Assembly (NCBI GenBank): GCA_048213135.1 | Contig: PS015068.1 | Coordinates: forward strand, 87,940 to 145,537 | Length of the DNA: 57,598 nucleotides | Origin: Reclinomonas americana ATCC 50394 | Lineage: Eukaryota | Direction: 5' to 3' | Shown here: positions 1 through 57,598 of the stretch, one piece after another | How the letters are laid out: the number at the start of each line of letters is the position of its first letter | Position numbering within the stretch: the first letter of the stretch is position 1 | Translations under genes and position numbers: made by a program | Notes under the pieces: model-generated | Database searches by the model: none | What the model was told of the DNA's origin: nothing | Seen by the model: only the letters and a program-made list of their open reading frames with translations

Positions 1-111
1 GTCCGTCCGTCCGTCGTTCGTTCGTTACCGTTCCGTACCGTACGACCGTACCGTACCGTACGTTACTTACTACGTACGTACGTCGTCGGTCGGTTCGGTC
101 GGTCGGCGCGA

Positions 112-112
<1 letters not shown>

Positions 113-183
<71 letters not shown>
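113..183. repeat. (CT)n microsatellite in a CFAP206 intron, preceded by TACG-like low-quality sequence
   Basis: Directly visible dinucleotide run. Confidence 0.9.
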
Positions 184-187
<4 letters not shown>

Positions 188-205
188 ATCACCGCCACCA
201 CACAG

Positions 206-1345
206 GGAGTGTCACCAGTGGAGGTGGCATACGTTGGTGCAGCCGTGCCCGGCGACCCCGATCTCGGTTACGTGGTGTGTGATGGACGTGCGTACGCTGT
301 GTCGTCGCCCGCGGCCATGTTGCGATTGTTTGCCAATGTGCAAGAGTTGAGTGGCAGCGACGATACTCGTGTGCCGTATCGCGAGAGTTTCCTCACTGAT
401 TGCATGCGACAGAATTTTGGATGGTGCTCTGCACAGTGTGGGCGCCGCACCGGAGCTCGTGGAGATTATGGGGCTCGAACAGGTGCTGTCTGCTGAAAAT
501 CATGTTTGTCGCGAATGTCCCCCGAGTCCTTCTCTCACCGCGATTGGTGCGACAGCTTGTGCCTGTGGAGGTGACGGTAGCAGACGACAGCTCCGAGCCA
601 TCGATTGCTGTCGACGATGCCAGCTCGGCGGTGCGTTCGGCCGCCGCCGGCGACGACGAATCCGCATCCGTCAATGGCAGCGCCGCCGGCGCCTCTTCCA
701 GCGGCCGCGATCTGTACCGCCCCGCACCGTCATCGACGGCCGGTGCTACCGTCAACTCGGCGTCCACGCGTGGTGCAGGACCCGACCCCAGCACTGCTGC
801 TGCTGCAGCAGCAGCAGCACAGCCATTGTACCAGCTGCCGCCGCAACAGTACGCGCAGCAAGTGCAAATGCAGGCACCGTCGGCGCCGAGTGCACCCACC
901 AAGTGCGACATGAGCACGGAGACGCCAACGCACTTTGTCGAGACCCACATTGATCCCACGTACCAGTACAATGAGTGGACAATGCGTCGGCGTGCGCTGC
1001 AGTTGGTACGTGGCAGCATGCGCCATCATTGACTCCAGCTGTTTCTAACGCACTGGTGCAACGCAGGCGGACCTGCGCACCAAGCGAACACACTCGACGC
1101 AGACCCACAAGAGTCACTTCCGTCGCGAGAACAGCTCGCAAGCCTGGCTGCCCAAGTTGCGTGAAAGGCATCATTTTTCCTTTGCCTGTCTTTCATCTCA
1201 ACATCGTGGTGGCCACAGGGAAAAGGGCGTGCAGACTGTCAAGGAGAAGCACATGCAGACGGAGAAGACGGTGCGTTACGTGCAGGGATTGCGTGGTGAT
1301 CCGGAGGCCAAGGTCAAGGTCGTCACGCTGACCTTTGACTTGTAA
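206..1345 (+). CDS. CFAP206: Cilia- and flagella-associated protein 206, 3' part (5 exons; 5' end lies outside the window)
   Basis: Hand-spliced peptide ...VPGDPDLGYVVCDGRAYAVSS...APELVEIMGL...ETPTHFVETHIDPTYQYNEWTMRRRALQLADLRTKRTHSTQTHKSHFRRENSSQAWLPK...YVQGLRG...LTFDL* matches the remembered CFAP206/C6orf165 C-terminus. Confidence 0.88.
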
Positions 1346-1661
1346 AAATCGATCGCAAAAAGAGAATGTACTACAATCGATATGGTTCGCGATTTTTTCT
1401 TTGCCATGGTTTACTCCGCAGAGGCCGGGGGAAAAATAGGTTGCACAAGCAAACACACTCATTCGTAAAGGCGAAAAAAGGTTCACAGGGAGGCGTGATG
1501 AATGGTTGACTGTCGACTGTACAGCGCACACATGGTGGCATCGCGAATGCACACAACGTGGCACGAACAAAAGGAGCACGGGATGAAAGATGAGTAGGAG
1601 GAGGAGGAGGAGAAAGAGAGAGAGGAAAGTTGACGAGAGCNNNNNNNNNNNNNNNNNNNNT

Positions 1662-3970
<2,309 letters not shown>

Positions 3971-4523
3971 TGTGTATGTGTGTGTGTAGCGGCGCCTGTG
4001 CGGGAAGACGAGCAGGAGTTGGGAAGAGAGTGAGAGTGAGTGAGTGGCGGACATTGCACACACACACACACAAACACAAGAACAAGATCACAGAGAGACG
4101 ATGGACGAAAGAGGCACACGAGAGGCAGACGATAGATCCCAACTGACACCACAGGAAGAGAGTGGAGGGGAGGGGGTCAAACCTTTGCGTGCAGAGAGAG
4201 GGGAAAAAGGTGAGTGAACAAATTCCGATGAGCCAACCGACCCATGATCGTGTCGTGAATTGCTGCATGAGCTTTGCCGATCATGCACTCAGCACGCACC
4301 CGTCGAAAATGAAGTGATGGGCGTGGTGGCCAAGAGACTCGATGAGGCAAAGGGGGCGATGGATGATAAGTCACAATATTTCTCTTGTTCAATGTGGTCA
4401 TCTGCCGCGTTCGAAAAATCGATTGCACGATCGCTCGCTCGTTCTTTGAGCATCGTGCCAGTGTGCATTCACTGATGAACCGAAGGCAGTTAAGCATCAG
4501 CCCCTCATGAAGGCACAAACGGT

Positions 4524-5608
4524 TCAATTTGCGACGGGATCGGCGACGAGCGCGACAAAGTGCATCTGGGAATGATACAGCTGTCAGTGCAATGTGAGGA
4601 ACACACGCACAGTGTACACAAACAAACACACGAACCATGCCGTGTGAGTGCACGATGAACAGGAATGGGCGGTCAGCGGTAAAGCGGAATGGCATGTACA
4701 TCAACGCCTCCGCAGCCTACGATGATCAAATTGTGGCGTCAGTCGTGCGCAGTCTTTGCCAGCACAATGTGAACACTCGCGATCGCGTACCGTGACTGCC
4801 GCAGCCTCCGCGCCCTCTTCGTTGCACTCAATGAGCACTCTGCAGATCGCAGGCGACACCTCGTAAGTACACAGAGTTGATATGTCGAGGTGGCATGCTC
4901 AAACCGTTGCACCACATCGGTCACTTGCAAGTCGCTCGGCTGATCTTGGAAGAGGTTACGGAAATCGGGGTTGGCGAAAAAGTCCTTCTCGTGCAGACCC
5001 ATGCTCAGAAGCAGGGGCTTGAGCGATGATTGGGTCTCGATCTTGAACCGCGGAAGTTGCACCGTGCCCGAGATTGGTGGCGTGAAGTCAATGCTGCTCA
5101 GGCCACCCTCCGCAAAGAAATCTCTGAGGAATTCCTTCAAGTCGGCAACACGAGGCACCACAACAGCGGCGGCAAACTCGCCGTCCTCGTACGGGAGGCG
5201 CACAGCCTGCGAGTACACACATGGGTGGAGAGGAAACGGAGAGAGGCAGGCAGGCATGCAGACAACTTGTATCACCAACCAGATACTCCCTTGTTTCTGC
5301 GTACTCAAACTCGCCAGAGACCGTCATCATGTTGACTTGCTTCTTTTCGCCACTGAGGAGGGAAAACAAGCCCAAATGTGTGGATTGCCTCTCGAATGCC
5401 ATCAACCACTTGCCCTTGAAGTAGACGGCAGAGAGCAAGGCGCACTCCACGCCCTCCGTGCTGTCCAGGATCGACGAAATATTGCCGTGCGTCTGCTCGG
5501 CACACCACGCGTTCGGGTTGTCGCCGACAAGGCACTTGGCTGTGCAGGCACGAAAGAGTCACGATTACAAAGAGTAGCCGAGCGAAAACTGGTGCGATGA
5601 AGTACGCG

Positions 5609-5675
<67 letters not shown>

Positions 5676-5678
5676 TCA

Positions 5679-5715
<37 letters not shown>

Positions 5716-6289
5716 CCCCATCACTTACAACGATAGTGGCGCTGCAGCATTGTCACGCACTCGGGCACCAACAGCTGTCCTTCGCGCACCCACACGGCCG
5801 TCGCCATCTCAATCACGGTGCTGGTGGACTGTGAGATGTGCTCCACTGACGCAAGCAGCTCGGAGAACTGAGAGAGAGGGAGGAGAGTGAGAGAATGGGA
5901 TGAGTGGATGCAACGAACTGTTCAACGCAACCAGCTCGTGGACGCTTTCGTCGCCCGCAGGCACACCAAGCAGACGAGCCAGTGTGTCGAGAGTGGCTCC
6001 ACGAGCACCAGGCAAGCACATGGCTGACGACATGCAGGAGGTGAGACGAGGGGAAAACACACACACACACACATACTCACACACTCACGGAGGAGAGCTC
6101 ACCCAGCGCGGTGTATAGACTCACGGGAGCGATCAGCTACGACGGAGGAGAGACTTGAGTGATGAGGTGGCGAGGTGCATTCTTCAACGCATGCATCACA
6201 CACACCGCATTCCCCGCCGGCTCCTCCAAGTGCTGCTTGGTGGTAGCGAAACCGAATGCCTTCACATGATCTGGTGCTTCATGCTGCAT
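4524..6289 (-). CDS. Serpin 1 (intracellular, no signal peptide)
   Basis: Spliced motifs LIAPVSLYTAL, SAVYFKGKW, LPRFKIE, hinge/RCL NEEGAEAAAVTAAEALMYMP and serpin signature FTADRPFLFIV. Start MQHEAPDHVK at 6289 is inferred. Confidence 0.93.
5609..5709. repeat. Compound (CT)n/(CA)n microsatellite in a serpin 1 intron
   Basis: Directly visible. Absent from the homologous intron of serpin 2. Confidence 0.9.
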
Positions 6290-6789
6290 CCCTGGTGGTC
6301 CACGCTCTCGCCTTTTTCTCTGCGGCAAAAATACTTGTCCTCCGAAGCCGAGCGATTCGCAGCTGCAGATTGCAGCAAGTGCTCTGATCGGTCTCTCTCG
6401 GCTTGCTCGCTCGCCCCTCGCGATGTATCCAAGTGCCAAAACTGACCGTGCAAACTTTTGCAAACCACAATCTTGGTTATGTCCACCATGTACAAAGACC
6501 GGCCGCGGTGTCGTAACATGGTCAGGTGGACTCGCAGCAATACTCAGGCAGTTGTATTATAGGTCAACAGAAGGCCATCTGTTCGAAACCTTCAAGATCA
6601 ATGGTGATCATCGCAGCGCTCGGCGATACCGAAGAGATGGCTGCTGTAATCACCACTGCCACACACACCACAGGTGATCATGATGAAAAGAAAAAGGGAA
6701 CAATCACTCGTGGTACCAGTAGCGGTATTAATTGATGGAGAGCTTGTTGGTGGTGCGTACTCTGCATCACACAACTGACTTCACGCACA

Positions 6790-8441
6790 TTACTCGACAG
6801 GATCGGCGACGAGTGCGACAAAGTGCATCTGCAGATGAAAGTGAGAAGAATTATCGATCGAGAGACAACCAATCCACGAACCATGCCGTGCGAGTGCACG
6901 ATGAACAGGAATGGGCGGTCAGCGGTAAAGCGGAATGGCATACATCGCGACATCACCACAGCCTGTACAACAAGAATGAGTCGCAGTGTTGCATGTGCAA
7001 GAGACAGCACACGATTACCACTCGCGTACCGTGGCTGCCGCGGCCTTCGTGCCCTCTTCGTTGCACTCGATGAACACTCTGCAGGTCGTAGGAAACCGGA
7101 GTTCAGAACACAGAGTTGACATCTCGGGGTGGCATGTTCAAACCGTTGAAACACATCGGTCACTTGCAAGTCGCTCGGCTGATCTTGGAAGAGGTTACGG
7201 AAATCGGGACTGGCGAAAAAGTCCTTCTCGTGCAGACCCATGCCCAGAAGCAGGGGCTTGAGCGAGGCTTGGGTCTCGATCTTGAATCGCGGAAGTTGCA
7301 CCGTGCCCTTGGCAGGCGGCGAGAAGTCAATGCCGTTGAGGCCACCCTCCGCAAAGAACCCTCTGAGGAACTCCTTCATGTCGGCGATGAGTGGCACCAC
7401 AATCGCAGCTGCGTACTCGCCGTCCTCGTACGGGAGGCGCACAGCCTGCGAGTACAAACTTGGTTGAATATAGAAATTGCACGAGATCGAGAGACGCAGA
7501 CGACATAGTTACCTCGTAGGTCGCCGTCTCCGCGTGCTCAAACTCCCCGGTAACCGTCATCATGTTGACCTGCTTCTCTCCTCCATTGAGGAGGGAGAAG
7601 TTGCCCGGTGCAGTGGATCGCTTCGCAAACGGCGTCGCCCACTTGCCCTTGAAGTAAACAGCAGAGAGCACCACGCATTCCACACCACGCATGTCTTCGA
7701 CGATAACGGGGATCTTGCCGTGCGTCTGCTCGGCGCACCACGCATTCGGGTTGTCGCCGACAAGGCACTTGGCTGCGCATGCATGCACGCAGTGATCATC
7801 AAGAATTGTTCCGATGGAGAAACTGTCGAACACACTTACCACGGTAGTGGCGCTGCAGCGTTGTCACACACTCGGGCACCAACAGCAGTCCTTCGCGCAC
7901 CCACACGGCCGTCGCCATCTCAATCACGGTGCTGGTGGACTGCGAGATGTGCTCCACTGATGCAAGCAGCTCGGAGAACTGAGAGAGAGAGGGAGGAGAG
8001 TGAGAGAATGGGATGAGTGGATGCAACGAACTGTTCAACGCAACCAGCTCGTGGACGCTTTCGTCGCCCGCAGGCACACCAAGCAGGCGAGCCAGCGTCT
8101 CAAGAGTGGCCTCACGAGCACCGGGCAAGCACATGGCTGACGTCACGCAGGAGATGAGTCAAGGGAACACATACACACACGCGTGCGCACTCACGGAGGA
8201 GAGCTCACCCAGCGCAGTGTACAGACTCACGGGAGCGATCAGCTGTGGCGAATGAGAGACTTGGGTGATGAGGTGGCGAGGGTGCATTCTTCAATGCATG
8301 CATCACACACACCGCATTCCCCGCGGGCTCCTCAAAGTGCTGCTTGGTGGCTGCGATACCGAATGCCTTCACATAGTCCGGTGCCTCACGCGCACCAGAG
8401 CCACACGCCGATCCACTTGCACGAGAGCCGCGAGCACCCAT
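6790..8441 (-). CDS. Serpin 2 (tandem paralog; inhibitory-type hinge)
   Basis: Same exon structure as serpin 1. RCL NEEGTKAAAATAVVMSRCMP then FTADRPFLFIV, ending ADPVE*. N-terminus MGARGS. Confidence 0.93.
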
Positions 8442-8668
8442 TCACTTCTCTCTTGAGTGTGAGTGTGATTGTGTGTGAAAATAGACAAAACTGAAAGCAC
8501 GCAATTCGTGGCGCCCGCGAGCGCGACTCGCACACTTCTCTTTCTGTTGCATGATGTGGCAGTTCGAGATCCTCGCAATCACTCCCTTCATGGCAGTTTT
8601 CGCCTGTCTCACACAACTTGAAGTTTTGCGCCAATCTTGCGCGTACACATGTACAAGCCTGCGATACA

Positions 8669-10342
8669 CTAGAAGCACTTTCGGCGCACAATTCGTGGTC
8701 CTTCATCGTCGTACTCGGCCTTGGTGATCCAGTTGGTTTGGAACGTTGACAGGGAGGTGAGCAGCGACCCACCAATCCAGGCGGCGTTGATGAGGTCCGG
8801 CGGCACCGCCAGCTTCAGCTTGGCAGAGGCTGGCGCAAGAGCAGTCATCTCCAGTTGCAAGCGCTCGGAGAAATCTGCTGGTCGTCGGTGAGACACACGA
8901 GAGAAGAGAGAAAGAGAGAAAAAGAAAGAAAATGAGAGAGAGAGAGAGAGAAGAGAGAGAAAGCCTTCTCTGCTTCTTTTCATCTGTTAACGCACTGGAA
9001 ACCATGCAGCTCCCGCCCGACAACACAACACAGCCAAACAGCTCGTTGCGCACGTCGCTGTCGCTGGCCATCACGGAGGCATGTGCCATTTCGTGGACGC
9101 CGTCATATTCCTTGCCGATCAGCGAGGGTTTGAACAGTACCTCGGCGCAGCGAAGTGCGTCGGCACCAACTGAGATTGATTGACCGTCGGGCATCTCGTA
9201 GCTTGTGTCGGCCACACCCGGCATTGCTCCTCCGTAGAGCGCCACACTCGCCATCTTCTCCTTCATGTCGCAGACAATGTCTTGTTCGGCCCTCGTGGCG
9301 AAGGTGTGACCTGCGGTCTCCAGGAGCTGTGTGGTGAACAAACGCGTTAGCGACACTCCGCGTGAACTAGTTCACAAATGTGGGAAATGGACACACCTCT
9401 TGCATGTAGGCGGTCACGTCACGGCCTGCCAGTGGCATCGTCTTGATGCCACTCCCCAGCGCGTAGCCGTCGTACACTGGCACGCATGTCGTCAAGCCGT
9501 GCCCTGAGTCGACAACGACACCAGTCATGTGGCCAGTCGCGTACAGGGAGAGCACGTTGGCAACTTGCACAAATGCAGCCGGTACGTTCAAGTTGTCGAA
9601 CAGGATGCTCACCACTGCACACGCAGTTGAGAATGCGGCACGCGCAGGCACCCACTATGCGCATGACGCAACTCCGCTCACGGTTCTCCGGCGCATTGAG
9701 AGCGGCATCGGTGAGCAGCACCGCATGCTCCTCTGGCGCGACGCGTAGCTCGTTGTAGAAGACAAAGTTCCAGATGCGCTCCATGTCATCCCAGTTCGTC
9801 ACTGCGCCGTCGACGACTGTCAGTCAGCAGTAAGTCACGGTGAGCACAAGCAAAGCACTAGAGCGCACCGAGGCCACGGTCGATGGGCTGTGAGAGACTC
9901 GATAGCCTGGAGGTGGTCAATGCCTCAGAGCCCACCACAGGTCCGGGACTGTGTGTGCGACCATCGTTGACGCACCCACAAGAACGTGAATGCCTGGAGA
10001 TAGCTCACCTGCCGACCAGCATTCGGAACACGGCACGTGGACTGTCATCGCCTGCAAAGCCGGCCTACAATCGCATGCATTGTGAGCGTTGCAGAGTGGG
10101 ATGGAGACAAGTCGCCAATGTACCTTGCACATGTCTGCACGGGCAGATGAGGAGGATTGGTGAGGCGAAGAGAACGTGTGATGTGTGATGTGTGTGTGAG
10201 AGAGAGGGAGGGAGGTGTTGCGCAACATGATCCATTGTCGACTGCAGAATTTGAAGGAGGAGAGGATGTGGGAGAATGGCACGCAGAGCAGAGCATCACT
10301 GTGTGGGAGTGCGCAACTCACGACGGGAACCACTTCGTCCAT
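8669..10342 (-). CDS. Divergent actin-like protein lacking the D-loop (9 exons)
   Basis: [30 protein letters not shown]...[12 protein letters not shown]...[17 protein letters not shown]...VVDSGHG...IVRRKCF*. The spliced frame is open and intron positions match actin A. Confidence 0.9.
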
Positions 10343-10509
10343 CTGAGCACTGTGTGAAGGGACTCACAGAAGGACCACTACACGAGCTCGGAAGAAGTTG
10401 GTGACGAAGCAGCGAGAGGGACGGGGACAACAACTCCATGCATTCATACATTGAATTCACTTCGAAGGTACAACAACAGCCAAGGCGGCTTGTCGCAGGC
10501 GGGTGCTCC

Positions 10510-12720
10510 TCACGCACACTTGCGGTGCACAATACTCGGGCCAGACTCCTCGAACTCGGCCTTGGTGATCCACACCGTCTCGGCAAAAGACGCAACAATC
10601 GAGCCACCAATCCACGCAGCGTACTTGCGCTCCGGCGGCGCCACCACCTTGACCCTCATGGCCGCTGGTGCGCGGGTATTCAGCTCTGTCTGCAGGCGCT
10701 CCGACATCCCTGTATGTGAAGGAAAAAGAGAGTGAGGGTGACAGAGATCATTGTCACATGTGCGTACTTTACACACCGTTGAACATGGTGTTGCCACCTG
10801 TTAGCACGACGTTGCCATACAACTCCTTGCGCAGATCCATGTCGCAGCATTGGATTGCACGAAACGTGGCGCAGTCGATGCCGTCGAGATCAAAGTGGCC
10901 ATCGATCAGCGACGGATTGAAAAGCGCTTCTGGGCAGCGGAAGCGCTCCGAGCCCACAGTGATGATCTGTCCATCTGGCAGCTCAAACGTGTCTGTNNNN
11001 NNNNNNNNNNNNNNNNNNNNNNNNNNNNNNNNNNNNNNNNNNNNNNNNNNNNNNNNNNNNNNNNNNNNNNNNNNNNNNNNNNNNNNNNNNNNNNNNNNNN
11101 NNNNNNNNNNNNNNNNNNNNNNNNNNNNNNNNNNNNNNNNNNNNNNNNNNNNNNNNNNNNNNNNNNNNNNNNNNNNNNNNNNNNNNNNNNNNNNNNNNNN
11201 NNNNNNNNNNNNNNNNNNNNNNNNNNNNNNNNNNNNNNNNNNNNNNNNNNNNNNNNNNNNNNNNNNNNNNNNNNGGGAGCCGACAGCCTCGAATAGGCAT
11301 CCGGGGCCACACTGCACAGCCTTTCCTTGAGGTCTCTGACAAAATCTTGAACAACCAAAGATCGCGCCGTTCGTGCTTGATCCGGGCAGCTCTCAGTCAC
11401 CATCTGCATGGCGAATGTCAAACGGAAATCTCAAGAGACAAAGAACTTGGTGACAGTAGCAGCGTCGACATCGCTCCACACTGGCGACTGATCTCGACCG
11501 AGTCGTACCTTCACCATAAAACTGGTCAAATCGCGGCCAGCCAGTGAAAACTTCTGAATGGTGTCCGGCAGCACGTTGCCGTTGTAGACTGGCACGCAGT
11601 GGGTCACACCGTCGCCAGAGTCGACCGCGATACCGGTGGTGCGTCCGGACACGAACACTGACATAGCAGCACCCATGCGCGTGCACATCGCCGACACGTT
11701 GAAGGTCTCGAACATGATGCGGGTCACTGCGGCGGTGGACGAAGTGTGATGAGCAAACAACGGGGGAGAAAAAGGGAGAGAGAGAACTGGAGGGAGAGGG
11801 GGGAGACGCAACTCTCCTCGCGGTTCCGCTTCGGGTTGAGCGGAGCTTCAGTGAGCAGCACGGGGTGCTCCTCCGGGGCCACACGCAGCTCGTTGTAGAA
11901 GGTGTGGTGCCAGATCTTCTCCATGTCGTCCCAGTTGCACACTGCGACCATGACGCGGTGAGTTGTGGTGCTTGCCTGAACCTCGGACGACGCAGACGAC
12001 TCACCAATGCCGTGCTCAATCGGGTACTTCATGGCCAGGATACCACGCTTGGCCTGGGCCTCGTCGCCCACGTAGGCATCCTTCGCGTTGGTGCCAATCA
12101 TGACGTTGACATGGCGCGGGCTGCACATTTCATTCAATAACAACCATATCCGGTGAGAATGACGACTTTTGGAAAAGCATGTAATATCTCACTCACCGGC
12201 CAACCACTGTCGAAAACTGGGTGCGAGGAGCGTCTTCACCACCGTATCCGGCCTGTGGGAGCACGTGAGATCAACTATTNNNNNNNNNNNNNNNNNNNNA
12301 TGAGCTGTCGACTAACACTGATCGCTATGGTGGCACAACACTTGTCCGGCATCTACTACATGTGGCTGTCTCTCACTCTCTACAACCCACACTATACCAC
12401 GACTGCACAGAAACACTTGCCTTAGTCACTCCTGTCGACCGACGCCAGGTCACGATGCAAACATCATTCAAGTCAGTTACCGCATAGGGGACAACAGGAG
12501 GTACAAACAAGAAACAATGTCACGATGCACTACGACAACGAAAGGAAGAGAGAAAGAGAGAGATGATGAACGATTGCGAAGTTGCAGCTACGCACCAGAG
12601 CCATTGTCGACTGCACAAAACAAGATGTCATACAAAATGCAATGTTGTCGTCAGACACACAAAACAAACGACCAGCAGCAGCAACTCAGACGCACTGACG
12701 AGTGACTGGAGATCTTCCAT
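10510..12720 (-). CDS. Actin B, divergent paralog (spans N gaps)
   Basis: [30 protein letters not shown]...YPIEHGI...[14 protein letters not shown]...SIVHRKCA*. No stop codon in the visible exons. Confidence 0.85.
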
Positions 12721-12981
12721 GGCAAACGTTCGTAAGGCTAGCGCAGGTACAACTCCACGAGAGGCGAGCGAAAGTCGGAAAAGAACAGAACAGAACAGAA
12801 CAGACAGACAGGACAGCAAACGATCGAGCTCGTTGTCTGCGCGCACAACACGACTCTCAAACAAACACCCACAACTCGGCAACGGCCGGCAAAACACGAC
12901 AGACAGCACCAACTCCCGCACTACGACTGACAGGATTCGTTCCCACCACGCGCACATCTATCAATATCTCTCGACGCTGTA

Positions 12982-13458
12982 CTACTCCTTCACGCATCTG
13001 GCCACATCCGCATGCCGCAGATTGGTCGACACCAACACACTCATAATGACATAAGTTGTGTAGTCCGACTGTGGCATGATCAGCGTGCTGCACGTAGCGT
13101 TACCGCCCCCCTCAGCATCGTCGTCAACGTCGGCGCCCAGCGCCAGCGTGTCGCCCAGCAGCGACATGTCGGTGGGGAACATGACATCGCACGCCTCCGT
13201 CTGCAGCAAAGAGTGCAGCACTTGCGTGACGCCATTCGACTTGCGCTGCATCACCGGTCCATTCGCTCCCGGCAGCGCACCCGTGAATTTCGTAAAGTCC
13301 ACCGCCACAAACGTCCGTCGTGACGCCAGTCGCGTCAGATTGCGCAGCACCGCAAAGGCGTGCGTGGGAGCGTACACCACATCGCTGCCGGAGAGCAGCG
13401 CATCGAACCAGCGCTTGAGATTGCGGAGCGCAGCTGCAGTAGTCGACAGCCGTCGCAT
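12982..13458 (-). pseudogene. Mini-NDUFAF7 copy 2 (presequence fused to the C-terminal half, with a further internal deletion)
   Basis: ORF MRRLSTTAAALRNLKRWFD...QSDYTTYVIMSVLVSTNLRHADVARCVKE*. Near-identical to 21480-21971 but lacks the FMREYADVQATQTRSGYNPLLH segment. Confidence 0.7.
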
Positions 13459-13578
13459 CCACACGCCAGTGACAAAAGCAAGATGTATGGAACAGGCTGA
13501 TTGCACTTCCCCCTCTCCGCCGCGCAGGTGAGATGAGAATGCGGCACGCGCAGGCACCCACTATGCACATGGCTCAAC

Positions 13579-14241
13579 TCCGCTCACGGTTCTCCGGTGC
13601 ATTGAGAGCGGCATCGGTGAGCAGCACCGCATGCTCCTCTGGCGCAACGCGCAGCTCGTTGTAGAAGACAAAGTTCCAGATGCGCTCCATGTCATCCCAG
13701 TTCGTCACTGCGCCGTCGACGACCGTCATTCAGCAGTCAGTCACGGTGAGCACAAGCAAAGTACTTGAGCGCACCGAGGCCACGGTCGATGGGCTGTGAG
13801 AGACTCGATAGCCTGGAGGTGGTCAATGCCTCGGAGCCCACCACAGGTTCGGGACTGTGTGCGACCATCGTTGATGCAACCACATGAATGTGCCTGCCAG
13901 GAGATCACACACCTGCCGATCAGCATTGGGAACACGGCACGTGGACTGTCGTCGCCTGCAAAGCCGGCCTGCAATCGCATGCATTGTGAGCGTTGCAGAG
14001 TGGGATGGAGACAAGTCGCCAATGTACCTTGCACATGTCTGCACGGGCAGATGAGGAGGATTGGGGGAGGCACAGAATGGGAGAGAGAAAGAGAGGGAGG
14101 GAGAGGGAGGGAGGTGTTGCGCAAAATAATCTAATGTCGACTGTGCGGTGAGAGAAGGGGAAAGATGCGGGAGAATGACATGCAGAGTGCAGCGGCACTG
14201 TACGGGAGTGCGCAACGCACGACGGGAACAACTTCGCCCAT
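13579..14241 (-). pseudogene. 5' half of the actin-like gene, truncated and degenerate
   Basis: Near copy of 9673-10342 that breaks off in the intron after ENRER. DNGS has become DIRL and the intron 2 donor is mutated to TTTGCG. Confidence 0.85.
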
Positions 14242-14324
14242 CTGCTGCGAATGGTTGAGCGCTGTGTGATGCTAAGCGACTCGCGGGATTTGGGACAACT
14301 CAAACATTCACTTCGATGGTGTAC

Positions 14325-16252
14325 TTATAAGCACTTGCGGTGCACAATGCTCGGGCCAGACTCCTCGAACTCGGCCTTGGTGATCCACATCGTCTGGAAA
14401 GTGGCCAGCGATGACAGAATCGAGCCACCAATCCACACTGAATACTTGCGATCAGGCGGCGCCATCACCTTGACCTTCATGGCAGCTGGTGCGCGGGCTG
14501 TCAGCTCCTTCTGCATGCGCTCTGACATACCTGTGTCGGGGGAGACAAGGGCAATGAAAAACACAGACAACGAGAGAGAAAAGTGGAAAAACTCGATGGG
14601 GACGCACCGTTGAACATGGTGGTGCCACCAGACAGCACGACGTTGGCGTACAGGTCCTTGCGGATATCGATATCGCAGCGCTGGATCGAGTCGAAGGTCA
14701 TCTGGTCAATGCCCTCCTGCTCCATGCCGTTCATCGACGGCTTGAACAGCACCTCCGGGCAGCGGAAGCGCTCCGAGCCCACAGTGATGATCTGTCCGTC
14801 GGGCATCTCGTACGTCCTCTCGCACGACGACGACTCGCTCGACATCTTCAGCTCGGCATCAAAGTCCAGCGCCACGTACGCCAGCTTCTCTTTGATGTCC
14901 CGGATGAAATCGTGAACAATCGATGATCGAGCAAGTGCGCCTGCGTCTCGGCAACAGCTTTCGGTCAAGATCTGCAGTGGGTGAGCAAGGGGGTGAAGAA
15001 GAGAGCAAGATCGGCATTGATGCGGTGCAAAGCGACCACAACTGGACTACCCGATCGCTACAAGGTCACAGAACGCGAAGCTCACCTTCACCATGAAGCT
15101 GGTTAGATCGCGACCAGCCAGCGGAAATTCTTGAATGGCGTGCGGCAGCGCGTAACCCTCGTAGATCGGCACGCAGCACGTCACACCGTCGCCAGAGTCG
15201 ACCACAATACCGGTGGTGCGGCCAGACGAGTACAGGGACAGCACGGCCTGGATCTGCACGTACATGGCCGGCACGTTGAAGGTCTCGAACATGATGCTGG
15301 TCACTGCGCGGACGACGTGTGTGAGCAAGAGGGAGAGAGAGAACAAGCAGGGAGAGGCGCAACTCTTCTCGCGGTTCTGCTTGCGGTTGAGCGGAGTGTC
15401 AGTGAGCAGCACGGGGTGCTCCTCCGGGGCCACACGCAGCTCTTTGTAGAAAACGTGGTGCCAGATCTTCTCCATGTCGTCCCAGTCGGACACTGTGGCG
15501 ACGATGATCATGATAAGTTGCGGTGCTTGCATGCATTCAACTGACGACGACTCACCAATGCCTCGCCGAAAGGGGCGCGTCACGTTCGGTGGGGTACACT
15601 TAGCCTGGGCCTCGTCGCCCACATAGGTTTCCTTCGCGTTGGTGCCGATCATGAAGCTGACGGGGCTGGGGCTGCATTTGTTCAACAACAATCCGCAGTA
15701 TTGTGAGAATGGCCAATAAAGGAAGGTGTGTCGCGATTGCACAAACTCACCGGCCGACGATGGACGGGAACACAGCGCGGGGAGCATCCTCACCACCGTA
15801 TCCGGCCTATGGGAGAATGAAATCAACCAATATGAGGCCGACTTACACAATCGCTAATTCGAATTCTATCAAAACACTCGTCCGACAACTTCAGTTGCTG
15901 TCTCTCGCCCTCTATATCCACACCACACCACAACTGCAGAGAAACACTTGCCTTCATCATTCCTGTTGACCAACGCCAGTTCACGATGCAATCATCATTC
16001 AAGTCAGTGACCACATCGGTAAAGCGGCGGACAACAAAGAGACACAAACAAGAACAAGTTGTCACCATGCACAAAGAGAAAGGGAGAGATGATGAACACT
16101 TGCGAGATCACAACTATACGCACCAGAGCCATTGTCGACTGCACAAAACAAGATGACATACAAAATGCATTGTTGTCGTCAGAAAACGGGAGTGGCAAGA
16201 AACAGACGACCAGCAGCAGTAACGCACTGACGAGAGCCTGAAGTCCTTCCAT
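14325..16252 (-). CDS. Actin C, mosaic divergent paralog
   Basis: [36 protein letters not shown]...[16 protein letters not shown]...[10 protein letters not shown]...SIVHRKCL*. The spliced frame is open. Confidence 0.9.
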
Positions 16253-16509
16253 GGCGAACGTTCGTAAGGCGAGCGCAGTTACAACTCCACAAACAGCGAG
16301 CGACAGCCAAAACAGAACAGGCAGACAGGACAGCACCAACGACAGCGACGGTCTGTGCGCAAAACACGACTCTCAAAAATAAAACAGCTCGACAACAAAC
16401 GGCAAAACACGACAGACAACACCGGTACCTCCCTCGACTGACAGCATTCGTTCCCACCACATTCTATTAATGTCTCTCGACGCTGTACTACTCCTTCACG
16501 CCCCACGCC

Positions 16510-17034
16510 TCATCTGGCCACATCCGCATGCCGCAGATTGGTCGACACCAACACACTCATATTGACATAGTCGTGCAGCAGCGGGTTGTAACCGGAGCGT
16601 GTCTGCGTCGCTTGCACGTCGGCATACTCGCGCATGAAATCCGACTGCGGCATGATCAGAGTGCTGCACGTAGCGTTACCGCCCCCCTCAGCATCGTCGT
16701 CAACGTCGGCGCCCAGCGCCAGCGTGTCGCCCAGCAGCGACATGTCGGTGGGGAACATGACATCGCACGCCTCCGTCTGCAGCACAGAGTGCAGCACTTG
16801 CGTGACGCCATTCGACTTGCGCTGCATCACCGGTCCATTCGCTCCCGGCAGCGCACCCGTGAATTTCGTAAAGTCCACCGCCACAAACTTCCGTCGTGAC
16901 GCCACTCGCGTCAGATTGCGCAGCACTGCAAAGGCCTGCGTGGGAGCGTACACCACATCGCTGCCGGAGACCAACGTATCGAACCAGCGCTTGAGGTTGC
17001 GGAGCGCAGCTGCAGTGGTCGACAGCCGTCGCAT
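16510..17034 (-). CDS. Mini-NDUFAF7 copy 1 (174 aa open ORF lacking the SAM-binding region; possibly a pseudogene)
   Basis: MRRLSTTAAA, similar to the N-terminus at 22776, is joined in frame to LRNLKRWFD...SGYNPLLHDYVNMSVLVSTNLRHADVAR*. Confidence 0.6.
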   Translation of the reverse strand: MRRLSTTAAALRNLKRWFDTLVSGSDVVYAPTQAFAVLRNLTRVASRRKFVAVDFTKFTGALPGANGPVMQRKSNGVTQVLHSVLQTEACDVMFPTDMSLLGDTLALGADVDDDAEGGGNATCSTLIMPQSDFMREYADVQATQTRSGYNPLLHDYVNMSVLVSTNLRHADVAR

Positions 17035-17166
17035 CCACACGCCAGCGACAAAAGCAAGAGTCCTCAGCGATGTATGGAAATGGCTGATTGCGCTTCCCCC
17101 TCTCCGCCCGCGCAGGTGAGATGAGAATGCGGCACGCGCAGGCACCCACTATGCACATGGATCAAC

Positions 17167-17814
17167 TCCGCTCACGGTTCTCCGGTGCATTGAGAGCGGC
17201 ATCGGTGAGCAGCACCGCATGTTCCTCTGGCGCGACGCGCAGCTCGTTGTAGAAGACAAAGTTCCAGATGCGCTCCATGTCATCCCAGTTCGTCACTGCG
17301 CCGTCGACGACCGTCAAGTCAGCAGTCAGTCACGGTGAGCACAAGCAAAGCACTTGAGCGCACCGAGGCCACGGTCGATGGGCTGTGAGAGACTCGATAG
17401 CCTTGAGGTGGTCAATGCCTCAGAGCCCACCACAGGTCCGGGACTGTGTGTGCGACCATCGTTGACGCAACCACAAGAATGTGCCTGCCAGGAGACCACT
17501 CACCTGCCGACCAGCATTCGGAACACGGCACGTGGACTGTCATCGCCTGCAAAGCCGGCCTGCAATCACACGCATTGTGAGCGTTGCAGAGTGGGATGGA
17601 GACAAGTCGCCTATGTACCTTGCACATGTCTGCACGGGCAGATGGGGAGGATTGGTGAGGCGAAGAGAACGTGGTGTGAGAGAGAGAGGGGAGGTATCGC
17701 AACGTGATCCATTGTCGACTGCAGAATTTGAAGGAGGAGGATGGAGAATGGCACGCAGAGCAGAGCATCACTGTGTGGGAGTGCGCAACTCACGACGGGA
17801 ACCACTTCGCCCAT
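17167..17814 (-). pseudogene. 5' half of the actin-like gene, truncated
   Basis: Near copy of 9673-10342 (MGEVVPVVIDNGSHMCK...ENRER). Homology ends inside the following intron, at the same point as in the 13579 copy. Confidence 0.82.
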
Positions 17815-17960
17815 CTGAGCACTGTGTGAGGGGACTCACTGAAGGACCACTACACGAGCTCGGAAGAAGTGACGAAGCAGCGAGAGGGCGGGGACAACTT
17901 TCATGCATTCATGAATTCACTTCGAAGGTACGTACAACAACAGCCAACGTTGCAATGCAC

Positions 17961-20207
<2,247 letters not shown>

Positions 20208-20907
20208 GGCGAATGTTCGTAAGGCTAGCGCAGTTACAACTCCACGAGAGGCGAGCGAATGTCAGAATAGAACAAGAACAGACAGACAGGACAGCAAACG
20301 ATCGAGCTCGTTGTCTGCGCGCACAACACGACTCTCAAACAAACACGAACGGCGACGGAAACACGACAGACAACACTCCTCCCTCATGACAGGATTCGTT
20401 CCCACCACGCACACATATCAATATCTCTCGACGCTGTACTATTTCTTNNNNNNNNNNNNNNNNNNNNNNNNNNNNNNNNNNNNNNNNNNNNNNNNNNNNN
20501 NNNNNNNNNNNNNNNNNNNNNNNNNNNNNNNNNNNNNNNNNNNNNNNNNNNNNNNNNNNNNNNNNNNNNNNNNNNNNNNNNNNNNNNNNNNNNNNNNNNN
20601 NNNNNNNNNNNNNNNNNNNNNNNNNNNNNNNNNNNNNNNNNNNNNNNNNNNNNNNNNNNNNNNNNNNNNNNNNNNNNNNNNNNNNNNNNNNNNNNNNNNN
20701 NNNNNNNNNNNNNNNNNNNNNNNNNNNNNNNNNNNNNNNNNNNNNNNNNNNNNNNNNNNNNNNNNNNNNNNNNNNNNNNNNNNNNNNNNNNNNNNNNNNN
20801 NNNNNNNNNNNNNNNNNNNNNNNNNNNNNNNNNNNNNNNNNNNNNNNNNNNNNNNNNNNNNNNNNNNNNNNNNNNNNNNNNNNNNNNNNNNNNNNNNNNN
20901 NNNNNNN

Positions 20908-21971
20908 GCGGCCTCGCGACACTCGACGCGCACCATTGCGTCCGAACAGATGCGAATCGTCGAGGTCGGACCCGGCAACGGCACGGCCGCGCGCAACATT
21001 CTTGACTTTCTCCAGCGACAGCACCCTGAGCTGTATGCTCGCACGCGGTACACACTGCTGGAGATCAGGTGCGCCAGGTGGATTCCCTGTCTCGTGTGCA
21101 AGCTGCTCATTGAGCGTGTGTGGCCAGTGCTCCGTTGCATGCGCATCAGGTCAACGTGCTGAGACCGCACATTGCCAGTGGCGTGGTTGAATGTGTGCAC
21201 ACGGATGCGGCGAGCTTTGTGCCGCCGCCGTCGTGGTTCGAGTCGCCGGCGACGCACACGTACTTTTTGCTGCTGGAGGTGCTGGACAACTTGCCGCACG
21301 ATCGACTGGTGCTACGCGATCGTGGTCAGACGGTGTTGCAGACGTTGGTGGCCTCCGCAGGTGGAGTCGGCGTCAACAACACGCTGCGTGAGATCACGCA
21401 GCCGTGCTCGGACCCGCTGATACTCGAGTGGCTCGAGTGTGTGGGCCACTCGTATGTGCAGCAGCAACATGCACATCGCAACCTCAAGCGCTGGTTCGAT
21501 ACGCTGGTCTCCGGCAGCGATGTGGTGTACGCTCCCACGCACGCCTTTGCGGTGCTGCGCAATCTGACGCGACTGGCGTCACGACGGACGTTTGTGGCGG
21601 TGGACTTTACGAAATTCACGGGTGCGCTGCCGGGAGCGAATGGACCGGTGATGCAGCGCAAGTCGAATGGTGTCACGCAAGTGCTGCACTCTGTGCTGCA
21701 GACGGAGGCGTGCGATGTCATGTTCCCCACCGACATGTCGCTGCTGGGCGACACGCTGGCGCGACTGGGCGCCGACGTTGACGACGATGCTGAGGGGGGC
21801 GGTAACGCTACGTGCAGCACTCTGATCATGCCGCAGTCGGATTTCATGCGCGAGTATGCCGACGTGCAAGCGACGCAGACGCGCTCCGGTTACAACCCGC
21901 TGCTGCACGACTATGTCAATATGAGTGTGTTGGTGTCGACCAATCTGCGGCATGCGGATGTGGCCAGATGA
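20908..21971 (+). CDS. NDUFAF7: NDUFAF7/MidA-family SAM-dependent arginine methyltransferase, middle and 3' part (contig probably inverted)
   Basis: Motifs IVEVGPGNGT, YTLLEIS, LLEVLDNLPHD, CDVMFPTD and TRSGYNPL. Confidence 0.85.
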
Positions 21972-22381
21972 GGCGTGGGGCGTGNNNNNNNNNNNNNNNN
22001 NNNNNNNNNNNNNNNNNNNNNNNNNNNNNNNNNNNNNNNNNNNNNNNNNNNNNNNNNNNNNNNNNNNNNNNNNNNNNNNNNNNNNNNNNNNNNNNNNNNN
22101 NNNNNNNNNNNNNNNNNNNNNNNNNNNNNNNNNNNNNNNNNNNNNNNNNNNNNNNNNNNNNNNNNNNNNNNNNNNNNNNNNNNNNNNNNNNNNNNNNNNN
22201 NNNNNNNNNNNNNNNNNNNNNNNNNNNNNNNNNNNNNNNNNNNNNNNNNNNNNNNNNNNNNNNNNNNNNNNNNNNNNNNNNNNNNNNNNNNNNNNNNNNN
22301 NNNNNNNNNNNNNNNNNNNNNNNNNNNNNNNNNNNNNNNNNNNNNNNNNNNNNNNNNNNNNNNNNNNNNNNNNNNNNNNNN

Positions 22382-22776
22382 GGAAAAGTCGGTCACCAAA
22401 AAGCGCGCCAATGCCTCTCCATACACGGGCTGGAAGAGCTCCGCCGGTGTCAACCACGCCGCATCACTCTGCGCGTACAGCTCGCGCAAGGCATCCGTGT
22501 ACGCCGCCTGCGACTCAAACGAGTGGAACGGCAGCGCGGAGGCTGGAGAGTGGATCTTGGGTCGCTGTGTCTCCTGAAAGTAGCCGCGATCGCGCTGGTA
22601 CAACAGGTTGTGGAGGTAGTCGCGGAACAGAGTGACTGCTGTGCAGCAGTGAGTGACTCAGAAACGAGAAGGGAGCAGTAGAGTGGTGCGCGACTTTGTG
22701 CGGGTGCGGCAGCAGTGTGGCGACTTGATCCGACTGCTGCAGCTGCAGTGGTCGACAGCAGACGTCGCCTCCACAT
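22382..22776 (-). CDS. NDUFAF7: NDUFAF7/MidA 5' part with a mitochondrial presequence-like N-terminus
   Basis: MWRRRLLSTTAAA, one intron, then LFRDYLHNLLYQRDRGYF...WLTPAELFQPVYGEALA, typical of the MidA family N-terminus. Confidence 0.85.
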
Positions 22777-22881
22777 GACTGGCGACGGACCAAAATAGGC
22801 TGTCCTCGCATGACGACCGCGACGTTTGTTTTCAACGAAGGGGAGTTGTCCACACGCTCACACACTGCGAGAGACACAAGC

Positions 22882-23403
22882 ATGGCAGACCTGCGAAAGA
22901 TCAAGATCAAGTCGGCGGCGTTGAAGCGGTGAGTGAGCGCGTGTGTAAAGGGGTTTTCGCGCGCTCTCTCTGTGCCTGAGCAGCAGTTGCGCATTCTACC
23001 ACGCAGCACATTCCGCGAGCTGAGCATGTACCAGACGGAGCTTGATCAGGAGCGAGCTCGTGAGCGCAAGATGCGTGACGATGGGGAGGACGCGTCGCGG
23101 ATCAAACAGCAGGAGAAGGTGGTGGAGGAGAGCAACGCCATGATTGCCAACACGCGGGAGCGCATGGATGCGGCCTATGCAGAGGTCAGTGGACTTATGC
23201 AGGCGGTGGCGGAGGATGATCAGAGCATTCGGGGAACGGAGGATTGGGCGGCGGCGCAGGAGATTGTGAGTCAGGTGGCGCGCTTTTATGCAGTGGAGCG
23301 GGGTGAGGATCCCGATGCTGCTGCTGCTGCCTCTGCTGCTGCTGCAGGCGATGCCTCTGGTGCCTCGGGCAGTGGTGCAGCCGATGTGGACTGCCACGAC
23401 TGA
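22882..23403 (+). CDS. TBCA: Tubulin-folding cofactor A (2 exons)
   Basis: MADLRKIKIKSAALKR|TFRELSMYQTE...DASRIKQQEKVVEESNAMIANTRERM, the TBCA pattern. Confidence 0.9.
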
Positions 23404-23503
23404 GCTGCGGTGGGTCGTCGAGGGCGAGGAAAGCGAGAGAGAGAGAGACATTGCTGCGCCAGTGAACGAACCAGCATGTCTCTCGCTCTCTGTGGTCTCT
23501 CAC

Positions 23504-26500
23504 TTAGCCGCGAAAGCCTGCACCCGTGGTCGAGGTGGCGAGGGTGACGAGTGCGCTTGCCGTGTCGCCAGAGAGCGTGCCGCGTGCACTCGCGCCCACC
23601 ACGGGCATGGAGGCGGTGTGTTGGTGCATGTTGGCGACACGGCGAGGCACTCGTTCAGCAGGCGCCGACCGTCGATCGCCTGCGGGTCCATCCGACGCCA
23701 CCACCGACAGTGGCAAGTGGCCTGACATGAGATCGGCGAGTCGCTCCATGGCCGACTGCACGACCAGAGACGATTGCGACTCTGATAGTGCGTGTGAGTG
23801 AGTGAGCGAGAGAGATAAGTGGGGGGAGTGGGCGCAACTCGAGGACACTTGTCGATCGCGACAGTGCATCCAGCCTCTGCTCCTCCACGTGGTCTGCGTC
23901 GCCGATGTCATGGGGAGAGGTGTGCCGCCGTCGCTGTCCGCGTCGCTGCATGCACAGTGGGTTGAGAAGCTGAGCATGGAGGCACAAGAAGGTGCACGTA
24001 CCCCGTGAAGGACTCGTACAGTTCGGTGTGGAGCATCAACAGCGGCACCGACGCCTCTGCTACGACGCTCTGGTGCGCCGGGCAGTGCACGAATGTGTGC
24101 ATGAGACACTCGGCGCCGGCAAACACGTGAGCCTCAAAGACTCGCTGCCGTCCTCACATTCAGATCAACCCTCTGGCAGGCAAACTTGCAGCGACGACGC
24201 AACGTGTTTCATGCACTCGACGAGCACACTCGACATCAACAGGGGGCCACGACTCTCCGCAAAGTATGTCGCCAGTCGCGGACACTGACAGGCCACGCAA
24301 AAGAAGCGCAGCACGTAGAAGAGATTGGCGGCCGACGGCGGATCGACCAGCATGTGGAGCACGCGCTTGACGGTGACCACGTCGACGAGTCGCGCGCCCA
24401 TGTTGGTGTCCACAATGCACGTCAGCAGCTGCAAGTTGAGTCGGTAGAGGCGGTGATTGGCGGAGGTGAATATCCAGTTCTCCGTAATCACGTCCATGGC
24501 CCCGCTGACAAGCTGCGGCGGCGTCGACGGTGTCAGAGAGACATAGAACCTCAGATGGCGGGGGAGAGAGAGGCGACACATACCAGGCGTAGCAAGTGCG
24601 CAGGGCGCTGTTGGCTTTCGTGCAAGGCAGCCGCCATTGCACGAACACGAATCGGCAGCGACGGACTGCACAATTCACGCATGGTCGGCTCGACTTCGGC
24701 GGCAATGGATCGCGCCTCGCCTGCGGAAAGTGTGTGAGCAAAGAGAATCGAATGGCAACTCACAAGGTCGGGGGCCGCGCACCACCCNNNNNNNNNNNNN
24801 NNNNNNNNNNNNNNNNNNNNNNNNNNNNNNNNNNNNNNNNNNNNNNNNNNNNNNNNNNNNNNNNNNNNNNNNNNNNNNNNNNNNNNNNNNNNNNNNNNNN
24901 NNNNNNNNNNNNNNNNNNNNNNNNNNNNNNNNNNNNNNNNNNNNNNNNNNNCGAGCCTCACTACCGTTCGATGTACCGTTTGACGAGCCGGGCGTCGTGG
25001 AGACGCTAACATCGTTGCTGGTCGGTCGATTTTGTGAAGACGTGCTGACGCTGCGCCGGATCGCCACCGCGCTGGTCAACATTTATCAAGTTGCTTCCCT
25101 TTCCCTTCTTTGCGCACACATCTCTCTCTCTCCCTCCCTCACGATTTGTCTGCAGTTTTGTCCCGACACTCCACTGCCGTCGCCCGAGGCGCTGCAGCTC
25201 GCCACTGACGACACGGGCGACATTTTGCCTCTGTCCGTCGAGGTGATCGACGAGGACGCGGTGCTGCGTGGCCATCTTTCACGCACCGTGGCCACACTGC
25301 TGACGTCGCAACGTGATCCGCGCTTCGCCGATGCCATTCTGCAACTCATCGATGCGTGGCATTTGGAGGTGCCNNNNNNNNNNNNNNNNNNNNNNNNNNN
25401 NNNNNNNNNNNNNNNNNNNNNNNNNNNNNNNNNNNNNNNNNNNNNNNNNNNNNNNNNNNNNNNNNNNNNNNNNNNNNNNNNNNNNNNNNNNNNNNNNNNN
25501 NNNNNNNNNNNNNNNNNNNNNNNNNNNNNNNNNNNNNNNNNNNNNNNNNNNNNNNNNNNNNNNNNNNNNNNNNNNNNNNNNNNNNNNNNNNNNNNNNNNN
25601 NNNNNNNNNNNNNNNNNNNNNNNNNNNNNNNNNNNNNNNNNNNNNNNNNNNNNNNNNNNNNNNNNNNNNNNNNNNNNNNNNNNNNNNNNNNNNNNNNNNN
25701 NNNNNNNNNNNNNNNNNNNNNNNNNNNNNNNNNNNNNNNNNNNNNNNNNNNNNNNNNNNNNNNNNNNNNNNNNNNNNNNNNNNNNNNNNNNNNNNNNNNN
25801 NNNNNNNNNNNNNNNNNNNNNNNNNNNNNNNNNNNNNNNNNNNNTAGGTCTGGCAGCGAGTCGCGCCACGACGGCACGGGTGAGGGCGACGGTGTGGGGG
25901 GCGGCGGTGCCAGCATGGAGCGCACGCCGAGGTACGACGAACTCATCTTGTGCACACACAGAGCTGGTGTGTCGACGACGAGTGAGCAAGGTAGGTGCGT
26001 CAGCAGCTTTGAAAACAAACACACACACATACCTGCCGCCTGCACGACGTTGAGGTGCCGCACGTCACGCAACAGACACAAAATCATGGGTATTCTGAGC
26101 GATGTCAGCAGGCCGAACTGGCCGCGCACAGAAAGTGCCATTTGTGCCAGCGACTCGACAGCGTACTTGCGCACTTGCGAGGAGCGGTCCGTGAGGTGGC
26201 CGGCAATGATCTCAACTCCGTCGGCCTCACACGCCTCGTCAATGGCGCCGAGAGTGCCGAGCGAGTGTGCCAGGTCGTAGAAGCGCCGGCCCTTGTCCAG
26301 CGGACTGATCGACTCGGCCTGCAGCGCGCCGAGAATGGCACCCGGCGACACCACTGTCGTCGCCGAACCACCGTCTTGCCGCTCCTGCTCCGCCACGCGA
26401 AACGCGGCAAATCGCGGCGACTCGAGCAACTTGGTGAACAGACGCCGGCGAGCTCGCGAACCCTCGCCTCTGGCCAGCTTGTTCAGAAAGCGCCTCGTGT

Positions 26501-28066
26501 ACTCCTCAAACTCGTGTCGCACCCTGCGGTGCCGTGGCGGTGGTGAGCGGGTGGTCACACACATGCAAGTGAATGAGAAGTTTGCGCACCACTTCTCGCC
26601 ACGCAAGTCCTCGATACCGGCCAGCACATTGCGCACAAACGTGCGGTCCTTGCCGCTCACGCTCAACACCACAGGCCCGCCACCCACGCCGCCCTTGTCG
26701 GAGAGTACCACGCGCTCCTCGCGCAGCAGGCCACACACGTGGAACCACTCGGTGCGCACTTCGAAGAGCGGATTGGTTGAGCCGCACAGGCAACTGCAAA
26801 CAAAGAAGGTTGGACGCAGCTGCGGCACAGCGATGGGCGTGACAAACACACACGACGAGAATCAAACCTGGGCATGATCAAGAACTCGTCCAGATACGTC
26901 AGCGGCACGTACGGCAGCATGATCTCAAGAAAGCCGGTGAGCGGGGCGGCCAGCAGCGGCAGCGCCGAACACAAATGACACACGTCGCCGGCTGGCTGAC
27001 CGACCAACACGACACGCAAGCCCAACAGCACGCCGTACCACAGCAACATGGTGTCCTCCTTGAACGTGCACACGAGACGACTCAGACTCGCCCCCGTCCA
27101 CCTCGTCGTGTCGGCCGAATGATGCAACTCGAGAGAGTGACCCCACTGCGCACGCTCGGGTGAGCAACGCCGCGAACAACACAAACTACAAATATCACAC
27201 ACACCAGCTGCAACTGATGCGAGTGCATCACCGACGACGAGAGCGCCAAGTACAACTGTGCCAGCACCGTCTCACCGGTCGCTGCTCGGAAAAAATCAAC
27301 AACAACAACACCATCCACACAGGAGCACATAGTGCACATTGACAAACCGCCCTCCTCCGGATGCTGCAGCGCATGCAAGTACTCGTCCACTGCCCACTCC
27401 AGCACCTGCTCAAAGGTCCCATTGTCTGGCAACGTGCTAATCACAATCACCGCCGCCTGTCGCGCTCCTCGCTGCGCATGCACGTGGGAAAACAAGACAT
27501 AGAGAGAGGCCTACATATGATGAAAAAAAGAAGAAGGCGAACCCTCGTCGACGCATCGTCCACTCGCTTGTACACAGCAACTCCAAACAGTGTCTCCATG
27601 CCCGCAGTCACAAATGTCATAAGAGTCTTGTCACGCTCAAAGTGATGCGCGCCCTCTGAGTCGCCACCATTTGAGCACACACACACAGAGAGAGAGACAA
27701 CAAGCAGCATAAAGAGAGAGAGAGACCTGGGAGACTGAGGTCGGCCAGCATTTGTTTGGAACATGGCATGAGATCGGCATCAATGTGCAACTGCCAGAAG
27801 AGCTCACTGGTCAGCGATGCGCGCAGAGTCCGTCGATCCGCACTCGGAGAGGGAGAGGGAGAGGCGGATGGAGACGAGGAGGAGGTGTTGGTGTCGGGCC
27901 ACTGCACGTGCGCAGGGTACGAGCATGACAGGCGATTGCCAATGTCAATGTCGAAATCTGTGTGAGAGAGTGAGTGTGTGTGAGAGAGAGAAGGGGGAGT
28001 GGAGAGTGGGAAGGGAGGGAGGTGCGTCTCACCGGCAATGTGCACCGAGCGCACAACGCGATCCAT
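23504..28066 (-). CDS. MesA/Afi1-like DENN-family protein with a long helical (ARM/HEAT-like) C-terminus; multi-exon and gapped
   Basis: VHIADFDIDIGNRLSCSYP...LADLSLP-GAHH (Afi1 N-domain-like), RGARQAAV, then LLGLRVVLVGQPAGDV...PYVPLTYLDEFL...CGSTNPLFEVRTEWF (SPA/cDENN-like). The 3' end was spliced by hand and is less certain. Confidence 0.7.
24952..25373 (+). other. Two coding exons on a gap-flanked contig, probably an inverted piece of the DENN gene
   Basis: Helical peptide PGVVETLTSLLVGRF...VNIYQ|FCPDTP, with a GT-AG intron on the + strand inside a minus-strand gene. Confidence 0.6.
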
Positions 28067-28548
28067 CTTGCTTTACTTTGACAACAGAATGCAAAACTGG
28101 GACGCGCAGGACGGTTTCGTTTTTCCGCGACTTCTCGTCGTTTTCTCCTTCACGTGGACGACCTGTGGGTGTAGGAGTACGACTAGTAGCAAAGGTCGTA
28201 CCCAGTGCACGATTGTCGAATCGATTTCCGCAGCTTCAGCTTCTGCCTTCACGGGAAGAAGTCAAAGTCAAAGGCAATGCATATGCAAAAGGTGGAGGGC
28301 AATGAGCCATGAGAAGAGGTCAAGGATCACGGGTGTGAAGCACTCCGCCGCTCAGCGTATGACACCAAGGCAAATATGAACGCTAAGAAACCCACTTCCC
28401 ATCCGCCCCCTCCCTCCGCCCTCCACAGATCCATGACCGGATTGCCAATTGTTTTTTACGCGAACACACACATACTAGTAACTCAAGAGGTGTCAAAAAA
28501 AGCGAAAGGAGAAGAGGAGAACTTAAACAACTCAACGCGTCGCGCAAG

Positions 28549-31500
28549 TCAAAAAGCGTGGCGTTGCAACACACACACATGCACAGCGAGATAAAGAGAA
28601 TGAATGGTGATGGTACAGATTGTGGAGGCCCTTTCGGGGCTATGAAGACATCTCGTCGTCGTCGTACTGTGGCATGACGTCGACGGGACTTGGCAGTTCC
28701 AGTGGGTCGGGGAGGNNNNNNNNNNNNNNNNNNNNTCGCCAGAGCTCGGCACCTCCGACGCCACGCTATCCGGCGATTCTGGTACTTGCAAAACGAATCG
28801 TGGCGGATGCACTGCCGTAAAGGACGACCCTCGTGGTCGCCCGTTGGCGCCGGTCCGCGAGTAGCCGCGCGGACGGGTAGCGGTGGTGGTAATGGTGGTG
28901 GTGGTGATGATGGGCACGGGGATGGCCGGGGAGGCGGCCGCGGATTCGCCACTGATCTCGGGCGAAGCACTGGAACGCACGGCGGCCGCCACCTCGCGTA
29001 CCTGCGCACGCCAGGTGGCCCAGTCGACTGCCGTGTCCAGCATGGTGTTGCGCCGTCGACTCAACACACTGTCACCGTTCGACATGCTCACACATCGCGT
29101 GTGACCAGACGAAGTCGACAGGATGCGTTGTGACTGCGCTGCGGCTGATTCCGGATGTGCACCATTGCCGTGCACAATCACCCGTGCCAGAGGCAGCCGC
29201 CGATGCGCCACCGCTGCCGGAGCTGTCAGTGGTTGGCGTCGAGTCGGTGGCGACGGAGCCTGGTGGTCCGCCGGATGGCGTTGACGACTGTGACTCGACG
29301 TCGGAACGTGTGCGGGTCAACTTGCGTTCGGCCGCGCGCAGCGACTGCTCCCGTGTCTCCAACCACGTGTTGTACATCGAGTCGCCCTCCTCCAAGTCGG
29401 ACAGGAAGCCGCACGACTTGCTGCTGAGGCGCAGCGAGCGCGAGCGCTGCCGCCAGGTCGTTGGCAGCGGACTGGTGCCCGGTGAGGGAGTATTTGGTTG
29501 TAACGGCGAGTCTGGTCGGCCATCCAGCATGCGACGGCGACGCTCCAGCAGGTCACGCGCGGCCGGGTACAGCTCCGGGTTGATCAGGGGCATCAACAGG
29601 CGACTGCCATGAGAGGAGAGGAAGGGAGGTAAGTGAGTGGCAACATGGGGGAAGGGCGGAAAGGGGGAAGGGAGAGGGAGGGAGGGAGGGAGGGAGGGAG
29701 GAGGAGGGAGGANNNNNNNNNNNNNNNNNNNNAGGGGGAAGGGGGGAAGGGGGAAGGGATAATGGGAAAAGGGAAAGGGCACTAGGAATAGGGGGGAAGA
29801 GGGAGGGAGCGCAAAGGGGAAAACGGGAAACGGGAAATGGGAAAGGAGAAGGACAACGGAGCACAAAGGGAGACACGAGAAGAAGGAGGAGCAAGCGAAC
29901 ACGGAGACCACGCAACTCCGCATCCAACTCGATCTTCAGGTCCTCGACTTGCCGCGGATTAAAGTTCTCGAAGCAAGTCAAAAACATGGAGCGCATATTG
30001 GCCTCGCAATGCTCCACGTGCTCCACATTGTCGTTGAAGAGCGGGACGGGTGTGAGATCGGCCTCGTTGAACACGTCCTCGAAGAATGGATGCTGCATGG
30101 CCTCGGCCATGGACAGACGGCGCTCGGGATTGAAATCGAGAAGGCCGTAGATGAGGTCGGCGGCTGGGGAGACAAGAGAGTGAGACGACAACAGCAGGTG
30201 GGGAAACACGCTCATCACACATGCGCCAACCTTCTTCACACGGGAAATGGAGTGCGCGCTTGAGGTAGGTGTGGAGTGGCCTACCGGGCCGCGACGGGAT
30301 GCTGCGCAGCAGCTCGATGAGCCACTCCTTGCTTCGCACGCCAGGGCTCAGGTCGTCAACTGCAGAGGGAGGGTGTCAGACATACACAGACCACGGGAAA
30401 CAAGCCAGCGGCGGTGGTGCTGGGGACACAAACCAGTGGGAGTGCCGGTGAACTCGAGAATCTTGATCAGCTGATCCGTGTCGTCGCGACCACAGAATGC
30501 TGGTCGTCTTCTGTACAACTCCTGCATACGTACTCGTCGTGTGAGAAGACAGACTCGAGAGCGGCCATTTCCCCCACAAGATGATGACCGACCAAGAAAA
30601 TCGCTCCCACGCTCCAGCAGTCGGCCTTGAGCGTGTAGCACGGATCGTCGAGCAGGATTTCCGGGGCGCGGTACATGCTACACACCACGTGAGCCAGCTG
30701 GGAGGTGCATGAAAGCAATCACAGAGTGCGATCTCACCGAGTGCACACGTAATCCGTGAGCGGCTTGCCGTCTGGCCGCGAGCCGACGCCTCGTGCCAAA
30801 CCAAAATCACACAGTTTGACCTGCGTGTCTTCGGCGTTGATGGAGTAGTTGACGAGGATGTTGGCTGGCTTGATGTCTCGGTGCATGATCCCGGCCGAGT
30901 GAGCTGCAGCGCATGCATGTCGGCATCACGGATATGTTTTTCTCTCTCTCTTTCATCACGCCATTCCCCACGCAACTCTTGTACACGCTGACACACAGGC
31001 GGTACATGACATGCCGAATGTGCTCTGAAGTAATAATTCGACTTTCCAGCAATCTCCGCAAATCGGTCTGCATCAGCTCGCTGACAATGAAGCTGCGGGG
31101 ACGAGAAGGGTGTGTGAGGGGAATGCAGAAGCAACAAGACGAATGAGTGACTGCTTCTTCGCTCCCCGCCTGGCCTCCCTCTCCTTCTCCCTCTTCCCTC
31201 TGCCTTTCCCTCTCCCTCTCTCTCTCTCCCCTCTCCCTCTCCTGCACGCAACAACTCTGGGAAGTCCGCCAGTCGACCTCGCGGCAACGTGTCCAGCACC
31301 TGCGGCACGACGCCACGTGGACCCGAGCCTGCGTTCTTGGACATGTGCAACCACGTCTGCAACTCACGGAGGTACTTGTGGACGTGCTCCGACGAGAGCC
31401 CGCGGCCCTCCTCTGCCAACATGTTCAACTTGATGGCACACATGGCACCGGTCTGTCGGTGACGAGCCTTCCACACTGCGATAGAGAGAAAGGGAGAGAG

Positions 31501-31872
31501 AAACAGCGTGGGTGAAAAAAAGATGCTATCATATCCGAACACATATAACAAAACAGCTGAGGCGATCGCTGTCGTTCTCACTGGCCTCCATCGCTCACCA
31601 CGGCCTCGAAGAGAGAGAGAGAGACACACACACACATGAACGCACACGACCGAGAGAATAGCACCGGCGTGTCGATCACTTTGGCATTCATCACGTCATC
31701 ACACTCCCGACGATCAACAGACACGCAAGGAAAGAGGAGGAGAGAGACAGAGAGACAGAGAGGGGGACCCGATACACAGCAGAGCTGATGCGCTTGTGTA
31801 CACACATGAATGAGTGTACACGAGACACAGTACTCAACCGGACACGAACACAGAGAGCGAGCGAGAGAGAGA

Positions 31873-31903
<31 letters not shown>

Positions 31904-32604
31904 CGGCGAGGGAGAGTGTGTGTATGGGAGAGAGAGCGAGAGAGAGTGAGAGTGAGCGATAAGTGAAACTTGACCAAAGAGAAACTCCTCCACTGCGCGA
32001 TCACGTGATGAGGAGAGGCAGTGACAGTGAAAGCACACACATACGCAAAGCGAGTGGAAGAAGAGAAAGAGAGAGAACACGAGAGAAAGAGAGAGAGAGA
32101 AAACAGCACACAAACACGGCATGACCATAAAAAGTCAAAAACAAACCTCTCACACAAACACACACACAGACACCCAACTCCACTCACTCTCTCTCACCCA
32201 AAGCACTTACCGATACCAAACGCGCCCGATCCCAACACATCCAACAGCACATAGCGTGACTCCAACTTGGCGTCCTTTCCACTGGTGCTGACAGGCGCCA
32301 CCATGGCACTCATCTCCGGAGGCACTTTGGGCGAGGGAGGTGGAGGCGCCAAAGGCACAGAAGGTGAGCGGCGATCAGCGTCGTCGTCATCGTCGTCTGC
32401 CTTGGTGGTGGCGGAGTGCGAGTCGAGAGAGGAGCTGGAGCCGCCGAATCGCGCCTTTCTCTGCCGATGAACTCCGCCTGTTCCGCGAGTGCGTGCGTGG
32501 CGAGTGGGTCCGCGTGTGGCGTGCTGGTGTGCGTCTTCACCAGCAGCAGCTGCGGCTGTTGTTGTTGTTGTTGTTGTTTCGTCGGGTTCGTCTCCGTGCG
32601 TCAT
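28549..32604 (-). CDS. MAP kinase (TDY activation loop) with long low-complexity N- and C-terminal extensions
   Basis: [53 protein letters not shown] and LDFNPERR. The start (32604 or 32658) and the 3' end are uncertain. Confidence 0.9.
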
Positions 32605-33637
32605 GGTGAGAGTGGCGGTGGGCGAGGTGACGTGTGCTCGTGGTGGCGATAATGACATAGTATGACACACGCGATGGTGTGTGCGATGCGGCCACGGCTC
32701 ACGCGCGCGCGCTGTGTGTTGATGGAGAAGTGACTCGCGCGCGCAGCGGACAATCGAATCTGCGTCGATATGAGTGAATGGCGAGTGGTTGTGGCGGTAT
32801 TGCGGTGGTGGGGGAGAGGTGGAGTGGAGGAGGCGAGTGGGCGAGGTGCGGCGATGCGGCGGGTGGTGTGCGTGAGGCGAAATGTCGGAGATTCGACGTG
32901 CGAATATGCGTCGTGTTCGAGCTCGAGGGGAATAATTGTGATGCGGTCGTGATGTGTGCAGGTGGGGCGTTGCGGGGCTGTCGGTGCTGATGTTAAAAGT
33001 GGCCGTGCGGGAAATCGACAGCACGTGCGACTGCAAAGAGCGATCGATGATAATCGATATCGCGAATCCGAACGTGACAGCACGTGGTCGTAAGTTTGGA
33101 CAACAATGTGTGCCTGCGCTCGTGATCACGCAGAATGCAACTGCATTATAATTACACGTTGCCCTTCTCTGAGGCACACGCGCTGCAAACGAGAGAAAAA
33201 TCTTTGGCAATTCAACATTATGTAAATCCACAAAACCGGACGTTGTGACACTCCTCGCGATCGCACGACAGGAGAACGCACACACTGCCAAGGACGAATG
33301 ACCACAGGTGAGTCGGCGACACGCTTCTCCTCTGTACACTCTCGTCTCTCGAGGCACTGTCCACTGCAGCTGGTACACACGAGCATGATCGTGAGTGTGT
33401 GAGTGAATGTGGCAAGTGCCCCACGGCCGCCGCGCTTACATGTGCACCGCACTCGCATGGTATGGTGTCTCCACGTGGGTGCATGTGTTCCGTGTGGGCC
33501 TGCACGGTAGACGGTGCTTGAGTGTGTGTGTATGTGTGCCACACAAATATCTTGATCATGTCAGTTTCTCGCGATTGGCGCGCGCCACGATAGTTCACTC
33601 TTCACACACCAAGAAGTACTCAACTGAAGTTCTGGTC

Positions 33638-34805
33638 ATGAATTCGTTGCTCACCGTGCTCCGCATTCAAGCAGTGCCACCGCCAACGCAAAAGCAGGCA
33701 TCGACGACGGCAAGATCCGACGTCGACAACTCAACGTCGACGACACACCCAGCAGGCGGCGCCCCCAAGAACACCAGACTGCTGCTGAACTGGCTTGCCA
33801 CGGCATGCTCGCTCCTCGCGTGCATTGCTGTGTACGCTGTGTTCCTCTTCCTCGACACGAAAGGGTGGACGGCGCCGGCCTCGCTTTTTCTGTTCACGCT
33901 CTTTCTCCGACGGTCTTGGACGCTGATGGGATGGGCAGTGTTGACTTGGCTCTGTGGGAGTCCCTCACTCGTCACTGAGTGGATGTCGGCGCTGTTGCAA
34001 CTGCCTGGCCCACTGGTGCTGCTGCATCCTGCTCTTCGTGTGTTCATCGTCGTGGCCCGTGTTGGTGCGTCGATCATCGTCACTTATTTTTCCTCCACAT
34101 CGCTGCTCGGGTCTTCCAAGTCGACGGCAGCCCCACGATCTCCAGCTGTGCTGCTGTTCATTCTTCCCTGTGTTCCTCTCCGCGTGCATGGGGGAGGCAG
34201 TGACCACGTGTTGGAGTGGGCCGTTTTCTTGCTTCTGCTCTCCGTTGTACTCGACATGTTTCACGGACACCAGCATTCTCCATTCTGCTGCCTTCCGTGG
34301 GCAGCCGGTGCCGAGGGAGAGCACTGTGACCAAGCCGAGTCGCTTGTTATTGCTCCCTGCCCTCCAGCATCAACACTCACAGGTGGAGTACGATGGCAAT
34401 TTATCGATATCGATCGCGATGTCGATGCTTGGAGGTTCTTGCGCACTGACTGCCGCACGTACAGGCTCTACGACCGGCGTGTTCTCAGCTCTCTTCCATG
34501 GCATCGAGGCGGCGTCCAGACTCGTGTCTGCTGCAGTTGCGATCCTGGCGCTCGTGTACTCCATCTGGCAGCTGCAATTCGACGACCTGGATTTGCGGCT
34601 GCTCGGTTTGGTGCTGCCACTCCATGCGTCTCACCTTCACCACACTGATCACAACGACCCTGTGGCAGACCTGCTTCATCTGTGGGCACCTGCGCTGTGT
34701 GCATTCGTGGTGGTTGATGTCACCGGTTGTCTCTTCCCGCGCGGCAACGCGATCGATATCGCGAGCGGCGTTGGAGACGCACGCCAACAGCGATCGGAGA
34801 ATTGA
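33638..34805 (+). CDS. Hypothetical multi-pass membrane protein
   Basis: Long ORF with several hydrophobic segments, continuing in another frame near 34380. The junction is unresolved and no family was recognised. Confidence 0.4.
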
Positions 34806-34930
34806 GTCTCTTACAAGCAAGCTGCGAGATCTGGCGACCACTGACGGCGAGAATGGCACGGATCGAGCTCGCCATGCCTGGTCACGACTGCCTCACTTCA
34901 ACAGATGAATTCGAGAACTACTGTTTGCCA

Positions 34931-35022
34931 TTTTCGGACCTGCAGTTTCCTTCACTCCCAGTCGCCCGACCGCCTGTCGCGTCGTACTCTCCTACTGCGT
35001 AAACAGCCTCGACGCTAACACG
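34931..35022. repeat. Degenerate dispersed repeat, copy 1 (partner at ~43020-43108)
   Basis: Shared TTTCGGACC...TTCACTCCCAG...TAAACAGCCTCGACGC(T/C)AACACG. Confidence 0.7.
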
Positions 35023-35057
35023 TAGCACACCTCGGCTTGCTCATGCGAAGCACTTGC

Positions 35058-38000
35058 TCATTCGCCTGCCACAAAAACAATCTTGTCCGCATGCAAAACA
35101 AGCTTGTCCGTATACGTAGCAAGAATTAACAAAACNNNNNNNNNNNNNNNNNNNNNNNNNNNNNNNNNNNNNNNNNNNNNNNNNNNNNNNNNNNNNNNNN
35201 NNNNNNNNNNNNNNNNNNNNNNNNNNNNNNNNNNNNNNNNNNNNNNNNNNNNNNNNNNNNNNNNNNNNNNNNNNNNNNNNNNNNNNNNNNNNNNNNNNNN
35301 NNNNNNNNNNNNNNNNNNNNNNNNNNNNNNNNNNNNNNNNNNNNNNNNNNNNNNNNNNNNNNNNNNNNNNNNNNNNNNNNNNNNNNNNNNNNNNNNNNNN
35401 NNNNNNNNNNNNNNNNNNNNNNNNNNNNNNNNNNNNNNNNNNNNNNNNAAGTCTGCCTTGTTCCTCTCAGCCAGCTCCATCGAGACAGAGCCGTACAGGT
35501 AGTCCATGAAGTTGATCGCGAGCCTGTCAAACCTGACGAACTGCGCGTTCCACACTTCTTCGGGCGTCTCTGGTTCCTCCCTCAGCTCGGATGCGACTCG
35601 TACCATCTCCTCCAGACTGGGAAGGTATTTATCGGCCGAATCCGTAGATAGCTTTTTCAAGAACTCCTGGCCAACTTTCTTTTCCACGTAGCTCCATTTC
35701 ATGGGTACGCGGTGGGTCATGGTCATCTGCACGGTCTCCTCCAAGTCCTCGAGGTACTCCTTCATGTTCTCGAGACCATGGTGGTGGTCGTGGCCTTCTG
35801 GCATCTCTTGCTCGTGATCTGCTTCGACTTCGAATTCGTCGGGTTCGACGTCTTCGTCCTCGCCTTGAAAGTCGTGTTGGCTTCGTGCATCAAAGTGGTC
35901 GTGCTCTTCCATGTCACCTAGTGGGTGCTCTTGCTGCATCTGAGGTGCGTGCATGAAACGCTGGTCTTCAAACTCGTCAAGCTCCATCTCGAGTGGTGGG
36001 AGAACTACAACTGGTGGCAAGCCAGGCGGCGGTGAATCAGCGAGGCTAGCTCTCTCACCATCACTGTCGTGATCTGACTCTTCTGCGTGGTGGCCTCTGT
36101 CAACATTAACAGCGATCAGGTCGTCATTGTCGGAGTCGTCGTCTCCACTCCCCGGCGCAATGCCATGATGGTGGTGAGCGAGAGGTGCAAGTACAGCGAG
36201 TGGCTGCGCGATCGGACCTTGAAGGAGGGGGACTTGTTGCTGTGCGTCGTGGATCTCTGGATTGGGGACAGCACCGAGTTCTGAGTGGGGGGAGAGCCGT
36301 ACGCCCATCGCCGCACTGCCAGGGACATTGACACGTTCGCCATCAGTTGTCGTGGAGTCATTTCGCGACACCGGAGCACCGACTCCTCCTCCTTGGCTCA
36401 CACCTTTGCGGGGCACCACCGCAGTTGTTGACGTCATCGGGTCAGCGTTGGCGTTGNNNNNNNNNNNNNNNNNNNNNNNNNNNNNNNNNNNNNNNNNNNN
36501 NNNNNNNNNNNNNNNNNNNNNNNNNNNNNNNNNNNNNNNNNNNNNNNNNNNNNNNNNNNNNNNNNNNNNNNNNNNNNNNNNNNNNNNNNNNNNNNNNNNN
36601 NNNNNNNNNNNNNNNNNNNNNNNNNNNNNNNNNNNNNNNNNNNNNNNNNNNNNNNNNNNNNNNNNNNNNNNNNNNNNNNNNNNNNNNNNNNNNNNNNNNN
36701 NNNNNNNNNNNNNNNNNNNNNNNNNNNNNNNNNNNNNNNNNNNNNNNNNNNNNNNNNNNNNNNNNNNNNNNNNNNNNNNNNNNNNNNNNNNNNNNNNNNN
36801 NNNNNNNNNNNNNNNNNNNNNNNNNNNNNNNNNNNNNNNNNNNNNNNNNNNNNNNNNNNNNNNNNNNNNNNNNNNNNNNNNNNNNNNNNNNNNCCACTGG
36901 TAGTGTCAGCGAGAAACGCAGTGCAAGTGTGAGACTGCCCAAGAGGTCCAAGAAGCGAGAGAGACCTGAAGGCAGTGAGTCGGATGATCCGAGGAGCGAG
37001 GACAGCACAGGAGACGAGAGCGAGGAGAGTCGCCACTCCAGTGACAGACAGCACCGCAACCAGCAGAGACTCGTGGCGTTGAACCGTAACTCAGGTGCAT
37101 CGGCTCTCTCCAAGGCTCACACTGCGGTGGCGGCGCAAAATGCGTCACCAACACGTCGTCGTCATCATCAGCAACAACTGAGGGCAGCAGCGGCAGCCCG
37201 TGCGGGTGACGTTGGCCAAGCTGTGGACACACGCCCCACCGATGAGCNNNNNNNNNNNNNNNNNNNNNNNNNNNNNNNNNNNNNNNNNNNNNNNNNNNNN
37301 NNNNNNNNNNNNNNNNNNNNNNNNNNNNNNNNNNNNNNNNNNNNNNNNNNNNNNNNNNNNNNNNNNNNNNNNNNNNNNNNNNNNNNNNNNNNNNNNNNNN
37401 NNNNNNNNNNNNNNNNNNNNNNNNNNNNNNNNNNNNNNNNNNNNNNNNNNNNNNNNNNNNNNNNNNNNNNNNNNNNNNNNNNNNNNNNNNNNNNNNNNNN
37501 NNNNNNNNNNNNNNNNNNNNNNNNNNNNNNNNNNNNNNNNNNNNNNNNNNNNNNNNNNNNNNNNNNNNNNNNNNNNNNNNNNNNNNNNNNNNNNNNNNNN
37601 NNNNNNNNNNNNNNNNNNNNNNNNNNNNNNNNNNNNNNNNNNNNNNNNNNNNNNNNNNNNNNNNNNNNNNNNNNNNNNNNNNNNNNNNNNNNNNNNNNNN
37701 NNNNNNNNNNNNNNNNNNNNNNNNNNNNNNNNNNNNNNNNNNNNNNNNNNNNNNNNNNNNNNNNNNNNNNNNNNNNNNNNNNNNNNNNNNNNNNNNNNNN
37801 NNNNNNNNNNNNNNNNNNNNNNNNNNNNNNNNNNNNNNNNNNNNNNNNNNNNNNNNNNNNNNNNNNNNNNNNGTCGACTCTGATGGCTCTCGTGGAAGGA
37901 GTGCTCTCACGTGCACTGGAGGGGGGTAACTCACGGGAAGGGGGGGTGAGGAGTGTGCGAGTGGTGTGTGTTTCGACTCTAGTGCCGTTACTGCCGTTTC

Positions 38001-38421
38001 TCTCTGTGTGATCAATTCCCGCGCTCATTTGCTCTCTCGTAACACTTCCATGAGTGGTCGTGAAAGCACTCTGTTGGGCGGGACGACGAGGCGGGGTGGC
38101 AGGCGGTTGGGTTGTTGTGGGGGCAATGGCATCTCGTTGTTGTTGTTGTTGGATCTCGCGCTCGAGTCTCGCGATTCTGGCCTCACGAGGCTCATCAATG
38201 CCACGGAAAAGTGGGCTCTGTTGCCTGTTGCGGGTGGCCACTGGCGGCGGTGGACGGGGAGGTGGAACAGGAGGTGGAGGCGGGCGTGACGCAGGGGGGG
38301 TTGATGCGGAACGCACAGGTGGTGTTGACGTTGGTGGTGGTGCCATCGTCGGGGTCGCCGGTGAGTCTGGCAAAGACGTGACGTGCCATGTAGTGGGGAG
38401 TTTACGTCCACCGCCTGACAT
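35058..38421 (-). CDS. Hypothetical large Pro-rich then acidic/His-rich protein, intronless in the visible parts, gapped
   Basis: Open frames at 37873-38421 and 35449-36456 on the - strand. The internal contig 36894-37247 reads best on the + strand. Confidence 0.5.
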
Positions 38422-38825
38422 GTTGTCGACGCCGCTGGGCCAGGTGCTTGATAGACTGTCGAGAGTTGACAGTGGGTTTTCTTTGCTCTCAACAAAGCAC
38501 GAAATTGCGACCACTTGAAAAGACCGCGTTTTTGTTTTTTTGCTTATTGCAGACTTGATGGGACTCGATCTGTTGGCTTTTGTGTAGAGTTGCATAATAG
38601 AGTAGAAGGTGGTGATGTTCTTGTTTGAGTGAATGGCTTGGAGATGGCGATCGAGCAGGCAGGAAACTCGCATGAAACCACTGTATGTGTGCAACCTGTT
38701 GCTCTTCGCGTCGGCGGAGACAGAATGTCAGCGCTTAGACGGTAACGGGGAAAGGAGGCGGGAATCCCAGCGCTCGCGCATGCTTTTATTTATTTTTGTC
38801 CCATGATATATTTATTGGACGTAAA

Positions 38826-40814
38826 ATGGAACACACGCAGAGTCCTCACCGCCAACACTTTCACCACCATCAGCACGGTGGGTCTTCTGGTTCTCAACAC
38901 GCGCAGCAGCGCACTGCAGATGGCAACCAGCTGCAGCAGCGGCCGCCACCGCCTGATTATGACATCGATGGATATGGCGTCGTGCGTGGTGAACGCGTCG
39001 GCGGCATGTCGCACCCAGCTCCTCCTCCGTCCTCCTCCTCGTCGACGACAGCGTCAGCTCGTTTCCGACAGCCGCCAGCGCAGAATCAGGTGTCGGAGCG
39101 GGGCGGTGGCAGGTTCGCGCGCGTGAGAGTCTGGAAAAATTGAACGGTTCCACTCACGGTCTCCCTGTTGTGCGTAGAGCTCCTGCGCCTGCTGCGCAGG
39201 CTGAAGACAAGCGCTCTTCTTGTTGCGTTCGACTTTTTGCAATGTCAACGCATGCACTGCGCACGCAAAATATAATCAATGCATGAACGTTTCACAGTTT
39301 CTGGATCCGGATACGACGGTGGGCTGGTGGAGCACGTCGAGGACGAGGCGCGCGAGGCTGTCGACCACTTCGAGGAGCACATGACGGAAGCCGTGGTTGG
39401 CCTCGAAGACCGCTTGGAGGACAAGGTGGAGGGCGTCGCGCAGGAGGCGATGGGTCGCCTGGAGGATCGTGCGGAGCAGGCAGTGACGCATGTTGTGGAC
39501 GATCTTGAGGGCCGTGGCGAGCAGGCCATTGAGTCGGGTATGTTCTCTTCTCCGCAGTGTCTTCTCCGCCGCCAGGACATTCATGCAGACTGATATCGAT
39601 ATCTGTGGACAGTGGAGAAATCGGTGGAGAACCGAATCTCACGCCTCTTCTCGCCCTCTCTGCTGGAAGAAGGAGGTACGTGCGTGGAGCAACAGTCGAA
39701 AACCACCTCCTTCTCCTTCATCTTCTTCTTCTTCTCCTCCTCCTCCGCCTCTGTCTTTTATTCTTCCACTCTTTCTTTTCTTTTTCTTCTTCTTCTTCCT
39801 CCTCCTCCTCACCAGACAGTGGTGAAGAAAGAGAACAAGAAGGAGGAGGATGAGGAGGATCCGGAGAAGAAGAAGAAGAAGAACAAGAACACGAACAAGA
39901 AGAAGAAGAAGAGGAAGAGAGGGGAGGAAGAGAGAGAGAGAGAAGAGAAGAGACGACGTACGTACTCTCTCTCTCTCTCTCTCNNNNNNNNNNNNNNNNN
40001 NNNNNNNNNNNNNNNNNNNNNNNNNNNNNNNNNNNNNNNNNNNNNNNNNNNNNNNNNNNNNNNNNNNNNNNNNNNNNNNNNNNNNNNNNNNNNNNNNNNN
40101 NNNNNNNNNNNNNNNNNNNNNNNNNNNNNNNNNNNNNNNNNNNNNNNNNNNNNNNNNNNNNNNNNNNNNNNNNNNNNNNNNNNNNNNNNNNNNNNNNNNN
40201 NNNNNNNNNNNNNNNNNNNNNNNNNNNNNNNNNNNNNNNNNNNNNNNNNNNNNNNNNNNNNNNNNNNNNNNNNNNNNNNNNNNNNNNNNNNNNNNNNNNN
40301 NNNNNNNNNNNNNNNNNNNNNNNNNNNNNNNNNNNNNNNNNNNNNNNNNNNNNNNNNNNNNNNNNNNNNNNNNNNNNNNNNNNNNNNNNNNNNNNNNNNN
40401 NNNNNNNNNNNNNNNNNNNNNNNNNNNNNNNNNNNNNNNNNNNNNNNNNNNNNNNNNNNNNNNNNNNNNNNNNNNNNNNNNNNNNNNNNNNNNNNNNNNN
40501 NNNNNNNNNNNNNNNNNNNNNNNNNNNNNNNNNNNNNNNNNNNNNNNNNNNNNNNNNNNNNNNNNNNNNNNNNNNNNNNNNNNNNNNNNNNNNNNNNNNN
40601 NNNNNNNNNNNNNNNNNNNNNNNNNNNNNNNNNNNNNNNNNNNNNNNNNNNNNNNNNNNNNNNNNNNNNNNNNNNNNNNNNNNNNNNNNNNNNNNNNNNN
40701 NNNNNNNNNNNNNNNNNNNNNTAACGGTAACGGTAACGGTAACGGTAACGGTAACGGTAACGTACGTACGTACGTAACGTACGTACGTACGTACGTACGT
40801 ACGTACGTACGTAC

Positions 40815-40906
<92 letters not shown>

Positions 40907-42957
40907 TTCCTCTCTCTCTCTCTCCCCTCCTCATCAATCCCTTGCAGGCAGTGACGATGACGATGATCAAGTGGTCCCAGACGACTGCTTCTACCTCGAT
41001 CCGGACGCTCCAGAGTCACTCAAGTTGCGCGCAAAAACACACACGTTGCGTGTTGAGAGGGAGTGCTTGCACTCATGACACTGCACAGATCATTCCAGAA
41101 GCCCTTTCTGTACCGTGCGGTCGTCGGAAAAAAGGGAGGCTTCCTGTCGAAGCAGTGGCTGCCGCGGGATGTGTGGGTGCATTGCGGCGCTCAGCGACTG
41201 CGCTGGCTCAAGCCGGCTCCCTCTTCCGAGGAACGCGGCTGCGTCTCTCTAGTCGGTGCCGTGTACGTTGTCGGCAGAACTCGCCACCATTACTGTGTGG
41301 GCATACGGCCGGCGGCGGCTGAGCGCGGAGCCACCAACAAGGAGGAGCACATATTTGGGTTCACCGCCAAGGCGGAACGCGCAGTGCTGCTCACCGCGCT
41401 CAAGTATGCGGGCGTCAAGCGGCTGCGCTCGCGTCCAGTGCTTCGCTCCGCTGGCGCTGCTCGGAGTGCTGCTTCGCTGTCGTCACCGGCCAACGCGCCA
41501 TCTTCACCGCGGCCTGCTGCGGACACGCGGGCATCATCTTTGTCACCTGCTGCGGTAGTGCCAGTGGCCGTGTCGCCGCGAGCGACACCGCATCCTGCTC
41601 CTCTGCGAGCGACGAGTGGCGGAGCCTCGTCGCCTTCGGCGCCAGTCGTGCACGTGTCCGCCACGCGGTCGCCAGCGGCAGCGGCCACTGCGCCGCCTCC
41701 GTCCGCTTATTCCACGCCTCGGGATCGTGATCGAGCACGTCCAGCAGAGGCGCCGCCGGTGGCTCCCACGCCACCGCGTCGCAACACTGCCGAGTCGTTG
41801 CTCCCACCGCCACCCGTGTCGCCGGAAGTCGGGCGCTACGACGCGCAGTACGAGATTGAGCGAACGCGGATTTTTGCAGAGATGGAGGTGGCCGATCGCG
41901 AGTTTGTTGCGCGTCACAACGCTGCCGCGCAAGCCGATCAGGCATACGAGCGGACGTTGGTCGCGAAGGAGACGGCCGAGGGCGAGGAGATGCGTGCGCG
42001 AGCCGCCAGTATTGCACTGGAGCGACGAGTGGAGGCCCTTCGTGCAGAGCTGCGGACGCTCATGGCCGGTTCGTGAATCGCAGCGCCAAGTCCATTCGCT
42101 CTGTCATTCCGTGCACTCATGCATGGATGCGCGTATTCGATGCAGAGCATGAGCAGAGTCGCGTGGTGGTGGTCATGGCCGGCGTCGAGGTGGAGCGGAT
42201 GCAAGCTGAGCTCGAAGCGTGCGACGGCAACCGCAAGCGCCAGCACATTGCCGCTGAAGATGCGATGAACGACTGTCGGCGGGGACGACGCGCTGCGGAG
42301 GCGTCTCTGTCCGCAGCCGTGGAGCGCGAACAAGTGCGGCTGCAGGCGCTGGAGTTGGAACGCGAACAACGTCGGCAGCACGAGGCTGCCGTCGACGCCG
42401 AACGAATTCGTCTGGCACGTGAAGCTTCGGAGCAGGAAAGGGCGCGTGTGCTCAGGGAGATGGAGGTTTGCCAATTACGCGCCAGTGTGTGTGAGTATAC
42501 ATCCAAGGTCAGTGCTCACTCTGCAGCACAGGTGCGCGAGGCTCAGCGTGCCGCCGCGGAAGCCACCGAAGCCAACCGATTGCGACTGGCCGCCGAGTCC
42601 GCAGAGGAGCACTGGGCCTCCGTTGTGCGTGCGGAATTGCAGACAGAGCGAACGCGCGCTGCCGAGGAGCTGGCCGCCCTCGAGTTGGAGGAGCGCGCGG
42701 CGGCCGAGGCCGCGCAAAAGCGAGTGGCAGACTTGCAGACCCACCATCATGTGCACACTGGCGTCGCGGTGGTGGCGGAGGAGGAGGAGGAGGAGGAGGA
42801 AGTGATCAGTGTCACTCCAGATGTCGATGCGCATACCGCCGTTGACGCCAAGAGTGACAGCGGATCCGTAGTGCTTGTTGCCGCGCCAGTAGTGACACCA
42901 GTCGCGAGCGGCGGCGGCGCCAGTGCTGACGACTCTAGTGAGCATGCGCAGCAGTGA
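38826..42957 (+). CDS. PH-domain protein with N-terminal 11-mer amphipathic repeats, a Pro/Ala linker and a C-terminal coiled coil
   Basis: Exon phases are compatible across the 39984-40721 gap. PH-like VGKKGGFLSKQWLPRDVWV...EERGCVSL...HIFGFTAKAERAVLLTAL, followed by E/R/A-rich heptads. Confidence 0.65.
40817..40902. repeat. (CT)n microsatellite, intronic
   Basis: Directly visible. Confidence 0.9.
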
Positions 42958-43019
42958 GTTAACCAACACAGCTGCACGATGATCACTATCTTGAGGGAGC
43001 ACCACATGAATGCAATCCG

Positions 43020-43412
43020 TTTTCGGACCAGTTTTCTTTCACTCCCAGCCACACGATCTCCTCTCGCATCCAGCTCCTCCACTGCTAAACAGCCTCGACG
43101 CCAACACGCAACCCCGCTTTGCTTGACGCAGACAAGCTTGCTCATGCAAAACACCTTTTGTAGCGTGGTTCTCTTGCAGAAATTAAACACCAGTATTAGC
43201 CATACACTTTTCTCGTGTTTTCCGTGACGTCTCAGTTCACTGTGCTCAGTCCTGATTATCATGCAGCTCGGCATCAAATCCGTGCTTGTCAAGAGCCGTG
43301 GTTTCTCAAGCAGAAACGCCAGCATCCGGCAACTCGACTTTTCTCGGCCGCGGGTTTTCCGTGATGTCTCAGTTTCTGGTGCTCACTCAAGATGGTGATC
43401 ATCGAGCAGCTG
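43020..43412. repeat. Dispersed repeat copy 2 plus an imperfect ~50-nt direct repeat (43220-43270 and 43357-43412)
   Basis: TTCCGTGA(C/T)GTCTCAGTT...GTGCTCA...GCAGCT occurs twice. 43020-43108 resembles 34931-35022. Confidence 0.6.
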
Positions 43413-43667
43413 TGTTGCTTTTTGGATTAGTAACGTTGTTGTAGATTAGTAAAGTTTTGTACACGTGCAAGCTTGTTCGGAAACGGTCGACGTCGCTGCA
43501 TGCCCAATCGCGATCCCCGGCTCAGATAGCACATCATTGCCTTATCATCCATCCATCCATTGTCTGCACGCAACAAGACGTCGACGGAAGCTTGCCGGAT
43601 TTCAATGGAAAACCCGCCAGAACAAGTCCCGTCCCACAGAAGTCGACTTTGCAACCACACACAACGA

Positions 43668-46421
<2,754 letters not shown>

Positions 46422-46565
46422 CACCACCCCACGTGATGGTGGTCTCTCGCAACTCACGCAAGCGAGGTTTTTGCATTGAAAAATTCACACAATCTAATCA
46501 CTTCTTTTCATTTCCCCCAAACAAGCATTATACACACACATTGATTCCTCACTGCTTTTCTCTTG

Positions 46566-49500
46566 TTACAACACGACACACGCGGAACGCGGTCCACACC
46601 CACATCCACCACCCGCCATGTCGGCCTGATCGACAACACGAGATCGGTGCCGTATCTCGCGCATCGACTGCGTGGCGCTCGCACTCGAGCCGTTGTCGAG
46701 TCGATCCGGCGATCCGACCACCGATGCGTCACGGAAGGGCGGCAGCACCTCCGACTCACCGCCACGATCTTGTGCCGCAGAGTCACTGTTGCCAAGTGCC
46801 CGCTGCTCCTGCTGCCGCTTGCGTAATCTCAGCGCACGCACGTCGACGACGCGCGAAGCCTGCGACTGCTGGTGCTGTTGGTGGTGCTGCTGATGGTGCA
46901 ACGGCGGTGGCGCGGGCCCACCGAATGGGGACGGCGGCACGATTTCACCGAATCTCGGCATGTCCATCATATCCAAGCTGTCCATCATCAGCGGCGGCGG
47001 CGGCATGGCACCGCCTGCGCCCACCACCGAGTCAGCAGGATCAGCGGACGCTGCTGCACCAGAACCGGCCGCGGAGCCGTCGGGTCTTCGCAGAGCGTCC
47101 GGCACAGGATCGTCCACTGGACTGTGACTGGCTGAGCTCGAACCGACCGAGGAGCGTCGCCGACCAATCGGTGCCCCGCTGGCCACCGCACCGCGCCCCC
47201 CGATTCCCACCAATACAGCCCCTTCACCGGCCACTGGCGCCATGAGCGACGATAATGAATGTCGCTTCTCCAGAGCACCTCCCGACGGCACCGACATTGG
47301 TCGACGACGATTCACCGACGACGATGACGATAATGACGCCGCCGCTGCAGCAGCGGCCGCGGCCGACTCGAACAAGTCGGTTGACGGCAGTGTGTACAGC
47401 GCCTCCGCGTCCTGACCAACAGCAGGATTGTCGCTCCCACTGCCACCTCCAGCACCATTGTCAACCTCGTAATCGTCGTCGGCGTGTGGGCGGTAGTGCG
47501 ACGAACGACTCGAACTTGGTCGTTCACCCACAATGCCACTAAACACGCGATCCACGTCACCGGGCGATGGCGCACGCGGCGGCAAACGCGCCGAACCCAC
47601 GACCGCGCCTATACTGCGTGCCGAGTGATCACCGAGATCGCTCAGACAGGACGAGTAGCGGCGATGAGCACGTCCACCACCAGCACCTACAGAGACAACA
47701 ATGAGTTAGCATCGCGGTACGCAGTCAGCTGCGCCCTTATCCAGCTCACCAGCTCCCTGCTGCTCCGCATCGCGAATGTGTAATGCTTGTGGTCCAAACA
47801 AATGCACCAACTGCTCAGCGGTAGCATTCAACGCTCCCTGCTCGCTGGCCGCATTCGCTCCACTGCCGCTGGCCTGATATTGCATAATGTTGGGCGACGA
47901 CACACTGCTCATGACGCCAGCCATGGCAATTGGTGAAAACGAGTGCAGCAATCGACCCGGCGACTGCTGTTGCATGGCCGGTGGCGGAAACAGCCGTGGC
48001 GGCACAGCTCCTGTGAATTCGAGTTCCTCTGACGACTCCCGGTCGCCGCCACCGCCGCCGCCAGCGTCGTGCCCAGCTCGCGCCGACGCATCGCTGTCCC
48101 GGTCGCGCCCACTTCGCCGCCTTCTCTGCCCGCTAAGCGGTGGTCTCCGCTGGCTGCGGCTGGCCACAAAGTGACCATCGGCTGCCATCATCTCTTCTAC
48201 TCCGTCGTCGTCGTCGCCCATGTCATCGTCGTCCACATGCGGAGCCTCGTCGTCGTCCTCCCACACGCTGAAGCCGCGAATGGGTGGATTCTGCGAGGAG
48301 CCCGCGTGCGACGCCGTATCGGGTGGACTGTAGCGCCCAGGAGCCCCGGGACTCTGTGCGTGCACACACACCAAGTGAGCGTGAATACACACAAAGAAAA
48401 TACCACGCGGTGCGGACAACTGACCTCCGGCTGCATGTTCACCGACATGGGATACTCGAGCGACTGCATGACTCCGCTCGGCCCTTGCTGTGCGGCACCA
48501 TGCGCACCCGCCGGCCGTGGACTGGCGCTGCTGATGATGCGAGAACGCGAACCCACCGTGGCCGACATGGGCGAGTGCAGCGAATTGGGCAGCACACCTG
48601 CACACACACAGCTCGTCAGCTCAAAGACACACGCATGACACTCTACAAACCACCACCATCACCACACGCACCAACTTGACGAAAGTGCAACGGAGGTAAC
48701 CGCACGCGGCTGCCATGAGACCGCGAATGAGGAGCGGAGCGAATGCGCTTGGGTCGAGGAGGCAGCTGCTGCAACGTGCCGCAACAACAACAGCCAGTGA
48801 GAACCTCACACCTCGCACCTCTCACTCCAAACACACACATGACTCAACATTCTCTTTCTCGCCGCCCGACTGATGACTGGTGCGCGACAACGAGTCAAAC
48901 TCCTTGCCGCCGGCCAGTGGTCCATCAAACGCCAGCTTGCGATCAGTGGCACTCAGTCGCCCGCTTCCCCTGTCACTCTCCTGGTCTCCACCGCAGCCGC
49001 TGCCGCCACGAGCAGCCAGCTAACACAAACACGGTTGACATGAGACACAGTGGTGCGGGCGGGCACAGAGGAAGACGAGAGCGCAACTCTAGCTGCTGTG
49101 CTCGGGCTATCAGTGTACAAACGAATCGGCTCAAACATCTCCACTGTCTCCAGCTCCAGTGGCGACAGTGTACAGTATGGACACTCCAGTTCCACCTCTG
49201 ACTCGTCAATGTTGGCGGCGGCCGCCAGTGTGTCGGCACCTGACACACATGCGCAACAACAACATGAGGTGATATCCCGCGCGCATCGAAATCACACACA
49301 GAGACAGTGAGAGACACAACGTTGTAGGATTCCCATGGCGCATGTCTCACAGATGTAGTGCTTGCAGCAGCGCGTCTTGTAAATGTCTGTGAGCACGACC
49401 AGTGAGGGAGTTGATTGGAAGGGCCCACGATCAATCAATCATGACATTGTATGATTCGCTTGTTCTCTCTCTCGCACACTGGCAACCTCCCTCTTCTCTT

Positions 49501-49628
49501 GCCTTCTTCTCTCTCTGTGACTGCTGCTCACCTCGATAATACAGGAAACAAATGGGGCAGTAAAACTTGTAAATGGAGGCCTGCTCTCGTGTGGGAGTTG
49601 TCGCCAGGAACAGTGAAGGTGACTCCAT
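46566..49628 (-). CDS. RING-finger protein (GW2/DA2/Sip5-like RING) with a long disordered C-terminus
   Basis: Spliced YCPICFLYYRDIYKTRCCKHYICETC...ECPYC, followed by long Ser/Ala/Pro-rich open exons. The middle exons were not all resolved. Confidence 0.72.
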
Positions 49629-50072
49629 TGTGCTTTATTTCGCCCACCCGCACCACTCAAGTCAGAGAACTCACTCCAAATCAGGGCACGTCTCTTCCCC
49701 CCCCGAAAAATACGTTAAAAAAGCCGACGGTTTGAAGGCGAAACGGACACTTTGCCGACTTCACGGGACGTTACAAATTGGTGTTGCTGACATGCAAACA
49801 GGCTTCACCGCTGGTTGTGATGCTGATGGTGCACATAATGCCTTTTCTAACTGCAACGCCTTTTTCCTGCCGTCATTCAGGAGCGGCTGCTTTTTTCGCG
49901 ACGTCGACATTTTCGATCATCAGTGACCGCTGTGCAGAAGACCAGTGCACGGGCGTCGGTGGTCCGTGCAGCTGCACACTACTCGCACATGCATCCGCCA
50001 CGAGGCGACGTCTGTCTGGAAGCGAACGTGGCGGGAGATCGCGCGGACAAGTTGTTCTGATTTTCCGCGACA

Positions 50073-53000
50073 ATGAGCGGTGGTGGCTCCCTCCTCCTCC
50101 CGGTCGTCATCTTCTCCCTGAGTTACACCGCCACACTGTTGTCACCACATCGCTTCCTTTCTCTAACCCCCCCTTTCATCGCACACAGTCATCGGCGGCG
50201 TCCTGCTGTTGATTGTGTGGCCACTGGCGGTGTGGTTGCGAAGGCGAGCGGTGCGGCAGGTGCTGGCGCGGGCGGCCAAGTACGCAGCTCGTGAGCGACA
50301 GGTGGTGCGCGATGCACAACGCGGTTCCTCCTCGGCCTCCTCCTCCTCTCCTGTCTCGAATGGATCGTCGTCGCGACAAGTCAATGGCGATGCCTCTCCA
50401 TCATCTCCACCACTCCGTGATCGCCCTCCAGCACTGCCTTCTCCTTCTCCTCCTCCTCCAATAGAAGGAGGCAATGGCACTGTTGACGCCGAGCCACCGA
50501 AAGCGATGTCGCCTTCAGATCCGGATCGCATGCCGCCGCGTGCACCACTCAAGAGGGATCTGCGCGAGATGAACTTGTCGGGAGATTTCCAGGAGCATAT
50601 GCGTCGTGGTGCGTGTCGCGAATGTGCGGCTGCTGTGTGTCGCCTGGCTGAACATCGATCGTGCAGCGGATGAGTACGATCGGCTGGCGGTGGGTCCGCG
50701 CTTGGGCGATCGCTCGGTGACATGGAAGGAGATGATGCACGGGTGGATCGACTCGGAAGAAGCGAAACAGGGCGAGGCGGAGGTATTGAATGCGGATGTG
50801 GTGGTGTGGTTCAGCTTCCAGCGGACCGTAATCCTCGCCGTGCTGTGCATGATGGTGCCGGCGGTTCTGATTCTGCTGCCGGTCAACGCCACGGGCGACA
50901 GGTGTGACAGTGGAGAGTGATTCGTTGTGCCGGTGTTTCGCACACTCACTCACACTCACCACTGTGTCAGCATCGCCATCGAATTCCCGTCGAGGAACAC
51001 AACGTCAGAGTTGCGTGGCTTGTCGCAATGGTGATGTTTTCGTCTACTCTGACACCCGTCGCGCTGCGGCAGATACGAGTTTGCCATCACCACTGTGGAG
51101 AACATTGAGCTGCAGGTACCAACCGCATCGGCCCTGGAATTGTCGCCTGCATGCTGTTCTCATGCTTGTGCGCAGACCTCCCGCATGTGGGCTCCGTTCA
51201 GCGTGGCCGTCCTGGTCGTGGTGTTTTGTTTCTGGCGGTTCGACGTGAGTTCAGTAGTTCCGCATCGTCTGCGGTGAGTGCGCTGACGTGGCTGGTCGCC
51301 GTTTTTACTCCGACTCACCATTGAGACGGCACAGACACATTCTGCATCGGCCCGACAATCCCGTTCACTACCTGGCGAAGCGCACTCTGCTCATCGAGGT
51401 CAGCTCACGGTGCTTCCCCTTCTCCTCTGTGTGCCTGCTGACCAAGTCCGTGTGCACGTCAGAGCCTGCCACGGGAGAAGATTTCGGTGGTGCACGCCAC
51501 AGTCGAGGATCACTTTGCGAAGCGCACCGACCGTGTCAACATTGAGCACGTGGAGGTGAGAGTTTCACAAGGGCTGCCGTGCTTGTTGTGCACTCACTTT
51601 TCGTGCAGATTGTGCCGCCACTGCGTGCCTACCTGAAAGACATGAAGAAGCTAAAGAAAGAGGAGCAGGAGCTCGAGCGCGCCGAAGTGCTGTACTTGCA
51701 GGGCCGATCTTCGTTCATCCATCGCTTCCGCTGTGTGTGCTGCTGCTGCGCCTGCTGCGCCAAGTGCGTGACTCTCTTGTACAGCGCATCACGTGAGCAA
51801 GACTGATCTTTCTCCACAGAAAGGAGAAGCGGTTGGAGGATTTACGCGACGAGTTCAAGATGCGACAGGCCACCTTGCTGGAGTCGCAGCACGCCCTCAG
51901 TGGTGCACAGGAGGCTGTGGAAACGTGTGGTTCCCGCGGCTTTGTGATCTTCAGCAGTGCAGAGGTGGCGAAGAAGTGCCTGGCCGGCCCGCATCCATTT
52001 GGTGTGCGGCGAGCCATGGAGTCCGACATGGTCATCTGGGAGAACCTCGAGGTTTCTATGCCTCGTGCGTCCATCAGTGTGTGTGTGTCATTGACAGGCT
52101 GAGTGTGCGCAGGTCCCACGCTGGCAGCAGCGACTGTCGACCATCATCTGGCGCCTCGTGTTCATCGTCATTATCGTCTTTCTCACCACACCCCTCGCGG
52201 TGTTGACAACTCTCCGACAAATCGCCGGCTTTGATGTCGTCAGCAGCGTCATCTCGGGTTTGTGCGCCATGCTCTCGAGCTCTCTCCCCTTTATCCTCAC
52301 AGCCTCACCGTGTGGTATGCAGCGGTCGCCGGCTGGTCGCCATGGCTGGCGGCTCTTCTCACCACCTACGTTCCAGTCCTGTTGCTGTTTGCGCTGCAGA
52401 AACTGTTGCCGATATTCGTGCGGTGAGTAAGTCTACCTGCCTCGTGCTGCCCACCGCACATGGCAACTCACCAGACCCTCGTCCTATTGGCTCCAGTGCG
52501 ACCACAATGCAAGAACGACCGCTGTCGGCCGACTGGGCACAGGGCTCCATCATTTTCCGCACTCTGACCTACCTGGTCATCAGTCTCGTGTTTCTACCGT
52601 TGCTGGCCGTCAATGCCGTCTCCACTGTTGTCGAATCCACTCGGTGCGACCTCATGAGTAGCGCAGCGTGTATCTGCACGTGATCATGACTGATGTGTGT
52701 GTGGTTGCAGTGACGGAGAGAACTTGTCGACCATCCTCCGTGGAGTGTTTTCACCCGCCAGTGCCGTGCTATGTGAGTATAAGGATGTGTGCCGCCCCGC
52801 GGTGCGCTCGCTGCTGACAGTTCGTATCCGCGCGCCCCTCCAGTCATGGCATTCGTGCTGGACAACTTGTTCATCGAGGTGCCTGGCAACCTTGCGGAGA
52901 TTCTCGACAGCGTGCTGCTCTTTTGGCGATCGCGCAGTGCCGTGACGCCGGATGAGATGCGAAAGACCATTCAGCCGCTGGACTTTTCCTACATTGAGGC

Positions 53001-53836
53001 GTACTCGTCCATGTTTGTCACATTCGCCATGGTAGCAACGTACAGGTGTGTGGTGGTGTTGTTGTTGTTTTGAGGGCGATTTCTCAGTGGGTGGCTGACA
53101 CGGATACACAGCGTTTTCGTCCCTCTGCTGGTGCCTCTCGGATTCGCCTACTTTGTCTGCAGTCACTTTGCGCACAAGGTACTCCTCTCGTGATGCAATC
53201 CTCCCTTCTTCTCCCCGAGTGTGGCTCACGAGCTTCTGCGCAGTACAACTTTTTCTCCCGCATCTACGACGGTTCAGCACGGCGCACCACGCGATTCGAA
53301 GTGTTCACCACGCGACGTGTTGTGCGCACACTCACCACGTCACTGCATGTGATTGTGGTGCGTCTCTTGTCGTGCCACAAGTACCCCTCATCTATTTCCT
53401 CACATGCCTCTCCATTTTCTCGCGCGCGCAGCTTGTGTTTCTGTTTGTCTGGACTGGTATGTAGGACCTACGCTACTGTTCTTGTCTCCTGCACCACTCA
53501 CTCTTCTGCTTGCCTCTCTCTCACACGCAGTGTACGCCGGTTTCCAACAAAATGTGCCCCTGTTTGCCACCTCACTCACCGTGCTGGTGCTGGCCACACT
53601 GTACGTGCTGTTGTGGTACTGGTGGCGTTTCCTCCGCCATCACGGCGGCTCCTACGCGAATGCAATGCTTCGCAACGTTGCGTGCACCACCCGACGCACA
53701 GTCGTCTCTTCTGTGGACACTGACAATGGCGTGCACGCAGGGAGATGCCGCCACCGAGGCCGCGCACCACGGCGGTGCAAACGAGTTGGAGTGGTACCGC
53801 CATCCCAGCCTCCAACAGCAGGACGCTAGAATCTAA
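50073..53836 (+). CDS. OSCA/TMEM63 (CSC1) family mechanosensitive channel, about 17 exons
   Basis: LILLPVNATG, TTVENI, KRTLLIESLP, GFVIF, AMESDMVIWENL, FLTTPLAV, ATYSVFVPLLVPLGFAYF...HKYN and YRHPSL, all typical of the family. Confidence 0.88.
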
Positions 53837-54009
53837 TCCCTCCTCTTTCTCCCACCAAAAAATCCTCCCCTAATACTCAATTCGCAATAATAGTGACAAC
53901 TAGACTACCTACAATTCCGATCTGAGGCGGCACATGCATACTTGAGAGAGAGAGAGAAAAGAATGGGGGGCAAGAACACGCAGAAGGAGCACGAAGACTA
54001 TTGTTTTTT

Positions 54010-55447
54010 CTACCAGTCGTCCTCCTCGTCCGAGTCCCTTCTCGCGGCTGCACACATGAACAAACACACTCGTTAGACCATTGACAAATGACATGAAGTC
54101 GGCAAAATGGCGCGCAACTTGCACGCTGCACAATCGCCAAGTAGTCCAACTCCTCCTCTTCGCCCTCCTCTTCCGCTTCGTCGTCGGCTCCCACTCGTGG
54201 GCCGCGGCTGCTGCTGCCAGCGGCGGCTGACGATGATGATCCCCGAGATGACGAGCCGGAGCCCGACGGGCCAGCAGCCGCTGATGGGTCATCGTCCTCC
54301 TCCAGATCCGGCGGGCGGGCAAACACTCGCGGCTCATTCTTCCACTCCTCCAGCTTGGTCGTCTCAAACGTCTTGACTTCCTCGGCATTCTCGCACTCCG
54401 AGTAGCCCTCCAACAGCTCCTGATTCAGCGTCAGGAAGCCGTGGCCCCAGGTGAACTTGTTCAGCACGTACTCGGCCTCCTCCTTGAAATCGGTAATGTA
54501 GAGCGCGGCGGCCAGCGCCTCCACGCACGACAGCTTCTGCGGCTTGCCGTAGTTGACGGGATTTGCCGCAATCAGGAACGGCACTGCGATAGGGAAAGAA
54601 GTCAGCAGAGCATCATCGGCGCTCGATCCTCACACTCTTTGCCACGCAACGAATTCGCTCGTGATCGCCGTGCAGCTTGGAGAAGGGCACAGCGCGCAAG
54701 TTGGCCCAGCTGCAGTCAATCACACAGCATCCGTACGTGTTCACCACACGACGATCGGCCGGCGACACCACCTGCTTGCCAGCCGGACTGCAATCTTGGA
54801 GTCACACACGGGAACGGGAAGAAGGAAGGCAAAGAAAATGCTCACGCAACGTCAACACAACACCGCGGAACGATTGACCAATCGACAACTCGCTGAGCAT
54901 GTCCAGTCGTGCCAGCTTGCGACCAGTGCACTTTCTCGGATCACACTGACCCATATCCTGCACGAGGAGATGATGATGTGTAAGTGAGACAGAGAGAGCA
55001 ATGCATCGGGGCTCTCATCATCACTCACCCACATGGCCAACGGAATCACTGCCGCCTCCAACTCTGAGAAAGAGAGATAGAGGTGGGGAGAAGAGAGATT
55101 AGGCATTGGAGCATGGAAAGGAAGAAAGGGAGCTATTCACGTGTGCCGATGCACATGGCGACAACACACACACACACTCTTGTCGAGGAACGCACCCTCC
55201 TCGCCAAACACGCCACCCTGCCCGCATGGTCCGCTCATGATCTCCACGCCCTTTTGCTTCCGCTTGAACATTTCACTGTGCGTGTGTGAGAGAGGAGTGA
55301 GCAATGACCAGACAATGGCCGCTCACTTGTGTTCTCCCCCCCTCTCCCCGCTCATTTTGCTCACCGTCTGCCTTCCGAGCCCTTGCCTGTGCGCACTGGC
55401 GCACCGCGCTGCCCATCGGGTCCTTTTCCTCGACGACTCTTGCCCAT
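54010..55447 (-). CDS. TSR3: 18S rRNA aminocarboxypropyltransferase
   Basis: [63 protein letters not shown] and FTWGHGFL. Confidence 0.96.
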
Positions 55448-55710
55448 TGACGATGATTTACACAATGGTGACAATGGACAGTACGAGGCAAAGACTCGCG
55501 AGGAACGTTGCAACTTGTTTTTCTGGCAACGGTGGAGAGAGGATAGGAAAAGAGCACGTGACTCTCACGCACACGCACGCACACACGCACGCACACGCTT
55601 CTGACGTGAACGCACAGTAGATTGTTGCCCTGCCAACACACACACGCATACACGAACACACGCACACATACACGCACTTGTTCCGAGTTTTTCCTGTTTG
55701 ACCGTTGACT

Positions 55711-57598
55711 ATGGATTCATCACCCTCATCTGCGTACCACTTTGAGGCACCGTCGTTCTACGACTTTGACGCCGGCAGCGAGGGCGCCGGTGCCGACAGT
55801 TGGTTTGGTGCGTCTTGTCGTGCAGCGAGAGAGCGAGAGAGAACGCGCACAGACTTGCCTCACGTGTGTTGTTGTTGTCATGCACTCGCAGAAGGCAAGC
55901 ACGCGTCACCGGTTGTCGGTCATCCGCCCAAGTTGCGCCACGCCACACGCATCGTCGCCTCTTGCTACGTCGTGCGTGCAGTTGCTCACTCTCTCACGCG
56001 TGCAGGGCATGGACCGCCGACGGCGACAGCCACATGATTGAGCACGTGCCGGTCGACGAGGAAGAGGAGGATGAGGAGCAATTCGAGGACGGCACCACGG
56101 CCGCACCGTCAGCCGACGACAGCGTGCAGGTCACCGTCTTGTACGAGGCATCCGCCATCGCCACCACTACCACCACGACCACGATTGTCGAGTCGGTCAT
56201 GTCGTCACCGACTGTGACTCTGAGGGTGCCGGAGGTCACCATCAATGGATCGCCGCTCGGCAAGCGCCGTCACAGCGAGCCCGAGGAGGCCATGCGCATC
56301 ATGGACGTGGACATGGCCGACGATGAGGAGGCAGCTGCGCCGGCTGGTGCATCGGCCGCCGTCAATGCCACCGTCGCCGTCGAGTCTGGCGAGACCGAGC
56401 GCAAGCGCCGCAAGGTGCAAAAGAAGGTGAATTACTTTGCACACACATGTGCGTAGGATTGTGTCACTCACTGTGGTCTGTTCAGCGCCGTGTCACCCAA
56501 GCGCACTCGCCGATGCTGTCCACCAAGGCTCGTCACCGCTCGCCCAAGTTGCAGACTCGCGAGCAAGAAGAGATGAGCCGCATCGAGGCCGAGGTGGCCG
56601 AGTTGAAGCGCAAGCGCGCCGAGGAGAAGGAGCTCATGAAGAAGGTTTGGTGGCTCGTCAGTCAGCAGGGGGTTTGCCTCTCGACTGACTCCGCTCCACC
56701 GCAGGCTCTCGCCGGTCAGCCAGTCAAGGGCAAGAAGGAGGAGCGCCCACTGACGCAGCCGGTCGGCTTTGAGCTGCGCACCGACAAGCGCGTCAAGCCC
56801 GTACAGCCGGCCGAGCCTGTGCAGGTGATGCTCATTTGCACTGCCTCCTTCCCCCAAGTGTCCACGTACTCACGAGTCGAATCCCATCGTCTTCCGCTGC
56901 TTGTTTTTGTCATTCGTCGTTTTCTCTCCCTCGTCCTCTCTCTGCACACTCTTTCCTCTATGGACAGAATTCAAAGCCGGTCAAGGTCTGGCAGCCGCAC
57001 CAGAAGACGGTACCGGTGCCATTCCACCTGCACACCGACGAGCGCATCGAGACCGCGAAGGCCATGAAGGGCCAGCAGCAGCAGGATGCCAACGAGTCGC
57101 ACGAGGAGTACGTGCCGCTGGCCAAGCGCGTCGAGATGTTTGACAAGACACCAGTGCGCTTCCACACGACGGCGGCCAACGAGCCAGTGCCGCCACCCAA
57201 GTTTGTGCCGGTGATTACCAAGCCCAAGGCGCCGCACTTCCACACTGACGATCGCATCAGCAGCAAGCCACACCAGTTGCGCGCACGCATTCTCTCTCCC
57301 TGCTCGTTGTCGCGGTTCCTTCCCTTGTCTGACCTTGCGTGCAACAGCGTCAAGAGCCGCTCCGAACTCGAGGAGGAGGAGCTGCAGCAGCAGCAGGCGC
57401 AGCAGTTCAAGGCCCGCCCACTCAACCCGAAGGTGCTGGAGAGCGCCGGCGATCTGGGCGTGCCGCGCATTCACAAGAAGCCGCTGACGGAGCCCGAGGT
57501 GCGTTCTGCGTTTGTGTGGCCTGCCTGTTCGTTTTCCATGTGAGTGTGCTCATGTGTGCGACATGATGCAGGCACCGAAGCTGGCCACGGAGCAGCGC
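55711..57598 (+). CDS. TPX2: TPX2 spindle-assembly factor, 5' part (runs off the window)
   Basis: Aurora-A-binding-like N-terminus AYHFEAPSFYDF...ADSWFE, plus repeats LTQPVGFELRTDKR, TVPVPFHLHTDER, TKPKAPHFHTDDR and FKARPLNPKVL. Confidence 0.9.

Follow-up and report, generated by a model that had tools for sequence, protein, structure and literature searches.

What becomes of a 5' splice site when the exon base in front of it changes while the intron stays in place? The question is raised by alk1, an actin-like gene in the first 20 kb of the window (the whole stretch of 57.6 kb that was analysed, which is eukaryotic and contains many N gaps). This part of the window is a tandem array of genes on the minus strand, the strand of every gene discussed below. 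It consists of actin A (3970 to 1665), two serpin paralogues (about 8.4 to 4.5 kb), alk1 (10342 to 8672) and then, in that order, actin B, alk2, actin C, alk3 and actin D. The segment 10221-10317 extends from the GTTGCG that opens intron 2 of alk1 (10226-10221) back to the GTTGCG that opens its intron 1 (10317-10312), with a 15-nt exon 2 in between. A preliminary description of this segment proposed that loss of the G at the last exon position (-1) weakens the donor of a fixed intron, that a shifted donor with T at +3 compensates for this loss and that the two donor classes flip over short times. The reading that we favour, and consider somewhat probable, is that GTTGCG(T/C) is a regular second GT-AG donor, read one base out of register, and that introns 1 and 2 of the alk genes record old class changes.

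Introns were placed with a spliced protein-to-DNA aligner written for the purpose. Every junction reported here is placed either by protein colinearity or by prediction, and the sample comprises four gene families from one 57.6 kb window. The spliced alignment of alk1 to the actin reference P0031 covers residues 4-376 in nine exons with a score of 873. Exon 1 (10342-10318) reads ATG GAC GAA GTG GTT CCC GTC GTG A and is followed by a phase 1 intron of 76 nt (10317-10242), with the donor A/GTTGCGCAC and the acceptor CTGCAG/TC (a slash marks the splice junction). Exon 2 (10241-10227), TC GAC AAT GGA TCA T, encodes (I)DNGS(Y). Intron 2 (10226-10135), also in phase 1, has 92 nt, the donor T/GTTGCGCAA and the acceptor GTGCAG/AC. 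Exons 3-9 occupy the remainder (10134-8672), again according to the spliced alignment. At intron 2, the only GT-AG pair that leaves DNGS and MCK in frame is T/GT...CAG/AC. At intron 1, an alternative donor within the exon, GTC/GTGAGT, 4 nt upstream, was rejected since it loses the frame with the only available acceptor.

The six further donors of alk1 are G/GTACAT at 10123, G/GTGAGC at 10008, G/GTGCGC at 9868, A/GTTGCGTC at 9672 (intron 6), G/GTGTGT at 9396 and A/GTGCGT at 8995 (intron 8). The donor at 10008 belongs to a 60-nt intron (10008-9949) that was curated by hand, in favour of which a 15-nt 'intron' after VGR was dropped; with the 60-nt intron, the loop after VG is about 12 residues shorter. 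Depending on the acceptor of intron 5, the open frame has 356 or 361 amino acids. This acceptor is probably 9802, because the upstream AG is absent from both alk2 and alk3.

Full-length similarity places alk1 in the actin family, and the matches to its exon 8 carry PF00022. Its identity to actin C is 54%, within the 54-59% amino-acid identity found overall between actins and alk genes. It departs from typical actins in two places: the phosphate-binding loop, DNGSG, is DNGSY in alk1, and the DNase-I-binding loop is not of full length, the stretch from VG to VVGSEA being shortened by some 12 residues. An orthologue search with exon 8 returned a best protein match of 53% identity and no orthologue, and the 18 metagenome loci matching the same exon are generic actins, at most 54% identical, with no orthologue among them. 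Judged from its sequence, alk1 is thus a divergent, apparently intact actin paralogue.

The two other alk copies have decayed to different degrees. Both alk2 and alk3 retain exons 1-6 only, alk3 being truncated after exon 6. In alk3, the 17.7 kb copy (17789-17698), intron 1 has the donor A/GTTGCGCAC (17789) and intron 2 the donor C/GTTGCGATA (17703). In alk2 (14216-14120), intron 1 has C/GTTGCG (14216), while the GT of intron 2 is lost (T/TTTGCG, 14125-14120) and DNGS is changed to DIRL, so that this copy is degenerate. This third alk copy was not mentioned in the preliminary description. Divergence between alk1 and alk3 amounts to 1.9% in exons and 8.0% in introns, and between alk1 and alk2 to 4.4% and 18.7%, respectively. 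This roughly fourfold better conservation of exons supports the exon-intron boundaries of the alk genes.

In the spliced alignments, introns 1 and 2 interrupt the same codon in the same phase (phase 1) in actins A-D, alk1 and alk3. The donors at these fixed positions are those originally listed. At intron 2, actin A has TCC G/GTGCGTTGCGCG (3858), which begins with GTGCGT, and actins B, C and D have TCT G/GTGCGT (12595, 16123 and 20086), as compared with TCA T/GTTGCG in alk1 and TCA C/GTTGCG in alk3. At intron 1, actin A has G/GTGAGT (3945) and actins B, C and D have A/GTGCGT (12695, 16227 and 20182), as compared with A/GTTGCG in alk1. The two donors are contained in 3945-3853 in actin A and in 12695-12590 in actin B. 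The products also bear out the reported coding change, DNGSG having become DNGSY in alk1 and DNGSH in alk3. That the donor class differs between actins and alk genes at fixed intron positions is therefore confirmed.

The GTTGCG donor is, however, not confined to the alk genes. The intron that follows NRE(K/R), intron 6, begins as GA/GTTGCG in actins A-D as well as in alk1; splicing there yields NRE(K/E/R)M, which matches the reference actin. In actin A this donor is AAG A/GTTGCGCC (2898-2893), and its homologues lie at 11812 (B), 15363 (C), 19291 (D) and 9672 (alk1). The neighbouring intron 7 has a class I donor that is free to vary: actins B, C and D show GTACGA, GTGAGC or GTGTGT there. GTTGCG is unchanged in functional copies; it has decayed, to GTTGAT or GTTGAG, only in alk2 and alk3, where the acceptor of intron 6 is lost. 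A flat gene-finder model preferred a GTGAGC located 9 nt upstream of the true intron 6 donor of alk1.

Three families unrelated to actin carry the same motif. In the TSR3 gene (54850-54645), two donors, GAC/GTTGCGTG (54850) and TTC/GTTGCGTG (54650), follow an upstream class I donor (see below), TGG/GTGAGT, at 55028; all 12 of 12 reference proteins agree on each of the three. A MAPK-like kinase gene (about 32.3-29.9 kb) has the donor AAG A/GTTGCGTG at 30976-30971. Residues 1-32 of the exon upstream of 30976 match residues 107-138 of the ERK2 chain 2erk_A, and by ungapped extension residue 38 comes to lie at 144; position 145 then corresponds to the split codon, and 146 to the start of the exon that follows. 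The gap in 2erk_A is thereby filled exactly by six unaligned residues and the split codon. Pfam gave no match with the short kinase exons. A PDB search with the exon 31255-31473 found no kinase match, and the GTTGCG donor at 31252 is a prediction only.

In the serpins, intron 3 of serpin 1 begins as CTG/GTTGCGTT (5931-5926), and the paralogue has the same donor at 8044-8039. The segment between VHEL and FSELL measures 64 nt in one paralogue and 66 nt in the other, which indicates that it is non-coding. Spliced alignment chose this junction with 4 of 10 distant serpin references, taken from a HMMER representatives search, as against 1 of 10 for each competing junction. When the exons on either side of serpin intron 3 were searched against the PDB, the matches were too weak to anchor it, and a word-index homologue search with a serpin ORF gave no match. 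Altogether, a GTTGCG donor occupies 7 of the 24 anchored intron positions (8 in the actin family, 8 in the serpins, 3 in TSR3 and 5 in the kinase) in at least one lineage.

When donors from all four families are compared, two classes emerge. Class I has the form G/GTNNG(T/C/A), for example GTGAGT, GTGCGT, GTGTGT, GTACGT or GTAAGT, and has G at -1 in 19 of 22 homology-anchored position-states. Class II has the form H/GTTGCG(T/C), that is GTTGCGT or GTTGCGC, and its eight anchored states have A, A, T, C, G, C, C and A at -1. The sole G belongs to serpin intron 3, in both paralogues. The association between class and -1 G is significant (Fisher's exact test, p=4e-4). The covariation originally predicted, between loss of -1 G and gain of +3 T, thus holds for the whole GTTGCG motif, but not for +3 T as such: tested on its own against -1 G, +3 T yields p=0.056 among anchored donors. 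Indeed, five anchored class I donors with T at +3, GTTGGT, GTTTGA, GTTCGT, GTTTGT and GTTGGC (at 5279, 4904/7143 and 4635/6881, and two in the kinase), all keep both +5 G and -1 G.

Adding eight predicted sites (1156, 24203, 29916, 31252, 41024, 45944, 54118 and 55932) to the anchored class II donors gives 16 donors with A at -1 in nine, C in four, T in two and G in one. These sites come from a second gene finder that scored intron positions only and gave GTTGCG a bonus, and its GTTGCG calls are counted here for the -1 base alone. In this set, half of it predicted, A at -1 exceeds its background frequency (p=0.0015). G is found in 1 of 16 against a background of 0.21 and is not significantly depleted (p=0.12); class II therefore lacks the requirement for G rather than avoiding it. 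By hand tabulation, position +7 is T or C in all 16 donors, mirroring the T/C at +6 of class I. On this evidence N/GTTGCG is, among the donors aligned or predicted here, a distinct donor type associated with the absence of -1 G.

One may ask whether the association means anything at all. The -1 base could simply be set by the codon and the hexamers could drift, in which case the pattern would be an accident of a small sample, an artefact of the gene models or a product of pseudogene alk copies. The class II states that are anchored number just eight, the junctions are placed from sequence, alk2 is degenerate and alk3 truncated, and class II does not fall significantly below background in its share of -1 G, all of which would fit such an explanation. 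Yet the Fisher test spans four unrelated families, the junctions of TSR3 and of the kinase are anchored independently, and alk1 is open through nine exons that are about four times better conserved than its introns. We therefore regard the absence of any mechanistic link as very improbable.

The compensation scenario is better founded, as introns 1 and 2 do differ in class between actins and alk genes at identical positions, the alk donors have a base other than G at -1, the class-level link between GTTGCG and non-G is real, and a single inserted T separates GTGCG from GTTGCG. Several donors nevertheless speak against it. A donor that loses -1 G need not change class, since A/GTGCGT persists in intron 1 of actins B, C and D, as it does in intron 8 of alk1, and since intron 4 begins as T/GTAAGT in serpin 1 as opposed to G/GTAAGT in serpin 2. 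Conversely, G/GTTGCG exists in the serpins, and the five anchored donors described above show that +3 T commonly coexists with -1 G. The proposed speed of the change is not supported either. Both class changes map to the split between actins and alk genes, across which intron 6 has kept GTTGCG, and the recent paralogues (alk1/alk3, actins B/C/D and serpins 1/2) never differ in class. Because both alk changes fall on this one old branch, two positions in a single lineage do not reveal whether they preceded or followed the coding changes, and the term 'compensation' is to that extent unsupported. For these reasons we find the compensation scenario rather improbable. In the reading that we favour, alk introns 1 and 2 would represent two old class changes at fixed positions, in paralogues whose coding changes (Gly to Tyr or His, and Val to Ile) place a base other than G at -1. 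Within class I, by contrast, donors vary freely among recent paralogues, as at intron 7 of the actins and at serpin intron 5, which begins with GTTGGT in one of the two genes and with GTAACT in its paralogue.

The motif also appears to be widespread in the window. GTTGCG occurs 68 times, compared with 48.5 +/- 7.1 in shuffled sequences, and none of 100 shuffles reached 68. A flat ab initio finder that requires only GT or GC placed 9 of its 69 donors at GTTGCG; in the genes known from homology, 14 of 23 of its donors were correct. Outside the actin/serpin block, 4 of the 46 called donors are GTTGCG, although this hexamer accounts for 68 of the 7092 GT sites in the window (binomial test, computed on 4 of 45 finder donors rather than 4 of 46, p about 9e-4). 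In a literature search, from which the genome paper of this organism may be excepted, we found no description of a GTTGCG or GUUGCG splice donor. The 'natural experiment' for which the actin-like gene had been put forward becomes an anecdote within this pattern; more interesting is the abundance of a second donor motif that can do without -1 G.

What kind of introns begin with GTTGCG? They have GT...AG ends, and once they are taken out the reading frame runs parallel to that of homologous proteins (actin; 12 of 12 references in TSR3; 2erk_A for the kinase; 4 of 10 references for the serpin). Their 3' ends, with CTNAY-like motifs and a CAG acceptor, are like those of class I. By these features, introns 1 and 2 of alk1 and the other predicted GTTGCG introns are probably U2-type GT-AG spliceosomal introns. 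U12-type introns share with them a long, strictly conserved donor motif and the lack of a -1 G requirement; this identity was rejected, as the donor differs from /RTATCCTT, the sequence close to the 3' end contains nothing like a TCCTTAAC branch site and the 3' ends resemble those of class I. We also rejected the possibility that class II introns are introner copies, as they have no common sequence beyond +8.

A mechanism is suggested by the motif itself. Read one base late, GTTGCG(Y) corresponds to G/GTGCG(Y) in which the +1 G is replaced by T. The +1 G, +6 G and +7 pyrimidine of class II would then occupy the places of the -1 G, +5 G and +6 T/C of class I, and this offset would explain why the last exon base is free, and usually A. 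Most probably, whichever part of the splicing apparatus recognizes the G at -1 and at +5 encounters GTTGCG sites one base out of register, through shifted or bulged pairing, while cleavage still takes place at the only GT. What the analysis shows is the junctions, placed by protein colinearity, the recurrence of the motif and the contrast at -1; off-by-one recognition is inferred, as would be any causal link between the -1 base and the donor class.

Off-register recognition has precedents. A U1 register shifted by one position (+1) at atypical 5' splice sites was reported by Roca and Krainer (2009), as described in PMC4856993 and PMC9311317. In humans the shifted register is a rare exception that rests on long AAGUAU complementarity, and Tan et al. 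(2016; PMC4856993) estimate that validated non-canonical registers of all kinds make up about 1.5% of human 5' splice sites. Shifted-register sites and GTTGCG donors are alike in that both lack -1 G, the +1 G would take the place of the -1 G, the consensus follows one position late and cleavage occurs at GU. The test oligonucleotide described by Tan et al. (PMC4856993), ACA/GUCAAGUAUA, even has A at -1, as is usual in class II. Unlike the human sites, however, the donor at 7 of the 24 anchored positions here is a single fixed heptamer, GTTGCG(Y), which has C where A would pair best. We conclude that GTTGCG donors resemble shifted-register 5' splice sites and are candidate members of this group, clearly better pairing in the shifted register not having been seen with the human-type U1 used as a stand-in.

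A second parallel is offered by bulge registers, in which the 5' splice site pairs with a U at +2/+3 looped out (Roca et al. 2012, cited in Tan et al. 2016, PMC4856993). GU(U)GCGY minus one bulged U would be GUGCGY, a common donor in the window. A bulge, however, keeps -1 paired with C9 of U1, so that -1 G should be frequent, whereas it is found in 1 of 8 class II states as compared with 19 of 22 in class I.

It is also known that positions of the 5' splice site depend on each other, matches on the exon side and on the intron side compensating for one another. Class I donors without -1 G, such as A/GTGCGT and T/GTAAGT, follow this rule, as they have strong intron sides. GTTGCG donors do not, as their intron side is no stronger by canonical standards and +5 G is wholly absent.

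Nearest-neighbour calculations with human-type U1 show how poorly these donors are complementary to it. In the canonical register, dG is 0 for seven of the eight GUUGCG donors, and the serpin donor reaches -2.6 through its -1 G. In the shifted +1 register, pairing with the human-type AUACUUACCUG, which may not be the U1 of this organism, gives a dG of 0 to -0.6 and no stable duplex. A plain shift also predicts GTTGAGT donors, since class I prefers GTGAGT, and no functional GTTGAG donor was found among those examined.

The lack of a stable +1 duplex and the restriction to GCG, which a shift leaves unexplained, make a dedicated reader a serious rival: a component that reads GTTGCG(Y), either a protein or a variant U1 with a 5' end that could pair with A/GUUGCGY. 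Such a reader would account for the strict conservation of six bases and a +7 pyrimidine across unrelated genes, for the missing GTTGAG-type donors and for a motif that pairs stably with human-type U1 in no simple register; a U in the variant U1 would fit the preference for A at -1. Parsimony, however, weighs against a variant, the 5' end of U1 being near-universal. An Rfam scan of the 57.6 kb window returned no match, so that snRNA genes are absent from it, and the two classes share their branch-like CTNAY motifs and CAG acceptors. On balance we judge a dedicated reader unlikely, although less so than compensation.

Off-by-one recognition thus remains our preferred reading, and it can be extended, more tentatively, to the genome. 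The major spliceosome would use two donor codes, G/GTNNGY and H/GTTGCGY, the latter at about 1 in 4-8 introns and recognized off-register, either through standard U1/U6 or through a variant U1 that has co-evolved. We put this forward as a possibility that is doubtful in its full form. If it is true, the need for G at -1 and +5 would be satisfied inside the intron and the last exon base would be freed for coding. Off-register recognition of 5' splice sites, which in humans is proven but marginal, would also become a genome-scale mechanism instead of a rare exception. An organism with an abundant motif of this appearance would be a natural system in which to ask how the cleavage site is chosen when U1 binding is uncoupled from the GU, whether donor classes and variants of U1 or U6 evolve together and how the last exon base is released from splicing constraint. 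On the practical side, gene finders with a single donor model will misplace GTTGCG junctions.

A change of a different kind was noticed at intron 3 of the actins, which begins as AAG/GCAAGT in actins B, C and D and as AAG/GTACGT in actin A. It is known that GC-AG introns have a near-perfect flanking consensus. This change between paralogues is also a class switch at a fixed position, but one that concerns +2 and not the register.

Some class II donors (GTTGCG(T/C), with no requirement for G at -1) in the alk genes, copies of a divergent actin paralogue, lie beside sites that resemble class I donors (G|GTNNG(T/C/A)). In alk1 and in alk3, its partial copy located near 17.7 kb, a perfect class I-looking but out-of-frame GTC|GTGAGT lies 4 nt upstream of the intron 1 donor and overlaps it (the two sites together cover 10321-10312 in alk1, minus strand). 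Its free U1 duplex has an energy of -5.5 kcal/mol, calculated with a human-type U1 5' end, and the site could serve either as a U1 landing site or as a decoy. At alk1 intron 6 a canonical-looking C|GTGAGC (9681, minus strand) precedes, by 9 nt, the A|GTTGCG donor (9672) that homology supports. A flat ab initio gene finder, asking only for GT or GC at donors, wrongly chose the former over the latter, which shows that annotation with a single donor model would put class II junctions in the wrong place.

In intron 2 of actin A, the used donor reads G|GTGCGTTGCGCG (3858-3847, minus strand), and GTTGCG therefore stands at +5 to +10, right after that donor. It is tempting to speculate that a 4-base deletion here would yield an alk-type donor. 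In actins B, C and D, intron 3 belongs to the GC-AG type (donors at 12420, 15951 and 19895, minus strand), and its donor flank is perfect in all three genes, AAG|GCAAGT. The same position carries AAG|GTACGT in actin A and AAG|GTACAT in alk. Donors also differ between the serpin paralogues, although these are 80-90% identical: on the minus strand, G|GTTGGT at 5279 corresponds to G|GTAACT at 7512, with a 5-nt indel, and T|GTAAGT at 5728 to G|GTAAGT at 7839. Among class I donors, turnover is rapid.

The alk1 product (8672-10342, minus strand) is a divergent actin, 54% identical to actin C, with DNGSY for DNGSG, DSGHG for DSGDG and a loop following VG that is about 12 residues shorter. For its exon 8, no homologue above 53% identity was found in a protein search, and none above 54% among metagenome loci. 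The degenerate copy alk2 and alk3, both truncated after exon 6, are each followed by a repeated ORF (12985-13560 and 16513-17148, minus strand) that is 192-212 aa long and has no match in Pfam. Within the repeat unit it stands in for the actin-like gene's 3' half, and it may represent either an insertion or a chimeric gene.

A MAPK-like protein kinase gene with many short exons (about 29916-32313, minus strand) was missed by the Pfam scan of ORFs of at least 100 aa. The class I donors anchored in this gene read G|GTGAGA, G|GTCGGT, G|GTTTGT and G|GTTGGC (or G|GTAGGC), and a further GA|GTTGCG donor is possible at 29916, adjoining an N gap. Across the whole window, GTACGT occurs 64 times; 39 of these sites have C immediately before the motif, 38 carry A at position -2 and 29 carry T at position -3. 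This bias suggests the presence of a repeated TACGTACGT-like element.
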